A stretch of 64,000 nt of DNA from assembly GCA_046290225.1 (NCBI GenBank), contig JBKAGE010000047.1, positions 27,006-91,005 of the forward strand. The letters run 5' to 3'. How positions within the stretch are numbered: the stretch's first letter is position 1; every line of letters begins with the position of its first letter. Origin of the DNA: Bradymonadia bacterium. Its GTDB lineage: Bacteria > Myxococcota_A > Bradymonadia > UBA7976 > UBA1532. Positions 1 to 64,000 of the stretch are shown here, piece after piece. The translations under genes and the position numbers were made by a program. The notes below the pieces were generated by a model, which saw nothing but the letters and a program-made list of their open reading frames with translations, did no database searches and was not told where the DNA came from.

Positions 1-76
1 TTTCCTCGGTGAGTTCCCGCTTGCCCTGGAAGCGGTGGCGCAGTGAGCGGAAGCCTTTGCTGACGGTCTCGAGCAT
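1..76 (-). CDS. ffh: Signal recognition particle protein Ffh, 5' end only (runs off the window)
   Basis: Minus-strand ATG at 76 reads MLETVSKGFRSLRHRFQGKRELTEE, resembling the myxobacterial Ffh N-domain start (MLETV.KGF...L.GK.ELT). Only 25 codons are visible. Confidence 0.75.
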   Translation of the reverse strand, partial: MLETVSKGFRSLRHRFQGKRELTEE

Positions 77-174
77 GGTGTCTTCGTTATCGCTGTATGG
101 GGGGTGAAGGGGGCCGCTGTCGATGTGCTCGCAGAGGCCACGCCTGGGGCCCCAGGCTGGTCAAAACAGTCGTC

Positions 175-208
175 GCCCAAGTGATTTGAGGCGGCTCAAA
201 TCATGGGC
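175..208. promoter_or_regulatory. Inverted repeat in the divergent ffh / DUF262 intergenic region (candidate operator or hairpin)
   Basis: TGATTTGAG-GCGG-CTCAAATCA (182-203), a perfect 9-bp arm, extended by GCCCA/TGGGC. A perfect 16-bp palindrome GCCTGGGGCCCCAGGC also lies at 142-157. Confidence 0.45.
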
Positions 209-284
209 AAAATCCGTTGGACTCTAGGGATCGCACAGGGCATTGTCAATCGGTTGAACGGCCAGCTCAGCAGGAGGGCAGACA

Positions 285-1889
285 TTGAGCGAACCGCAAA
301 AGAGCGCTCGACCAGAGGCTCGCAGCCTCACGGTCGAGGCCATGCTTCGCGAGATTCAGAGTGGTCGCTTCCGAGTGCCTCACTTCCAGCGGGCCTTCAA
401 GTGGAAGTCCACCCATATATGCAACCTCTTTGACAGCCTCTATCAGGGGTATCCGATCGGCAGCCTCCTCGTCTCGGAAGACACAGGCGCTGCTGAAGTG
501 CGCGCCTTTGGCCCTGTCACAGTGGAGAGCTCTGAGCGGCACGATGCCTGGTTCATCGTCGATGGTCAGCAAAGAGTCGTCTCCATCGCGGGCGCGCTGC
601 TGCATCCGGACGATCACCCTCGAGGTGACGTACACGCGATCTGGTTCGACCTCGAAACAGAGACCTTTCACCGCCTGAGCAGGCGCGAACCCCCGCCCAC
701 TTGGGTACCACTCAACGCAGCCCGAAGCTTCGAGAGCATGCTCAGGTGGCTCACCAGTTGGCCGCTCAAAAGCACACGACCTGAGCTGGTCTCGAAAGCT
801 CAAACCCTCGTCAGCCGACTCTTGGGCTACACGATCCCGATCTATGTGTTGCGCAACGCTGACCGGCAGACTTTGGTCAGGGTGTTCGAGCGCATCAACA
901 CGTTTGGTGTGGCCATGCGGCGCGATGAGGTCTTCGATGCGCTCAACAGCAGAGGTCAAATACGCCCCATCGAAGACATGGGGCGCAGGCTTGAGCGAGA
1001 GGGTTTCGGGGCCATCAACCCAGGCTGGCTCGAGCAAATCGCTCAGGCGGTCATCCGTGCCGAGCCCACGGCGGCGTCTGATCATGGGCGCGCAGTGGCG
1101 CTCGCCGAGCCCGCCATCAGACGTACGCTGACCTTTCTCAGGGAGGACGCGTGCATTCCTCACGTCAAGCTCTTGCCCCACAAGTTGCCTTTCATTGTGC
1201 TGCCTGGCTTCTTCCTCAAGCACCCACACCCCACACCACGTGTCCGCACACTGCTGACGTGGTGGCTCTGGCGGGGCACCTTGAGCGACGCACACAGTCG
1301 CCCCAACAACACCGAACTCAGGCGCCTGTGGGACGCAATCGACGAAGATCAGGCGGCGTCTGCCCAGCGTATATTCGAAAGCACTCAACAGAGCTGGACT
1401 GAGGTATCGCTCACCCCACAGCTTGAGAGCCCTTGGAATGCAGGGCACGCCACGAGCAAGCACATCGCCGCAGCCATCGTCGCCGCCAGCCCCCTCCATC
1501 CCTCGACAGGCGCGCCCATCTGGCCCGATGAGGAGGCTTTGGGTGATCCCAGCAAGCTATTTCTGTCGCCCTTTGGGCGAGGCGGCCCCATCAGCAGCCG
1601 CTTTTTGTTGACTGATCCAGAGGGACTTCCACTCACAGCCGGGCAACAACAAGCAGCCTTCGAGACGCTGTATGAGGCATCAGCTTCCATCAAGGCGAGT
1701 CACGGCCTCGATGAGGCGTTCGTACGCGCCATCAGGGCAGGCGACGACTCGACAGCAACGCAAATACGCCACCAAAACCTCGCCCCGATGTTACGCACTC
1801 AGTTCGAATGGCTGACTGGCTTCGGGCGAAGCACACGGCCGGCGGTCAACTCCATCATCGAGCGCGCCCACAAGGTGATGGCTTCGTGA
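285..1889 (+). CDS. DUF262 (GmrSD/SspE N-terminal, ParB-like) domain protein
   Basis: Motifs VPHFQRAFKW, LFDSLYQGYPIGSLL, VDGQQR and FERINTFG. TTG start with AGGAGG about 7 nt upstream. No intact HNH motif recognised in the C-terminal half. Confidence 0.88.
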   Translation: MSEPQKSARPEARSLTVEAMLREIQSGRFRVPHFQRAFKWKSTHICNLFDSLYQGYPIGSLLVSEDTGAAEVRAFGPVTVESSERHDAWFIVDGQQRVVSIAGALLHPDDHPRGDVHAIWFDLETETFHRLSRREPPPTWVPLNAARSFESMLRWLTSWPLKSTRPELVSKAQTLVSRLLGYTIPIYVLRNADRQTLVRVFERINTFGVAMRRDEVFDALNSRGQIRPIEDMGRRLEREGFGAINPGWLEQIAQAVIRAEPTAASDHGRAVALAEPAIRRTLTFLREDACIPHVKLLPHKLPFIVLPGFFLKHPHPTPRVRTLLTWWLWRGTLSDAHSRPNNTELRRLWDAIDEDQAASAQRIFESTQQSWTEVSLTPQLESPWNAGHATSKHIAAAIVAASPLHPSTGAPIWPDEEALGDPSKLFLSPFGRGGPISSRFLLTDPEGLPLTAGQQQAAFETLYEASASIKASHGLDEAFVRAIRAGDDSTATQIRHQNLAPMLRTQFEWLTGFGRSTRPAVNSIIERAHKVMAS

Positions 1890-3082
1890 CCGAAGCACGC
1901 GCCGTCACAGTCCGTCTATATGGTTCGCCTGTCGGTCATCTGGAGGCCCTGGGTGATGCCGCCGAGACATACAGGTTCGAGTTCGCCCCAGAGTGGCTCT
2001 CTCGACCTGACCGCCCAGTCTTGGGTCAGCAATTCGAAGACCGCCAGCCTGGCCCTCTGATTTTTACCAATGGTGGCCTGCCGCTCTGGTTTAGGGGGCT
2101 CCTGCCCCAAGGGCGGCTGTTGCGTATGCTCAGCCGGCGCTGGGGGCTCGACCCTGACGATCACCTCGATTTGCTCATCGCCCTGGGCGCAGATCTGCCA
2201 GGTGCAGTGACCATCAACCAAACCTCTCGGCGACACAGCGCCACTGACATCAGCCCCGCTCCGACCTCCCACCCTGCCGACGCGACAGACCTTCAACTCT
2301 CGTTCAGCCTCACGGGCGCGCAGTGGAAGCTCTCGGTCAAACCCGGAGAGCGAGGCCTCATCGTGCCTGTACGCGGTGAGTCTGGAGACTGGATCGCGAA
2401 GCTGCACGACCCAGAATATCCGGGCCTACCCCATGTGGAGTTCAACACGGCATGTTGGGCACGCGCCGCTGGCGTACACACCCCAATGTTCAGGATGGGG
2501 CACGTGGATGAGTTTGCCCACCCTCTCCCAGTGGAGATCCCCACTGGGGATGGGCACCTTTTTTTGAGTCGTCGCTTCGACCGCAACCCGGTCTGTCATA
2601 TGGAAGATTTCGCTCAGATCCTCGATCGCCCAGATCAGCAACGAGGCATCAGCGAGGACGTCGCGGCGATCCTTGCGTTGATTTGCCCCGAAGATCTGCG
2701 CGCATTTGTCGAACGCCTCGTGTTCTGTGTGCTGAGCGGCAACGGAGACGCACACCTCAAGAACTGGTCTCTTACCTACCCGGATCGCCTCAACGGACGC
2801 CTCAGCCCAGCGTATGATCTGGTCTCTACGGTGCTTTTCTTACCCAATGACAACCTCACCTTACCCATCGGGGGGCACCGGGCGTTTGACCACATTGATC
2901 ATCACGCCTTTGAGCCGCTCGCCCGGGTCACCCGACATGACTTTGCCGAGATCGGTCAGTGGGTGCGCGAAGCCGCCCAACGGGTGAGAGCGGCATGGCT
3001 CGCCGAGGGTGGCTTTGACTTTACCGCGTCTCAAAAGAAGTCTCTTGAGGCCCACATGGCCCGTGTCCCGTTGGTTGGTTGA
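1886..3082 (+). CDS. hipA: HipA-family Ser/Thr kinase toxin (HipA N-terminal coupling domain + HipA_C)
   Basis: Motifs SLTGAQWK (P-loop), WIAK, RRFDR, HMEDFAQIL, GNGDAHLKNWS and LSPAYDLV; N-domain VGHL...FRGLLPQG...GADLPGAV. GTG at 1886 overlaps the upstream TGA (GTGA). Confidence 0.92.
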   Translation: MTEARAVTVRLYGSPVGHLEALGDAAETYRFEFAPEWLSRPDRPVLGQQFEDRQPGPLIFTNGGLPLWFRGLLPQGRLLRMLSRRWGLDPDDHLDLLIALGADLPGAVTINQTSRRHSATDISPAPTSHPADATDLQLSFSLTGAQWKLSVKPGERGLIVPVRGESGDWIAKLHDPEYPGLPHVEFNTACWARAAGVHTPMFRMGHVDEFAHPLPVEIPTGDGHLFLSRRFDRNPVCHMEDFAQILDRPDQQRGISEDVAAILALICPEDLRAFVERLVFCVLSGNGDAHLKNWSLTYPDRLNGRLSPAYDLVSTVLFLPNDNLTLPIGGHRAFDHIDHHAFEPLARVTRHDFAEIGQWVREAAQRVRAAWLAEGGFDFTASQKKSLEAHMARVPLVG

Positions 3083-3173
3083 GGGCGCAGCTCGATTTTT
3101 TCAACTGGCTGAGGACGAGACAGCGGGGTGCAGCTCAATGGCAAGCACAAAGACTTCAAGGGGTTTTTACCGT

Positions 3174-3565
3174 ATGAGTGAGCCAGATACGCTCGTTGGT
3201 CGGTGGGTGCTGTTCCCGTGGTTCGAAGAGCACGGCGAGGCACACTTTCACCGGATGATGTAAACATCGCCAAAGAGATACGGCCATACGGGAAGCTCTT
3301 CTTCGTCGCGCATCGAGATGGGAATTACCTGAGCGCCAAGTGGGGCGATCTGACCATTCGGCTCACCCCGTCGCTCGCCAAGCGTGTAGACCAGCCCTTC
3401 CATGCCATAGGCAGCACGCTCACTCTTCAAGATGGCCGCTCAGCCAAGGTGCTTGAGGTTCAATGGCACCATGGCCGTGCGGAGCCTTTCTATATGCTCG
3501 AGGTCGAGGGCAAGAAAAAATCTAAACGATATTGGTCTTCGGACATACGCGAGCAAACCTGTTGA
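3174..3565 (+). pseudogene. Frameshifted small protein gene (resembles, from memory, the DUF6960-like family); true pseudogene or sequencing indel
   Basis: Frame A from ATG 3174 gives MSEPDTLVGRWVLFPWFEEHGEAHFH and stops at 3263. Frame B continues PDDVNIAKEIRPYGKLF...WH...GKKKSKRY. One extra C at 3251 joins them as FHPDD. Confidence 0.65.
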
Positions 3566-3609
3566 AGGCATCCTGTCGGCCGCAGCGCTGCTCTGACCGA
3601 AGCCCTACC

Positions 3610-5886
3610 TCAAGGTGTGTCGACGCGCCCCCACCGCCAGGCCCCCCCAATCACGATCAGCACCCCAAGAAAGAACAACCCGGTGCTCGCGGAGAAGCGC
3701 CACGGCGCAAACCGCATGGCGATCGTGTGCTGCCCCGGCGGCACCACCACCCCGCGGAACAGGTAGTTCACCCGATGTACCTGGGCCGGCTGACCATCGA
3801 CGGTGGCCTCCCAGGCGGGATACCAGGCCTCGAGGAACACCGCGAGGCCGCCCGTCTCACTGTCCACCGTGGCCTCGAGTTCGTCTGGCGTGATCCGTGT
3901 GAGGCGCCCAGGTGTGGCAGCGCCCGCCTGGGCCTTCACCAGCGGGCGGACCTCGTCGGCAACATCGGCCTCGGCCATCACCGCCACCGCACCGGCCTTG
4001 GCCCTCAACCAGCGATCTCGAACCCTGGCCTCGTCTTTGACCACCTGCACGTTGGGGTACACCGCCACCTGAGGCGCCGCCCCTTCAATGCGCCAAACCC
4101 CCTTCTCCAACTCCACGAAGCCTTTGTCGCGCTTGATGGCCCCGAGCTGCATGCGGTGGGGCAGCATGCGATGGCGGGGGCCCCGCAGGTAGTGGCCGGC
4201 GCCGAGATGCCGCAACAGTGAGGGCTGACGGCGGGTGCGCTTGATGATGTCGTTGTAGCGGCGAGATCCTAGCGGGTCACCCTCGTACCCGCTCACGTCG
4301 CGTACGGCGAGGCGCACGCCCGGGCGGTACATCAAATAGTTGTCGTCATAGAGCCTGCCGGCGAGCACATCGTAGCCGATGCGCTCGATGACCGTGTCTC
4401 GCTCGGTCTCGGGCACTGGGAAGAAGTTCGATCCATGGACCCGGCTGCTCCCAGCCCATACGGCGATGACCGTGGCAGGCACCACCGCCCACGCCCACGC
4501 AGGAATACGCTCACCTTCGGCTTTCTGTCGCACCATCAGGATCACCACCCCCACCACCAGCAGGGCCAGCAGGGCCCCGAGGGCGAGGGCTTGCTGCTCG
4601 AGGCTCTTCGCTGCCTTGCCCCCCTGCCCCGCCATCACCGCGGCACCCACAGCGAAGCCCACGATGGTCACCAGAGCCACGCCACCGCAGATCCAGGCGA
4701 AGCGACGTCGGGCAGCGGCGTCGGCGCGCATCACCGCGGTGATGCCCACGGCGGCCCACACCGCCAGCCCCGCAGAGCAGAGCGCCGCATAGCGATGGGG
4801 CCCACGGAACAGCCCAAAGGGCGGCAAGATCGAGGCGAGCCCCTTGAGCAGGAACCCGTTGCCGCCCAACGCCACCAAAGCGCCAAAGAGGGCCAGCATC
4901 GCCGGCCACGCCGAGTCTTTGGGCCGCCGCCAGAGCGCCGCGCCGGCAAAACACAGCGCCAGCAGCCCATAGTGGAACCCACGGTTGTTCACGTCGGGCA
5001 GGAACAACCCCAGCAATTTGTAGGGGGTCAGATCGGTCCTCAATACGAAGCTCGCGCCTCGAGCAGTCCGCACCGACTGCGTGAAGACCTCTTGCACAGG
5101 CAGTAACGCCGGCGCGCCGAGCAGCACGGTCACCACGGCACCGAGACCCAGCGCCACCAGGAGGGGCTTGAAGTACGCCAGACGCTCACCTGCATGGGCG
5201 CGCCATCGCCGCACCACGCCATCGACGAACATGAAGGCCACCCCGATGAGCATGTAGAACAGCGAGGGCGGGTTCCCGGCGAGCACAGGCAGAGCCATCA
5301 CCCCACCGAGCATCACCCCCCGTCGCCAGCCTGGGCGCTCCATGACCCGGTCGAGGGCGATCCACACCCAGGGCAGCCACGAGATGGGCCACAACAGCGC
5401 AGAGGCGGCGAAAGAGATGATCGGCGGCGCCAGGGCGAACAGATAGCCACCGACCCAACAGGCGGGCGTCGCCTCACCACGTCGCTTCAAGAAGGCGAAC
5501 ATGCCCACCGAGCCGAGCACCAGATGCAGCCAGTTCTTCAGCGCCACGGACCAGTAGGGCATCTCGCCCCCGATCCACGCCAGGGGCCAGGTGAGCCAGT
5601 TCACCGGGTAGAACTGCCCCGCTTGCGGATCGGCATATGACGGGAAGCCAAGGCGCTCCCAGGGGTTCCACAGTGGGACGTCCCCCTGTGACAGCCACCG
5701 GGCCTGATAGGCCACGTCACCCCAATATTCGGTGAGCATGTCCCAGCCCAGGGCCTTCTTCTCTCCGAAAGGCGACCACAGGAACCAGAACACGGCGGCA
5801 AATGTGAGGGCATAGACCGCCGCCACCGGAAGCAGCTTCTTGAAGCTGATCGGCACAGGCGATCTCGAAGTGGAGGGGGTGCTCAT
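3610..5886 (-). CDS. YfhO-family multi-pass membrane protein (GT-C-like glycosyltransferase)
   Basis: PLWNPWERLGFP, FYPVNW, many transmembrane segments, C-terminal WYPAWEATVDG...VNYLFRGVVVPPGQHTI. Confidence 0.85.
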   Translation of the reverse strand: MSTPSTSRSPVPISFKKLLPVAAVYALTFAAVFWFLWSPFGEKKALGWDMLTEYWGDVAYQARWLSQGDVPLWNPWERLGFPSYADPQAGQFYPVNWLTWPLAWIGGEMPYWSVALKNWLHLVLGSVGMFAFLKRRGEATPACWVGGYLFALAPPIISFAASALLWPISWLPWVWIALDRVMERPGWRRGVMLGGVMALPVLAGNPPSLFYMLIGVAFMFVDGVVRRWRAHAGERLAYFKPLLVALGLGAVVTVLLGAPALLPVQEVFTQSVRTARGASFVLRTDLTPYKLLGLFLPDVNNRGFHYGLLALCFAGAALWRRPKDSAWPAMLALFGALVALGGNGFLLKGLASILPPFGLFRGPHRYAALCSAGLAVWAAVGITAVMRADAAARRRFAWICGGVALVTIVGFAVGAAVMAGQGGKAAKSLEQQALALGALLALLVVGVVILMVRQKAEGERIPAWAWAVVPATVIAVWAGSSRVHGSNFFPVPETERDTVIERIGYDVLAGRLYDDNYLMYRPGVRLAVRDVSGYEGDPLGSRRYNDIIKRTRRQPSLLRHLGAGHYLRGPRHRMLPHRMQLGAIKRDKGFVELEKGVWRIEGAAPQVAVYPNVQVVKDEARVRDRWLRAKAGAVAVMAEADVADEVRPLVKAQAGAATPGRLTRITPDELEATVDSETGGLAVFLEAWYPAWEATVDGQPAQVHRVNYLFRGVVVPPGQHTIAMRFAPWRFSASTGLFFLGVLIVIGGAWRWGRVDTP

Positions 5887-5945
5887 GGGGCATGGGCATA
5901 CCGCGTCGACGCGATGCGGCCAAGGCAGAAATCAGCTCGGGGCCT

Positions 5946-6830
5946 TCAGGTCCCCGGAGGGGCGATGACCACCATGTCCTCGATGAAGGCGGGATCCCCG
6001 CTGTTGCTCGTACGGCTCAGCACCTGCCAGCGGTTTCGGCCACAGTCGCCGGTGTCCACCCACACTTTCTCGATCTCCGAGGTCTCGTTGACGAAGGAGC
6101 TCTGCGTCGTGTTCGACCCTGTCCTGCCCCCGTCATCCCTGGCGGAGTCAGCCCAGCTCAGGCGCCGGAAGTCCTGGTAGCGATAGATGGTGGTGGGCAC
6201 CACCCAGTGACCCCCCTGGCGGGTGTACCGGGTGCCTGCAGCGTTGGGCTGGTAGTAGCCAAATCGCACGATGACGATGTGCCCCGCCTCGAGGTGGTCG
6301 AAGATTTTACGTGGGTTGGTGATGTCGTAGTTCCCCAGGTTCCGGCACTCTTTCTGACCTTCCCGCGTGATGGTGAAGTCGTCAGGGAGCATCACCCTGA
6401 GGCCATCGACCATGCCGGAGATGTCGGTCCCGTTGACGGGATCGGTCTCCATGGCGTCGGCAACATCGGCGATGAGGCCATCACCCAGTCGCACCTTCAG
6501 CGCGTTGCCGACCAGCCTGGCAGTGCGCTCGCGGCCCGTGACACCGGCAGTGGTCTCCGGCTCGAGATCCACGTCTCCAGGATCGATCTCCGGAAACCCT
6601 TCCCGGGCGAAGTAGTTGAGCACGTTGGCGCCCGCCGTGGGCCCGCAGTACATCGCGCCCTGACGGCGCTCAGGCCCCCAACTGGCAGGATCACGGCTCT
6701 GATCGAGATCAGTCATCCCCTGAACGGTGGCCAGAAACGACACGCCATCGGCGCCTTCGACAGCGGTGATGTCGGCATGGGCTGTGGTCGAAGCAAAGGT
6801 CAGGGCTGCGAGGGTCAACAATCGGCGCAT
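5946..6830 (-). CDS. Secreted papain-like (C39-like) cysteine peptidase domain protein
   Basis: Signal peptide MRRLLTLAALTFASTTAHA; YCGPTAGAN (Cys) and GGHWV (His) motifs. Confidence 0.6.
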   Translation of the reverse strand: MRRLLTLAALTFASTTAHADITAVEGADGVSFLATVQGMTDLDQSRDPASWGPERRQGAMYCGPTAGANVLNYFAREGFPEIDPGDVDLEPETTAGVTGRERTARLVGNALKVRLGDGLIADVADAMETDPVNGTDISGMVDGLRVMLPDDFTITREGQKECRNLGNYDITNPRKIFDHLEAGHIVIVRFGYYQPNAAGTRYTRQGGHWVVPTTIYRYQDFRRLSWADSARDDGGRTGSNTTQSSFVNETSEIEKVWVDTGDCGRNRWQVLSRTSNSGDPAFIEDMVVIAPPGT

Positions 6831-7064
6831 GGGATCACTCCTTTCATCGTGGTCGATGTGGAGTTCGCAGCCTCGGCACAGCATCTGACATACACACCCC
6901 AAAAGGGGTCACTGTGAACCGCGGGCACACTCCCCTGTGAACCGCAGGCACGGTCGTCGTGAAATATTCACCACAAATGCGCGAAACAGGGCTTTTTCGA
7001 GTTCGGCACGCATCGTGCTCAAGAGGTCAGGGTCTTTCGATTCACGTTTTTCCGGAGCACCCAT

Positions 7065-7751
7065 ATGAACGCGACCAACCAGCAGAAGCTCGACCAGCAA
7101 AAGCTCGCCCAGAAGCTCAAGCAGCAAAAGCTGCGCGCTGAAGACGCCGCCCTCGTACGTGCCGCTCAAGAAGACGACGCACAGGCCTTCCGCACCTTGG
7201 TGGAGCGCAACCAGCGCCGCGCCCACCACGTCGCCCTTTCGATCCTCAAAGACGCCGACGACGCCCACGATGCCACTCAGGAGGCCTTCGTCCGGGCCCA
7301 CCGTAACCTCAAGCGGTTCAACGGCGAGTGCACGTTTTGGACATGGCTCTACCGCATCGTGGTCAACGTATGTATCGACGCCCGCCGCAAGCGCAAGCGC
7401 ATGCCCACCGTGAGCTTCGAGGATGCATGGGCCGTAGGCAGTGAGGCGACGATCCTGCCCTTCTGCTCCGACATGCGCCTCGCTCACCCGGGCCACGCTC
7501 TGGAGCAGCAGGAGCTCGGCCAGATGCTCAAAGAAGCCTTCAACGGCCTGAGCGAGGCCCACCGCGACATCCTGATGATGCGCGAGGTGGACTGCATGAG
7601 CTACGCGGAGATCGCCGAGCGCCTCGGCTGCGCCCCTGGCACGGTGATGAGCCGCCTGCACCACGCCCGCCACAACTTCCGCAAGGCGTTTGGGCCTTAC
7701 ATGAAGCGCGGCGGGCGGCCGAAGAAGATCATTACGCGGTTGGCGGCCTGA
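7065..7751 (+). CDS. ECF-family RNA polymerase sigma factor
   Basis: Region 2 DAHDATQEAF...FWTWLYRIVVNVCID; region 4 SYAEIAERLGCAPGTVMSRLHHAR. Confidence 0.93.
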   Translation: MNATNQQKLDQQKLAQKLKQQKLRAEDAALVRAAQEDDAQAFRTLVERNQRRAHHVALSILKDADDAHDATQEAFVRAHRNLKRFNGECTFWTWLYRIVVNVCIDARRKRKRMPTVSFEDAWAVGSEATILPFCSDMRLAHPGHALEQQELGQMLKEAFNGLSEAHRDILMMREVDCMSYAEIAERLGCAPGTVMSRLHHARHNFRKAFGPYMKRGGRPKKIITRLAA

Positions 7752-8580
7752 GTGGGTGAGCGGACGGCGTGCTTTGGCACGGGCGCCGCTCAGGACACAC
7801 ACCGTTGAGCGACCAGTCCACCGGCACGAACTTCACCGACGGTGACCCTTCCACCACCTTCGCGTTGTACTTCTTGATGTACGCGATCGGATCCCCCAGA
7901 TCCCCCTTGTACCACTCGAACAGCTGGCTCAAGTGCAGCGTGTCCCCCTCGCGGCGTACATAGCGCTCGTCAGCAGTGATGCGCGTCGCCGCCTGCTCCA
8001 GGCGATCCAACACATCCTCTTCCGAGAAGGCTGTGCGCTCCAGCGGAGCCGAGCCCTTCGCTGCCTTGCTCAGCACGAAGTGGATCGCCCCGTTGTGGCG
8101 GAACACCTCGCGGATCAACTCCTGCTCCACCGTGTCGAGGGTGACCTTCGAATCGCCCATGGCGTAGCCCACCCGCCAGAAGAAGCCTCCGCTGAAGTAA
8201 GCGTCCTGCACTGAGTTGAGCGGGCAGGACTCCAGCACCCCAGCGAGCACAAAGGCGTTGTAGGCGTTGATGTAATACGCCAGGCGGGCCTTGTCGGTCT
8301 TGAAGCGGTGAGGCGCCGAGGCCGGGCTCGTACCCCGGATCATGCCCAGGTAACGGTCCAGATCACCACGGGCGCCGGCGAGGGCCTTGTAGTCCACAGT
8401 GCCATCTTCGGCCACCACGCGCTGCAGCACTGTGGTCCAGGCGCTGTGATCGAAGCCCACCTCGGGTGGGGGCACCGGCGCCGCCTCCGGGCCGGAGATG
8501 CCACCAGGGCGGAGCCAGTACAAGGTGACCATCACCACAGTGGCGACGATCACCAGCCAGGAAGATTTGAGGAAGTTCAT
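7732..8580 (-). CDS. DUF547 domain protein, N-terminally anchored
   Basis: FDHSAW, GTVDY, LAYYINAYNA, IHFVL, LSQLFEWYKGD and DWSLN motifs. Confidence 0.85.
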   Translation of the reverse strand: MNFLKSSWLVIVATVVMVTLYWLRPGGISGPEAAPVPPPEVGFDHSAWTTVLQRVVAEDGTVDYKALAGARGDLDRYLGMIRGTSPASAPHRFKTDKARLAYYINAYNAFVLAGVLESCPLNSVQDAYFSGGFFWRVGYAMGDSKVTLDTVEQELIREVFRHNGAIHFVLSKAAKGSAPLERTAFSEEDVLDRLEQAATRITADERYVRREGDTLHLSQLFEWYKGDLGDPIAYIKKYNAKVVEGSPSVKFVPVDWSLNGVCPERRPCQSTPSAHPLRPPTA

Positions 8581-8626
8581 CGGCCCTCCCGAGGGATCAG
8601 CAGAGGGAGAGGCCGCGGGGCGGGGC

Positions 8627-9244
8627 TCAGGCGGCGAGGGGCTCCAGCGCCTCGGCCTCCATCAGGGAGCGCACCTGCTTGCGGGCTCGGTGCAGTCGGG
8701 ACTTCACCGCCGGCACCGAGAGGCCAGAACGATCTCGGATCTGCTTGAGATCGAGGCCTTCCTCCACCCAGAGTCGCAGGATGCTGCCATATTGCGGCGG
8801 CAAGCGCGAGATGGCCCCTTCGACGCGGTTGGCGAGCTCGGTGCCCACGGCCATCTCGTCCGGGGAGAAAGGCCGGGAGCCTCGACCCATCACCGCGGCG
8901 CCGTCCACCGCCTGCTCGGAGTCGTGCAGGCGATCGTCGATCGAGTCGGTGCGACGACGGCGCCGGGAGCGCAGGTTCATGCGCACGCAGTTGAGGACGA
9001 TGCGGGCGATCCAGGCCCGGAAGCCACCGAAGGTGTCGCCCTGGAACGTGTGCAGCTTGGTGAAGATGCGCAGGGTGACCTCCTGGGCCACGTCCTCCGC
9101 CTCGTCCGGATCACCGAGGGCCTTGAGGGCCCGCCAGTAGATGTCGTTGCGCAAGGGCTCGATGAGCGCGTGCATCGCCCGCTCGTCTCCGTTGCGGGCC
9201 TTGTCGAGGAGCATGGGGAACTCGGGATGCTCTGTGCGTGCCAT
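8627..9244 (-). CDS. ECF-family RNA polymerase sigma factor
   Basis: EAEDVAQEV...FRAWIARIVLN; region 4 SVPAVKSRLHRAR. Confidence 0.92.
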   Translation of the reverse strand: MARTEHPEFPMLLDKARNGDERAMHALIEPLRNDIYWRALKALGDPDEAEDVAQEVTLRIFTKLHTFQGDTFGGFRAWIARIVLNCVRMNLRSRRRRRTDSIDDRLHDSEQAVDGAAVMGRGSRPFSPDEMAVGTELANRVEGAISRLPPQYGSILRLWVEEGLDLKQIRDRSGLSVPAVKSRLHRARKQVRSLMEAEALEPLAA

Positions 9245-9459
9245 GGGTACTGCCTTTCAAAATCTCTTGTGCGTTTACAACCTGGATAACGAACGACGTC
9301 TTCCCGTTGTTACTTTTTTTGTTACATTTAACCTCACACAAACGTTTTATGCTTTCATCACGAGCACTTGGCCTATTCAAAAAAAGCACTTCGTCTTCAG
9401 GCTTGAGTGAATGGGCCCTCTTCACCGAACATTGAGTCGACGACAGAAGGGCTCATGGA

Positions 9460-11112
9460 GTGAATGCGCCGATCAGCGTCCTCCTCGTGGAGGACAACGA
9501 TGATGACGTGGCGATCCTGCGCCGCTATATCCGTCGCTGCCCGGGCAGCTGGCGGGTTGAAGTGGCCTATTCTGGGGCAGAAGCTCTAAAGGCCGCCCGC
9601 TTGCGCAACCACGACGTGGGGCTCCTCGACTACCACCTCCCCGATCAAACCGGCACCGAGCTGATCTACCGCCTGCGAGAGGCGGCGCCTGATCTGCCCC
9701 TGGTCATGCTCACGGGTCACGGCGACGAGCGCCTCGCCGTCGAGGTGATGAAGGCAGGCGCATACGATTACCTGCGCAAAGTCGAGCTGACCCCCGAGGT
9801 GCTCTACCGCACGCTCCACAACGTGCTCGAGCGCGCCCGCCTCGAGCTCGAAGTGCAGCAGGCCCAGAACCGCCTGCGTGAGTGGGCGATCCGCGATGGG
9901 CTCACGGGGCTCTTCAACCACCGGCACTTTCAAGAGCTGCTGCAGAACGAATACCTGCGCTCAGATCGATATGATCAGCCCCTGAGCTGCATGATGCTCG
10001 ACCTCGATCACTTCAAGAGCATCAACGACACCTACGGCCACCCTTTCGGTGACGAGGTGCTCAAGCGAGTGGCCACCACCCTCGGTGGCGCAGCCCGGCA
10101 GGTGGACATCATCGCCCGGTATGGCGGTGAAGAGTTCGTCGCCGTATTGCCCAACACCGATCTCGACGGCGCGCTCAAGCTCGCAGAGCGCATCCGGAGC
10201 GAAGTGGCCGCCCAGCCCTTCGTCTTCGAAGGCCACACAGTGCATCTGACGGTGTCAGTGGGCGTGGCCACCACAGATGATCCCCGCGTGAACGGGGAGC
10301 GCGATCTCATCAAGCAGGCCGATGCCGCCCTCTACCAAGCGAAGTGGCAGGGCCGAAACCGGGTGCGGGTCATCGACCCCGCCCTGCCGGTGATGCCGAC
10401 CCCCTCGTCGACCCAGGGCGCCCTGAGAGGCCTCACCCCGCCGCCGCTGTCCATGGGACACGCCGCCCTCGTGGCTCAACGGCTCGACGAGTCGGGCCGC
10501 AAGGCCCTGGTCAATCACCTCGTGGCCACAGTGGAGATGTACGAATCACGGGATCCGTGGTTCCGCAGCCATTCTGCCCGCACGGCCACTCTGGCCACGG
10601 GCTTCGGCGCCACCATCGGGGTGTCGACGGCAGAGCTCGCGGTGTTGAAGGTGGGGGCTCAGCTCCACGACATCGGCCGTCTGTCATTGCCTGATCACAT
10701 CTGGTTGCAAGTGGCGCCGCTGAGCGCCGAGACCTGGGACCAGATCAAGAGTCACCCGGATCGGGGTGCTCAGGTGCTGGCGATGTCGGGGGCCCTCGAT
10801 CAGGAGGCCCTCATCGCCCGACATCACCACGAGTGTTGGGATGGCACGGGCTACCCTGACGGCCTCGTCGGAGAGCAGATCCCGCGGCTGGCCCGCATCG
10901 TGGCCCTCGCCGATGGCTTCGCCGCCATGACCGCGCCCCGCACCTGGCGGCCGCCCATGAGCGCCGAAGAGGCCCTGAGTCACATCGAGAGCCTCGCGGG
11001 ATCGCGCTACGATCCTGCCCTGGCCCCCCTGTTCGTCGAGCACATCCGCGCCCTGGCCATCACGGGACGCACCACCCCTGCTCCGGAGCCTGCGCGCTCC
11101 ACTGAGGATTGA
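9460..11112 (+). CDS. Response regulator with diguanylate cyclase (GGDEF) and HD-GYP phosphodiesterase domains
   Basis: REC (VLLVEDNDDD, LLDYHLP); DLDHFKSINDTYGHPFGD; RQVD I-site before YGGEEF; HDIG and HHECWDGTGYP. Confidence 0.93.
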   Translation: MNAPISVLLVEDNDDDVAILRRYIRRCPGSWRVEVAYSGAEALKAARLRNHDVGLLDYHLPDQTGTELIYRLREAAPDLPLVMLTGHGDERLAVEVMKAGAYDYLRKVELTPEVLYRTLHNVLERARLELEVQQAQNRLREWAIRDGLTGLFNHRHFQELLQNEYLRSDRYDQPLSCMMLDLDHFKSINDTYGHPFGDEVLKRVATTLGGAARQVDIIARYGGEEFVAVLPNTDLDGALKLAERIRSEVAAQPFVFEGHTVHLTVSVGVATTDDPRVNGERDLIKQADAALYQAKWQGRNRVRVIDPALPVMPTPSSTQGALRGLTPPPLSMGHAALVAQRLDESGRKALVNHLVATVEMYESRDPWFRSHSARTATLATGFGATIGVSTAELAVLKVGAQLHDIGRLSLPDHIWLQVAPLSAETWDQIKSHPDRGAQVLAMSGALDQEALIARHHHECWDGTGYPDGLVGEQIPRLARIVALADGFAAMTAPRTWRPPMSAEEALSHIESLAGSRYDPALAPLFVEHIRALAITGRTTPAPEPARSTED

Positions 11113-11154
11113 TGGTGTCGGGGAAGATCACCTCGATCGCCGAGGAGCTCGGAA

Positions 11155-11637
11155 GTGTCTGAGAAGCCCCAAAAACAGCCACCGGTGAAGCCCCCGATTC
11201 ACATCGTACTCGTCGAAGATGACGACAACGATGTTCGCATCATACGTCGGGCGATCCGCCGTGGGCACCTCAACAACACCATCACCGTGGTCCGCGACGG
11301 ACAAGAGGCGCTCGATTATCTACACCGCCGCCCGCCCTTTGACGATACAGAGGCCTGGCCCTGGCCCGATTTGCTGTTACTCGACATCCACTTGCCTCGG
11401 ATCAACGGCATCGACGTGTTGCAAATGATCAAGCGCGATCCCGAGCTGAACACCCTGCCGGTGCTCATGCTCACCACGTCGGCCCGGAGAGAAGACGTCG
11501 CGATGTCGTACATGCGAGGGGCCAACGGCTTCATCTGCAAGCCCATCGAGTTCGCCCGGTTCATCGAGGTCATCAACGACCTCAACGAGTACTGGACGGC
11601 GGTCTCGCGTGGGCCCTCGGACAGGAGATCAGGATGA
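11155..11637 (+). CDS. Single-domain response regulator (Rcp1-like)
   Basis: IVLVEDDDND, PDLLLLDIHLP, LTTS, GANGFICKP, EYW tail. Confidence 0.92.
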   Translation: MSEKPQKQPPVKPPIHIVLVEDDDNDVRIIRRAIRRGHLNNTITVVRDGQEALDYLHRRPPFDDTEAWPWPDLLLLDIHLPRINGIDVLQMIKRDPELNTLPVLMLTTSARREDVAMSYMRGANGFICKPIEFARFIEVINDLNEYWTAVSRGPSDRRSG

Positions 11638-13355
11638 TGGCAGGCTCATCGGCGGTTCCAGCACACCCCCACCACGACGATCAAGCTCTGCAGCGCCAGC
11701 TGCAGCTCGCTGATCTCACGGCGAAGCTGAGCACCGCTGAAGACGAGCCTGCCCTGGTCTACGCCCTCACCGAGGCCCTGAGCAGCCTCGAGCCCACACA
11801 CTGCATGATCCTCTGGGTCCCCCCTGACGCGGCACCCACTCTCTGGACCGCAGGCCCGGAGGGCTGCGACACCCGAGACGACGAGCTGACGCTCCAGGCT
11901 CGCCTCCGGCTCGAGCCCGGGGCCCCCAAAGGGCTGACGCCGAAACGCTGGGTGCACATCAACCGATCCTGGCGCCACTCGACGGCCCACACTCGGCTGA
12001 TTTGTCACCCCATCCTGGTGCACAACCACATCCGGGGCATGGTGGCGGTCCGCGTACCCGCGGACCTCGGCACCGACAACGCCGATCTTCTGCGTATGCT
12101 CGTGGCCCGTGTGGGCCCGCCCATGGAGCAGCTGCGCCGCCTGAAAGGCCTGGCCCGCACCAACCAGGAGCTGGACCAGGCCAGTGAAGCCCTCAAGCGC
12201 ACTCAGGCTGATCTGGTGAGCGCCGAGCGTATGGCCGCCTTGGGCCAGATGGCCACGGGGGTGGCCCACGAAATCAACAACCCCCTGGCCTATGTGAAGA
12301 GCAACATCGAGGTGATGCGCCACTACCTCGAGGCCCTCTCCGAGGTGATCAGGCTACACGGCGAAGGGGATCACGAGAGCGCGCGCATGCAGGCGGTGGA
12401 TCTGCACCACCAGGGCCTCGTGGGCGAGCTGCGGGATCTGATCGACGAGACCACCGACGGTGCGGAGCGCGCATACAAAGTGGTGCGCGATCTCAAAGCT
12501 TTTGGCCCTCAGGCCACCTCGAGCTGGGTGAAGCTCGATCCGGCAGAACTGGTGCAGAACACGCTGCACGTGCTTCACGGCGACATCAAAGCCCGAGCCA
12601 CGGTGACGGCAGAGATCTTCGACTCGCCTCTCGTCTACGGAGACACGGGCCGTCTCAGGCAGGCCCTCATGTGCTTGCTGGTGAACGCCGCCCAGGCGAT
12701 CCCGCTCGAACGGCGAGGGCGCATCGAGGTGCGCTGCCGCCCTGAAGGCGATGGCGTGTGCATCGAGGTGGCCGACAACGGCGAGGGGGTCTCCGCGGAG
12801 CAGCGCAGCCGCATCTTCGAGCCGTTCTTCACCACCCGGAGCGGCACGCTGGGCAGCGGGCTGGGTCTGGCCATCGTCCGCGACGTGGTCCGCGGCCACG
12901 GCGGTCGCGTCGACGTCCGCTCTGTACCTGGTGAGGGCTCGGTCTTTGCCATCTGGCTGCCTCCCGCTCAGAGCCTCGCCGCCGAAGATCGCCCCACGGT
13001 GCTCTTCGTCGATGACGCCCAGGTCTGGCTGAACGCCTACCATCGCGCCTACAGCGCCAATGCTCGAGTGATTCTGGCTCACGGCACCACGGCGGGCATC
13101 AAGGCCCTGAGCCAGGAGCCCCACATCGACGCGGTGGTCTGTGATCTGCATTTGCCCGACCAGGGTGGGCAGCTGATCTACAACTGGCTGGCAGAGCACC
13201 AGCCTCAGCTCTGCAACCACTTCGTCGGCGCCACCGACGGGCCACACGACGACGGCATCCGTCGATTCCTCGACACCACCGAGCTGCCGGTGCTCTACAA
13301 ATCTTTTGGGATGGCTGATCTCAACGAGGCCCTCGCAAAGGTCCTCGAAGACTGA
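11634..13355 (+). CDS. Hybrid sensor histidine kinase (GAF-like, HisKA, HATPase, C-terminal REC)
   Basis: H-box GVAHEINNPL, N-box LVNAAQA, DNGEG, FEPFFTT, GSGLGL; REC VLFVDD...CDLHLP. ATGA overlap with the upstream gene. Confidence 0.92.
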   Translation: MMAGSSAVPAHPHHDDQALQRQLQLADLTAKLSTAEDEPALVYALTEALSSLEPTHCMILWVPPDAAPTLWTAGPEGCDTRDDELTLQARLRLEPGAPKGLTPKRWVHINRSWRHSTAHTRLICHPILVHNHIRGMVAVRVPADLGTDNADLLRMLVARVGPPMEQLRRLKGLARTNQELDQASEALKRTQADLVSAERMAALGQMATGVAHEINNPLAYVKSNIEVMRHYLEALSEVIRLHGEGDHESARMQAVDLHHQGLVGELRDLIDETTDGAERAYKVVRDLKAFGPQATSSWVKLDPAELVQNTLHVLHGDIKARATVTAEIFDSPLVYGDTGRLRQALMCLLVNAAQAIPLERRGRIEVRCRPEGDGVCIEVADNGEGVSAEQRSRIFEPFFTTRSGTLGSGLGLAIVRDVVRGHGGRVDVRSVPGEGSVFAIWLPPAQSLAAEDRPTVLFVDDAQVWLNAYHRAYSANARVILAHGTTAGIKALSQEPHIDAVVCDLHLPDQGGQLIYNWLAEHQPQLCNHFVGATDGPHDDGIRRFLDTTELPVLYKSFGMADLNEALAKVLED

Positions 13356-13395
13356 GCGGGTGGGTCTGCTCAGGCAGGTCTGAACGACGCATGCC

Positions 13396-13887
13396 TCAGG
13401 GGGTGGGGGTGGCGCACTGGGCGGTGACCTGAGCGGCGCACTTCAAACCCTGAGCCACGATGGTGGCGATCATCTGACGACGGGCCTTCTTGCAGGCGGG
13501 GGTCTTGTAGTCGTCGCGGCACTGCTGCACACAAGCGCGCTTGTCGCCGCGGGCCTCTTTGAAGTCGCCGCGCTTGTCCTTGCGGCAGGCGCTCTTGCAC
13601 TGACGCTTGGCCTTGCCCTTCTTGCCGTCACACTTGTTGAGGCAGCTCTTCTTGTCGTTGCGGGCATCGCCCTTGGCATCTCGCTTGTCGACGCGACATA
13701 CCTTCTTGCAGTCCCGCAGGGCCGCACAGGCGTTTCGAGAAGCCTTGATCTTTTTAGCCACCTTGGTGCCCCCACCGACGCACCCGCCGATGGCCTGAGC
13801 GCAGGCCAGAGGGCCAGCGCTGGCGGTGCTGGGCAGCAAGAGCCCGGCGAAGAACAAGAACGCGATGGACATGATGGACTTGTGCAT
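13396..13887 (-). CDS. Secreted Lys/Arg-rich protein with 14 Cys (four CxxxC motifs), function unknown
   Basis: Signal peptide ending ASA; GGGAG RBS upstream of ATG 13887; typical high-GC3 codon use. Confidence 0.75.
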   Translation of the reverse strand: MHKSIMSIAFLFFAGLLLPSTASAGPLACAQAIGGCVGGGTKVAKKIKASRNACAALRDCKKVCRVDKRDAKGDARNDKKSCLNKCDGKKGKAKRQCKSACRKDKRGDFKEARGDKRACVQQCRDDYKTPACKKARRQMIATIVAQGLKCAAQVTAQCATPTP

Positions 13888-14155
13888 TTGATGTCTCCCT
13901 GTGTGTTTTTCCCTCAAACGTGGTCGCTCTCCTCGACCAAACGTTCGCCGACGGTGTGCTCTGTGAGGTATTCAACCTCACCTGGGGTTTTCTGACAGTT
14001 TTTCATGTCAGCCACCCATCTCCTGCACATGATCGGCCCTCCTTTTTTCGACACCCTGACAAAGTGTCTTAAACCCTCGAGCGATCACACTGACCCTTTG
14101 AGGCGAGTTGGGGTCTGTGTCAGGATGGTCACTCGTCCTCATAGAGTGAGTGCCC

Positions 14156-14728
14156 ATGAAGTCACACCTCAAGATCGCGCTGGTGCTGACAGGCAGTGTG
14201 TCGTGCCTCAGCGCATGTGCGCCTCCAGAGCAAGTGGAGCGTGAACTCAAATCGCAGGAGGCCCCCGCGACGACGCGTCAGCAGAGCCTGGACGTGGCTG
14301 CGATTCAGGGCCAGCCCGACTTCCGATGGCGCCCCACAGGGGCCCTCGCTCAGCTCGACCTCGAGGCCAGCGCCATTCCGATCCTCGCGCCGGGGCCAAC
14401 GCTGGGCTGGGCGCCCACCAGAACGCAGCTCACCCCCATCAATGGGGGCCATGCCCTGGCCATGCACAGCGATGACCTGCACATCTTCGTCCGGGGCACC
14501 ACACGGGCCACAGTGCGCCCTGATCTCACCGAGGAGCTGTCCACCCTCGACCCTGCTGCGGTGCGTACATCCCACGCCCACCATGTATGGAGCGCCGCCT
14601 TTCAGCGCTTCGGGGTCTCGTGGCTGGTCACAGTGGAGTGTGCCGATCCACATGGAGACACCCGCTGTGTCGATGATGCCTTTGTGCACACCGTGGTGAA
14701 GAGTTTGCGCATCCTGGAGGCACCATGA
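14156..14728 (+). CDS. Hypothetical lipoprotein
   Basis: Hydrophobic N-terminus with LSAC lipobox; ATGA overlap with the next gene. Confidence 0.65.
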   Translation: MKSHLKIALVLTGSVSCLSACAPPEQVERELKSQEAPATTRQQSLDVAAIQGQPDFRWRPTGALAQLDLEASAIPILAPGPTLGWAPTRTQLTPINGGHALAMHSDDLHIFVRGTTRATVRPDLTEELSTLDPAAVRTSHAHHVWSAAFQRFGVSWLVTVECADPHGDTRCVDDAFVHTVVKSLRILEAP

Positions 14729-16206
14729 GCCGCCGGTTGATCGTGGCGCTGATGATGTGTGTGGCCAGCACGGCCCACGGGCAGGCATTCGAATACAACC
14801 CGCCCGGGCAACTGCACCCGGGCAGCGGTCAGGGCCGCGTCGACGAGCAGGTCTATGTGCCCGGCATGCGGTTCCCCATCGAAGAGGCGCCGGCGTTTGC
14901 CAACTCTCAGGTCTGGGGCCGCGGTGGCTCTCAAGGCGGTGGTGGAGGCCAGTGCGACGGGCAGAACTACAGCTACCCCTGGTCCGACAACTTCTGCGAG
15001 TCCCGACAGTGGAACATGCCCCTGTGCCCATCCGGGAACGGGCACCAGGGCCAGGACATCCGGCCCGCCACCTGTGAAGATCAGCGCTGGTGGGCCGTGG
15101 CTGCCGAAGACGGCCGCATCACCAACATCGGGTCCTACTCGGTCTACCTCGACTCTGACAGCGGCACCCTGCACCGCTATCTGCACATGGATCCCGGCAG
15201 CCTGCGCGTCAGAGAAGGCCAGCGGGTGAGCCAGGGCGATCGCCTCGGCCTCGTGTCCAACGCCTTCGGCGGCACGCCCACCACGATCCACCTGCATTAC
15301 GACCTCAACCAGAACGTCGCCGGTGTGGGTCAGGTCTACGTGCCCACCTATATGTCGCTGGTTCGATCCTACGAGCGGCTCATCGGCATGCCCGCAGAGC
15401 CCTGCGCCATCATCCCTGCAGCAGGCGGTACTCTGGACAACGACAGTCGCTGCTTCGACCGGTTCGGTCCGCCAGCGACGTGGCGCCTCGCAGAGGGGCC
15501 TGGAGAAGGTGGCAGTCTCCTCTGGACCTTCGCCTGGACGAACGACACCCCGGGGAACTGGGCCCGCTGGCGCATCGAGATGGCTCAAGGGGGCCGCTTC
15601 GAGATCCAAGCCCGCCTCGAGGCCGCCTATGCCTCGTCTCAGCAAGCCCTCTACCGCGTGCGACACAGCGGCCGCGAGACCCCGGTGCAGGTCAACCTGG
15701 CCAACGCCGGGCAGTGGTTGTCGCTGGGCACCTTCGACCTCGCTCAGGGGGGCGATCAGTGGGTGGCCGTCTACGACAACACCGGTGAAGATCGAGATCT
15801 CGAACGCCGCATCATGGCCGACGCCATCCGGATCGTGCCCGAGCGCGTCATGATGCCCGACGCAGACGTGCCGCCCCCACCCCCGGTAGACGCCGGGGTG
15901 GTGGACGATCCCGACGCCTTCTTCGACAACCGGCCTGACGCCTTCGTCGACAACCGCCCCGACATGGGCATGGCGCAGCCTGACCGCGATCTCGGCGTCT
16001 CTCCTGATCGGGACGCCTACGTGAACCCCTTCGATCCGGCCTTCGACACCGACGCCGCCAAGCTGCCAGACCCGGAGCCCGTGAACCAGGATGCTACCCG
16101 CTCGGTCAAGCTGACCGGCGGCTGCAGCGCCAGCGGTCATAGCCCGTCGGCGGTCTTGTGGTGTCTGGTGTTGGGGATATCGCTCTTCAGGCGTAGGAGG
16201 TCCTGA
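14725..16206 (+). CDS. Secreted M23 metallopeptidase with a beta-sandwich (golvesin/CBM-like) domain and MYXO-CTERM-like tail
   Basis: HQGQD (HxxxD), YLHM and IHLHY (HxH); W..LGTF...ADAIRI domain; tail GGCSASG..VLWCLVLGISLFRRRRS. Confidence 0.88.
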   Translation: MSRRLIVALMMCVASTAHGQAFEYNPPGQLHPGSGQGRVDEQVYVPGMRFPIEEAPAFANSQVWGRGGSQGGGGGQCDGQNYSYPWSDNFCESRQWNMPLCPSGNGHQGQDIRPATCEDQRWWAVAAEDGRITNIGSYSVYLDSDSGTLHRYLHMDPGSLRVREGQRVSQGDRLGLVSNAFGGTPTTIHLHYDLNQNVAGVGQVYVPTYMSLVRSYERLIGMPAEPCAIIPAAGGTLDNDSRCFDRFGPPATWRLAEGPGEGGSLLWTFAWTNDTPGNWARWRIEMAQGGRFEIQARLEAAYASSQQALYRVRHSGRETPVQVNLANAGQWLSLGTFDLAQGGDQWVAVYDNTGEDRDLERRIMADAIRIVPERVMMPDADVPPPPPVDAGVVDDPDAFFDNRPDAFVDNRPDMGMAQPDRDLGVSPDRDAYVNPFDPAFDTDAAKLPDPEPVNQDATRSVKLTGGCSASGHSPSAVLWCLVLGISLFRRRRS

Positions 16207-16726
16207 GCGAGTCGATGCGATGTATCAACATGGCCTCGAGATCGGGATGGGTACCTTCCACAGCCTTCGCCACTGCCAGCGCCCACTCCCCATAGGCCAC
16301 CACCCGCTTTGGTTCCCAGTTCTTGGGCGGATCAGCGAGCAAGTCACTGACATTGGAGATCTTGTCGGCGAGTTTCAGGCAGCGGGCCCGATGACTGGCG
16401 TGGGCTGCGTGCTCCACCTGCAAGCGCTTGCGCTCCATCTTGGGCAGCCGCTTGTCGTCAGTGACCTCCATCACCAGATCGGCGATCTCATCACCGAACT
16501 CGGCCCGCACGTCAGCCTCGGTGGCCACTGTGTCCTCCACGACGTCGTGAAGCAGCGCCGCCGAGAGCAGGGCCACGTCTTGCAGCCCGCCGACCTCCAC
16601 GAGCAGCCGGGCCACCTCGATACAGTGATCGATGTAGGGCTCAGCGCGGCTGCCTTTTCGCCGCTGATCGCGATGCATGCGGGCGGCGTAGGCAAGGGCA
16701 CGGATGAAGGTGGGCTCAACGACCAT
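16187..16726 (-). CDS. Mesh1-like HD hydrolase / small alarmone ((p)ppGpp) hydrolase
   Basis: HRDQRRK, EPYIDH, LLHDVVEDT, VTDDK and KLADKISN motifs in a stand-alone 179-aa protein. Confidence 0.88.
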   Translation of the reverse strand: MVVEPTFIRALAYAARMHRDQRRKGSRAEPYIDHCIEVARLLVEVGGLQDVALLSAALLHDVVEDTVATEADVRAEFGDEIADLVMEVTDDKRLPKMERKRLQVEHAAHASHRARCLKLADKISNVSDLLADPPKNWEPKRVVAYGEWALAVAKAVEGTHPDLEAMLIHRIDSLRTSYA

Positions 16727-16800
16727 GGTGTGTGACTCTCCTCGGGCATGTGCAGATGACGTGGTGTAGAGTAGCGGGCGATTTCATCAGGAGTGAACGG

Positions 16801-18000
16801 ATGCGCAGGACCACACTCGGGTTGTGGGCAATCATGGCCCTCGGCGCCCAAACGGGCTGTCAGAAGAGCGATCCCCCGAAGAAGGAGATCGTCGAGCGCA
16901 AGACCGCGCAGCAGGTCACCCCTGCCCTGGCCCGGACCTTCGCCGAGAGCTTCGAAAAGGCAGCGAAGAGCAAAGACGCTGTCGCCCTCAACAATCTCAT
17001 CGACTGGAACATGCTGCTGGAGATCTCCACTGAAGGGCTCGACCTGCCCTCTCAGATGAAGTCGGGCTTCATGAGCGGCCTCAAGTCCACCGCTGGGGGC
17101 GGCCCCCTCGCCGCAGGCATCATCCAGGCCCTCAACGCGGGCGGCTCGTACGACTTCTTGAAGGTTCGAGAGGTCAACGGTCAGCGCAGGGCGCTGTTTC
17201 GGCTGATCATGCCCGGCGAAGGCGGCGTGAACTATCACGACGTGGTGCTCGGCGCTGGCTCCGGGGGCAAGGTGAAGGCCATCGACATCTATGTCTACCT
17301 CACCGGTGAGCCCATCTCTCAGACCTTCCGTCGCTTGTTGATTCCCATGGCAGCCTCCACGGGGATCGCGGCGCGACTCGGCGGTGAAGAGGCCTTGCTG
17401 GTCAAGCACCTCGACGACCTCCAGGTGATCGGCAACGCGGTGCAGTCCGGTGATCACAAGACAGCCCTTCGCCGTTACGCGACCCTGCCCAAAGAACTGC
17501 AAGAAGAGAAGTCGATCCAGCTGATGCGGCTGACGGCGGCTCAGAACGCCAACGACGACGTCCTCTACGCCAAGGCCATCGAAGAGGTGGAGCGCCTGTT
17601 CCCCAATGATCCGAGCCTCGACATGCTGCTCATCGACGGCTACTTCATGAAGAAGGACTGGGCCAAGGTGCTTGAGAGCGTCGACCGCCTCGACGCGCGC
17701 ATCGGCGGCGATCCGTACCTCAACATCATGCGCTCCGGCGTGATGCTCGAGAAGGGCAGCAACGATGAAGCCCTGGCCCTGGGCGCCAAGGCCCTCGAGG
17801 CCCTGCCCGAGCTCGCCGACGCCCACTGGACCCACCTGTCGGCGGCCCTGCGCAGTGAGGACTATGCGCTGGCGCTCAAAGACATGAACACGCTCACCTC
17901 GAAGTTTCAGGTCGTCTTCGGTGATCTGACGACGAACCCCGAGTTCGCCGGCTTTGTGAAGAGCCCGCAGTACACGGAGTGGAAGGCCGCTCATCCCTGA
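16801..18000 (+). CDS. Lipoprotein with a C-terminal TPR-like helical region
   Basis: Lipobox-like QTGC; helical repeats in the C-terminal half; strong codon bias. Confidence 0.7.
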   Translation: MRRTTLGLWAIMALGAQTGCQKSDPPKKEIVERKTAQQVTPALARTFAESFEKAAKSKDAVALNNLIDWNMLLEISTEGLDLPSQMKSGFMSGLKSTAGGGPLAAGIIQALNAGGSYDFLKVREVNGQRRALFRLIMPGEGGVNYHDVVLGAGSGGKVKAIDIYVYLTGEPISQTFRRLLIPMAASTGIAARLGGEEALLVKHLDDLQVIGNAVQSGDHKTALRRYATLPKELQEEKSIQLMRLTAAQNANDDVLYAKAIEEVERLFPNDPSLDMLLIDGYFMKKDWAKVLESVDRLDARIGGDPYLNIMRSGVMLEKGSNDEALALGAKALEALPELADAHWTHLSAALRSEDYALALKDMNTLTSKFQVVFGDLTTNPEFAGFVKSPQYTEWKAAHP

Positions 18001-18115
18001 GCTGCTTCAAAGCCAGCCACAACCAGCTGAAACCTCAAGCCATTTCATTTTGCCAAAGGAATCTCTTGACCCCGTCGAGACCCTTGGCAAGCCTTGCAGT
18101 GTTTCCCACCCCCAT

Positions 18116-18226
18116 GGAGGGTTGTTCAATGAAGACTCTTATGTTCCAGCGTCGCCCCAACCGCTGAGGCGGACCCCCTCCATTTGAAGGGCTGGTCCGC
18201 TTCTCGGATCGGCCTTTTTCGCTTTC
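18116..18226 (+). promoter_or_regulatory. Putative leader-peptide transcription attenuator upstream of the MATE gene
   Basis: GGAGG 18116-18120; uORF MKTLMFQRRPNR 18129-18167; antiterminator 18166-18175/18194-18203 overlaps terminator 18187-18199/18205-18217, which runs into a U-tract. Confidence 0.65.
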
Positions 18227-18415
18227 TGGCCCTGCACAACACGATTTTCGACGCCCCTTGAGGGTTGTTGTCTCCAGGCCAGGCTGCGCGCTGATCCCCA
18301 TCAATCATCAACACCACACCCGTCTTGGGCGCACACGGAGTATGGAGGAGTGCGCCTCAACGGTGATCAGGCGACACATACAACCTGATCACCCTGCCCA
18401 TGTTGGGGTTTTGAC

Positions 18416-19795
18416 ATGTTGGCTCGGGATTGGAACCGAATCAGACAGGCGGTGTCTCGGGGGTTTGCCGGTGAAGGCGGCGCCCATGAAGTCTCACAAC
18501 TGGCCTGGCCACTCGCGGTGGGCCTGATCTCCTACACATTGATGGGTGTCACCGACACCCTGCTCATGGCCCAGGTCGGCACGGTGCCCCTCGCCGGGGT
18601 GGGTCTGGGCTTCATCTTCAGTCTCTCGGCTGTCGCCTTCTTTCGAGGGCTGGTCTCTGGCGTACAGAGCGTCGTCGCTGGGGCTTTTGGTGACGACAAC
18701 ACACAACGGGTGCGAGAAGCCGGCAGCGCTTCGGTGTTGATCGGCGTGATCTCAGGTGTGCTGGCGTCATTGTTGTTGTGGCTGTTGCTGCCGGTCTTGC
18801 CGGCCATGGCCGATGGTGAGGGGGTGGCCGACGTCGCCTTCGATTACGCCAGCATCAGGGTGTACGGGCTGCCGTTCGCCGTGGTGGGCTTTTCGCTCGT
18901 GGCAGCGTTGCAGGGCCTCGGCGACACCCGGACCCGCATGTGGGTGAGCCTCGCGGGCAACGTGGTGAACATCGTGCTCGATCTGATCCTCATCTTCGGG
19001 TGGGGTCCGATCCCGCCCATGGGTGCCGAGGGCGCGGCATGGGCCACGGTCATCGGCTCGGGGGTCATGATGGCGCTGTACGCGTGGCGCTTCCGGGCTC
19101 GCTTCGGCCCCTGGATACGCCCCACGCGTGCTGTGATTCAGGACACGATCGCCCTGGGCCTGCCCTCGGGCGGCCAAGCAGTGTTGGAGATGTCGGCTTT
19201 CTCCGTGGTGCAGATCATCGTGGCCCACGCAGGCGCCGCACATCTGGCGGCGAGTCAGATCGCCCTCAACATCATCAGCCTGTCGTTCTTGCCGGGTTTC
19301 GGCATCGGTGAGGCCGGTGGGGTGTTGGTGAGTCGTTACTTGGGCGCCTCTCGACGGCCGGTGGCCATGCGGGCGATCTCGTCGGCACGATCGCTGGCTC
19401 TGGGCGTCATGGGCATCATGGCGTTGATCTTCCTCTTCGGGGGGCACTTCATCGTCAGCCAGTTCTCAGATGATCCAGAGGTGGTGTCCATCGCCGCTGA
19501 CTTGCTGATCCTTGCGGCGGCTTTCCAAATCTTCGACGCCTTGGCCATGGTGCACTTGTGTGCGTTGCGCGGCGCCGGAGATACCCGCTTCACCCTGGCC
19601 CTGGCCTCTTCGGTGTCGTGGGGCATCACCGTGCCCCTCACCTGGGCACTCGCGTTGTGGATGGGTTGGGGCGCTCCTGGTGCCTGGTTGGGCCTGACGC
19701 TGGAATTCGTCGTGGTCTCGTGGCTCTCAGCTGTGAGGCTCAGAGGTCTGGCTTCTGGACGGGTCGGTCGGGTGGATCTGCTGGTGGGCCGATAG
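18416..19795 (+). CDS. MATE-family efflux transporter
   Basis: LAWP...DTLLMAQVG, QGLGDTR, NIVLD.ILIFG..P.MGAEGAAWAT, LRGAGDT; about 12 TM segments. Confidence 0.93.
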   Translation: MLARDWNRIRQAVSRGFAGEGGAHEVSQLAWPLAVGLISYTLMGVTDTLLMAQVGTVPLAGVGLGFIFSLSAVAFFRGLVSGVQSVVAGAFGDDNTQRVREAGSASVLIGVISGVLASLLLWLLLPVLPAMADGEGVADVAFDYASIRVYGLPFAVVGFSLVAALQGLGDTRTRMWVSLAGNVVNIVLDLILIFGWGPIPPMGAEGAAWATVIGSGVMMALYAWRFRARFGPWIRPTRAVIQDTIALGLPSGGQAVLEMSAFSVVQIIVAHAGAAHLAASQIALNIISLSFLPGFGIGEAGGVLVSRYLGASRRPVAMRAISSARSLALGVMGIMALIFLFGGHFIVSQFSDDPEVVSIAADLLILAAAFQIFDALAMVHLCALRGAGDTRFTLALASSVSWGITVPLTWALALWMGWGAPGAWLGLTLEFVVVSWLSAVRLRGLASGRVGRVDLLVGR

Positions 19796-19806
19796 AAAGG
19801 CCTTCA

Positions 19807-19850
19807 GAGTGAGGGCGATGAGTGCTCTTCGCCCTCACTCATTTGATTGA
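19807..19850 (+). terminator. Intrinsic terminator-like hairpin after the MATE gene
   Basis: GAGTGAGGGCGA-N10-TCGCCCTCACTC, a perfect 12-bp stem followed by AT-rich ATTTGATT. Confidence 0.65.
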
Positions 19851-19985
19851 ATGCATCTATCAATTCATTTTTGAGAAGTAATTTAGGAACAGAAGATGTA
19901 ATTTGAAAAGACGAGGATGCGAGAACATTGCCTGTGGCACATATGACCTTTCATCATAATATGTGCCTTTGATGAGAGTGAATTG

Positions 19986-20873
19986 ATGATGTCATTTCGA
20001 CAGAACACACCATCTCCCACCCTCGACTCCTATGCCCCTGAAACAGTGGCCCGGCATCGACAGGCAGCGCTCGCTCTCCTTGCACGATTCACCCCCAACC
20101 TCACCCTTGAATCGATGGGTCGACTGTCCCATGCGGTCATCCAAGCCCTCGGCCCGCTCTCACTCAACCGCGACGTACTCACACGAGAGCTCGAACAGGC
20201 GGGGCGCTTCAAAGCCTTTGGCGGCCACGAGAAGAGCCGGGCGCACCTGAGCAAAACGCTCAACGAGGTGTATGCCGATCTGAGCTTTCAGCCACAGCTT
20301 GAGAGCATCCTGCCCACGCAGTATCCAGCCATGGCACCCGTGGGCGAGATCATCATCCGCCGCCATGGCGCTTACCGTCTCGCCAGCACTCAGACCCGCT
20401 TTGCAGGCGGTGATCTGGAGCGTGAGGGCTTGCTGAGCCTCGTGCAACATGCCGCACGCCATCGCCTCCCGCTCACCATGCCCGTAGTGACTCGATACAC
20501 AGGGAACCAGAACCGGCCCTCGTCCAAGGCGAGCCTCGCGGTGATGTATGCCCCAACCGAGAACCTTCCCCTGGGTATGCAGGGCAACATCAGCGTCTTT
20601 GTGGTGCCCCCGGCTCGGGTGGTGGCCATGGGTATGCGGGGTGACTCTCTCATGGAGGTGGCCCGTCGATGTGGCCCCTGGCTCGATCGCTGGTTTGAGC
20701 GCCATGCTGACCGCTATGTGGCCGACGGCCCGCTCCGGGTGCTCACCTACAACCCTTCTGTGAGCCGAGATCGACGCAGCCGTTACTTCGAGCTCGAGCG
20801 CCCGATCCGTCCTGCTGGAGAAGCCTCGGGCTTTGATCCTATGGACGAGATGAGCCTCGACGGGGTCTGGTGA
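19986..20873 (+). CDS. Hypothetical protein with a probable SOUL/GyrI-like effector-binding domain
   Basis: PVGEIIIRR..YRLA, LTMPV, VVAMGMRG and LRVLTYNP..YFELERPI pattern resembles SOUL heme-binding proteins. Preceded by an AT-rich promoter region. Confidence 0.5.
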   Translation: MMSFRQNTPSPTLDSYAPETVARHRQAALALLARFTPNLTLESMGRLSHAVIQALGPLSLNRDVLTRELEQAGRFKAFGGHEKSRAHLSKTLNEVYADLSFQPQLESILPTQYPAMAPVGEIIIRRHGAYRLASTQTRFAGGDLEREGLLSLVQHAARHRLPLTMPVVTRYTGNQNRPSSKASLAVMYAPTENLPLGMQGNISVFVVPPARVVAMGMRGDSLMEVARRCGPWLDRWFERHADRYVADGPLRVLTYNPSVSRDRRSRYFELERPIRPAGEASGFDPMDEMSLDGVW

Positions 20874-22002
20874 TCTCACACCGACTCGACCGCTTCAGCA
20901 CGAACTCGTCGATGATCCCCGGTGGCCTGACATTGCCCGTGAAGGTTCTGTGTGCTGTGAGGACGAGACGTTCGGGGCCAACATCCACCTGTACGAAATG
21001 GTGAGATCCCGAGAAGACTCGGCTGGCTCGCCCGTCAGCCTCGGCCACCTCTGAATCCACTTTGAACGACAACCCTGGTACCGGCACCGTGAAGGTCGCG
21101 GCGCCCCCAGTGACGACATAGAGGGTGCCCTCATCGTGACATCGCTCAGGACCCAGGCCACGGCTCCGGCAAAACCGCTCGTAGTCGTGATCATGGCCGC
21201 TCAGCACCAGATCAACGCCTCCCCGATCGATGAGGGGCACGATCTGCGCGTTGAGCCCACGCTCGTCGCTCCCATGGTTGCCCCGTGACCAGATGGGCCG
21301 ATGGGTGACCAGGATCCGCCACCGCTCAGCGGGTACGCTCAAGGCTGCTTTCAGTGCAGGCAACATCTCCTCGGTGGAGGCTTCGGTGTTCACCCCGATG
21401 ATCTCCACGGGGCCCCATCGCCATACGAAGACCGGCCGGGGATCGTATCCGAGGGCTTCATAGAGGCCGCCGCGATCGTGATTGCCCTTTACGGGGAGCA
21501 CAGGAGGCCACGGCGGCAGGCTCAACAACCACTGGCGCCACTCTTGGGGATCCCGCCCCCGCTTCACCAAATCTCCGGTGTTGATGACGAGATCGGGCTG
21601 GTGGCCCAGGGCCTCGCTCAAAATACCGCGCCAACCAGCGGAGGGACCCACGCCATTGACGGCGGCGCGACCATCACCGAGGGCGATGAGGCGCACGTGA
21701 GCACACGCATCATCGATCTGTGCAGGCACAGTGAAGTGCCGCGCCCCAACGCGCACATCGTGGGGCTGACGCCCATCGAGGCTCAACGGGCTTCGGCGTT
21801 GTTCAAGCCTCTGTCCATCGACGCTGACATCGCCTGTCCCCATCCACCTGATCTGCCATCGCTCCGGGCCATCTGGCAACGTGCGTACACCCCAGACTTG
21901 GGCATTGCCCCAGGCAGGCCACAGCATCATCGACCACCACCAGACCAGCCGGATGGTGATTTGACTGCGGGTGTGACACCCTCTGCGGCATTTTCCACCC
22001 AT
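20839..22002 (-). CDS. Purple-acid-phosphatase-like metallophosphoesterase (start uncertain)
   Basis: LGD, TGDLV, GNHD, THRP and SGHDHDYER motifs. Confidence 0.85.
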   Translation of the reverse strand: MGGKCRRGCHTRSQITIRLVWWWSMMLWPAWGNAQVWGVRTLPDGPERWQIRWMGTGDVSVDGQRLEQRRSPLSLDGRQPHDVRVGARHFTVPAQIDDACAHVRLIALGDGRAAVNGVGPSAGWRGILSEALGHQPDLVINTGDLVKRGRDPQEWRQWLLSLPPWPPVLPVKGNHDRGGLYEALGYDPRPVFVWRWGPVEIIGVNTEASTEEMLPALKAALSVPAERWRILVTHRPIWSRGNHGSDERGLNAQIVPLIDRGGVDLVLSGHDHDYERFCRSRGLGPERCHDEGTLYVVTGGAATFTVPVPGLSFKVDSEVAEADGRASRVFSGSHHFVQVDVGPERLVLTAHRTFTGNVRPPGIIDEFVLKRSSRCEITRPRRGSSRP

Positions 22003-22015
22003 ATGGAGCCCTGGG

Positions 22016-23530
22016 ATGGCGGAGCGAGACGAGGCGACCACGGCAGGCAGAGGCTTCCTGGTCATCACCGGCGCCAAGCTGTGGTTCATGGTGGGCGGGG
22101 CCCTCATCACCTTCGGGCTGCCCAAGCTGCTCGACGCCGCAGGGTATGGTCAATACACCGATCTGAACAACACCCTGAGCATCTTGAGCATGATGGTGAT
22201 CACCGGCGGACTGCAGGCGATCGCCAAGTTCGTCGCCGAGACACCTGAGGCCGCTGGTGGTGTGGCCCGGCAAGGGCTGAAGTTGATGGCCCTGGTGGGT
22301 GTGCTCGTCGGGGGCGGTGTCGCCCTCGCGGCCCCCTGGCTCGCAGAGTGGCGCAGTACGCCTGAGTTGACGATGGGCTATGTGGCCGCTGGTGGAGTGC
22401 TCTTCTGCTACAGCCTCTACACGGTCTTCATCGGCGTGCTCAACGGGCGAAAAGCCTTTACCCGACAGGCCCTCTTCGACGTGACCTTCACCACCTTGAA
22501 GGCGACCCTGATTCTGGGCTTCGCTGCAGCAGGCTTCGGGGTGCTGGGGGCCTTCTCGGGTTTTGCCCTGGCGGCGGCGTTGATCCTGGTGCTGGCGGTT
22601 CTGCGCGTGGGCCCCACCCTCGGGGATGGCCCCAAACAGCCCAAGCTGGTGTCCTTCGCGCTGCAGGTGATGCTCTACACCCTCGTGTTCAACCTCATCT
22701 TCAAGCTCGATGTGCTCTGGCTGAAGCCCACGGCCCTGGAGACGCTGGGCACGACCGACCTGGCCGACGCTCTGGTGGGCCGCTACGGCCTGGCGGTGCA
22801 GCTGAGTCGCCTGCCCTGGCAAGCGACGCTGGCGATTACCTTCGTGATCTTCCCCATGGTGAGCGCGGCGACGTTCCAGAACGATCTCGACCGCACCCGC
22901 CTCTACATCCGAGAGACATTGCGCTATGGCGCGCTGCTCGTGGCGGTGGCTTCGGTGGTGTTGTCGGCGCTCCCCGAGGTCTGGGTCTCGCTCTGGGGCC
23001 CAGATTATGCGCAAGCAGCGGTGGCCCTGGCCTGGACCGCCCCGGCGTACTTCCTGTTCAGCATCTTCAACCTCATCAACACGCTGCTGACTTCGGCAGG
23101 CCGCGCAGGCTGGGTGCTGGGCATCGGCTCGGTAACGGCTCTCGTGGCGACGGCACTGTATGGCCTCTTGCTGCCCATGGCTGCTGACGAGGAGGCCCTT
23201 CTGATGATGGCAGGGATGGCAACATCGGGGGCCTTCGTAGTGGGCCTCGCGCTGGGCGCAGGGGCGCTCTGGCGTTTGTACGGCTCGCCTTTTGTGGTGG
23301 GCACCTATGCCCGCGTGGTGCTCTGGGGTGGGGCGCTGGTGGTGGGCTGCCGCCTGCTGGTGCAAGCGCCCCTGGTGTCATGGCTGTCGAGCCACTCGGG
23401 TCTGTTGTCCGTCGCGGTCATTGGCGCCTCGGCGGTGGTGATCGCGGTGGTGTTCGTAGTGGGCTTGTGGGGACTGCGAGAGTTCAACGATGCGGATCGC
23501 GCACGCTTTCGGCGAGTGATTGGTCGGTGA
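22016..23530 (+). CDS. MOP-superfamily oligosaccharide flippase / polysaccharide export protein
   Basis: About 14 TM segments; AAGYGQY, LIFKLD..LK, VGRYG and IFPMVS patterns. Confidence 0.82.
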   Translation: MAERDEATTAGRGFLVITGAKLWFMVGGALITFGLPKLLDAAGYGQYTDLNNTLSILSMMVITGGLQAIAKFVAETPEAAGGVARQGLKLMALVGVLVGGGVALAAPWLAEWRSTPELTMGYVAAGGVLFCYSLYTVFIGVLNGRKAFTRQALFDVTFTTLKATLILGFAAAGFGVLGAFSGFALAAALILVLAVLRVGPTLGDGPKQPKLVSFALQVMLYTLVFNLIFKLDVLWLKPTALETLGTTDLADALVGRYGLAVQLSRLPWQATLAITFVIFPMVSAATFQNDLDRTRLYIRETLRYGALLVAVASVVLSALPEVWVSLWGPDYAQAAVALAWTAPAYFLFSIFNLINTLLTSAGRAGWVLGIGSVTALVATALYGLLLPMAADEEALLMMAGMATSGAFVVGLALGAGALWRLYGSPFVVGTYARVVLWGGALVVGCRLLVQAPLVSWLSSHSGLLSVAVIGASAVVIAVVFVVGLWGLREFNDADRARFRRVIGR

Positions 23531-23627
23531 GTTCTGGATCGCATTCTCCCACAAGCCATGAAGATGCAGGGCAAGGGTTGAGCTGGGCAGTCGCTGAGGT
23601 TGTGGCTGGGCCTTTGTAGGCAGTCAT

Positions 23628-23778
23628 CGCTTCGCTCTGCCTGCGTAGGCGCCGGGCCTTCGGCAGCCCTTCGGGCAACCTCGTCTGGCGCGTACACGTT
23701 CAGGCACCTGCTGACGCAGGCACCTTCCCGGGTAGGCAGGGTCGCTCAAGGCTTCGCCTTATTTGCTCGCTCCCCTGC
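23628..23778. repeat. REP-like cluster of small palindromes inside larger inverted repeats
   Basis: TGCCTGCGT/ACGCAGGCA (23638/23714); GCC-TTC-GGC, GCCC-TTC-GGGC, AAGGC-TTC-GCCTT; GCAGGG/CCCTGC. Similar architecture at 63802-63893. Confidence 0.55.
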
Positions 23779-23937
23779 GTAAAGAGCTTCTTCTGTCTCT
23801 TGTTGCTGAACCCCACCGGGATTTGACCTACCGCGAACCTGCAAGCCTCAGAGTGTGAACGTTGGGCGTAAGCCCTAACAACATTGGAAGTAGCCTGAAG
23901 TCACACCTCTCTCACCAAACGCCACGTAACGGCCCCT

Positions 23938-24103
23938 CGGAGGGGCGGAGGCCACGTGAGTGGTCGACTGGGTTGTGAGGTGTGGTGATTGGGTGGTGAT
24001 TCACCCGCAGGCGATGCCAAAGCATCGTCGAGGAGGGAAGCGCCGGCCAAGCGCCGCAGATCGCAGCACAGGCGGCCGCTCACGGGGCCGGAGCCCCGGA
24101 GCC
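23938..24103 (+). repeat. Dispersed structured non-coding element, copy A (after the ssb stop)
   Basis: Shares exact CGGAGGGGCGGAGGC and GCCGGAGCCCCGGAGCC plus a covarying hairpin with 51337-51516. Confidence 0.7.
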
Positions 24104-24107
24104 AAAC

Positions 24108-24644
24108 TCAGAACGGAATCGGATCGTCATCGAAGTCGTTGGAAGGGGGCGGGTTGTTCCGACCGCCACCACCACCGCCACGGTTGCCACCGCCGCCGTA
24201 GTTACCACCGCCGCCGCGACCACCGCCGCCACCGCCGCCGTAGTTACCACCGCCGCCGCGACCACCATCGCCGCCACCGCCGCCGTAGTTGCCGCCGCCA
24301 CCACCGCCGCCGTTGCCGCCGGAGAGGAAGACCACCTTGTTGGCCCGGACGTCCCAGGCGCGGCGGTTGATGCCCTCTTTGTCAGTGTATTCGCGGCTCT
24401 GCAGCCGACCCTCGATGTAGACCTGACGGCCCTTGCTCAAGTACTCCTTGCACAGCTCCGCCTGCTTGCCCCAGACGCTCACACTGTGCCACTCGGTCTT
24501 CTCTTGACGGTTGCCCTGCTTGTCAGTCCAGGACTCGCTTGTGGCGATCCGCAGACTGGCCACGGGGGTCTCGTCTTGCATGTAACGGACTTCGGGGTCC
24601 GCACCCAAATTGCCGACCAGAATCACCTTGTTTACACCGGCCAT
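24108..24644 (-). CDS. ssb: Single-stranded DNA-binding protein
   Basis: [25 protein letters not shown], Gly-rich linker, acidic tail DDDPIPF. Confidence 0.97.
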
Positions 24645-24895
24645 TCTATTTCTCCTTATTGCCTGGTCGCGCTCCATCGTCGTGACGAAGAGCAAGATTG
24701 CGCACGGAATTGCACCTGTCAATCCCGCGAAACAGCAAAAAAACATTTGGCTCATACTGCACGGATGTTGCGATGTTTTTACCAAGTAAAATCGACCTGC
24801 CCCCCTCTCGGAGGGGTAAATCGACCGTGGTAAAAAAGCCCGCCAGTGCGCCAATCATTGAAGTTTCTGGCCACTCAGCTAAATTGGCTCCCCGT

Positions 24896-26128
24896 ATGTC
24901 CCGCCCAGCGCCCATTCGCACCGTTGATCACCCGATCACCCCCGAGCAGATCGACGAAGACGCCGCCAAGGTGCTCCGTCGTCTCAACCAGTTCGGCCAC
25001 GAGGCCTTTCTCGTCGGTGGTGGCGTTCGTGATTTGATGCTCGGCATTCAGCCGAAAGACTACGACGTCGTCACCAGCGCCACGCCGAACGAGGTCCGAG
25101 ATCTGTTCAACAACTGCCGGCTCATCGGTCGGCGGTTCCGCCTCGCCCATATTCTGTTCAGCGGCGGCAAGATCATCGAGTGTGCCACCTTCAGGGCCAA
25201 GCCACCGGAGACCTCTCGGGGCGATCTGATCGTCGACGACAACGAGTTCGGCACCCCGGACACCGACGCTCAACGACGGGACTTCACCGTCAACGGCCTC
25301 TTCTATGATCAGCAGACCACCCAGGTGATCGACTACGTGGGTGGGCTGCACGATCTCGAGCGTCGTGTGTTGTGCACCATCGGCGAGCCTGCAGTTCGGT
25401 TCCGAGAAGACCCGGTGCGCATGCTCCGTGCCGTGAAGTTCATGGCCCGCCTCGATCTCGATCTCGACCCCGCCAACCGGGCAGCCATCGAATCTGAGCG
25501 TACCGAGCTCACCAAGTCGGCCATCCCCAGGCTGTACGAAGAGATCATCCGCATGCTCAAGGGTGGCGCAGCGGCGCGATCCTTCGAGTTGCTCGAAGAG
25601 CTGGGCTTGCTGGAGCTGATGCTGCCCGAGTTCTCAGGGTGGCTCCGGGGCAACCCTGGGGCCCCTGAAGCCCTCAAGCGCACACTCGGCGCACTCGATG
25701 ACGCGATCCGTCAAGGCGCCAGCGCCTCCAATGGCATGCTCATCACCGCGCTGTACTGGCCCATCTATCGCGATCTCGTGTCGCCCTACGCCGAGGGGGC
25801 CAACCCCAAGGCCATGGCCGAGATGGCCCAGATCCTCGTCTCCCCAGCAGCTGCGCGGCTGCGGATGCCTCGGCGCGACCTCTTCGCCGTCATCAACGCC
25901 CTCGAGCGTCAATACCGACATCATCAGGTGCTCAAGAAGAAGGGGCGCCGGGTCTCCTTCGTGCGGGAGCAATCCTTCCCCGAGTTCATCGGGTTGCTCC
26001 ATCTACGCACTGTGTCGGAGGGGCTGCCCCAAGAGCCTCTTCAGGCGTGGCAGGATCTCGCTCTGGAGCATCGACGCCCCGAGCAGCACCGCCCACGGCG
26101 TGGGCGACGGCGTCCTCGTCGACGCTGA
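24896..26128 (+). CDS. pcnB: Poly(A) polymerase I
   Basis: VGGGVRD..LG..PKDYD, PAP signature LIGRRFRLAHI, RRDFTVN, EDPVRMLRA, Arg-rich tail. Confidence 0.93.
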   Translation: MSRPAPIRTVDHPITPEQIDEDAAKVLRRLNQFGHEAFLVGGGVRDLMLGIQPKDYDVVTSATPNEVRDLFNNCRLIGRRFRLAHILFSGGKIIECATFRAKPPETSRGDLIVDDNEFGTPDTDAQRRDFTVNGLFYDQQTTQVIDYVGGLHDLERRVLCTIGEPAVRFREDPVRMLRAVKFMARLDLDLDPANRAAIESERTELTKSAIPRLYEEIIRMLKGGAAARSFELLEELGLLELMLPEFSGWLRGNPGAPEALKRTLGALDDAIRQGASASNGMLITALYWPIYRDLVSPYAEGANPKAMAEMAQILVSPAAARLRMPRRDLFAVINALERQYRHHQVLKKKGRRVSFVREQSFPEFIGLLHLRTVSEGLPQEPLQAWQDLALEHRRPEQHRPRRGRRRPRRR

Positions 26129-26170
26129 CTCACTGACTGCACATTCGAGCCTCAGGGGCTGGAGACATTC

Positions 26171-26638
26171 TCAGCCCAGATCGGCGAGGACCGTCGTGGC
26201 GTGGTCCACCACCGAGACGTCGGGGTAGACCTTGGCCACCACCTTGTCCTTGATCACGTAGGTGGTCCGGGCGATGCCCATGAAGGTGTGCCCCTGCCAG
26301 CTCTGCTGGCCCCACACGCCAAAGGCATCACAGAGGGTGTGCTCCGGATCCGCGATCAGCGGGAAGTTCAGGTTGAACTTGTCGCGGAAGGCCTGGTGGC
26401 TCTCCACCGAGTCGGCGCTGATCCCATAAATCACCACGCCCTTGTCGGTATAGGCCGAGAGGTTGTCTCGGAAGTCACACGACTCTTTGGTGCACCCGGG
26501 GGTGTCGTCCTTCGGATAGAAGTAGAGCACCACCGTACGATCAGCGAAGTCGTCGTCGGTCACGGTCTGGCCATGATCATCGAGCAACGAAAAAGAGGGC
26601 AGCGGATCACCAGGGCTCAACAGGCCACGCTCGGACAT
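26171..26638 (-). CDS. bcp: BCP/PrxQ thioredoxin-dependent peroxiredoxin (probable internal start within the fusion ORF)
   Basis: VVLYFYPKDDTPGCTKESCDFRD, GIARTTYVI; GAGGAG RBS 6 nt before ATG 26638. Confidence 0.88.
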   Translation of the reverse strand: MSERGLLSPGDPLPSFSLLDDHGQTVTDDDFADRTVVLYFYPKDDTPGCTKESCDFRDNLSAYTDKGVVIYGISADSVESHQAFRDKFNLNFPLIADPEHTLCDAFGVWGQQSWQGHTFMGIARTTYVIKDKVVAKVYPDVSVVDHATTVLADLG

Positions 26639-28891
26639 TTCGATCTCCTCGTCGAGGGAAGGGATTGCGGCCGCCGGCGCGTACGCCACCATCGACGCAC
26701 TGGCAGGGGCCGGCAGGCCGTACAACACAGACACACAGGACTCGATCTCGCCGCGCAGCCGACGCGCTTCTGCACGGCCTTCAACGAGATGAGCAGGTGC
26801 TTCGGGATCTGATTCGGGCCACCCCTGCTTGATCAGGCGCCTCGACAAGCGCGCTCTGGCAGTGACGTCGCCTTCGGGGAGCCTCGAGAGCACCTCGGCC
26901 TGGATCGCCTCGAAGCACTCGGCCTCCAAAGCCTGAAGCCGCAACGCCTGATCACTCAGAGCATGCAGACGCACATCTCGAGGGGCCACCGGAGGCAGGG
27001 GTAAACGCCGCAACTCGCCCAGCTTCAGCTGTGGGAACAAACGATCATCCGCCTGATGACGCGCTCGGAGCAGCCGTGTCACCGCCTCACTGCAGATGAT
27101 GGCCAGCAGCGCCCCTGGCGGCCAGGGCTGGCCCTCGAGCAGCCGGGCGATGTACACCGACTGATCACAGCACAGCGGATCTTCGGTGTAGGCCGCGCAG
27201 AGGGTCTCCCCGAGCACCTTACGGACCAACAACCGGGGCCCCTCGAAAAAGCGTGGATCTCGCGGCTCTTTGAGCCAGGGCCCATAACTCAACCAGTACC
27301 GCCCTGTGAGCCAAAGACGATATGCCCCCAACTCCCGCCCTCTCAGCTCGGGCACGTAAGTGTCGTTGACGGCGTGATCAGCGTGATGCACACGGGCAGC
27401 GATTTGCTCGGGTGTGTGGGTGGTTCGGTGGTAGGGGTTCACGCCCCGGGTCAGCTCGGCAACGTCACCAAGGGTGACGCGCCAATGCCGGCTGCGGACC
27501 AACATGGACGCCGTCTCTGCATCTCTGGAGAGCGGCAACGGCGCCTCGGGACGCTCGGGGGTCACGATGAGGGAGCCACGGGCCGTGGGTGCCATCTCGA
27601 CATCTTCAGCATCTGGCGCCCAGCCCAGTACAGGGATCGATGGGCCTGTCCGGCCGCCCGCCTGAACCCGAACCACCACAGTCTCCACCCCAGCGCCGAA
27701 GACCGACTGCGGCAGCTCGAGCACCTCAGTGGTGGTGTGCTCCCCCACCAGCAGTCGACGCAGACGCCCCGCCTTGAGGTTGCTCATCCATGCGTTGGGC
27801 ACCACCATCGCCAGCGTGCCCCCAGGCTTCAGACATTCGAGGCCCAGCTCGAGGAACAGCGCATAGGGGTCGAGCTGATATTCGGCCACCTCGAAGGTTT
27901 GCCGGTAGAGCTCGTCCGCCGCTGGCAGCGGCCCATGACGCCCACCGCGATAAGGCGGGTTTCCGATGACCACATCGAAGGGGGTAGGCATCAACAGATC
28001 GAGATCGACGGGCTCGAAAGACAGCGCCTCCTCTCCATCTTCCGAGGTCTCGTCAGCTTTGAGATGGGGCGCGACAAGCGCACGCCGGCCGCGAAAGAGC
28101 GCCGCCTGCCTCACCCGCCACCCACGCATGCGGGCGCGACGGGCCCGTGGATCACCATCGAGGGCAGGCCGAGGCGGCGGAGGGGGCGCGAAGAGCCCGA
28201 GCTGGTCACGGGCGCGACCACGCTCTCGTCGAGCAGCGGCGAGGCCCAACAAGGGATCACCGGCCTCGATGTTCACGTCGATGGCCACCTCGAAACGCCT
28301 CGGCGTCGCACAGGCCAGGTGAACGGCTGCCTGACAGATGGCCACCGCCAGTGGATCCGCATCTACGCCGTACAGGCAACGCTCGGCGATCTCCGCCCGT
28401 TGGGGTGAGGGTGGCCCTGGGGCGATGCGATCCAGCGCTCCGAGCAAGAACCGCCCGCCACCACAGGCAGGATCGAGGATCTGTGCCTCGGCGCTCAACT
28501 CTGCCGGGAGCGCGTGCATCACCCAGGCTCTGGGGGTGTAGAAGCGGCCCACCTGCTTGCGGGTGCTCGACGCGCCCAACGTGCCGTACACATCACCGAG
28601 CACGCCTGGATCTACGCTCGCCTCGCCGATGGGACCCACGCCTTCATCGGCGCCCTTGCACAGCACCTCGAGCACCCGCTCGATGACTGGTCCTTCGAGA
28701 GGCACCGGATCGACGTAGAGCGCCGAGGGCACCCCCTCGGCCATGCGGGCCGCCGCAGTGAGCCACCACGCCGCCAGATCGCCCTCTGGTGCAGGCACGA
28801 GGCCGCGATGAGCCGCAGTGGCCGTAGCCCACAGGCCCATGAGCGACCGCAGATCGCCGTCGACTTCATCGAGGGTCCATTGAGGGATCAT
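26171..28891 (-). CDS. N6-adenine DNA methyltransferase (TaqI/Eco57I-like, with TRD) fused in frame to a BCP peroxiredoxin
   Basis: GRFYTP, motif I ILDPACGGG, motif IV IGNPPY, TRD (PR...FEGPRLLVRK), LYGL end, then a linker and the BCP domain with no stop codon in between. Confidence 0.8.
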   Translation of the reverse strand: MIPQWTLDEVDGDLRSLMGLWATATAAHRGLVPAPEGDLAAWWLTAAARMAEGVPSALYVDPVPLEGPVIERVLEVLCKGADEGVGPIGEASVDPGVLGDVYGTLGASSTRKQVGRFYTPRAWVMHALPAELSAEAQILDPACGGGRFLLGALDRIAPGPPSPQRAEIAERCLYGVDADPLAVAICQAAVHLACATPRRFEVAIDVNIEAGDPLLGLAAARRERGRARDQLGLFAPPPPPRPALDGDPRARRARMRGWRVRQAALFRGRRALVAPHLKADETSEDGEEALSFEPVDLDLLMPTPFDVVIGNPPYRGGRHGPLPAADELYRQTFEVAEYQLDPYALFLELGLECLKPGGTLAMVVPNAWMSNLKAGRLRRLLVGEHTTTEVLELPQSVFGAGVETVVVRVQAGGRTGPSIPVLGWAPDAEDVEMAPTARGSLIVTPERPEAPLPLSRDAETASMLVRSRHWRVTLGDVAELTRGVNPYHRTTHTPEQIAARVHHADHAVNDTYVPELRGRELGAYRLWLTGRYWLSYGPWLKEPRDPRFFEGPRLLVRKVLGETLCAAYTEDPLCCDQSVYIARLLEGQPWPPGALLAIICSEAVTRLLRARHQADDRLFPQLKLGELRRLPLPPVAPRDVRLHALSDQALRLQALEAECFEAIQAEVLSRLPEGDVTARARLSRRLIKQGWPESDPEAPAHLVEGRAEARRLRGEIESCVSVLYGLPAPASASMVAYAPAAAIPSLDEEIEMSERGLLSPGDPLPSFSLLDDHGQTVTDDDFADRTVVLYFYPKDDTPGCTKESCDFRDNLSAYTDKGVVIYGISADSVESHQAFRDKFNLNFPLIADPEHTLCDAFGVWGQQSWQGHTFMGIARTTYVIKDKVVAKVYPDVSVVDHATTVLADLG

Positions 28892-29019
28892 GGAGGGCAC
28901 GTTGAGCCATGGGCTGGTCCAGAGCAAGAGGGATCGTGAGAGGAGCGGTGACCCAAAAGGGGAAACCTTGGTACACTCCGGCCGTCGTAGACCACTGCAG
29001 TACACGGGGAGACATCGGA

Positions 29020-30270
29020 GTGCGCCCGACAACAGCCATCTTCAGCCTCATCCTGGCCATCGGGGTGAGCGCCCCTGTAGAGCACGCCCACAGCCAGGGC
29101 GGCAGCGCAGCCCTGCCTCAAGGGCAGCTCAAAGGCCGCATCAAGAGCGACTTCTCCGAGGTCCGCGCAGGCCCGGGGGCGGTGTACCTGAGCCGCGGGC
29201 GGGTCTACCAGGGCGATCTCGTCGACATTCGTCGCCGCAGCGACAACGGTGAGTGGATGGAGGTCGTCGGCGGCGGTGTCCAGGGTTGGGTGCGCAGCCG
29301 CTACGTCGAGCTGCTCGGCGCCGGAGAGCAGGCCAAGGCCATGGGCAGTGGCACAGCCACGGGCAAAGATCGACGCCAGAACAACTATGGGTACGACGAT
29401 CGAGGCCGCCGCGTGGGTTCAGATGGCCGGCCCGTGGGCTCGGGCGAAGGCACCGACGGCTTCGACGAGACCACCATCGAAGGCGACAGCTTGTCCGACT
29501 TCGGTGACGACGGCCCTGCCACGGTCTCCATCGGCGTCTCCCTCGGCGCAGCGCAGGTCCGACGCAACTTCGCCAGCAACATCTCGGTGGTGAACAACGA
29601 GGTCAACAACTCGCTGCTGCAGAGCGCCACAGCGGCGCCCACGGGCTACACCCTGGGTCTCGACTTCGGCTGGAACGCTCACAAGCACTTCATGGTGCGC
29701 TCGAACTTCGTCGCCACCCTGCTCGCCGAGCTGACCATCCCTGCCAACCCCGACCAGAACATCGACAACCCGGTGCCCATCAAGGTGCAGGCCCTCAACC
29801 TGAGCGTCGACGCCATCGGCCGCTACGACTTCGGCAGCGGCTGGATCGGGCTCTACACCGGCCCCCGGTACTTCCAACACGCCTTCAGAGAGACCAACCC
29901 CCTCATCTTCACCAGCATTGATTATGTGGGTGCAGGCTTCGGCGCCGCTGCAGCCTTCCAGGCCGGGCCCGTGGATTTCGGGCTCTCTGGCGGCTTGTTC
30001 CTGCCCCTCTCCATGAGCCAGGGGCCCGCGGAATCTGGCGACGTGGCCAGCAGCAATGGCTTCGAGGCTCAGGGGCACTTTGCCTGGTCGTTCCAGAAGG
30101 ACTTCGCCATCGTGCTCCTCGGATACTTCACCCGTGTGCAGGTGGATTACAGCGGTCGCTCCACACATGGCGACGGCTTCGTCACCCCTGGGACCGTCTT
30201 TACCTACACCGCCGCTCAGGAGACCAACTCCCTCGTCGGCGGCAACCTCGGCTTGCGCTGGCGTCTGTAA
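29020..30270 (+). CDS. Secreted SH3b-domain protein with a probable C-terminal outer-membrane beta-barrel
   Basis: Signal peptide; VRAGPG..Y...W.EV...GWVRSRYV SH3 motif; alternating beta strands ending NLGLRWRL. Confidence 0.7.
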   Translation: MRPTTAIFSLILAIGVSAPVEHAHSQGGSAALPQGQLKGRIKSDFSEVRAGPGAVYLSRGRVYQGDLVDIRRRSDNGEWMEVVGGGVQGWVRSRYVELLGAGEQAKAMGSGTATGKDRRQNNYGYDDRGRRVGSDGRPVGSGEGTDGFDETTIEGDSLSDFGDDGPATVSIGVSLGAAQVRRNFASNISVVNNEVNNSLLQSATAAPTGYTLGLDFGWNAHKHFMVRSNFVATLLAELTIPANPDQNIDNPVPIKVQALNLSVDAIGRYDFGSGWIGLYTGPRYFQHAFRETNPLIFTSIDYVGAGFGAAAAFQAGPVDFGLSGGLFLPLSMSQGPAESGDVASSNGFEAQGHFAWSFQKDFAIVLLGYFTRVQVDYSGRSTHGDGFVTPGTVFTYTAAQETNSLVGGNLGLRWRL

Positions 30271-30277
30271 AGCCCCC

Positions 30278-31819
30278 TCAGGGTAGGGCGTTCTCGTTCG
30301 AGAGCAGCGGGCGCTCGCTCGAGTGCTCGAGGAGCTGCTTTTCCGCAGCTTCCGCGCCCACCTCCTCATCGTCGACCCCGCGATCGTTCTGACCCGAGAG
30401 CTGCCCCCAGGCCACGAGGCCCACCACGAGAGCAGCGATGAGCCCCACAGTCTTGAGCACCCAGGTCGAATCACCCCCACGGGCAGCAGGCGCCTGTCGA
30501 GGTTTGGAGGTGCGTCGTGGGCTGGCAGGCGTGCTCGACGGCTGACGGCCGCGTTGGGGTGGGGGTGTCCGCCGTGGTGTGTCGAGCAAGTTGCTGCGCT
30601 GGTCGAATCGATCCGAGGTCGCGGCATCGTCGGCGGTCTCGCCGCGCATGGCCAGCGCCCCTTCGTCAACGGGCAGGTTGAGCATCAGGCGTCCATCAGT
30701 GCCCATCTCCACCCGAGCCACAGCGATCGGCTCCAGGGCGCCGCTGGAATCCACCACACTGTGGTGCGGCGTAGGCGTCAGCGGCACCAGGGGCTCGGAG
30801 TGACTCTGAGATGCCTGGCCCACAGCCTTGCGGATCGCCGTCGCCATCTCCATGGCCCGGCCGAAGCGATCTGCAGGGTTCTTGCTCAACGCCTTGCGGA
30901 CCACCGCCTTGAGGGCCTCGGGCACATCACAGGTCAGCTCCGGTACGGGCCACTGCGCGTGCTGCTCCATCATGCGATAGCTGCTGCGCGCGTTGTAGGG
31001 CGGCCGGCCTTCGAGCATCTCGAACAAGATCACGCCCATGGCGTAGAGATCGGTCTCGGGACGCAGAGGCTTTGCCATGGCCTGCTCGGGGGCCATGTAC
31101 TTCGGCGTACCCATCACCTCTTTCTGCCCCCCACCAGAATCAGCGGTCTGGCTCAGCAACGGCCGGCCACCGAGGGCGCCCATCAGCTGCCCCACCCCGA
31201 AGTCGAGGATCTTGAGGCGAACCACACCGCCCCTCTGCACGGAGACCATCATGTTCTCCGGTTTGAGGTCGAGGTGCAGCACATCGGCGTTGTGTGCTTC
31301 CTCGAGGCCTGTGAGGGCCTGGGTGATCCAGTTGATGACCATGGGCAGCTCGAGGCGCCCATCTTCATTGAGCACATGACGCAGAGTCCGGCCCTCGACA
31401 TACTCGAGGACCATGTAGAACACGTCGTTGTGGTGACTGAAGTCGTAGAGGGTGACGATGTTGTCGTGGTTGAGGCGAGAGATCACCCGCGCCTCGTCGA
31501 CGAACCGCTCCTTGAGCCCCTCCGCGTTGTACTTGGATGCCGCCTCAGGGCGAATCACCTTGAGGGCCACCACGCGGTCGAAGGGATCTTGCAGCGCTCG
31601 ATAGACCTTGCCGAAGGCGCCATGACCCAACACGTCGAAGACCCGATACTTGTCGTCGAGGTGCAGCCCCAACAGCTGATCTTCATCAAACTTTCGGTGC
31701 ACATCCAGATCGAGCAGAACCGCCCCATCTGTTGGGCAGAGGGTGCCTGGGGGGCCCTGGTAGTTGCGGCCGCATCGGCGGCAAATCAACAACCCGGTCT
31801 CTTGAGGCGCGTTGGTCAC
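30278..31819 (-). CDS. Hanks-type Ser/Thr protein kinase, membrane anchored
   Basis: GHGAFGKVY, VALK, HLDLKPEN, DFG, GTPKYMAPEQ; N-terminal CxxC...CPTDG; C-terminal TM segment. Confidence 0.95.
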   Translation of the reverse strand: MTNAPQETGLLICRRCGRNYQGPPGTLCPTDGAVLLDLDVHRKFDEDQLLGLHLDDKYRVFDVLGHGAFGKVYRALQDPFDRVVALKVIRPEAASKYNAEGLKERFVDEARVISRLNHDNIVTLYDFSHHNDVFYMVLEYVEGRTLRHVLNEDGRLELPMVINWITQALTGLEEAHNADVLHLDLKPENMMVSVQRGGVVRLKILDFGVGQLMGALGGRPLLSQTADSGGGQKEVMGTPKYMAPEQAMAKPLRPETDLYAMGVILFEMLEGRPPYNARSSYRMMEQHAQWPVPELTCDVPEALKAVVRKALSKNPADRFGRAMEMATAIRKAVGQASQSHSEPLVPLTPTPHHSVVDSSGALEPIAVARVEMGTDGRLMLNLPVDEGALAMRGETADDAATSDRFDQRSNLLDTPRRTPPPQRGRQPSSTPASPRRTSKPRQAPAARGGDSTWVLKTVGLIAALVVGLVAWGQLSGQNDRGVDDEEVGAEAAEKQLLEHSSERPLLSNENALP

Positions 31820-31929
31820 GTCTGCTCCGCGCTGACGCCGGCTGTGAGGAGGCGCGTCTCGCTCTCCGCCGCTGGCAAGGTCTCAGTAGATGCCAAGCCT
31901 ACAGGCTTTGTCTATAGGCTCAAAGTGAG

Positions 31930-32724
31930 TCATGTATCGAATGGGTGATACATGCCCTCTCCCTGACGCACCCAGGTAAAAAGATGCAGGTGCGCCTCTT
32001 CAGCGAGCTGCCTGGCGAGGCTCGTCGCCGCCCCCACCGCCACCAGGACCGCCACTCGGGCCAAAGCGGCTTTCTGTACGATCTCGAAGCCCACTCTGCC
32101 GCTGACCACCAGGGTGCTGCCCTCCGGGCGCTCGCCATCAGCGGCGAGCACAGACCCGATGATTTTATCGACGGCGTTGTGACGCCCCACGTCTTCTTTG
32201 ACACCTCGCCAGCGCCCGGAGGCATCGATGAGGGCGGCGCCATGTACTCCACCAGTGCGGGCGAAGAGCGCCTGCTCACCTCGCAACCGCTCAGGGAGCA
32301 GCACGACATCCTTCAGATCCGGCGCAGGGGTCTTGGGCATCGGGCTCACCCGCTCGAAGATCTGCTCGATGGAGACTTTGCCGCACAGGCCACAGCTCGA
32401 GCTGCCGTAGAGAGCCCGCCGCGCAGCCTCGAGGCGCGACGCGATGTCGGGGGCCCCAGGGGCCAGGCGCACCTTGACCCGATTCTCTCGATGACGACGC
32501 CTTTGATCCTGACAGTGGGCCAGAGCCGCGATGTCGTCGGGCAACTCGACGAAGCCCTCGGTGTGCAGGAACCCCATCACCAGATCGAGATCGTCACCGG
32601 GTGTGCGCATGAGCGCAGCCACGGGGTGACCCTCGACCTCGATCTCCAGAGGCTCTTCGATGGCGAGGGCGTCGAGGCCCGCGCCACGCCGCCGCATCAC
32701 CGGCACGGTGACGTCACCGCTCAT
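31930..32724 (-). CDS. fdhD: Formate dehydrogenase accessory sulfurtransferase FdhD
   Basis: EEPLEI, MRTPG, GFLHTEG, SSCGLCGK, TGGVHGA, EDVGRHNAVDK; ATGA overlap at the start. Confidence 0.95.
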   Translation of the reverse strand: MSGDVTVPVMRRRGAGLDALAIEEPLEIEVEGHPVAALMRTPGDDLDLVMGFLHTEGFVELPDDIAALAHCQDQRRRHRENRVKVRLAPGAPDIASRLEAARRALYGSSSCGLCGKVSIEQIFERVSPMPKTPAPDLKDVVLLPERLRGEQALFARTGGVHGAALIDASGRWRGVKEDVGRHNAVDKIIGSVLAADGERPEGSTLVVSGRVGFEIVQKAALARVAVLVAVGAATSLARQLAEEAHLHLFTWVRQGEGMYHPFDT

Positions 32725-33692
32725 GCGAAGGGCCGGGGGATTCCAGGTGAGATCGGCATCCGGGCGATCTGGCCTTCGATGGCCTGCAGCCTGCGTTTGA
32801 TGGCCGAGGCCTCTTCTTCTGGGTGATGGCGCAGGTAGAGCGTGTACTCGGCCTGGGCTTCGTGCAGCCGCCGGGCCCGCTCGTGCATGCGGGCCAGATC
32901 GAGATGGGCCCGGGTCACGGGTGGCCGGCCGAGGAGGGCCTCTTTGAAGTGATGCACGGCCCGGGGTGGATCTTCCTCGATGAAAGCCCGGCCGAGGGCG
33001 TAGTGCGCAGGGCCGAAGTCTTTCTGGCGTTCGATGACCTGGTTCAACAAATCGCGGCCCTCGAGGGCGCGCTTCTGGGCGAGGTACACCAAAGCCAGCT
33101 GGTAATGAATGCGCACATCCCGACGCTCGAACCTGAGGGCGGTCTGCAGCGCATTCTCGGCTTCTTCGTGGCGCTTCTGTTCGAAGGCGCACACCCCGAG
33201 CATGTACCAGGCGCGGGCGTCTTTGGGACGGGTCTGGACCACAGTGTCGAAGCACCAGGTCGAGGCTCTCAGGTTGCCCAGAGTACGCTCCACCAGACCC
33301 AGGTTGAACAGCACCCGTGGATCACCAGGCACGGCCTTCAGAGCAGCCTCGTACTCCCGAGCAGCCTCAGCACCTCGATCGGCCTCTCGGAGCACATTGC
33401 CCAAAGCAAAACGAAACGACGCCTCTTCGGGACCAAGGGCCGCCGCATGGGCAAACCGCACACGTGCTTGCTCGAAGAGCCCCTTTGCCAAGGCTGCGCG
33501 GCCAGCGTGAAAGTGCAACCAGGGCGCATCGGGAAACCGCAACAAGGCCCGGTGCAGCTCCAGAATCGCCCGCTCGGACTGCCCTGCGTCGACCAGGGCC
33601 TGTCCCCAGCGTTGATAGAAACGCGGTGAGCCGCCCATGAGGGGCTCCAGGGTAGAGAGCAACCACACCACGCCCCGACTCGAGGCCTTCAC
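32721..33692 (-). CDS. Tetratricopeptide repeat protein
   Basis: Multiple TPR motifs (FALGNVL, FNLGLV, YMLGVC, YQLALV, YALGRA); GTGA overlap with the upstream gene. Confidence 0.9.
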   Translation of the reverse strand: MKASSRGVVWLLSTLEPLMGGSPRFYQRWGQALVDAGQSERAILELHRALLRFPDAPWLHFHAGRAALAKGLFEQARVRFAHAAALGPEEASFRFALGNVLREADRGAEAAREYEAALKAVPGDPRVLFNLGLVERTLGNLRASTWCFDTVVQTRPKDARAWYMLGVCAFEQKRHEEAENALQTALRFERRDVRIHYQLALVYLAQKRALEGRDLLNQVIERQKDFGPAHYALGRAFIEEDPPRAVHHFKEALLGRPPVTRAHLDLARMHERARRLHEAQAEYTLYLRHHPEEEASAIKRRLQAIEGQIARMPISPGIPRPFA

Positions 33693-35215
33693 TGCTCTGG
33701 CTCCATCAACGCAGCAGCGAGGGCCGCCACCTGCTGAGCAGACTCCAGGGCCCCGGCCTCAGTGAGCAATGTGGCCAGCTGCAGGTAGTGATCAGCGACC
33801 GGGCTGCCGCCGGCGACGAGGATCTTGAGCCAGTGGGCCTGCCGCTCGGTGTTCTGAGCCATCTGAGCCGCCGAAGCCGCCGCGGACAACACCTCGACCT
33901 GCTGGCCCATGATCTCGTGGACCTCGATGAGCTGCTCCAAGAAGCTCAAGGCCTGCTCGGGGCCTGTATGGCTCAAGTAGCGCTCCGCGAGCTGGAGGGT
34001 GGGCTCTACAGCCCAACCCGGGGCTGCCTCGATGAGCGCCTGCAGCTCGGCCCAGGCCACCTGCTCGTCACCGGTGGCCAGCAACGCCTGCACCTTCAAG
34101 CTGGTGTACTGATGCAGATCATCCCCCTCGGGGACCACACCTTCGAGCCCGCTCAGCACAGCTTTGGCCTGCTCGGCATAATGGACCACGTGAGGCTCGC
34201 CCCGGCCGAGACCCACCTGCATCAGGGCGTTGGCCTGAGCCAGATCGGCCCGCCATCGCGCCACCGACGGATCTTGAAATGCTGTGGCCCCGAGGCCCGC
34301 AGGCACCAGGCGGCCCTGTTTGAAGAGCGCGGCCCCCTGAATCGGGCGCCCGGACTCCATGGCCGCCTGACCTGCCACATACGCCAACGTGCCATAGTCG
34401 GGGTGCGTCTTCAGGGTGCCGAGGGCAAGCTCGAGCGCCTCTTCGGGCTGCCCCAGGCTGCGGAGACATTCCACAGCAAAGACCGTGGCGCTGAGGGCAT
34501 GATTCACCGCCCCACCATGCTCGATGACGTCGACGAGCAGCGGTAGAGCTGCGACGTTGTCACCGGCGGAGTAGTGCTGACGGGCCAGATGGAACCACAC
34601 CTGCGGATCATCAGGTCGCGCCTGCATCTCCGCTTCGAGCAGCTTCAAATTCCGGGCGTGCTTGCCTCGGGCAGCCATCAGCCCGGGATCGTACCCGAGG
34701 TGTACGATCTGCACCTGATCTACGAACCACATGCGCACGCTGTGACCCTGCTGGGCCACTGCCTGCTCGTGAATGCGCCCTTCGAACCTGATCCAGGGCT
34801 GGTGGCGCCACAACCGTGCCATGTGATCAGCCCCGAGGTGTCGCCCCTCGGCGTCGACGTTGACGATTTGCGGCAAGTAGAGGGTGGGCTGCTCGGGATC
34901 GTCTGCTTCGAGCAACGACATCAAGGGCCCGTAGCTGTCGCCGCTCAGCCGCTCATCGGCGTCGAGAAACAGCACGAAGTCGCCTGTGGCGGCGTCGAGG
35001 GCGGCGTTGCGGGCAGCAGAGAAGTCGTCGATCCAGGTGAACTGGACCACCTGGGCATTGAAATAACGGGCAATCTCCATCGTGCGATCGGTGCTGCCGG
35101 TGTCGACGACGACGATCTCGTGCACGACAGGGGCGGCAGACTCGAGGCAGCCGGCGATGAAGTCTTCTTCATCGCGGACGATCAGACAGAGTGAGATTTT
35201 GGGCGCGTCGGCCAC
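33689..35215 (-). CDS. Family 2 glycosyltransferase with C-terminal TPRs
   Basis: ISLCLIVRDEE, VDTGSTD, DFSAARN, LDADE, GRIHEQ and HLGY motifs, followed by TPR-like helices. Confidence 0.92.
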   Translation of the reverse strand: MADAPKISLCLIVRDEEDFIAGCLESAAPVVHEIVVVDTGSTDRTMEIARYFNAQVVQFTWIDDFSAARNAALDAATGDFVLFLDADERLSGDSYGPLMSLLEADDPEQPTLYLPQIVNVDAEGRHLGADHMARLWRHQPWIRFEGRIHEQAVAQQGHSVRMWFVDQVQIVHLGYDPGLMAARGKHARNLKLLEAEMQARPDDPQVWFHLARQHYSAGDNVAALPLLVDVIEHGGAVNHALSATVFAVECLRSLGQPEEALELALGTLKTHPDYGTLAYVAGQAAMESGRPIQGAALFKQGRLVPAGLGATAFQDPSVARWRADLAQANALMQVGLGRGEPHVVHYAEQAKAVLSGLEGVVPEGDDLHQYTSLKVQALLATGDEQVAWAELQALIEAAPGWAVEPTLQLAERYLSHTGPEQALSFLEQLIEVHEIMGQQVEVLSAAASAAQMAQNTERQAHWLKILVAGGSPVADHYLQLATLLTEAGALESAQQVAALAAALMEPEQ

Positions 35216-35218
35216 GCC

Positions 35219-36067
35219 TCAGAAGGCAAACCGGGCCCGGCCCCGGAGCTTCCGTCGGGCGTGGACCTCCGTGAGGATCACGGTGCTGTTGTCGTCGCCG
35301 CCACGGGCGTTGGCCAGATCGATGAGGGCCCGGCCGGCCTGACGAGGGCCGAGGTTCAACACGGCGTCGAGCAGCTCGGCGTCTTCGATCTCGCCGGTGA
35401 GGCCATCGGAGCACATCAGGAAGATGTCGCCGGGCTCTGCCGGTACGGCGCCGACGTCGACCTTCACCTCGCGCTCGAAGCCGATGGAGCGGGTGATGAT
35501 GTTGCGCATCATGGAGTGACGCGCCTGCTCGGCGGTGATGAGACCTGCCGCCACCTGCTCCTGAACCAGCGAGTGGTCTTCGGTGACCTGGTGAATCTCG
35601 CCGTTACGGATCAGGTAAGCCCTGCTGTCACCCACGTGGCCGAAGTAGAAGATCGAGCCGTAGAGCAACATCATGGTGCACGTGCTGCCCATGCCCGCGA
35701 GCTCTGGATAGGCCCGAGCGGTGTCGAAGACGAGGGCGCAGGCGTCGAGCACGGCCCCTTCGATGATGCCCGGCACGTTGATCGGCCCTACGCCGCTGCT
35801 CCGCTCTGCGGTGGTGAGCCGCTGCACGATGGAGCGGCCGACCTCCTGCACGGTGAGCCTGCTGGCCACCTGGCCACCGGCGTGACCCCCCATGCCATCG
35901 GCCACCACCCACAGATGGTTTCGGGGCAAGACCAGGAACGAGTCCTCGTTGGCCTCCCGGCGCTGGCCTACGTCGGTGAGGCCATGGCCGCTCACCCTCA
36001 GGGCGGGTCGGCGGGTCTTGATGGAAGGGGTAAAGGCCCAGATTTCAGGCCGATTGGTCTTGTTCAT
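35219..36067 (-). CDS. PP2C-family Ser/Thr phosphatase (Stp1/PrpC-like)
   Basis: TDVGQRREANED, VADGMGGH, HVGDSRAY, CSDGL, GGDDNST. Confidence 0.95.
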   Translation of the reverse strand: MNKTNRPEIWAFTPSIKTRRPALRVSGHGLTDVGQRREANEDSFLVLPRNHLWVVADGMGGHAGGQVASRLTVQEVGRSIVQRLTTAERSSGVGPINVPGIIEGAVLDACALVFDTARAYPELAGMGSTCTMMLLYGSIFYFGHVGDSRAYLIRNGEIHQVTEDHSLVQEQVAAGLITAEQARHSMMRNIITRSIGFEREVKVDVGAVPAEPGDIFLMCSDGLTGEIEDAELLDAVLNLGPRQAGRALIDLANARGGDDNSTVILTEVHARRKLRGRARFAF

Positions 36068-36391
36068 CGCAGGCGAGTCCGTCCGGGCGCCCCTGCCCGG
36101 ATGGCAGGGAAGGTTCTCCAAAGCTGATGCAGACTACTGTGTGGCGTCACACAGGGCAATGGATATAGGTCAATCGTCCTGCGATGGGCGAATCGACGAA
36201 AAAACGAGATCTGAACTGCGCCCTTGTCCTACCCTGCCCAGCGGAGTGTCACGTGGTCGATCCACATACACACACTCGCGATGTACGAAATGAGGCTCAC
36301 GCATCGGCCAAACCGATGCGTGGGGAGGCGCTGGTACTCGTGGCACGGCCTCGACATCCAGCAATGAAGCGCTCGGTCCCGAGAGGTGACA

Positions 36392-39300
36392 ATGAACAAT
36401 AGAGCAGCGTATTACCTGATGGTGGCCTTGCTCGCCATCGGCTGCGACGACGAAGGCAACGAGACGCCAGACCCCGGTGGTGCTGGTGGTGGTGTCGGCG
36501 GCGCCGGTGGTGATGTCATGGGTGGTGCCGGTGGTGGCACCGGAGGCATGCCCGGCGGTGCTGGTGGCGCCGGCGGCGAGATGATGCCTGACGCAGACAT
36601 CGGCGGTGCCGGTGGCGTCGGCGGCGATATGCCCGACATGGGCATGGGCGGCGCCGGTGGTGGGATGACCGAGATCGATCTCGAGATCACCGCACCTGAG
36701 GACGGGGCGTTCTTCAACACCGCTCAGGTCACCGTCGAGGGGACGGTCGACCCTGAGGTCCCGGTGAGCATCAACGATGTCGACGCAGTGGTCGTCGACG
36801 GCGCCTTCTCCAACACCGACATCTACCCTGAAGGCGAGACCACGGTGACGGTGGAGGCTGAGGCCGAAGACGGCAGCACCGCCTCCGCCGAGGTCTCCTT
36901 CACCGTGGATACGGTGGCGCCCATCATCACCGTCGACGCACCGATGGACGGCGCGACGATCGACGGTGAGATGGTGGTGGTGGAAGGCTCGATCGCCGAT
37001 GCCACCATCGTGCAGCTCGACGTGAACGGCGTGGACGTCGCCATCGACGGCGGCAACTTCACCACCACCGTGAACCTCGATCCCGGCGAGAACGTGCTCA
37101 CCTTCACCGCCACCGACCAGGCGGGGAACGAGGGCACCACCGAGATCACGGTGCTCCGCCTCGACCTGGACGGCGACAACGACGGCGACGGTCTCACCAA
37201 CGGCGACGAGGCCGAGCGCGGGACCGATCCGGAGAACCCGGACACCGACGGCGACGGTCTCAACGACGGCGACGAGGTGAACCAGTACAACACCAGCCCC
37301 CTGCTCGCCGACACCGACGAGGGCGGGGTGGGCGACGGTGAAGAGGTCATCCGCGACGGCACCGACCCGCTCGACCCCGAGGATGACGCGCCTCTTCAGA
37401 ACATGCCCATCACCCTGACTGACGGTGAGGGCTACGCTTGGGAGATCCTCGGCACTGGTGCCATGGGCGCCGGCGACGAGGGCTTCTTCAGCGATGGTGA
37501 TCCCGCCTTCCAGCTCTTCGTCGGTGAAGGCGAGGGCGAGGTGAGCTTCCCGACTCAGTTCGAGGGCCGGGTGATCAACGACGGCCGCGAGGTGCTCCTC
37601 GGCCCCGCCGAGATGGGTGGCCTCACGGTGAGCCGTCGCATCTTCGTCTCCGACGACGAGGGCTTCGTGCGGTACATGGAGGTTCTGCGCAACGACGGTG
37701 AGGCTCCGGCCAACGCCGTGGTGAACGTGCGCGGCTTCCTCGATGGCGGCTTCGGCCCCGCGTTCTTGAGCCTGCAGGCCAGCAGCTTCCTCGACGAGGG
37801 TGAAGACGAGTTCAACTTCATCGACGACTGGCTGGTGCTCTCCGGCGACGAGGCCCCCGACTACCTGGGGCACCTCTTCTCCCAGGAAGGCGCAGCCATC
37901 GACGTGGAGAACGCGAGCTTCCTCGGCGGCCAGGGTGAGCAGGGCGGCGAAGAGTGGCGCTTCGGCTTCCCCGTGAGCGTCGATCCCGGCGAGCAGCTCA
38001 TCATCATGCACCTCACCGGCCGCACCGCCGCCGATTTGGAGCTCGCCGAAGAGAAGATCGGCACATACAGCGGCGCCAACCCCGAGGTCACCCAGGGCCT
38101 GCTCAACAGCGAGCGCCTTCAGGTGGCCAACCTGCGGTTGGTGCCCGACACCGATCAGGACGGCCTCAACGACGAGGAAGAGGCCGAAGCAGGCACCGAC
38201 CTGAACAACCCCGACACCGACGGTGACGGCCTGCTCGACGGCTTCGAGGTGGCCAACGGCTTCGACCCCCTCGGCGGTGACGAGGGCGCCCTCGACCCCG
38301 ATGAGGATGGCCTCACCAACGTGCAGGAGCAGGCAGCCCGCACGGATCCGAACAACCCCGACACCGACGGCGACACCCTCAACGATGCCGCCGAGGTGAA
38401 CGGCGAGCCCGCCACCAACCCGTTGCGGGCCGACTCCGATCGCGACGGCCTCCGCGACGATCGCGAGTTGGAGCTGGGCACCGACCCGAACAACCCCGAC
38501 ACCGACGGTGGTGGCCGCCCCGACGGCCCCGAGGTCGACATCGACGGCACTGACCCCCTCGTGGGCGAGGATGACGTCGAGCCGGTGCTCTTCCCCGACT
38601 TCGGTGGCTTTGACCTCATCGACGGCAACGGCTTCACCTGGGACGTCGAGGGCGACGGTCGCATCAGCGACGGCAGCAACGACGCCTACGATGGCGGCCT
38701 GAACCTCGTGGTCGGTGGCCAGGACTTCCCCGACTTCGACGAGGGTGTGCTCACCCTCAACGGTCGCCAGATGGTCCTCGGCCCCGCACAGCTCGCTGGC
38801 CTCGACGTGTTTCGCAAGCTGTACGTGCCCGAGGCCGAGGGTGTGGGCTACGCCCGCTTCATCGAGATCCTCAGCAACCCCACTGGGGCGCCCATCGAGA
38901 CCACGGTCACCCTGAACTCCAACCTGGGGTCCGACGGCGGCACCGTGCTCGTGGCCGACAGCAACAACGATGGTGTCATCGACGCCACCGACGACTGGAT
39001 GATCACCGACGACGGCAACGATGGCGGCGGCGATCCCACGATGATCCACAGCTTCAACGGCGTGGAGAACTTCCTGGAGCCCGACGCTGCGAGCCAGGCT
39101 GGCGACAACCTGAGCTGGAACTTCCCAGTGACGGTGCCCGCCAACGGCCGGATCGTCATTCTGCACTACGCGGCGCAGAATGCTGATCGAGCCACCGCCC
39201 TCGAGCTGGTGCCCACCCTCCACAATCCCACGGAGGAGAACGGCCTGCTCGATGGCATGACCGAGGCCGAGCTTCTGTCGGTCCTCAACTTCGCCGTGCG

Positions 39301-42300
39301 TCCTGATCTGGACAACGACGGCCTCTCCGACAGCCGCGAGGAAGAGTTCGGCACCGATCCGAACAACCCCGACACCGACGGCGACGGCCTGCTCGATGGC
39401 TACGAGGTGGCCAACGGCCTCGACCCGCTGGTGGCCGACGATCTCGACGCCGACATCGACGAGGATGGCCTCACCCTCCGCCAAGAGGGCGAAGCGGGCA
39501 CCAACCCCACCATCCCCGACACTGATGGCGATGGCGCGAACGACGGCCGCGAGGTCAACGATCTGCTCACAGATCCGCTCAACCCCGACACCGACGGTGA
39601 CGGTCTCGACGACGGCTTCGAGGCCGATCGCGATCCCCCCACCGATCCTCTGGTGGAGGACTCCGACGAAGATGGCCTCAGCGATGGTGTGGAGATCAAC
39701 GAGACCCTCACCGATCCGCTCAACCCCGATTCCGACGGCGACGGCATGCTCGACGGGTACGAGGTGGAGTTCGGCCTCGATCCCACCATCGACGATGCTC
39801 AGGGCGATCTCGACGAGGACGGCCTGATCAACCTGCTCGAGGGTGGTCTGGGCACTGATCCGAACAACCCTGACACCGACGGCGACGGCCTGCTCGACGG
39901 CGTCGAGGACGCCAACCAGAACGGTGTGCGCGACGAAGATGAGACCGACGCCACCCTCGAAGACACCGACGGCGGCGGCCGAAACGACTTCGGCGAGATC
40001 GAGATCGACGGCACCGACCCCCTCGATCCCGAGGACGACGTGGTGGTGGTGCCCTTCCCCGACTTCGGCGGCATCGATCTCTTCGACGGCAACGGCTTCG
40101 AGTGGGATCTCCAGCGCGACGGCAACATCAGCAACGGCAGCAACGACGCCTACGATGGTGGTCAGCGTCTCTTCATCGACGACGCCGAGTTCCCTGACCA
40201 GGACGAGGCCGTGGGCGATCTCCAGGGCCGCGGGTTCATCCTCGGCGCCGCGGAGATGTCGGGCCTGCAGGTCATCCGCAAGCTGTACGTGCCCGAGGCT
40301 GAGGGTGTGGGCTTCGGCCGGTTCCTCGAGCTGCTCAACAACCCCACGGGCGAAGACATCTCGGTCACCGTCCGCATCTCCGGCAACCTGGGCTCCGACG
40401 GTGGCACGCAGCTCGTGGCCACCAGCTCCGGTGATGGCGAGTACACCATCGAGGACAACTGGCTCATCACCGACGACGCCAACGCCGCCGGTGGTGATCC
40501 CACGGTCACCCACGCCTTCTCCGACGACAGCGCTGACGTGCAGCCTTCGGCGGTGAGCCTCCAGGGCGACAACTACAGCTACAGCTTCGAGGTGACGGTG
40601 CCTGCCAACGGCCGCGCCATCATCATGCACTTCGCGCGGCAGTCGCAGAACCAGGACATCGCTCAGGCCGAGGCTCCGAACTTCGAGGATCTCGGCGACA
40701 TCGAGCTCTTCGGGATCCCCCAGGCAGAGCGCGACGATGTCGTGAACTTCTCCCTGCTGCCCGACGCCGACGGCGATGGCCTGCCCGACGTGGTGGAGGG
40801 TGAGCTGGGCACCGACCCGAACAACCCCGACTCCGATGGTGACGGCCTCGACGATCGCTACGAGGTGGACAACGCCCTCGACCCGCTCGTCGCCGACGAT
40901 CTAAACGCCGACGGCGACGTCGACGGCCTCACCCTGGGCCAGGAGTTCGAGCTGGGCACCGACCCAGCCAACGCCGACACCGACGGTGATGGTGTGAACG
41001 ATGGCCCCGAGGTGGACACGGGCACTGATCCGCTCAACCCCGACTCCGATGGTGACGGCCTCAACGACGGCGCCGAGGCCGAGGCGGGTACCGACCCCCT
41101 CAACCCCGACACCGACGGCGGCGGCCGCGACGACTTCGGCGAGGTGGAGATCGACGGCACTGATCCCCTCAACCCCGAGGATGATGTGATCCTGGTGGAC
41201 TTCCCCGACTTCGGCGGCCTCGACCTCGTCGATGGTGCAGCCTTCGAGTGGGACATCAACCGCGACGGCAACATCGGTGACGGCACCAGTGACGCCTACG
41301 ACGGTGGCCAGCGCCTCTTCGTCGACGACTCCGAGTTCCCTGACCAGGACCAGGCCATCGAGGGCCCCGACGGCCGCAGCTACACCTTGGGTGCTGCGGA
41401 GATGTCGGGTCTGCAGGTGGTGCGCAAGATCTACGTGACCGACTTCGAGAACGTGGGCTTCGCCCGGTTCCTCGAGATGCTCAACAACCCCACGGGTGAA
41501 GACATCTCGGTCACCGTCCGCATCCAGGGCAACATGGGCTCCGATGGTGGCACCGTGCTCGTGGGCAGCAGCAACGACGACGGCGCCTTCGCCATCGACG
41601 ACAACTGGCTCATCACCGACGACGGCAACAACGCCGGCGGCGATCCTGCGGTGACCCATGTGTTCTCGGACGACGATGCCGAGGTGCAGCCTTCTGAGGT
41701 GAGCCTCAATGGGGACAACTACAGCTACACCTTTGATGTGACCGTGCCCGCCAACGGCCGTGCCATCATCATGCACTTCGCTGCACAGGCCACCGCCAGC
41801 GCCGATGCCCTGGGCAACGTGGCGGCTTTGGCTGATCCTTCGGAGATCGAGCTGCTCGGCCTCAGCCAGGGGGAGAGCGACGATGTGGTGAACTGGCGTC
41901 TGGCCCCTGACGCCGACGACGATGGTCTGCCCGACGAGGACGAGGCTGTCGCGGGCACCGACCCGAACAACCCCGACACCGACGGCGACGAGCTGCTCGA
42001 TGGCTATGAGGTGGAGAACGGTCTCGATCCGCTGGTGGCCGACGATCTCGACGGCGACGTCGACGAAGATGGGCTCACCCTCCGCCAGGAGGCTGAGCTG
42101 GGCACCGACCCCCTCATCGACGACACCGACGAGGACGGTCTGGAAGACGGCGCAGAGGTGAACGGTGATCCCGCCACTGACCCGCTCGACGACGACACCG
42201 ACGACGATGGCCTCAACGACGGTGACGAGGCGGCCGCGGGCACTGATCCGCTCAACCCCGACTCCGACAATGGTGGCGCCTTCGACGGTCAGGAGATCGA

Positions 42301-43063
42301 AGACGGTACTGATCCCCTCGACCCTGCAGACGATGTCGCCTTCGTCGACCTGCCCGCCCCCAACCTCATCGACGGGAATGGGTTCACCTGGGACGTCTCC
42401 ACCGATGGCGCCATCGGTGACGGCGAGACGGACGCCTACGACGGCGGCTTCGATCTGCTCGTCGGCGGTGAGGCCTTCCCCGCTCAGGAGCAGGCCCGCC
42501 TGCGCCAGGGCGGCCAGCAGCTCGATCTCGGCCCCGCCGTGCTCGCCGGCCTGAACGTCACCCGCAAGATCTACGTGACCCCTGCGGAGGGCGTGGGCTT
42601 CGTGCGCTACCTCGAGGTACTGGAGAACCCCACCGACGCCGACATCGAGACCACGATCGCGATCGAGACGAACCTCGGCGCTGATGGCAGCACCGAGATC
42701 GTGTCTTCGAGCGTGGACGACGGCCTCTTCACCATCGAGGACGACTACCTCGTGACGGACGACGCCAACGGTGAGGGCGGCGACACGGTGACCACCCACG
42801 TGTTCTCCGACGCCAACGGCGCGGTGCAGCCCGATGTGGCCACGGGCGCCACCGGCGACGACGACTTCACCGTGGGCTTCACGGTGACGGTGCCGGCGAA
42901 CAGCACCATCAACGTGCTGCACTTCGGCCTGCAGTCCGCCACCCGCCTCGACGCCCTGGCGGTGCTCGACACCTTCAGCGTCGACGACGCCCTCGTCGCC
43001 CTGGCGGGCCTCGAGCTTGCCGAGATCGCGGCCATCGTGAACTTCGGCCTCGCCCTCCCCTGA
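36392..43063 (+). CDS. Giant acidic surface lipoprotein (about 2220 aa): Gly-rich linker, two Ig-like domains, bacterial TSP3-type Ca-binding repeats and five copies of a beta-rich domain
   Basis: Lipobox LAIGC; many GTDPNNPDTDGDGL.DG.E repeats; five DG.GF.WD...RK.YV...NPT...V.V units (first most divergent); strong GC3 bias. Confidence 0.9.
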   Translation: MNNRAAYYLMVALLAIGCDDEGNETPDPGGAGGGVGGAGGDVMGGAGGGTGGMPGGAGGAGGEMMPDADIGGAGGVGGDMPDMGMGGAGGGMTEIDLEITAPEDGAFFNTAQVTVEGTVDPEVPVSINDVDAVVVDGAFSNTDIYPEGETTVTVEAEAEDGSTASAEVSFTVDTVAPIITVDAPMDGATIDGEMVVVEGSIADATIVQLDVNGVDVAIDGGNFTTTVNLDPGENVLTFTATDQAGNEGTTEITVLRLDLDGDNDGDGLTNGDEAERGTDPENPDTDGDGLNDGDEVNQYNTSPLLADTDEGGVGDGEEVIRDGTDPLDPEDDAPLQNMPITLTDGEGYAWEILGTGAMGAGDEGFFSDGDPAFQLFVGEGEGEVSFPTQFEGRVINDGREVLLGPAEMGGLTVSRRIFVSDDEGFVRYMEVLRNDGEAPANAVVNVRGFLDGGFGPAFLSLQASSFLDEGEDEFNFIDDWLVLSGDEAPDYLGHLFSQEGAAIDVENASFLGGQGEQGGEEWRFGFPVSVDPGEQLIIMHLTGRTAADLELAEEKIGTYSGANPEVTQGLLNSERLQVANLRLVPDTDQDGLNDEEEAEAGTDLNNPDTDGDGLLDGFEVANGFDPLGGDEGALDPDEDGLTNVQEQAARTDPNNPDTDGDTLNDAAEVNGEPATNPLRADSDRDGLRDDRELELGTDPNNPDTDGGGRPDGPEVDIDGTDPLVGEDDVEPVLFPDFGGFDLIDGNGFTWDVEGDGRISDGSNDAYDGGLNLVVGGQDFPDFDEGVLTLNGRQMVLGPAQLAGLDVFRKLYVPEAEGVGYARFIEILSNPTGAPIETTVTLNSNLGSDGGTVLVADSNNDGVIDATDDWMITDDGNDGGGDPTMIHSFNGVENFLEPDAASQAGDNLSWNFPVTVPANGRIVILHYAAQNADRATALELVPTLHNPTEENGLLDGMTEAELLSVLNFAVRPDLDNDGLSDSREEEFGTDPNNPDTDGDGLLDGYEVANGLDPLVADDLDADIDEDGLTLRQEGEAGTNPTIPDTDGDGANDGREVNDLLTDPLNPDTDGDGLDDGFEADRDPPTDPLVEDSDEDGLSDGVEINETLTDPLNPDSDGDGMLDGYEVEFGLDPTIDDAQGDLDEDGLINLLEGGLGTDPNNPDTDGDGLLDGVEDANQNGVRDEDETDATLEDTDGGGRNDFGEIEIDGTDPLDPEDDVVVVPFPDFGGIDLFDGNGFEWDLQRDGNISNGSNDAYDGGQRLFIDDAEFPDQDEAVGDLQGRGFILGAAEMSGLQVIRKLYVPEAEGVGFGRFLELLNNPTGEDISVTVRISGNLGSDGGTQLVATSSGDGEYTIEDNWLITDDANAAGGDPTVTHAFSDDSADVQPSAVSLQGDNYSYSFEVTVPANGRAIIMHFARQSQNQDIAQAEAPNFEDLGDIELFGIPQAERDDVVNFSLLPDADGDGLPDVVEGELGTDPNNPDSDGDGLDDRYEVDNALDPLVADDLNADGDVDGLTLGQEFELGTDPANADTDGDGVNDGPEVDTGTDPLNPDSDGDGLNDGAEAEAGTDPLNPDTDGGGRDDFGEVEIDGTDPLNPEDDVILVDFPDFGGLDLVDGAAFEWDINRDGNIGDGTSDAYDGGQRLFVDDSEFPDQDQAIEGPDGRSYTLGAAEMSGLQVVRKIYVTDFENVGFARFLEMLNNPTGEDISVTVRIQGNMGSDGGTVLVGSSNDDGAFAIDDNWLITDDGNNAGGDPAVTHVFSDDDAEVQPSEVSLNGDNYSYTFDVTVPANGRAIIMHFAAQATASADALGNVAALADPSEIELLGLSQGESDDVVNWRLAPDADDDGLPDEDEAVAGTDPNNPDTDGDELLDGYEVENGLDPLVADDLDGDVDEDGLTLRQEAELGTDPLIDDTDEDGLEDGAEVNGDPATDPLDDDTDDDGLNDGDEAAAGTDPLNPDSDNGGAFDGQEIEDGTDPLDPADDVAFVDLPAPNLIDGNGFTWDVSTDGAIGDGETDAYDGGFDLLVGGEAFPAQEQARLRQGGQQLDLGPAVLAGLNVTRKIYVTPAEGVGFVRYLEVLENPTDADIETTIAIETNLGADGSTEIVSSSVDDGLFTIEDDYLVTDDANGEGGDTVTTHVFSDANGAVQPDVATGATGDDDFTVGFTVTVPANSTINVLHFGLQSATRLDALAVLDTFSVDDALVALAGLELAEIAAIVNFGLALP

Positions 43064-43074
43064 TCTCGCCGAGC

Positions 43075-43092
43075 GACCCCGTCGCTGGGGTC
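43075..43092 (+). terminator. Hairpin downstream of the giant lipoprotein gene
   Basis: GACCCC-GTCGCT-GGGGTC just after the stop codon; no strong U-tract. Confidence 0.35.
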
Positions 43093-43259
43093 CACAGTTG
43101 AGGCCTCGATGCCTCAATGGTGACTCCAGTGACCACCCCCCTCCCCCCACTCACCTCACAGCCATTGGCCTTTCTGGCCCCCCTGGGGTCGAAATGACCC
43201 ACTTCTCAAGTGGCGCATCTCTTGCTCTAATGGATCGGGTTCCCTGACCTGGAGGGCCC

Positions 43260-44759
43260 ATGACACCCATACACAAAGCGTCGAGTCTGATCGCGATGTG
43301 TGGTGTCTTGTCCCTGACAGCGTGTCAGACCCCTTCTCCCGGAGAGATGAAGTTCGCCGCCCACCAGAGCGCGATCCGCGGTGGCCGCTCGGCCCCCGAC
43401 GTACACGGGGTCGTGGGCATCGCCATCAGCATCGGTGACAGCGGCAGTCTGTGCTCCGGCAGCCTCATCGCCCCCAACCTCGTGCTCACGGCCCATCACT
43501 GCGTGGCCAACCTCGCCAGCGAGACCGTCGATTGTGAGCGCGATCGGTTCGGCAGCCTCTTCGGCGCGCACCAGTTCTTCGTCACTCCTGATGCGGTGAT
43601 GGATTTCGATGGCAACGGACGCTACTACGCCGTGCGCTCTGTGCGCGTGCCCCAAGAGGGCGCCGAGGTCTGCGGGAACGACATCGCCCTCTTGATCCTC
43701 GATCAGCCCATCTCTGGCACCAGCGTGCGAGAGCCTCGACTCGATGACTACCCCACGCCCAACGAAACCTTTGATGCCGTGGGCTACGGCCACGTAGGCG
43801 ACGAGACTGGCTTCGGGGTCAGGCGCATCATCGAGAACCGCCAGTGGCTCTGCATCGGCCCTGAGTGTTCAGGCGTCGAGGGCGTCATGGGCAACGAGCT
43901 CGTGGGCAATGACGGCACCTGCCAGGGCGACTCCGGGGGGCCTGCCCTCGACGCACAGGGCCGCGTGCTCGGCGCGCTCTCTCGAGGCGGTGATGTCTGC
44001 ACATACCCGACCTATGCAGCCACGGCCGCCTGGGGTGATTGGATCAGGCAGACTGCAGCCGAGGCCGCTCAGATGGGTGGCTACTCAGCCCCTTTCTGGG
44101 TGGGTGGCAATGTCGACCCCGGGCCTGATCCCGGCCCGGGTCCAGGGCCCGATCCAGATCCCGAGCCTGACGATTTCGACGATGACGGCATCATCGACGC
44201 CCAGGACAACTGTCCTGGCGTAGCCAACGCTGATCAGAGTGATCTCGACGAAGACGGCCTCGGTGACGCCTGCGACGGCAACCTCGATCGACAGTGCACG
44301 GTCTGTCAGCCCTGTGAGGCAGACAGCCAGTGTGGCCCTGGTGGCAGCTGTACCTCTGCCGGTGTGTGCGTGCTCAGTTGCAGCACCCACGCCGATTGCC
44401 CTGGTGGCGGCACCACGGCCTGCCTCGACGTCGGCGGCGTCAACGCCTGCGTCAATGCCGACTTCGAGCAAGTGGGGCTCTGCCCGCCGAGCTTCACCTG
44501 TGATTCGGGCACGCCGGGCATGCCCAATCCTCCAGATGATCAGGGCATGGACCAGGATAAAGAGCCTGATCCCACCCCAGGTGAAGATCGACTCCCGGAC
44601 CTGATTCAACCCCCTGAGGGTGATCCACTTCAGAGCAGCCAGACGGCGAGCGCCCGCTTCACAGGGGGGTGTGATGCGACGGGTGGTTCCGTGGGGACCT
44701 GGTGGTGGTTGGCGCTGGCCCTCGCCCCGCTCAGGCGGCGCCGCTCGCCTCTGCGCTGA
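43260..44759 (+). CDS. Trypsin-like S1 serine protease with a TSP3 repeat, Cys-rich region and MYXO-CTERM-like tail
   Basis: CSGSLIAPNLVLTAHHC, DIAL and CQGDSGGP triad motifs; DNCP..N.DQ.D.D.DG.GDACD; GGCDATGG..WWWLALALAPLRRRR. Confidence 0.93.
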   Translation: MTPIHKASSLIAMCGVLSLTACQTPSPGEMKFAAHQSAIRGGRSAPDVHGVVGIAISIGDSGSLCSGSLIAPNLVLTAHHCVANLASETVDCERDRFGSLFGAHQFFVTPDAVMDFDGNGRYYAVRSVRVPQEGAEVCGNDIALLILDQPISGTSVREPRLDDYPTPNETFDAVGYGHVGDETGFGVRRIIENRQWLCIGPECSGVEGVMGNELVGNDGTCQGDSGGPALDAQGRVLGALSRGGDVCTYPTYAATAAWGDWIRQTAAEAAQMGGYSAPFWVGGNVDPGPDPGPGPGPDPDPEPDDFDDDGIIDAQDNCPGVANADQSDLDEDGLGDACDGNLDRQCTVCQPCEADSQCGPGGSCTSAGVCVLSCSTHADCPGGGTTACLDVGGVNACVNADFEQVGLCPPSFTCDSGTPGMPNPPDDQGMDQDKEPDPTPGEDRLPDLIQPPEGDPLQSSQTASARFTGGCDATGGSVGTWWWLALALAPLRRRRSPLR

Positions 44760-45705
44760 AGGGCTCTGCGCTGGACATCTCTGCGCTGGACATCTCTGCG
44801 CTGGGCATCTCTTCGCAGTGCTCTGCAGGAGCATGCTGCGCCGACACCTGCTCAGCCCAGCGATACAGCGGCTGGGCAGCCTCTTCCCAGTGACGCTCGA
44901 GCATCATCACATGACCCATGCCCCTGACGATCTGTGAAGGGCACCCATAGGTCATCGCAGTGGCCTGAATGAGTGCAGGTGGAATGAAGGCGTCGTGCTC
45001 CGCACCGAAGGTGATGATGGGCACTCGGGGCATCAACCACAGGCGCAGCGGATCAAGCAGGCTCATGTCGAGCACGGCCCGCTGTGACTCGCCCTGGAAA
45101 CGGCTGAAATACTCAGTGAGAGTCGCCGAGGGCAAGGCACTGGAGAAGAGGCTGCGTCGCAGATCATTGGGTCGGGTGAACCGCGCCGCGAGCTCGGGCC
45201 CACCAGAGCAGAGCAGCATGACCCTTCGGGTGAGGGCCGGGCGGGTCATCATCATCAATGTGGCAGTGGGAATGAGGCCCTGGGGCGGCACTGAAGCCAT
45301 GAGTGCCACGCCGAGCAGGCCCATACCTCTCCGGCCGGAGTACTCCAGATACTTCTGCGCCACGAAGCCACCCATGGAGTGCCCCACCACGATGGGCGGC
45401 TCGCCGATGTGCTCTACGGCACAAATGACGTCGCGTACGTAGTCGCGCAGGGTGTGTCGCGCCAGATGCTCTTCACCCTGGCTCTCACCATGGCCCCTCA
45501 GGCTCACGGCGTAGATCGGATAACCGCGCTCTGCAAACCAGGGCATGAAGTGCTCTGCCCAGCACCACGCCCCGGCAAAAGCACCGTGTACACACAAAAT
45601 CGGCGGCCGCGTCGCCTGCTCGGGCAGACAGCTGAGCAGCTCGAGGCCATGGCCGATGGTGGTGGTGGTGACTTCGGGGACGGGGTGCTCGGCGTATGCG
45701 TACAC
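44731..45705 (-). CDS. Alpha/beta hydrolase
   Basis: VHGAFAGAWCW, SLRGHGES, GHSMGG nucleophile elbow, D and H triad residues; GTG 45705 with GAGGAG RBS. Confidence 0.9.
   Translation of the reverse strand: MYAYAEHPVPEVTTTTIGHGLELLSCLPEQATRPPILCVHGAFAGAWCWAEHFMPWFAERGYPIYAVSLRGHGESQGEEHLARHTLRDYVRDVICAVEHIGEPPIVVGHSMGGFVAQKYLEYSGRRGMGLLGVALMASVPPQGLIPTATLMMMTRPALTRRVMLLCSGGPELAARFTRPNDLRRSLFSSALPSATLTEYFSRFQGESQRAVLDMSLLDPLRLWLMPRVPIITFGAEHDAFIPPALIQATAMTYGCPSQIVRGMGHVMMLERHWEEAAQPLYRWAEQVSAQHAPAEHCEEMPSAEMSSAEMSSAEPFSAEASGAA
44749..44808. repeat. 15-bp tandem repeat, 4 units
   Basis: CTCTGCGCTGAAGGG / CTCTGCGCTGGACAT x2 / CTCTGCGCTGGGCAT at the overlap of two convergent 3' ends. Confidence 0.85.
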
Positions 45706-46053
45706 GTAGGCTCCTCGGCAAGGGCGGAGATGGCATGCCTGATGATCAACGGCAGCCCGGGCCCCGACGGTGAGGGGTGGGCACAGCATCACCTGAGCCG
45801 TAGCGCCGAAAAAACGCCGAGATTTCAGGAGTGTCAATCAGTGGGCGCTATTTTTACAGAAGATGACAACGGTAGACAAGCGTTCAGAGCCATCATGCAC
45901 CGGCATACACAGACGCCTTTGAAGCTCACCTGATGACCTCGTCAGCGCGCGCTCAGAAGCGATCTCAGCGCACTGCCTCCAAGGGAAGATTACCAGTATC
46001 CAGAGGTGCCCCCATGTGAGATAACTACCCAGCACATCTCCCGGGGGAGACAC

Positions 46054-49000
46054 ATGGGTTTTCAGATGTACAGACATATACATGCCTGCTTGCTTGCACT
46101 TGCCTGTCTGACAGTGGGTGCCACAGCCCATGGGCAGGCGCTCACGACAGATGGCACCTGTGGTGGCAACGCTCAACCCACAGGCTTCGTGAACGATCTC
46201 GGCGGTACCGAGGTGCACGCCCTCGGCGTCTACCAGGGCAGCCGAGATGCCATCAACGAGAATGGCCAGCGAGAGATCAACGTCGGTGTGTCTCGGGCGG
46301 GCGTACCCATGATCCTGGTGCTGTCGAGCTATGAGCCCGTGCACTGGCGGCTCAACCTCGCCCCCGGTGTGCAGCTGCAGCAGGTCATCCTGAACGGCTA
46401 CAACAATCAAACGCTGGAAGGTCATGGCGGTGCGGTCGTCACGGATCGCACCCGACCGGGGAACTACTTCACAGCGTGTGCCTATGTCTGGCCCTCTGGC
46501 AACGGTGGCTGCGACACCAACGCCCTCATCAGCGGCGTCGAGGGCTTCCTCGGACAGAGCGTCGACTCGTTCCACGGCTGCTACACCGGTGAGGCCTTCG
46601 CCATCGGCGCAGTAGACGGTGACGGCGACGCAGTGCCTGATGCTTCAGATGCATGCCCTGAAGATCCCGACAATGACATCGACGGTGATGGGGTCTGTGG
46701 CAACGTCGACAACTGCTCCACCACGAGCAACAGCAGCCAGAGCGACAGCGACAACGATGGCATCGGTGATGCCTGTGACGCCTGCCCCTTCGATCGCAAC
46801 AACGACGCAGACGGCGATGGGGTCTGTGGCGACGTGGACAACTGCCCCAACTTCGCCAACGCCGATCAGAGCGACAACGACAACGACGGAGTGTGTGGCA
46901 ACGTCGACAACTGCCCCAACACCACCAATGCCGACCAAACAGACAGCGATGGTGATGGCATCGGCGACAGCTGTGATGCCTGCCACCTCGATGCCGACAA
47001 CGACATCGACGGCGATGGCCTCTGTGGCAACGTCGACAATTGTCCGATCCACAGCAACGCCGATCAGGCTGATGGTGACGGTGACGGCATCGGCGACATC
47101 TGCGACATCGACTATGCCGTGGAAGGCGCGTGTCACAACGGCGGCGACGTGACGGGCTTCGCCAATGCCACTTCGGACACCGAGGTGCACCTCTTCGGGG
47201 TGTACGAGAGCGCCCTCAACCGAGGGTTCCGTCAGCACCCCCGTGGGGACGTCGACGTGAACATCACCCGGACCGGGGTGCCCATGATCCTGGTCATGTC
47301 AAGCTACGAGCCGACGAACTGGCGCTTGAACCTCGCCCCTGGGGCTCAGGTGCAGCAAATCATCCTGAACGGTTACTACACCCAAACGGTGGAAGGGCAC
47401 GGCGACATCCCCGTGCTCTACAAGCACGAGCCAGGAAACTACTTCACGGCGTGTGCCTATGTCTGGCCCTCTGGCAACGGCGGCTGTGACACCAACGCCC
47501 TCATCAATGGCGTCGAGGGCCTGCTCAACCTCGAGGTGACGAGCTTCCACGGCTGCTATGGCAGCACCGGCTTCACCCTCGGCCCCTCGGCCCCAGATAC
47601 CGACGGCGACGGCACCTCCGACGACGAGGATCCTTGCCCCAATGATCCTGCTGACGATGCAGACGGTGATGGTGTCTGTGGTGACGTCGACAACTGCCCC
47701 ACCACGAGCAACGCAGCTCAGACCGACGGTGATGGTGATGGTGCCGGTGACGCATGTGACGCCTGCCCAAGTGACGCCGATGACGACATCGACAGCGATG
47801 GTGTCTGCGGTGATGTGGACAATTGCCCAAACCGCGCCAACGCAGCTCAGGCCGACAGTAACGGTGACGGCGCCGGCGACGCCTGCGACATCGACATGCC
47901 CGTGAGCGCGGTGTGCGAGTCCGGCGCTCTGAGCGGCTTCGACGACGGCGACATCGGCGCCTCTGAGGTCCACGTGGTGGGCATCTACGAGAGCCGCGGC
48001 GATCACAGCGGCGGCTTCCACCCCCGGGGCGACACCCGTGTGGAGGTGAACCGCACCGGAGTACCCATCACCCTGGTGCTGTCGAGCTATGAGCCCACCC
48101 ACTGGACGCTGGCCCTCGCCCCGGGCGTGCAGCTGCAGCAGGTCATCCTGAACGGGTACCACACGCAGACCATCGAGGGTCACGGCGGCGCACCAGTGAC
48201 TTTCCGCCACGAGCCGGGGAACTACTACACGGCGTGTGCCTATGTCTGGCCCTCTGGCAACGGCGGCTGCGACACCAACGCCCTCATCAGCGGCATCGAA
48301 GGTGATCTGGGCTTGCCGGTGACGAGCTTCCACGGCTGCTACCGCGGCACCGAGTTCGTGCTCGGCGCTCCGGACAGCGACGGCGACGGCATCACCGACG
48401 ACGTCGACGCCTGCCCCAATGACGCAGAGAACGACGCGGATGGTGATGGCGTCTGTGGCGATGTCGACAACTGCGCCGGCGCCGTGAACCCGGCCCAGAC
48501 CGACACAGATGGCGACGGCATCGGCGACGTCTGCGAGCTGGACTTCGGCGTCACGGGCACCTGCCACAGCGGCCAGGTCTCGGGCTTCGTCGGCGAATCG
48601 GCCAACACCGAGGTGCACCTGCTCGGGGTGTACGAGAGCGCCCTCAACCGAGGGTTCCAGCAACACCCTCGTGGGGATCTCGACGTGAACATCACCCGGA
48701 CCGGGGTGCCCATGATCCTGGTCATGTCGAGCTATGAGCCGACGAACTGGCGCTTGAACATCGCCGAAGGCGCCATCATCGAGCAGATCATCCTGAACGG
48801 GTACTACACGCAGACCATCGAAGGTCACGGTGACATCCCCGTGAGCTACAAGCACGAGCCGGGGAGCTACTACACGGCCTGCGCTTACATCTGGCCCTCC
48901 GGCAATGGGGGCTGTGACACCAACGCGCTCATCAACGGCGTCGAGGCGGAGCTGGGCCACGAGGTGACCAGCTTCCACGGCTGCTACGCCAGCACGGAGT

Positions 49001-51021
49001 TCACCCTCGGCCCCGTGGGCACTGACAGTGACAGTGACGGCATCTTCGACGCCCAGGACGCCTGCCCCAACGATGCCGACAACGACATCGACGGTGATGG
49101 CATCTGCGGTGACGTAGACAACTGCCCCAACATCAACAACGCCGCCCAGGTAGACAACGACGGTGACGGCTTCGGCGATGCCTGTGACGCCTGCCTGGGT
49201 GATCCCACGAACGATGCAGATGGCGACGGCGTCTGCGAAGATGTCGATGTGTGCCCGGGCGTGAGCGACGCCAACCAGGCAGACACTGATCAAGACGGCG
49301 AGGGTGATGCCTGTGACGCATGCCCCAACGATGCCGACAACGACGCCGATGGCGACGGCCTCTGCAGCGATGTGGACAACTGCCCCGACATCGCCAACGC
49401 CGACCAGCTGGACAACGATGACGACGGTGAGGGTGACGTCTGTGACGCATGCCCCAACGATGTGGGCAACGACACCGACAGCGACGGCCTCTGTGGCGAC
49501 GTGGACAACTGCCCCGACATCGCCAACGCCGACCAAGCAGACGGCGACGGTGACGGCATCGGCGACGCGTGCGACATCTGCCCCTTCGACCGACGCAACG
49601 ACGCCGACGGTGACGGCATCTGCGCCGAGATCGACAACTGCCCTCGCCATCACAACCCGGATCAGGTGGACAACAACGGGGACGGCCACGGCGACGTCTG
49701 CGTGCGCCCCACGGCCCGCCTGGGCGACCGCAACACCATCGGCCAGGGCCTCGATGCTGGCGAAGACGTGGAGCTCGGCAACGACTCCAACGTGGGCGAC
49801 GACGTGGTGCTCGGCGACAACGCCGACATTGGAGACAACGCTCAGATCGGCAACGCGGTCGAGGTGGGCGACGACGCCGCGCTGGGCCGCAATGTCGAGG
49901 TGGGTGACGGCACCCTGATCGGCAACGGCGCCGACATCGAGAACGGCGTGGACATCGGCGCGGGTGCGCACGTGGGCAACGGCGCCCGCATCGCCGCCCT
50001 CGCAGATGTAGGGAACGATGCGGTCCTCGGCGAAGGGGTCGAGATCTCCGAGAACGCCGAGGTGGGCCACCGCGCACACCTGGCCGGTGGCGAGAACGCT
50101 GTGCGCGTGGGCATCGGCGCCCGAGTGGGCGACGACGCCACCATCGACGAGGGCACCACTCTGGGCAGCGGCGCTGAAGTGGGCGCTGGCGCCGAGGTGG
50201 GCCGAGGCGTGGAGCTACAGCCCAACACGTCGGTGGGCGCAGGATCCCAGCTGGCAGACAATGTGACGGTGAACGCCAACTCTGATGTGGGCGACAACGC
50301 CAACATCGGCGAAGGCGCCATCATCAGCGACTATGTCGAGGTCGGCGACGATGTCACCGTGGGCGCTGGCACCGAGGTGGGCTACTCCGCCGTGGTGGGC
50401 GACAACGTCACTTTCGGCGCCAACGGCACCATCCGCGGCGTCGTGGGCGACAACGTCACCATCGGTGATCGGGCAGACATGCGGGGTCGAATCTCCGTGG
50501 CCAACAACACCACCATCGGCGACGATCTGACGATGCGCCACCTGGACACGATCGGCGCAGACGGGGTCATCGGGCACGGCTTCACCATGGGCTCACGGGC
50601 TTCGATCGGTGATCGCGCTCAGGTGGCGAACAATGTGGTGCTCAACTACCTCGCTTCGGTGGGCGACGACGCGGTGCTTGCCGACGAGGTGCAGGTGGAC
50701 GACTCGACTCAGGTGGGCAACGGGGCCAACATCGGCGCCCGAACCCGCCTGTACTCCCGCAGCACGATCGGCGCCAATGTGACCATCGGGCAGGACTGCA
50801 TCATCGGGAACCGGACCACCATCGGTGACAACACGGTCATCGAGGACTACACGATCGTGTATCGAGAGGCCTCCATCGGGGCCAACGTCATCATCCGCAA
50901 CAGTGGTGCCCCCGATACCCCTCGTAACATTGGTCACCGTAATGGTCAGGTTGTGATTGGTGATGGGGTTGTGGTGGATGAGGACTTGCAAGATCGTGTT
51001 GAGATCTTCCCTTTGCCTTGA
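46054..51021 (+). CDS. Large secreted protein: four copies of an uncharacterised domain, thrombospondin type-3 repeats and a C-terminal hexapeptide (left-handed beta-helix) region
   Basis: Signal peptide ending AHG; 4x EVH..G.Y...P..LV.SSYEP..W...ILNGY...SFHGCY; DGDGVCGDVDNCP repeats; [VI]G..x hexapeptides from about 49720. Confidence 0.88.
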   Translation: MGFQMYRHIHACLLALACLTVGATAHGQALTTDGTCGGNAQPTGFVNDLGGTEVHALGVYQGSRDAINENGQREINVGVSRAGVPMILVLSSYEPVHWRLNLAPGVQLQQVILNGYNNQTLEGHGGAVVTDRTRPGNYFTACAYVWPSGNGGCDTNALISGVEGFLGQSVDSFHGCYTGEAFAIGAVDGDGDAVPDASDACPEDPDNDIDGDGVCGNVDNCSTTSNSSQSDSDNDGIGDACDACPFDRNNDADGDGVCGDVDNCPNFANADQSDNDNDGVCGNVDNCPNTTNADQTDSDGDGIGDSCDACHLDADNDIDGDGLCGNVDNCPIHSNADQADGDGDGIGDICDIDYAVEGACHNGGDVTGFANATSDTEVHLFGVYESALNRGFRQHPRGDVDVNITRTGVPMILVMSSYEPTNWRLNLAPGAQVQQIILNGYYTQTVEGHGDIPVLYKHEPGNYFTACAYVWPSGNGGCDTNALINGVEGLLNLEVTSFHGCYGSTGFTLGPSAPDTDGDGTSDDEDPCPNDPADDADGDGVCGDVDNCPTTSNAAQTDGDGDGAGDACDACPSDADDDIDSDGVCGDVDNCPNRANAAQADSNGDGAGDACDIDMPVSAVCESGALSGFDDGDIGASEVHVVGIYESRGDHSGGFHPRGDTRVEVNRTGVPITLVLSSYEPTHWTLALAPGVQLQQVILNGYHTQTIEGHGGAPVTFRHEPGNYYTACAYVWPSGNGGCDTNALISGIEGDLGLPVTSFHGCYRGTEFVLGAPDSDGDGITDDVDACPNDAENDADGDGVCGDVDNCAGAVNPAQTDTDGDGIGDVCELDFGVTGTCHSGQVSGFVGESANTEVHLLGVYESALNRGFQQHPRGDLDVNITRTGVPMILVMSSYEPTNWRLNIAEGAIIEQIILNGYYTQTIEGHGDIPVSYKHEPGSYYTACAYIWPSGNGGCDTNALINGVEAELGHEVTSFHGCYASTEFTLGPVGTDSDSDGIFDAQDACPNDADNDIDGDGICGDVDNCPNINNAAQVDNDGDGFGDACDACLGDPTNDADGDGVCEDVDVCPGVSDANQADTDQDGEGDACDACPNDADNDADGDGLCSDVDNCPDIANADQLDNDDDGEGDVCDACPNDVGNDTDSDGLCGDVDNCPDIANADQADGDGDGIGDACDICPFDRRNDADGDGICAEIDNCPRHHNPDQVDNNGDGHGDVCVRPTARLGDRNTIGQGLDAGEDVELGNDSNVGDDVVLGDNADIGDNAQIGNAVEVGDDAALGRNVEVGDGTLIGNGADIENGVDIGAGAHVGNGARIAALADVGNDAVLGEGVEISENAEVGHRAHLAGGENAVRVGIGARVGDDATIDEGTTLGSGAEVGAGAEVGRGVELQPNTSVGAGSQLADNVTVNANSDVGDNANIGEGAIISDYVEVGDDVTVGAGTEVGYSAVVGDNVTFGANGTIRGVVGDNVTIGDRADMRGRISVANNTTIGDDLTMRHLDTIGADGVIGHGFTMGSRASIGDRAQVANNVVLNYLASVGDDAVLADEVQVDDSTQVGNGANIGARTRLYSRSTIGANVTIGQDCIIGNRTTIGDNTVIEDYTIVYREASIGANVIIRNSGAPDTPRNIGHRNGQVVIGDGVVVDEDLQDRVEIFPLP

Positions 51022-51054
51022 TGTATGTCTCGCTTCGCTCGCAGATCAGTTTTC

Positions 51055-51090
51055 GGGCACGGGCACGGGCACGGGCACGGGCACGGGCAC
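51055..51090. repeat. (GGGCAC)6 hexanucleotide microsatellite
   Basis: Six perfect copies; a partial reverse-complement copy GTGCCCGTGCCC lies at 63913-63924. Confidence 0.9.
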
Positions 51091-51336
51091 GAGTTGATAC
51101 ACACCTGGACCCGTGGTCCTTCCTGGACTCTGGGCGAGGGTTGTCATTGAAGCTGAGATGATGCGCTTGGTGACGGCCTGAGAGCTCAGCTCCTGGGGGT
51201 GTGGAGGCTAGAGCCTTTGCATTGTCTGTGATCCAGATGACTGATGCAGTTAGGCGCGCTGTGACACAGCCATTGACTGTTCAAGTGAACAGTCTCGACA
51301 CTGCCCGCCCCCTTCACACACGCATGGCCGTGCCCG

Positions 51337-51516
51337 CGGAGGGGCGGAGGCTCTGATGCTCGGTGGATGGGTGGGGAGTTGGTGTGCAGTCGTGGTGACA
51401 AAAGCGCAGGCGTAGCCAACGAAGGCTTTTGCCGGCTACGTCGAGCATTTTGGCGCCGCGAATGTGCGCCAAATCGTCGCCCAGACGCCGGGCAGCAGAG
51501 CCGGAGCCCCGGAGCC
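51337..51516 (+). repeat. Dispersed structured non-coding element, copy B (after the tal stop)
   Basis: Same terminal 15- and 17-mers and covarying hairpin as 23938-24103. Confidence 0.7.
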
Positions 51517-51518
51517 CC

Positions 51519-52163
51519 TCACTTCGGGACTTTTTCCCAGTCGGCGAGGAACTTTGCCAGGCCGATGTCGGTGAGGGGGTGCTTCACCAGCTGCTGGATC
51601 ACCTTGAAGGGCATCGTGCCCACGTGAGCGCCCAGGCGGGCCGCCTCGAGCACGTGCATCGGGTGACGGATGCTCGCCACCAGCACCTCGGTCTCGTAAC
51701 CGTAGGCAGTGTAGATGTCGAGCACCTCTTCGATGAGCTGCATGCCCGAAGTGGCGATGTCGTCCAGGCGGCCCACGAAGGGGCTGATGTAGGTTGCCCC
51801 CGCCTTCGCCGCCAGCAGGGCCTGCATCGGCGAGAAGCACAGCGTCACGTTCGTCTTGATTCCGTTGTCAGTGCACCACTTCGTCGCCTTCAGGCCCTCC
51901 ATGATGAGGGGGATCTTGATGACGATGTTCTCGTGGATCTTGGAGAGCTCTTTCGCCTCTTTCACCATGCCTTCGAAGTCGGTGGAGACCACCTCTGCCG
52001 AGATGGGGCCGTCGACGATCTCGACGATCTCCTGCAGCACGTCGAGGAACTTGCGGCCCGACTTGGCCACCAGCGAGGGGTTCGTCGTCACCCCGTCGAG
52101 CAGCCCGTAGGAGGACGCCTCCCGGATCTCGTTCACGTCAGCGGTGTCGATGAAGAACTTCAT
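51519..52163 (-). CDS. tal: Transaldolase (short FSA/TalC-type)
   Basis: [19 protein letters not shown] (Schiff-base Lys), NVTLCFS. SAEV (Glu) and SPFVGR (Phe) favour transaldolase over fructose-6-phosphate aldolase. Confidence 0.92.
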
Positions 52164-52283
52164 GGTTCAGCCTTTCTCTAGGGCTTGCTGTACGCCGTGG
52201 TGCCCGATCACGTGATCAGGTCGATGCCAAAGCAGGATGCCGATGCATTGTATGAGGTCTTTTACAAACCGCGAGCCTCTCGC

Positions 52284-53300
52284 TCACGTCGTGAGGAGCA
52301 CCTTGCCGAAGTTGCGCCGCTCTTGAATGTAAGTGTGTGCTTTTGCAGCCTCTTCCATGGGGAATGTGGCGTCGACCACCGGTGACAGCACCCCCTCGGC
52401 CACCAGGGCCAGGATGTCGTCGAGCATCTTCTTGAGCGCCACGTCGTGATCCCAGAGATCACCCAGGTTCACCCCGAAGACCCCTTTGTTGTCGTTCATC
52501 AGCTTGATCGGCCCGTAGCGCTTCAGGCTCAAGAGACCTTTCAGCGCCGCCACGAGGCTGCGGCGCTTGCCTGGGGTGAAGCTCGATACGCCGAACATGA
52601 AGAGGCGGCCCATGGGCGCCAGGCTGTTGTAGCTCTGCGTGAACGAGCGACCACCCACGGCGTCGATGGCGATCTGTACCCCAGCGCCATCGGTGATCTC
52701 CTTGATCACCTGCTCGAAGTCCTGAGTGCGGTAGTCGATGCAGTGGTGCACCCCAGCCTCTCGAAGTCGGTCGTGCTTGCCCGCGCTCGCCGTACCGAAG
52801 ATCTCTGCGCCGAAGTGCTTGCAGATTTGGGTCGCCGCCAGGCCTACCCCACCGCCAGCAGAGTGAACCAGCACTCGATCTCCAGCCCGCACGCCGCCCA
52901 GATGCACCAGCATCAACCACGCCGTCAGATAGGTCACCGGGATCGCGGCGCCATGGATCAGGGGCAGGTTGTCGGGCACCGTGGACACGCGCCGAGCAGG
53001 GACCACCACCATGTCGGCGTAGCCACCGAATCGGGTCAGGGCCATCACCTTCTGCCCCACCTCGACATCAGAGACCCCCTCGCCGAGGGCATCTACGGTG
53101 CCTGAAACTTCGTAACCCACCACACAGGGCATTGGCGGCGCGTCGGGGTAGAGCCCCATGCGGGCCATGATGTCGGCGAAGTTCACCCCCGTCGCCGCCA
53201 CCTTGATGCGGACCTCACCAGGGCCCGGTGTGGGATCAGGGCCTTCTCTCAGCTCAAGGACCTCTGGGGCCCCCTTCTTGGGAATCCAAATCGATCGCAT
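52284..53300 (-). CDS. Zinc-independent medium-chain dehydrogenase/reductase (VAT-1/quinone oxidoreductase-like)
   Basis: GVNFADIMARMGLY, GYEVSG, VHSAGGGVG, RRNFGKVLL. Confidence 0.92.
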   Translation of the reverse strand: MRSIWIPKKGAPEVLELREGPDPTPGPGEVRIKVAATGVNFADIMARMGLYPDAPPMPCVVGYEVSGTVDALGEGVSDVEVGQKVMALTRFGGYADMVVVPARRVSTVPDNLPLIHGAAIPVTYLTAWLMLVHLGGVRAGDRVLVHSAGGGVGLAATQICKHFGAEIFGTASAGKHDRLREAGVHHCIDYRTQDFEQVIKEITDGAGVQIAIDAVGGRSFTQSYNSLAPMGRLFMFGVSSFTPGKRRSLVAALKGLLSLKRYGPIKLMNDNKGVFGVNLGDLWDHDVALKKMLDDILALVAEGVLSPVVDATFPMEEAAKAHTYIQERRNFGKVLLTT

Positions 53301-53404
53301 GTGGTTCACTGTGGTCTTGGCGCGACGTGTTGTCTACCATGCGTGTCCTTCAAATTTGCCATCGAGCCCTTCACACACGTCTCTGCTCAGCCCCAGGAGA
53401 TGCC

Positions 53405-54127
53405 ATGAACGCCCCCACCCCCCAGACTGTCGATCTGTACCAGTTCGAGCTGTGCCCCTACTGCCACAAGGTCAAGGCCGGCCTCGAGGTCAAAGGGATC
53501 CCTTATCGCAAGATCGAGGTGAACCCCATGGGCAAGAAGGAGCTGCCCGCTGATCTGCCCGAAGATGCTCCGAAGAAAGTGCCGGTGATCAAGGTCGGCG
53601 GTGAGCTGCGGTACGACTCCCCAGTCATCTTGAGGTTCCTCGAAGAGGCCTACCCCGACACGCGATCGCTCACCCCCACCGACGAGGCCGCCAAAGAGAA
53701 GAGCGACATGGTGGAGAAGTGGGTGGACGACGAGGTCTGCTATGCCCTGCCCACGGTGATCTACGGCACCTGGGGCGAGGCCGCCAAGGCCGCCCAGGTC
53801 ACCGCCCGCACCTCGAACTTCGGCTTCTTCCAGAACATGACCGTGCGGGCCGGCGGCTCGCTCATCATGCACCAGATCTCCAAGCGAATTCTGAAGAAGA
53901 AGGGCCGCACCGACGGCCACGCCTGGGTGAACGAGACCGTCGACCAGTTCGAAGAGTGGCTCGGCAAACAGCCCTTCGTCACCGGCGACGAGATCTCGCT
54001 CGGCGACGTGGCCATGCACGGCGCCCTCACCTGCGTGAAAGATTTCCCCATCTTCTCGAAGATCATGGCCCGCCCCCTCACAAAGGCCTGGTACGACCGG
54101 GTGTCGGCCATGCGGCAGCGGGCCTGA
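53405..54127 (+). CDS. Glutathione S-transferase / prostaglandin-E-synthase-2-like protein
   Basis: LYQFELCPYCHKVKA, EVNP, KKVPVI, DSPVI; GST C-domain LGDVAMHG; AGGAGA RBS. Confidence 0.88.
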   Translation: MNAPTPQTVDLYQFELCPYCHKVKAGLEVKGIPYRKIEVNPMGKKELPADLPEDAPKKVPVIKVGGELRYDSPVILRFLEEAYPDTRSLTPTDEAAKEKSDMVEKWVDDEVCYALPTVIYGTWGEAAKAAQVTARTSNFGFFQNMTVRAGGSLIMHQISKRILKKKGRTDGHAWVNETVDQFEEWLGKQPFVTGDEISLGDVAMHGALTCVKDFPIFSKIMARPLTKAWYDRVSAMRQRA

Positions 54128-54144
54128 GGGCGGGGGCGGCACAC

Positions 54145-55011
54145 ATGGCCCCCACGATCATCGCCGAAGGCCTCACCCGACGATTTGGTGATCTCACCGC
54201 CGTCGACGGCCTCGATCTCACAGTCGAAGCCGGTGAGATCCTCGGGTTTCTCGGCCCCAACGGCTCGGGGAAGACCACAACCATCAAGATGCTCACGGGC
54301 CGCCTGCAACCCACTGCGGGTACCGCTCGAGTTCTGGGCTTGCAGATGCCGGCAGATCGCCAACAGGCCTACGCCCGCATCGGCATCGTCGGCGAGCAGA
54401 AAGATCTGTTCCCCAGGCTGACCGGCCGGGAGAACCTCGAGCTCTTCGCCGAGTTGCGGGGGGTGTCCCGGGCCCGTGTAGACGAGGTCCTTGAGCACTT
54501 CGAGATGAGCGCCCGGGCCGCAGAGCAGGTGAAAGGCTACTCTCAGGGTATGCAACAGCGCCTGCTGCTGGCGCGGGCGTTTCTGCACCAGCCCGAGGTC
54601 ATGTTCCTCGATGAGCCCACGCGCGGCCTCGATCCTCCTGGGGCGAGAGCGCTCCGTGGGCGAATCAAAGCCGCCAGCGAAGCGGGCTGCACGGTGTTCT
54701 TGTCCACGCACTTGATGTCGGAAGCCGAGGCGCTGTGCGATCGGGTGGCGTTCATCGCTCAGGGGCGCCTCGTGGCGGTGGACACCCCGGCGAACCTGCG
54801 GGCCTCCATGGGGCAGCGCAGCCTGAAGATCAGCACCCTCGCCGGTGAAGTGCACACCCTCTCGCTCACGGACGACGAGACGCCTGAGCGAATGCAAGCG
54901 CTGCTCGCCGCCGGCGGTGTGGCCGACGTACAGATGGAGCAGCCCTCTCTCGAGGAGGTGTTCCTCGCCCTCACCCGCACCGAAGAGACTCAGCCTACGG
55001 AGGCGCGGTGA
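54145..55011 (+). CDS. ABC-2 type exporter ATP-binding subunit
   Basis: GPNGSGKTT, YSQGMQQR, FLDEPTRGLDP, STH. Confidence 0.95.
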   Translation: MAPTIIAEGLTRRFGDLTAVDGLDLTVEAGEILGFLGPNGSGKTTTIKMLTGRLQPTAGTARVLGLQMPADRQQAYARIGIVGEQKDLFPRLTGRENLELFAELRGVSRARVDEVLEHFEMSARAAEQVKGYSQGMQQRLLLARAFLHQPEVMFLDEPTRGLDPPGARALRGRIKAASEAGCTVFLSTHLMSEAEALCDRVAFIAQGRLVAVDTPANLRASMGQRSLKISTLAGEVHTLSLTDDETPERMQALLAAGGVADVQMEQPSLEEVFLALTRTEETQPTEAR

Positions 55012-56075
55012 TGTGGGGACCACTCAAGGCGCTGATCCTCAAGGATCTGAAGTGCTCCATCCGGGAGATGGAGTTCTTGATGTACCTGCTGCTCCCACTC
55101 ATCGGGGCCGGGGTGCTGAAGCTGGCCTCTGGCGCCATCGACAATGCCCAGCCCTCATCGAAGCAGGTGGTGGTGGTGGCTCCCGAGAGCGAGCAGACCA
55201 TCGTTCAGGCGCTGAGCGCCCACCCCCGCCTCGAGGTGAGCGCCGCTCAAGACTGGGCTGAGGCCCAGGCCCGCGTCCGTGATGGTGAGGTCATCTCGGC
55301 CATCGACCTGCCAGAAGGCCTCTCGGCGAGCCTGGGGCAAGACCCACCCCCGAAGGTGCAGCTCTTTCACGCCGCTGGCTCGCAGACCGCCGTCATCACG
55401 GTGACTCAGTCGGTGAAGCGTGTGCTCGATCAGAAAGCTCACCCTCAACCTGTGGTGGAGCTCGTCTCCACTTCGGTAGATGGCGAGGCGAAGCCTTTCT
55501 CGGTGAGCGCATTGTTCCTGGAGACCACCCTGGTGCTGGCCTTGCTGTTCGGCGGCTTGTTCGTGGTGCCTCTGGGCTGGAGCGGAGAGCGGGAGAATGG
55601 GCAAGTCGAGGCTCTGATGCTGGCGGGGATCCCTGCCAGCATGCTGTTGAGCAGCCGGGTGATCTTCGGCGGGCTGCTCACGGCCTCCTCCGGGGTGGGG
55701 GTGGTGCTCATCATGTACGGCTTCGGCGCGCTGCTGCCGGCCTTGCCCCACCTCGTGCTCGGCGCCATGGCCCTGGTGGCCGTGGGCCTCGCCGTGAGCT
55801 CGCTGACGAAGACCCGCAAACAGGCAGAGATGATCCTCGCCGGGGTGATGGCCGCCATCAGCATCCCCACCCTCGCCTCCGAGGCCTCGCCTGCTCTGGC
55901 CTCTGTGGGCCAGTGGTTGCCCATGGGGCCCTTTGTCAAAGGCCTGAAGGCCGCTGCCACAGGTATGGGGCAGCCCTCTGGTGATTGGATCATCGAGGTG
56001 GTGGTGCTGGTGGGCTACACCCTGTTGGGCCTCACGGTGGCCGCCTGGCGAGTCCGGCAGAGCGAGGCGGCCTGA
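55011..56075 (+). CDS. ABC-2 type exporter permease
   Basis: One TM segment, an extracytoplasmic domain, then five TM segments; ERENGQVEAL motif; TGATG overlap. Confidence 0.88.
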   Translation: MWGPLKALILKDLKCSIREMEFLMYLLLPLIGAGVLKLASGAIDNAQPSSKQVVVVAPESEQTIVQALSAHPRLEVSAAQDWAEAQARVRDGEVISAIDLPEGLSASLGQDPPPKVQLFHAAGSQTAVITVTQSVKRVLDQKAHPQPVVELVSTSVDGEAKPFSVSALFLETTLVLALLFGGLFVVPLGWSGERENGQVEALMLAGIPASMLLSSRVIFGGLLTASSGVGVVLIMYGFGALLPALPHLVLGAMALVAVGLAVSSLTKTRKQAEMILAGVMAAISIPTLASEASPALASVGQWLPMGPFVKGLKAAATGMGQPSGDWIIEVVVLVGYTLLGLTVAAWRVRQSEAA

Positions 56076-56311
56076 GCACACGACTGGCAACTCTACTCGC
56101 CACCTTCCATGGCTGTTCGAACAGCCGCCCCAACTCGAATTGCCATGTGTTTTCCGCGGTCTGCGGTCACGCCCCTGTCACAATCCGATGATTTTTCACC
56201 CATGTTCAGGTGGTTGGCCCTGATGCACGTTCGACACACAGCTTGGCACCGACCATGCATTCTCCGTGGGCAAGGCACTTACCCGCTCACCTGCCTGCAC
56301 GGAGACACCCC

Positions 56312-57520
56312 ATGAAGCGCGCCCTTGCTCGGATCGCCCCTCTCGCCGCTCTGACCATGAGCACCGCCCTCGTCGGCTGTGGCGAAGATGCTCAGACCAA
56401 AGGCGAAGGCGTCGAGCCCACGATCCAGGGCAAGACCGACTTCCAGAGCCGCTTGAACAAGGGCGAGAACATCGCTTTCGGCGGTGACATGGCCAACGAG
56501 TTCAAAGAGGACTTCGAGTTCATCGCCCACGAGTTCTACGCCGCCAAGGGCGACAAGCTCACCCTCGAGGTGACGCAGCGTGGGACCCGCCGAGGCCTCG
56601 ACACCCAGCTCTTCGTCTACGGCCCCAAGAAGGCCAGCGGTGAGTACGGCGATCGCATCGCCAGCGACGATGACGCGGGCTACGGCGCGCTGTCGAAGGT
56701 GAGCCTCGAAGCGGCCGACGCAGGCATCTACATGGTGGTGGTGGGCACCCACGACGGCGCTGGCCGGGGCAACTTCAACCTGAACTTGCGCTGCGACAGC
56801 GGCACCTGCGGCCAGGTGGAGCTCGAGCCAATCTGCCCGGAGCCGGTGAAGGACGTAATCGCCGACTGCGTGCAGGAGTACATCTACGACTCCGACTACG
56901 AGGGCAACCGCAACGAGGGCTTCGAGGGCTGCACCGGTGACTGGTCCAGCGATGTCTTCTACGGCGCCTGCGAGGCCCGCTGGGCGCAGTCAGGTGAGTG
57001 GTGCCTCGCCGGTGAGGCGGCCTTCACCGAGGTGGTGATCCCCGCCTGCCGCGCAGAGCTCGCCGAGCAGTACGCTCCCCCGGTCCCCAACCTCGCGCTG
57101 CGCAATCACTTCATCGACGACGATCTGTACGACTCGGTGTATGGCAGCAACGACGATCACATCTACTACACGATCGACGCCTGGACTTACGACTTCGAGG
57201 GCACCGGCCCCGCGCCCCTGATGCAGGTGGCTCAGTCGGTGGTAGCCACGGCGGTCGACGACGAGCACCTCGACTACACCCTCGACGAGGACATCCGCGT
57301 CGAAGACGAGACCACCATCGTGAGCAAGCTCGTGGACTGGAGCATGTACGCGGGCTTCGGCCCTGACCTCACCGCTGACGCGGGCTCCGAGACGTTCCAG
57401 GTGGCCAGCTACAGCTACGAATACTACGTCGCCGCTGGCGCTGAAGAGTGGGTGACCATCTACGTGTTCAGCTTCGACAACCGCAAGGTGTACGCCGTCA
57501 CTGCTGTGTCGGGCGAATAG
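56312..57520 (+). CDS. Lipoprotein with a PPC-like (pre-peptidase C-terminal) beta-sandwich domain
   Basis: Lipobox LVGC; LDTQLFVYGP...ASDDDAGYG.LSKV....GIYMVVV motif; Cys-rich middle region. Confidence 0.72.
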   Translation: MKRALARIAPLAALTMSTALVGCGEDAQTKGEGVEPTIQGKTDFQSRLNKGENIAFGGDMANEFKEDFEFIAHEFYAAKGDKLTLEVTQRGTRRGLDTQLFVYGPKKASGEYGDRIASDDDAGYGALSKVSLEAADAGIYMVVVGTHDGAGRGNFNLNLRCDSGTCGQVELEPICPEPVKDVIADCVQEYIYDSDYEGNRNEGFEGCTGDWSSDVFYGACEARWAQSGEWCLAGEAAFTEVVIPACRAELAEQYAPPVPNLALRNHFIDDDLYDSVYGSNDDHIYYTIDAWTYDFEGTGPAPLMQVAQSVVATAVDDEHLDYTLDEDIRVEDETTIVSKLVDWSMYAGFGPDLTADAGSETFQVASYSYEYYVAAGAEEWVTIYVFSFDNRKVYAVTAVSGE

Positions 57521-57651
57521 CTTGCTCCGGCGCTCCGCGGGGCACCTGCATGCCTGGGCGATGGCTTTGATGGGTGGGGCCCTTCATTTCTATGGGCATT
57601 GGGCAGGCTGGTGATCGAGAACCCGACTTGGGCGCCTTTGGCCAGCGTCTG

Positions 57652-57686
57652 CTCACTGCGCTCAACTCACTGCGCTCAACTCACTG
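57652..57686. repeat. 14-bp tandem duplication spanning the stop codon of the M14 gene
   Basis: CTCACTGCGCTCAA x2 followed by CTCACTG. Confidence 0.8.
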
Positions 57687-59379
57687 AGCACACCCCACGG
57701 CCGCCGCGACCGCCGGACCAGCGAATCTCCAGCGGGCCGTCGCCCTGTACGATCCACCGTGCCACGGCCCGATGACCTGCGCCAGTCAGCCCCGGCAACG
57801 CGCCATGACCCGCCCCAGCGAGCTGGCTCGACAGCCAACCGTGCAGATGATCGAGGGCCTGAGCCTGATCACCTTCGATGCGGGTCACCCCTTCGCCGCA
57901 AATCAGCTCTGCGGAGACAGGAGGCGTGTTCACGAGGCCTTCGCCGTGGTTCAGCCCCGAGGTGCGCAGCGCCCCGAGGTTCTCGAGACACAGCTCCACT
58001 CTGCGCAGGCCGCCGGGCAGCTCGGAGACCTGCACCTGGGGCACCACCTCGGGGATGGCCTTGCGCATGCGCTCGATGACCGTGAAGGCCTTGGCGCACT
58101 CCGCCGGGAGCTCCGAGACTGGTGGGTTCCTGATGGTGCGCATGTGGTCGAGGCCGCCGATCTCCACGGGGCCGAGCTGCGGGTGGTCGTAAGGCTGCCA
58201 GGGCGCGAAGGTGGGCACCTCGGACTCGACCTGCTGAAACCGGGTGATCATCTGGGAGACCATCTCCGGCACCGGGTCGATGAAGGCCTGAGCGGGCTCC
58301 ACCCGGTACTGATCAGCCTCGACCTCGCAGAACGAGTACGGATCCCACAGCTCGAAGGTGTACGCGGGCACCCCGAAGACCGTGCTCATGGAGTCGGACC
58401 ACACCCCCACCACGTTCACGTCAGGGTCGTAGGCGAACTCGGGGTAAGTGGCGTGCACGCGATACCCCGTGCCCTCTACCATCTGGTTCGCCAGCCGCCG
58501 CATCAGCCTGACGTCGACGCCTTTGAGCGGGCAGTCCTTGCGGTAGGGCTGTGTGAGCAGGCAGCCGGTGAACGTGTGCAGCGTGAGGCCCGCGCCAATG
58601 CGAGGTCGCGCGGCGAAGGCCTGCACCACTGATCGGCTCTCGGCCTCGCTGAGCGGGTGGGGCCCGCCATGCTGACCGAACATGCCGAAGGGGGCCCAGT
58701 GCGCGGGGAAGTTCCGGTTGAGATCGAGGCCGTACAGCAGCGGCGCCAACACCCACTGGTGGCCGTCCCACTGCAAAAAGCTGCCCTCAGGACACACAAA
58801 GCAGGCCTCGCTCGGATCATCGTCGAGGCGCCGCGCCCTGATCCACCCGGGGGCGTGTTCGTCGGCGACAAAGGGCCCCGCAGGGTGCTTCCATCGCATC
58901 CAGCGCACCACACCGTCGCCGTCGAGATCTTCGGGCTCGAGGCCCGCTCTCACCGCCCCCTCGTTCGGCGGCCTCAGCGTCGAGCGCATGAAGGGCGCTC
59001 CCTCGTGCAGGGCCTGATAACCATCGACGGAGATACACGGCATCACATAGGCGGTGTGCGTGCTGAACCACTGCACCGTGGCCGCGTCACCAGCCTGGAG
59101 CTTCTGCGCCCACTGCGTCAGGGCATAGAGCGTGGCCATGACCCCGGTCCACTCCGCAGCGTGAGTACCCGCGTCGAGCCAGAAGCCTGGTCGATCATCC
59201 CGAGGATCGTGCTCGGACTCACCCCGCGCCCCCACAGTGATGAGCAGGATCGGCCGCTGGTGTACGGTGTGATCGAGCACAGTGAGTTCGAACCACTCCG
59301 GAAAAGCCTCTACGAGAGAGACGCACCACTGGTGTAGCTGAGGGAAGTCGAGATAGGCGTCTCCGTTGTACGGACTCAT
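57676..59379 (-). CDS. M14 family zinc carboxypeptidase
   Basis: HAAEW (HxxE), DLNRNFP, LHTFTG, FELW; DLDGDG insert. Confidence 0.92.
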   Translation of the reverse strand: MSPYNGDAYLDFPQLHQWCVSLVEAFPEWFELTVLDHTVHQRPILLITVGARGESEHDPRDDRPGFWLDAGTHAAEWTGVMATLYALTQWAQKLQAGDAATVQWFSTHTAYVMPCISVDGYQALHEGAPFMRSTLRPPNEGAVRAGLEPEDLDGDGVVRWMRWKHPAGPFVADEHAPGWIRARRLDDDPSEACFVCPEGSFLQWDGHQWVLAPLLYGLDLNRNFPAHWAPFGMFGQHGGPHPLSEAESRSVVQAFAARPRIGAGLTLHTFTGCLLTQPYRKDCPLKGVDVRLMRRLANQMVEGTGYRVHATYPEFAYDPDVNVVGVWSDSMSTVFGVPAYTFELWDPYSFCEVEADQYRVEPAQAFIDPVPEMVSQMITRFQQVESEVPTFAPWQPYDHPQLGPVEIGGLDHMRTIRNPPVSELPAECAKAFTVIERMRKAIPEVVPQVQVSELPGGLRRVELCLENLGALRTSGLNHGEGLVNTPPVSAELICGEGVTRIEGDQAQALDHLHGWLSSQLAGAGHGALPGLTGAGHRAVARWIVQGDGPLEIRWSGGRGGRGVCSVS

Positions 59380-59464
59380 GGCGCTCCGAGAGATGAGATC
59401 ACAGATGGGGCGCATCGTAGTCCGGATGACCTCAGTATTGGAGAGTTGTGGTGGAGAAGAAGAG

Positions 59465-60352
59465 ATGCATTACCTGATCGGCCCCGGCGCCGTAGGCGGG
59501 ACTCTGGCTCTGCACCTTCATGGGGCGGGGCAACCCGTCACGCTGTGCGTTCGAACTCCGATGCACACGCTGAGTGGGGAAGGCCCAGACCATCAACTCT
59601 CTGCTCAGCTGCCCACCCTGACACGGCCACCTGCAGAAGTACGCTCACCCACATCGGTGATGCTGGCCGTAAAAGCCTACGACACCGCCAGCGCAGCGCC
59701 CTGGCTCGAAGCGCTCACAGGCCCGGGTACGCCGGTGCTGGTGATGCAAAACGGCATCGAGCACGTCGAGCGCGTGCGGTCATGGGTCCACCCTGAGGCA
59801 ATCGTGATCCCAGTCATGGTGGACTGCCCCGCGAGTCGCTCGGCCCCCGGCATGATTCGCTGGCGCCGTACCCCACGCCTACGTGTCGCAGCGGAGCCTT
59901 TGGGTGCCGAGGTGGTGGCCTGGTTCGACGACACAGGTGTCGATGCAGCCATCAGCGACGACTTCGAGCACGCGCTCTGGGAGAAGCTGGCGGTGAACGC
60001 CATCAGCGGGGCCCTCCCCACGCTCACCCGACAACCTACAGGCGTGTTCCGCAGACCCGAGGTGGCCGCCATGGCCCTCGAGGCCCTGCAAGAGTGTGCC
60101 CTCGTGGCTCGAGCCGAAGGCGTGGTGCTCACCGAAGCATGGATGCAGAAGGTCATCGCGGGCCTGCAAGGCGGGGATCCGCAACGCAGGCCGAGCATGT
60201 TGCAAGACCTCGAAGCGGGGCGGCCACTGGAGCACGACGCTCGGAATGGGGCCGTGGTCAGGCGCGGCACACACCATGGGGTGCCGACACCGATCAACTC
60301 GATGTTGAACAGACTGCTCCGCGCCTGTGACGCTCAGCGCTCAAGCCCTTGA
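59465..60352 (+). CDS. 2-dehydropantoate 2-reductase (ApbA/PanE family)
   Basis: IGPGAVGG, AVKAYD, QNGI, WEKLAVN, SMLQDLEAGRPLE..NGAVV. Confidence 0.9.
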   Translation: MHYLIGPGAVGGTLALHLHGAGQPVTLCVRTPMHTLSGEGPDHQLSAQLPTLTRPPAEVRSPTSVMLAVKAYDTASAAPWLEALTGPGTPVLVMQNGIEHVERVRSWVHPEAIVIPVMVDCPASRSAPGMIRWRRTPRLRVAAEPLGAEVVAWFDDTGVDAAISDDFEHALWEKLAVNAISGALPTLTRQPTGVFRRPEVAAMALEALQECALVARAEGVVLTEAWMQKVIAGLQGGDPQRRPSMLQDLEAGRPLEHDARNGAVVRRGTHHGVPTPINSMLNRLLRACDAQRSSP

Positions 60353-61201
60353 GCGCGATCTCAACTGCTCTGGCGCGCGCTCGGCCAGGAACTTCATCAC
60401 CGCGCGCACTCGACCTGAACGACGCAGGTCCGGGTGAGTAAGCATCCACACCTTCATGGACACCCCCTCCCGGGGCACAGGGCCCACAGGCACCAGCTCC
60501 GGATACCGCTCAGCGACAGGCACCGGCAGCAAGGCCAGCCCCACGCCGTTGCGGGCCAGAGAGAGCATCAACAGCTCAGCGTCGACGAGCGCCGCCACGT
60601 GAAGCGGCTGACTCAGCGCGCGTGCGAGGTTCCAAGTCCCCGAAGCCCCCATATGATCCGCCCACAGCACCCACGGCGGGTTGTCCTGCGCCACCACAGC
60701 GTGTGTGCCGTAGACGGCATACTCCAGCACCCCCAGCACGCGGCCGAACAGATCATCGCTCGGCTGCTCCACGCCGCGGATCGCCAGATCACACTCACGA
60801 CGCCGCAGGCTGCGCGTCTGATTGGAGATGTTCAGCCTCAGCTGGATCTCCGGGTGCGCCTGCTGGAGTTCTGCCAGCGTGGGGGCCAGCAGCTGCCCGG
60901 CCAGTTCGAACAGGGTCAGTTCCACCGGGCCTGAAATCTGGTGAGGTTGCCCGGCGAACAGCCGCTCCGCAGACAGCACTTCTTCTTCCACCCGCTCGGC
61001 GATGGGCAACAGCGCCTCTCCAGCTTCGGTGAGCCCGATCCCGTGGGCCAGCCGCTCGAACAGATCGGTCTTCACCTCACCCGTGAGGATCTCGAGCCGG
61101 CGGTTGATGGTCGATCGACTGACCGCCAGAAGCTCGGCTGCCCCCTTGACAGTGCCCTGCCGAGAAAGCGCCAGAAATACACGTAGATTGTCCCAGTTCA
61201 T
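60341..61201 (-). CDS. LysR-family transcriptional regulator
   Basis: MNWDNLRVF...AAELLAVSRSTINRRL HTH, LTEAG, DLAIR, GVGLALLP. Confidence 0.95.
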   Translation of the reverse strand: MNWDNLRVFLALSRQGTVKGAAELLAVSRSTINRRLEILTGEVKTDLFERLAHGIGLTEAGEALLPIAERVEEEVLSAERLFAGQPHQISGPVELTLFELAGQLLAPTLAELQQAHPEIQLRLNISNQTRSLRRRECDLAIRGVEQPSDDLFGRVLGVLEYAVYGTHAVVAQDNPPWVLWADHMGASGTWNLARALSQPLHVAALVDAELLMLSLARNGVGLALLPVPVAERYPELVPVGPVPREGVSMKVWMLTHPDLRRSGRVRAVMKFLAERAPEQLRSRSRA

Positions 61202-61238
61202 CGCGCTCTCCGCACATCCGATACCGCATCACGCCCCA

Positions 61239-61298
61239 GTGTCGAATATTCGACACCCATCACTCAATAGCGGCCATTGATGTTCTCTTTTCGGACAC
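61239..61298. promoter_or_regulatory. Candidate LysR operator(s) in the divergent promoter
   Basis: Perfect 18-bp palindrome GTGTCGAATATTCGACAC (61239-61256) and a degenerate second site TGTTC...GGACAC (61281-61298). Confidence 0.55.
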
Positions 61299-61356
61299 CA
61301 AACTGAAGACCACTCAACGAGAGCCACTCAACAGAAACCAATCATCAGGAGCAAAG

Positions 61357-62130
61357 ATGCGCCTTCCCAGACTCCTCACCACCCTCGTAGCGCTGAGCAC
61401 CCTCGCGTGCGGCGCCGCCGCAGAAGACAACCCCACTCAAGACCATCACCCCACCAGGAGCTCCGCCATGACACAGACCATCACGTTTCAGCCCGGCAAG
61501 GTCTATGAGGTCACCGGCATCTGGGTCAAACCCGGAAAAGGCCAGGATCTCGCCAACTATTTCAACAAGGTGTTCCCCATCGCCGCCAAGGACTATGGGG
61601 TCAAACCACTCTTCGGCCTGGAGCCGGTCAACGTATACTCCGGTGACTTTCAGCCCCATGTCTTCTTCGTGAACGAGTGGCCTTCTCTCGACCACTTCAA
61701 ACGTTTCGTCGACGATCCCCGGGCGAAGGCGCTGTTTCCAGAGCGCGACGCAGTGACCGAGCGCCTCGTGGTCACGCAATACCAAGTGCCCGAGGCCCGG
61801 GAGGTGACCCTGAAGGACGGCGACGTCATCGAGTTTGCCGCCATGTGGGTGAAGCCAGGCAAGGAGAGCCAGCTCGGGGCCTACTACAAGAAAGCCTTTG
61901 GCATCGCGATGCAGAACGGCATCAAGCCCATGACGCCGCTCAAAGCGGTCTTCAGCTACAGCGGTGACTTCAACCCCACCAACGCCGGGCTGAACCTGTG
62001 GGGCACCCTGGACAACTTCAAGGCTTTCGAGCGCGCAGCGGCCTCGCACTTCCCCCAGCGTGACGACGCCCTGAGCCGCCTGGAGGTCACCCAGGCCAAG
62101 GTCCGCTTCCAGAGTGCCGAGGGGCAATGA
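61357..62130 (+). CDS. Lipoprotein with tandem DUF1330-like dimeric alpha/beta-barrel domains
   Basis: Lipobox LAC; two internal repeats (WVKPGK...Y..K.F.IA...G.KP...YSGDF.P...W..LD.FK.F...FP.RD). Confidence 0.7.
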   Translation: MRLPRLLTTLVALSTLACGAAAEDNPTQDHHPTRSSAMTQTITFQPGKVYEVTGIWVKPGKGQDLANYFNKVFPIAAKDYGVKPLFGLEPVNVYSGDFQPHVFFVNEWPSLDHFKRFVDDPRAKALFPERDAVTERLVVTQYQVPEAREVTLKDGDVIEFAAMWVKPGKESQLGAYYKKAFGIAMQNGIKPMTPLKAVFSYSGDFNPTNAGLNLWGTLDNFKAFERAAASHFPQRDDALSRLEVTQAKVRFQSAEGQ

Positions 62131-62268
62131 CACCAGACTCTGCTGCGCCGCTCGACCCGAGCGACGCTGCGTGATGCTCGATCACCATCGGGAGGTTTCT
62201 TGTCAGAAGGCTGAGGGTCATCGCGAAAGACATCTACGTCGCCCCAATGGAGGGGCTGATCCATCACA

Positions 62269-63735
62269 GTGCGTTGGAGTAGATGTATGTTCTCGACTGC
62301 CTTAAGAGGTCCTCACAAAACGGCTCCCGTCGCCAGTGCCGCGATGCGCTTCGCGAGGCTGTCGAAAGCGTCCTCGACGGGCCTTTGGGCCCGCCTGCGG
62401 GTCTTTCGACAGCCTCACTCGCGCCTCACAACCCTGGCTCGGTCCGCCGTTGTGTTAGGACCTCTAAGTCGTTGGGCCGTAGCCCTCACTTGCCTGACCC
62501 TGCCCACCCTCGCCCACGCGGACAGCGACGAGCGTGTGGTGATCAACTCCCCCACCGTCTTCCCATGGTCTTCCATCGCCAAGGTCAAGATAGGCCCCAG
62601 CGGCGGGGGACGAGGGACAGCCTTCCTCGTGGCGCCCTGTACGCTGCTCACCAACGGCCACGTGGCATGGAACCGCCCCGACAATGACTGTCGTACGCTC
62701 CCAGGGGTCTACCCTGGCAGCTACTACAGCGAGACCCTCGGGCGCACCGTCGACCCCTTTGGCGAGGGCACGGTCTACAGCTGCGCCACCAACACCAAGT
62801 ATCACGACACCGGAAAGTGGAAGTACGACTACGCCGCGATCTTCTTGTGGGACGACTTCGAGGACGCGGGGTTGAACACCTACATGCCCCTGAAGTTCAA
62901 CTACAACCCCAGCTACATCAACCTGTCGGGCTACCCCAGCGAAGATCTGCCCAGCAGCCGCACGGGGGCAACCCGGGAGCAGTGGTTCGGCCACGGTGAC
63001 AAGAAGTCGAAGACCACCCGAAAGCTGAAGTACGAGGCCAGCTCCACCGGCGGCGCCAGCGGCTCCCCGGTCTGGGTGTACTACAGCAGTTCAAACGAGC
63101 GGTACGCCGTGGCCATCAACCAGGGCCACACCAACAGCGACAACGACGGCCGGGGCGTGCGCCTCGTCGACAAGAACAAGAGCCTCATCCGGGGTTGGAT
63201 GGACTTCGAATGCCCAGGCGACATCCAGGGCCACGGGTTCACCGAGCGCCGCCGCATCGACTTCGACGACTTGCTCGTCACCCGCACCGATCTGACCGGG
63301 CAGCCCATCAAGATCTTCGACCCCGGGCACTTCAACCTCGTGCCCGCCCCCCTCGGCGCCCGCTTCCGCCCTGCGACCTCGGAAGTGATGCAATACATCG
63401 AGGGCACGCTGTACCACTGGGAAGAGGTGGCCTTGGAAGACGAAGCAGAAGGCACTGATCTGGAGGGCGAGATCCTCGGACGAGCCACCCCGCCCCGCCG
63501 CTTCTTGCGCATGGTCTCACCGGAGCGTCGGCTCCTCGATCCTGAAGAGGCCGCCGTACTGTTGAGCGCCTCCCAGCTGTGGATGCGCCCTGTGGAGCAA
63601 AACCTCAGCCTCGATGGGGATCAGGCCCTCCCCCGCTTCGTGCCTCAAGCCCCGAGCAGCTTCGGCCCCGATGTGCAAGATCCCGACAGCATCGACGAGG
63701 GGCTCATGGGCGGCAGAGACAACCCACCGCTCTGA
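62269..63735 (+). CDS. Secreted V8/glutamyl-endopeptidase-like serine protease with a C-terminal extension (true start probably further downstream, about 62440-62470)
   Basis: FPWSSI, GTAFLV, LTNGHV, DYAAI, SGYP, GGASGSP; signal peptide ending AHA. Confidence 0.85.
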   Translation: MRWSRCMFSTALRGPHKTAPVASAAMRFARLSKASSTGLWARLRVFRQPHSRLTTLARSAVVLGPLSRWAVALTCLTLPTLAHADSDERVVINSPTVFPWSSIAKVKIGPSGGGRGTAFLVAPCTLLTNGHVAWNRPDNDCRTLPGVYPGSYYSETLGRTVDPFGEGTVYSCATNTKYHDTGKWKYDYAAIFLWDDFEDAGLNTYMPLKFNYNPSYINLSGYPSEDLPSSRTGATREQWFGHGDKKSKTTRKLKYEASSTGGASGSPVWVYYSSSNERYAVAINQGHTNSDNDGRGVRLVDKNKSLIRGWMDFECPGDIQGHGFTERRRIDFDDLLVTRTDLTGQPIKIFDPGHFNLVPAPLGARFRPATSEVMQYIEGTLYHWEEVALEDEAEGTDLEGEILGRATPPRRFLRMVSPERRLLDPEEAAVLLSASQLWMRPVEQNLSLDGDQALPRFVPQAPSSFGPDVQDPDSIDEGLMGGRDNPPL

Positions 63736-63801
63736 TCGCACAGCCCCTCCCCCTCATGCACCTTCGCCCTGAGTCCAAGACTGGCTACGGGTCAGGTTGA
63801 A

Positions 63802-63893
63802 CAGTGGCCAGCCCTACGGGTGTCTTTCCGCTCCCTCCGGCCGGCTACGCCGCCCTCCACTCGCTCCAAGACATGCAGCCTCAGGCTGCACTG
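63802..63893. repeat. REP-like palindromic cluster
   Basis: CCC-TAC-GGG, CGGC-TAC-GCCG, TGTCTT/AAGACA, TGCAGCC-TCA-GGCTGCA; shares CGCTC...CTCGCTCC with 23736-23778. Confidence 0.5.
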
Positions 63894-64000
63894 CCCACAG
63901 CCGAATCAACTCGTGCCCGTGCCCTGTACCAATTGGATTGTCGCTTTGGATCTTGATGCGAGGCATCTGAGAACACCACCCGTACCCAGTACAGCGAATA

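Follow-up and report, generated by a model that had tools for sequence, protein, structure and literature searches.

The two genes at positions 285-3082 of the window, the whole 64,000-nucleotide stretch of DNA that was analysed, constitute a conserved module in which a DUF262 protein, a GmrSD/BrxU scaffold that is whole except for its dead nuclease site, immediately precedes a full-length HipA kinase. The reading preferred here, to which a probability of roughly 55% is given, is that of a toxin-antitoxin pair of the HipBA kind, in which a disarmed type IV restriction enzyme serves as the antitoxin and operates as an NTP-gated switch. The narrower proposal, that gene 1 and HipA are a physically coupled toxin and regulator, is considered quite probable. 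The features are as follows.

77-284: intergenic region between gene 1 and the divergent ffh
285-1889, plus strand: gene 1, nuclease-dead GmrSD/BrxU-like protein, putative antitoxin and sensor (534 aa, TTG start)
339-941, plus strand: DUF262/ParB-Srx NTPase domain of gene 1, residues 19-219 (Pfam match and conservation in 84 aligned rows)
1425-1814, plus strand: degenerate DUF1524/HNH-like domain, approximately residues 381-510 (profile alignment, motif count)
1797-1880, plus strand: C-terminal helix and tail, residues 505-532, predicted HipA-binding element (complex model, conservation)
1886-1889, plus strand: GTGA stop/start overlap of gene 1 and gene 2, translational coupling
1886-3082, plus strand: gene 2, full-length HipA-family Ser/Thr kinase, putative toxin (398 aa, GTG start)
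2012-2041, plus strand: HipA N-subdomain motif R-P-V-L-G-Q-x-F-E-D, residues 43-52, predicted interface

The original prediction had described a DUF262 gene translationally coupled to hipA, beside ffh and with no HipB, and this layout was borne out. The two reading frames share the four GTGA nucleotides, and ffh starts at window position 76 on the minus strand, divergent from gene 1 and 208 bp away. In the region between them a single sigma-70-like site was found (249-221, minus strand), oriented toward ffh, and no operator-like repeat falls there among the 25 longest of 109 inverted repeats. No HTH ORF occurs in the ORF lists inspected between ffh and the gene downstream of the pair, and among the nearest genes of homologous pairs HTH_3 was counted in 0 of 75 upstream and 0 of 73 downstream (148 in total). 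Tight spacing recurs elsewhere: with starts assigned by script, 32 of 106 full-length pairs have the -4 overlap, and at least 91 overlap or are spaced by 4 bp or less. The GC3 values of gene 1 and gene 2 (0.71 and 0.67; 33rd and 17th percentile of the genome) are within the genome's range and give no evidence of recent transfer. Linkage to ffh itself was ruled out, DUF262/HipA lying upstream of that gene in 0 of 27 family genomes (24 with at least 1.4 kb), and the site is incidental. On low-depth contigs of near-identical strains, 6 of 10 coding changes are synonymous, too few to weigh.

The pairing, by contrast with its site, is conserved. HipA lies immediately 3' of the gene 1 homologue at 74 of 75 assessable genome loci, taken from the best 80 of 253 confirmed matches, and at 54 of 69 metagenome loci, from the best 80 of 236. 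The 74 pairs are distributed over Actinomycetota (37), Myxococcota (17), Pseudomonadota (10), Acidobacteriota (7), Planctomycetota (2) and Thermomicrobiota (1). In the reverse test, whose profile was built from DUF262-linked kinases, a DUF262 gene precedes 18 of 21 fetched HipA matches (at least 339 bits), the window's included; two of the others follow an HTH gene and one is N-truncated. No third gene recurs around the pairs, so a conserved additional component was discarded. Loss is one-sided: gene 1 homologues persist without HipA in several lineages, and full-length orphan kinases of the clade number 0 among 21. The module is common: the partner profile is matched by 1,667 clusters at 50% identity (E <1e-30), a figure that includes the PDC-M55C sister clade. 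The ESM Atlas returned only DUF262/GmrSD clusters. Fusions of gene 1 to HipA were found in 0 proteins of 1,044-2,980 aa, a range above the likely fused size of ~930-1,040 aa. Both gene types are mobile and the spot beside ffh is variable, which would suit a chance association, or island genes that have nothing to do with each other; this idea is refuted by the linkage counts, to which the six phyla, the coupled frames and the predicted interface may be added, and its probability is negligible. The DUF262-HipA pair is a conserved module, far beyond chance.

Residues 19-219 of gene 1 match the Pfam family GmrSD_N, the later name of DUF262, with an E-value of 2.9e-22, and the motifs that had been called intact are present (Q35-R36, D93-G-Q-Q-R97 and F201-E-R-I-N205). 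Across 84 rows, D93-G-Q-Q-R97, R203-x-N205 and S51 of the LFDS motif, which corresponds to S42 of BrxU, are invariant; functional roles of the BrxU counterparts of this site are described in the BrxU study (PMC8565348). The C-terminal half had been suspected of being a GmrD-type domain with no intact HNH motif, and the alignments agree. In the AF2 model (pLDDT 85.5), 456 residues align to BrxU 7p9k (Z 15.3, rmsd 9.8), gene 1 residues 10-516 against BrxU 1-583, with the linker and the DUF1524-like C-terminal domain covered; hhalign against HNH-intact relatives spans 503 columns at probability 100. The positions aligned to the catalytic motif (D/E-H-x-x-P ... N ... N) are degenerate: E-x-H-H-x-F-P occurs in 0 of 84 family members, the second Asn being lost too, against 44 of 62 more distant matches in which the motif is present, and the Pfam GmrSD_C profile is matched by 0 of 84. 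What the domain retains is scaffold ('ANR', 'SH', 'F..R..L'). In BrxU, D474 and H475 of the HNH motif are required for cutting, and the HNH mutants keep NTP hydrolysis, according to the same study.

That last observation also suits a different reading, considered improbable, in which the DUF262 domain would dephosphorylate the target of HipA, consume ATP locally, or be an effector under HipA control, acting by NTP depletion or ParB/Srx-type nicking. Its catalytic residues are invariant, and Machnicka et al. suggest that GmrS may possess nuclease activity tied to its NTPase (PMC4619093). However, survival without HipA in several lineages is unlikely for an uncontrolled effector, and the predicted contact with the kinase is made by the tail, not by the DUF262 domain.

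Gene 2 is a full-length HipA, as had been proposed, with Couple_hipA (residues 8-110, E 9e-19) followed by HipA_C (140-371, E 3e-37). Its catalytic motifs comprise the P-loop S141-L-T-G-A-Q-W-K148, K172, E185, G285-N-G-D288-A-H-L-K-N293 and Y310-D311, in which D288 and D311 align with D309 and D332 of E. coli HipA. The AF2 model (pLDDT 89.6) matches the HipA structures 2wiu and 4pu3 (TM 0.72-0.73, E ~6e-18). The K-Y found in 62 of 84 family members is missing from the window's kinase, whose K-Y loop is ~3 residues shorter than in its nearest relatives. On the N-subdomain, the motif of residues 43-52 is well kept in the family (L46 100%, G47 95%, F50 99%, E51 87%); the same position is mostly occupied by L-S-L-S in HipB-linked kinases, a loose LSLS-type pattern being counted in 3 of 59 DUF262-linked and 17 of 24 HTH-linked kinases.

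That gene 1 and HipA bind each other, tail-first, is predicted by modelling of the complex, which gave an ipSAE of 0.89, the best of 3 controls scoring 0.00. In the benchmark, 116 of 157 solved complexes scored at this level, as did 2 of 215 mismatched pairs. The runs share at least 96% of contacts with partner pLDDT of at least 80, for a complex modelled 1:1 from alignments built for this analysis, BrxU being a dimer. On the side of gene 1 the predicted contact is mainly the C-terminal helix and tail; on that of HipA it comprises N-subdomain residues 39-56 and the C-lobe helices 245-266, 302-304 and 344-348. The predicted interface includes neither the catalytic loop (D288) nor the P-loop, so the model gives no clear sign of inhibition. 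HipB likewise binds HipA away from the active site.

A contact so placed would also be expected if HipA silenced itself, by S141 autophosphorylation or through its own N-subdomain, and a triggered DUF262 protein turned the kinase on. The sister DUF262 clade, which in PDC-M55 is found together with an ATPase and one more protein, resembles the sensor-transducer-effector layout proposed for Menshen (PMC12065111) and points the same way. Nevertheless, harmless lone kinases would be expected to persist, whereas the orphans seen are gene 1 and not HipA; furthermore, gene 1 lies where hipB would be expected and carries a HipB-like tail. This activator reading is rather unlikely.

The tail follows the family pattern W-x-x-x-D-R-P-x-[LI]-x-x-L and then acidic residues, and the alignment of HNH-intact relatives ends at about residue 510 of gene 1, before it. 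HipBs that accompany the sister kinases have either E-R-P-L-Y (64 of 120 homologs) or R-P-A-Y-x-L with acidic residues at the C-terminal end, and the tail of S. oneidensis HipB binds a pocket of HipA (PMC4150777). The 'D-R-P-x-L' of gene 1 recalls such HipA-binding tails, a likeness of some three residues judged by eye. An acidic C-terminal extension is also carried by 2 of 3 ATPase-linked PDC-M55C proteins, the third (L290) having none; judging from these sequences, proteins other than HipA partners carry such a tail too.

HipB is a ~90-aa Xre-HTH antitoxin, and the phylogenies point to a single swap in which a DUF262 partner took its place. This is suggested because the 59 DUF262-linked kinases form one branch nested among HTH-linked ones (SH-aLRT 86), in a quick tree whose DUF262-linked branch includes one long-branch HTH-linked kinase (L251). 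Partner changes number 2, against ~21 in shuffles. The HipA-linked DUF262 proteins, for their part, are a clade with support of 100 that has the HNH-less PDC-M55C as its sister and lies within HNH-intact GmrSD. The distance matrices of gene 1 and HipA correlate (rho 0.52 vs at most 0.18 in 500 shuffles), for which co-transfer by itself can suffice. The window's gene 1 and gene 2 sit on long branches and differ at several conserved positions.

As for function, defence-island context had been anticipated, and it was found in part. At two loci (L127 and L166) the pair lies between drmMI and drmA of DISARM; Payne et al. take embedding of this kind as an indication of defence. Metabolic or housekeeping genes make up most of the 148 nearest neighbours, and island context is confined to a minority of loci. 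A PADLOC scan covered 121 proteins, partly chosen for a defence-like look, and is for that reason no measure of enrichment. The few DISARM-embedded copies make phage defence by the pair plausible. The mostly housekeeping neighbours would suit a simple addiction or stress toxin-antitoxin pair that has no phage role; the DUF262 antitoxin would then be constitutive, and its NTP site would stand in for the HTH in stability, DNA binding or autoregulation. The distribution is patchy, any match being found in 10 of 27 family genomes; two Azospirillum plasmids carry the pair, one next to conjugation and recombinase genes; viral contigs gave no match to gene 1, and in IMG/VR a DUF262 gene stands beside 0 of 10 HipA loci. 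On the other hand, an antitoxin of 530 aa with invariant NTP-switch residues would be costly, the sister clade serves the candidate defence system PDC-M55, and some copies are embedded in DISARM. The addiction reading is unlikely, though not remote.

Under the preferred switch reading, gene 1 would dock on HipA with its C-terminal helix and tail, at the N-subdomain motif and the C-lobe helices, as modelled, and this docking would hold the kinase quiet. The DUF262 domain may still bind and hydrolyse NTP and, like BrxU, alter its shape or oligomeric state in doing so; because it would retain this NTP-driven change, the antitoxin is taken to be a switch and not a DNA-binding repressor. HipA would be freed or activated by a cue, for which the likeliest candidates are DNA, foreign or modified, lying in the dead nuclease cleft and the NTP drop of infection. 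The kinase would then phosphorylate a translation factor, probably an aminoacyl-tRNA synthetase, which is phosphorylated by other HipAs, and growth would stop. The whole scheme, phage- or MGE-linked trigger included, is given about even odds. More tentative, and a little short of an even chance, is the view that a type IV enzyme shed its nuclease, retained an NTP-driven switch and its DNA cleft, acquired a docking tail of the HipB type, and so became a pattern-sensing antitoxin that would respond to NTP drain or modified phage DNA by releasing a translation-arresting kinase, as a widespread anti-phage system.

An antitoxin with a mutable enzyme active site would make the trigger of HipA directly testable, and intact copies of the pair exist in cultured strains, among them the non-pathogens Azospirillum sp. 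B510 (AZL_RS27965/AZL_RS27960), A. argentinense (D3093_RS34150/34145), Myxococcus sp. Y35 (L119) and Sorangium So ce1099 (L168). The system bears on how HipA kinases get switched on in cells and whether they counter phages, and it suggests an evolutionary route along which a restriction enzyme became first a disarmed sensor and then an antitoxin.

The pair had been proposed as undescribed, and no matching named system was found in PADLOC, where the kinase gave only weak matches to PDC-M03A, or in the mostly open-access literature searched; the supplementary tables of Payne et al. might list a DUF262-HipA cassette among uncurated embedded genes. PMC11980606 names HipA only in its reference list, and HipA is absent from five text files of the PMC4619093 supplements. 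In six text files of the PMC8262856 supplements DUF262 is absent, as are genus names, and the kinase table is possibly not included.

Among known systems, HipBA of E. coli K-12 and S. oneidensis MR-1 shares the full-length kinase, the N-subdomain, the four kinase motifs, and an upstream, coupled partner gene whose tail, here by prediction, docks on the kinase. The partner in the window, in contrast, is a 534-aa GmrSD-like NTPase with no Xre-HTH, a class unnamed in the text of Gerdes et al. (2021), whose survey of 10 Hip gene organisations contains neither 'DUF', 'ParB' nor 'restriction'. HipBST also has a HipA-family kinase, HipT chains scoring about equal to HipA on the kinase core, but in gene 2 the HipS-like part is fused (residues 8-110), and separate hipS and hipB are absent. 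With GmrSD/BrxU, gene 1 shares the whole architecture, the LFDS serine and DGQQR; it differs in its missing HNH motif, its extra C-terminal tail and the hipA that nearly always follows.

Menshen (NsnABC) and ptuXYZ likewise use an HNH-less DUF262 protein, a proposed sensor for a separate effector. Both depend on an ATPase of the ABC type together with a PIN/BECR effector, an RNase or nuclease, whereas here there are two genes and a kinase; NsnA is shorter than gene 1 (profile of 385 positions), and the Menshen paper mentions neither 'Hip' nor 'kinase'. The top PADLOC match to gene 1 is PDC-M55C (E 1.7e-49), also without the HNH motif, from a PADLOC candidate (Payne et al., 2024) that consists of an ATPase (A), B and the DUF262 protein (C), without HipA. 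Membership of PDC-M55 was ruled out, as the window's unit has no A or B gene and HipA-linked genes score low: in one genome with both, the true M55C reaches 731 bits and the HipA-linked gene 119 + 80. If the proposed reading is true, restriction and toxin-antitoxin logic would be fused in the DUF262-HipA pair, and the same dead scaffold would be wired to an ATPase-effector pair in PDC-M55.

The predicted forward-strand unit, in which a DUF262 gene runs into a HipA kinase gene through a GTGA overlap, was confirmed in the window, where the following features were annotated:

285-1889, forward strand: gene 1, 534 aa, GmrSD_N/DUF262 domain match at residues 19-219
1886-3082, forward strand: gene 2, 398 aa, Couple_hipA and HipA_C domain matches
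start at 76, reverse strand (opposite to genes 1 and 2): ffh

By alignment, the catalytic residues of gene 2 are the counterparts of E. coli HipA D309 and D332, and its predicted model matches HipA structures with TM 0.72-0.73; the K-Y motif, present in 62/84 relatives, is missing. The location next to ffh is incidental. By eye, a divergent DnaK-like gene lies upstream of ffh in about 11 of 27 family genomes (L256-L282), the source genome and other family genomes having unrelated genes at that spot. Downstream of the pair, a small gene (3174-3565, forward strand) has low GC3 (0.59), no Pfam match and an apparent split across two frames near 3250-3262; since contigs of sequencing runs X1 and X4 agree with the window to 3149 and then diverge, it looks like a strain-variable insert outside the module. 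The source genome also carries a divergent 465-aa HipA-family kinase (L006, G000:C35:108979 region; HipA_C match) with a small HTH-like ORF downstream by eye, thus in reversed gene order, and a 157-aa partial copy belonging to the gene-1 DUF262 family (L003, G000:C52:74964-75377) after a helicase-like gene near a contig end.

The 13 closest members of the gene-1 family were aligned and used to search for relatives. The top 80 of at least 253 confirmed genome matches and the top 80 of at least 236 confirmed metagenome matches were examined, excluding loci with less than 600 bp downstream (5 and 11, respectively). HipA was found directly downstream of gene 1 at 74/75 of these genome loci, from Actinomycetota, Myxococcota, Pseudomonadota, Acidobacteriota, Planctomycetota and Thermomicrobiota, and at 54/69 metagenome loci, with fragmented HipA counted as positive (L112, L160, L166, L170). 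Of the 15 metagenome loci that lack HipA at this position, eight come from one locus present in near-identical copies (L084 group), and gene 1 is broken in a further 2. Among 106 full-length pairs, at least 91 have genes that overlap or lie no more than 4 bp apart. In the reverse direction, a profile from 84 partner kinases was run against 201 genomes of the phylum, and 21 matches of at least 339 bits were examined, one further match being left out: the DUF262 gene precedes 18, an HTH gene precedes 2, and the remaining one is truncated; seven weaker matches follow HTH-like ORFs by eye. No recurring third gene was found at homologous loci, and HTH_3 was absent from all 148 nearest neighbours, in keeping with the original prediction of a unit lacking HipB. 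The expected conservation of the pairing was thus recovered, and the DUF262 gene and hipA are a conserved module; that they are chance neighbours is extremely improbable. One member of the HipA-partner clade (L012/L291, G015:C11) has no HipA, a different tail and a PDC-M55A-like ATPase upstream, a possible intermediate or switch back.

The model of gene 1 aligns over the whole chain with the type IV restriction enzyme BrxU (7p9k; 456 residues, Z 15.3, rmsd 9.8), and in a profile comparison 503 of its columns align with those of GmrSD-like relatives bearing E-x-H-H-x-F-P...N...N. That motif occurs in 44/62 distant matches and in 0/84 HipA-linked partners, which bears out the claim that gene 1 has no intact HNH motif. 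S51, D93-G-Q-Q-R97, R203 and N205 are invariant across the aligned partners. In BrxU, S42 controls a nucleotide-driven dimer-to-monomer switch, Q101 and R102 serve hydrolysis, D474 and H475 serve cutting, and HNH mutants retain NTP hydrolysis (PMC8565348). Taken together, gene 1 is best read as a putative BrxU-like switch without the nuclease "blade". In a 63-row tree the HipA partners form one clade (support 100) whose sister, the PADLOC candidate PDC-M55C, is also HNH-less and is encoded downstream of an ATPase gene and one other gene; both clades are nested among HNH-intact enzymes, so nuclease loss came first and the dead scaffold later acquired two separate outputs. A 1,405-aa PLD, SNF2 helicase and DUF262 fusion (P0351) is related to the gene-1 family.

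An ESMFold2 complex of the two proteins scored 0.89, whereas none of three controls exceeded 0.00; a score of 0.89 is attained by 116/157 solved and 2/215 mismatched pairs, which is only a rough guide with self-made alignments; at least 96% of contacts agree between runs, with partner pLDDT of at least 80. The predicted contact joins residues 505-532 and 317-322 of gene 1 to residues 39-56, 245-266, 302-304 and 344-348 of HipA, so that the tail of gene 1 is predicted to dock on the kinase. This tail extends at least 15 residues past residue 510 in 82/84 partners, with the pattern W..D-R-P-x-[LI]-x-x-L followed by acidic residues; an acidic C-terminal extension also occurs in 2/3 PDC-M55C proteins.

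DUF262-linked kinases have L-G-Q-x-F-E in place of the L-S-L-S of HipB-linked ones. A kinase tree was built from 83 sequences, comprising roughly half of the 84 partner kinases and additional loci; in it, the 59 DUF262-linked kinases occupy one branch (support 86) among HTH-linked ones, the exception on it being one long-branch HTH-linked kinase. The HipBs that accompany these sister kinases have C-termini reading E-R-P-L-Y, R-P-A-Y-x-L or P-W-x-x-L-L plus acidic residues, resembling the gene-1 tail over a short stretch only, and the HipB tail is described as inserting into a HipA pocket (PMC4150777; Gerdes et al.). These features suggest a single antitoxin swap in which a tail-type docking site was retained. 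Alphaproteobacterial plasmids (L242-L246, L253; e.g. L242:918-1508) encode, at the HipB position, antitoxins of about 180-200 aa comprising HTH_3, a helical domain that bears an R-x4-H pattern, and an R-P-A-Y-x-L acidic tail. This domain, without a Pfam match at E 1e-6, is presumably HEPN-like, and these antitoxins may represent a further, undescribed kind of HipA partner.

That the two proteins are a toxin and its regulator in physical contact is probable. For the fuller scheme, gene 1 as an NTP- or DNA-gated antitoxin, the probability is put at roughly 0.55: docked through its predicted tail contact, gene 1 would inhibit HipA, an NTP- or DNA-gated change would release the kinase, and freed HipA may phosphorylate a translation factor, as known HipAs target tRNA synthetases (Gerdes et al.). 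The NTP site looks live from its residues; enzymatic neutralisation or reversed roles, to which such a site could also be suited, is quite improbable beside the predicted docking. Several lineages retain gene 1 without HipA, frequently with its tail eroded, which fits an antitoxin; a sensor-activator of HipA is unlikely.

Regarding function, the DISARM gap between drmMI and drmA contains the pair at L127 (an island shared with L033) and L166, other copies adjoin DruE-like (L185), DrmD-like (L100) and methylase (L032) genes, and at L103 gene 1 occupies the same gap without HipA, with HEC-01; these contexts come from a PADLOC scan of a hand-picked set of proteins. Payne et al. consider a single embedded instance enough to warrant testing, and a defence role is plausible. 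The nearest neighbours of homologous pairs are mostly ordinary genes and two copies lie on Azospirillum plasmids, as a plain addiction module might have it, a reading held to be rather unlikely. The drmMI-drmA gap is itself a cargo hotspot, holding HEC-01A/B (L103:8066-9936) and PDC-S48 (L127:4225-5424) next to the module.

Ten Hip organisations were defined by Gerdes et al. (2021), and a term search of the available text retrieved no DUF, ParB or restriction partner. HipA is likewise not mentioned in the consulted parts of the Menshen paper (PMC12065111), the BREX survey, Payne et al., or the GmrSD phylogenomics paper (PMC4619093) and its 5 supplements. In the literature searched, subscription papers and DefenseFinder aside, no description of a DUF262 and HipA pair was found, and the variant is apparently undescribed so far. 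PDC-M55 combines an ATPase, a protein of about 330 aa and an HNH-less GmrSD-like protein in a Menshen-like layout (L290:4046-10093, G235:C23; L292; L293); at L290 the gene preceding it encodes a GmrSD-like protein with an EH-x-x-P motif, and a BREX PglW-like gene is close by, as judged by eye. The pair of the window would work similarly to HipBA but lacks HipB, and is built similarly to GmrSD but lacks the HNH motif; it is a real, widespread HipA variant, a putative toxin-antitoxin system whose partner derives from a restriction enzyme.
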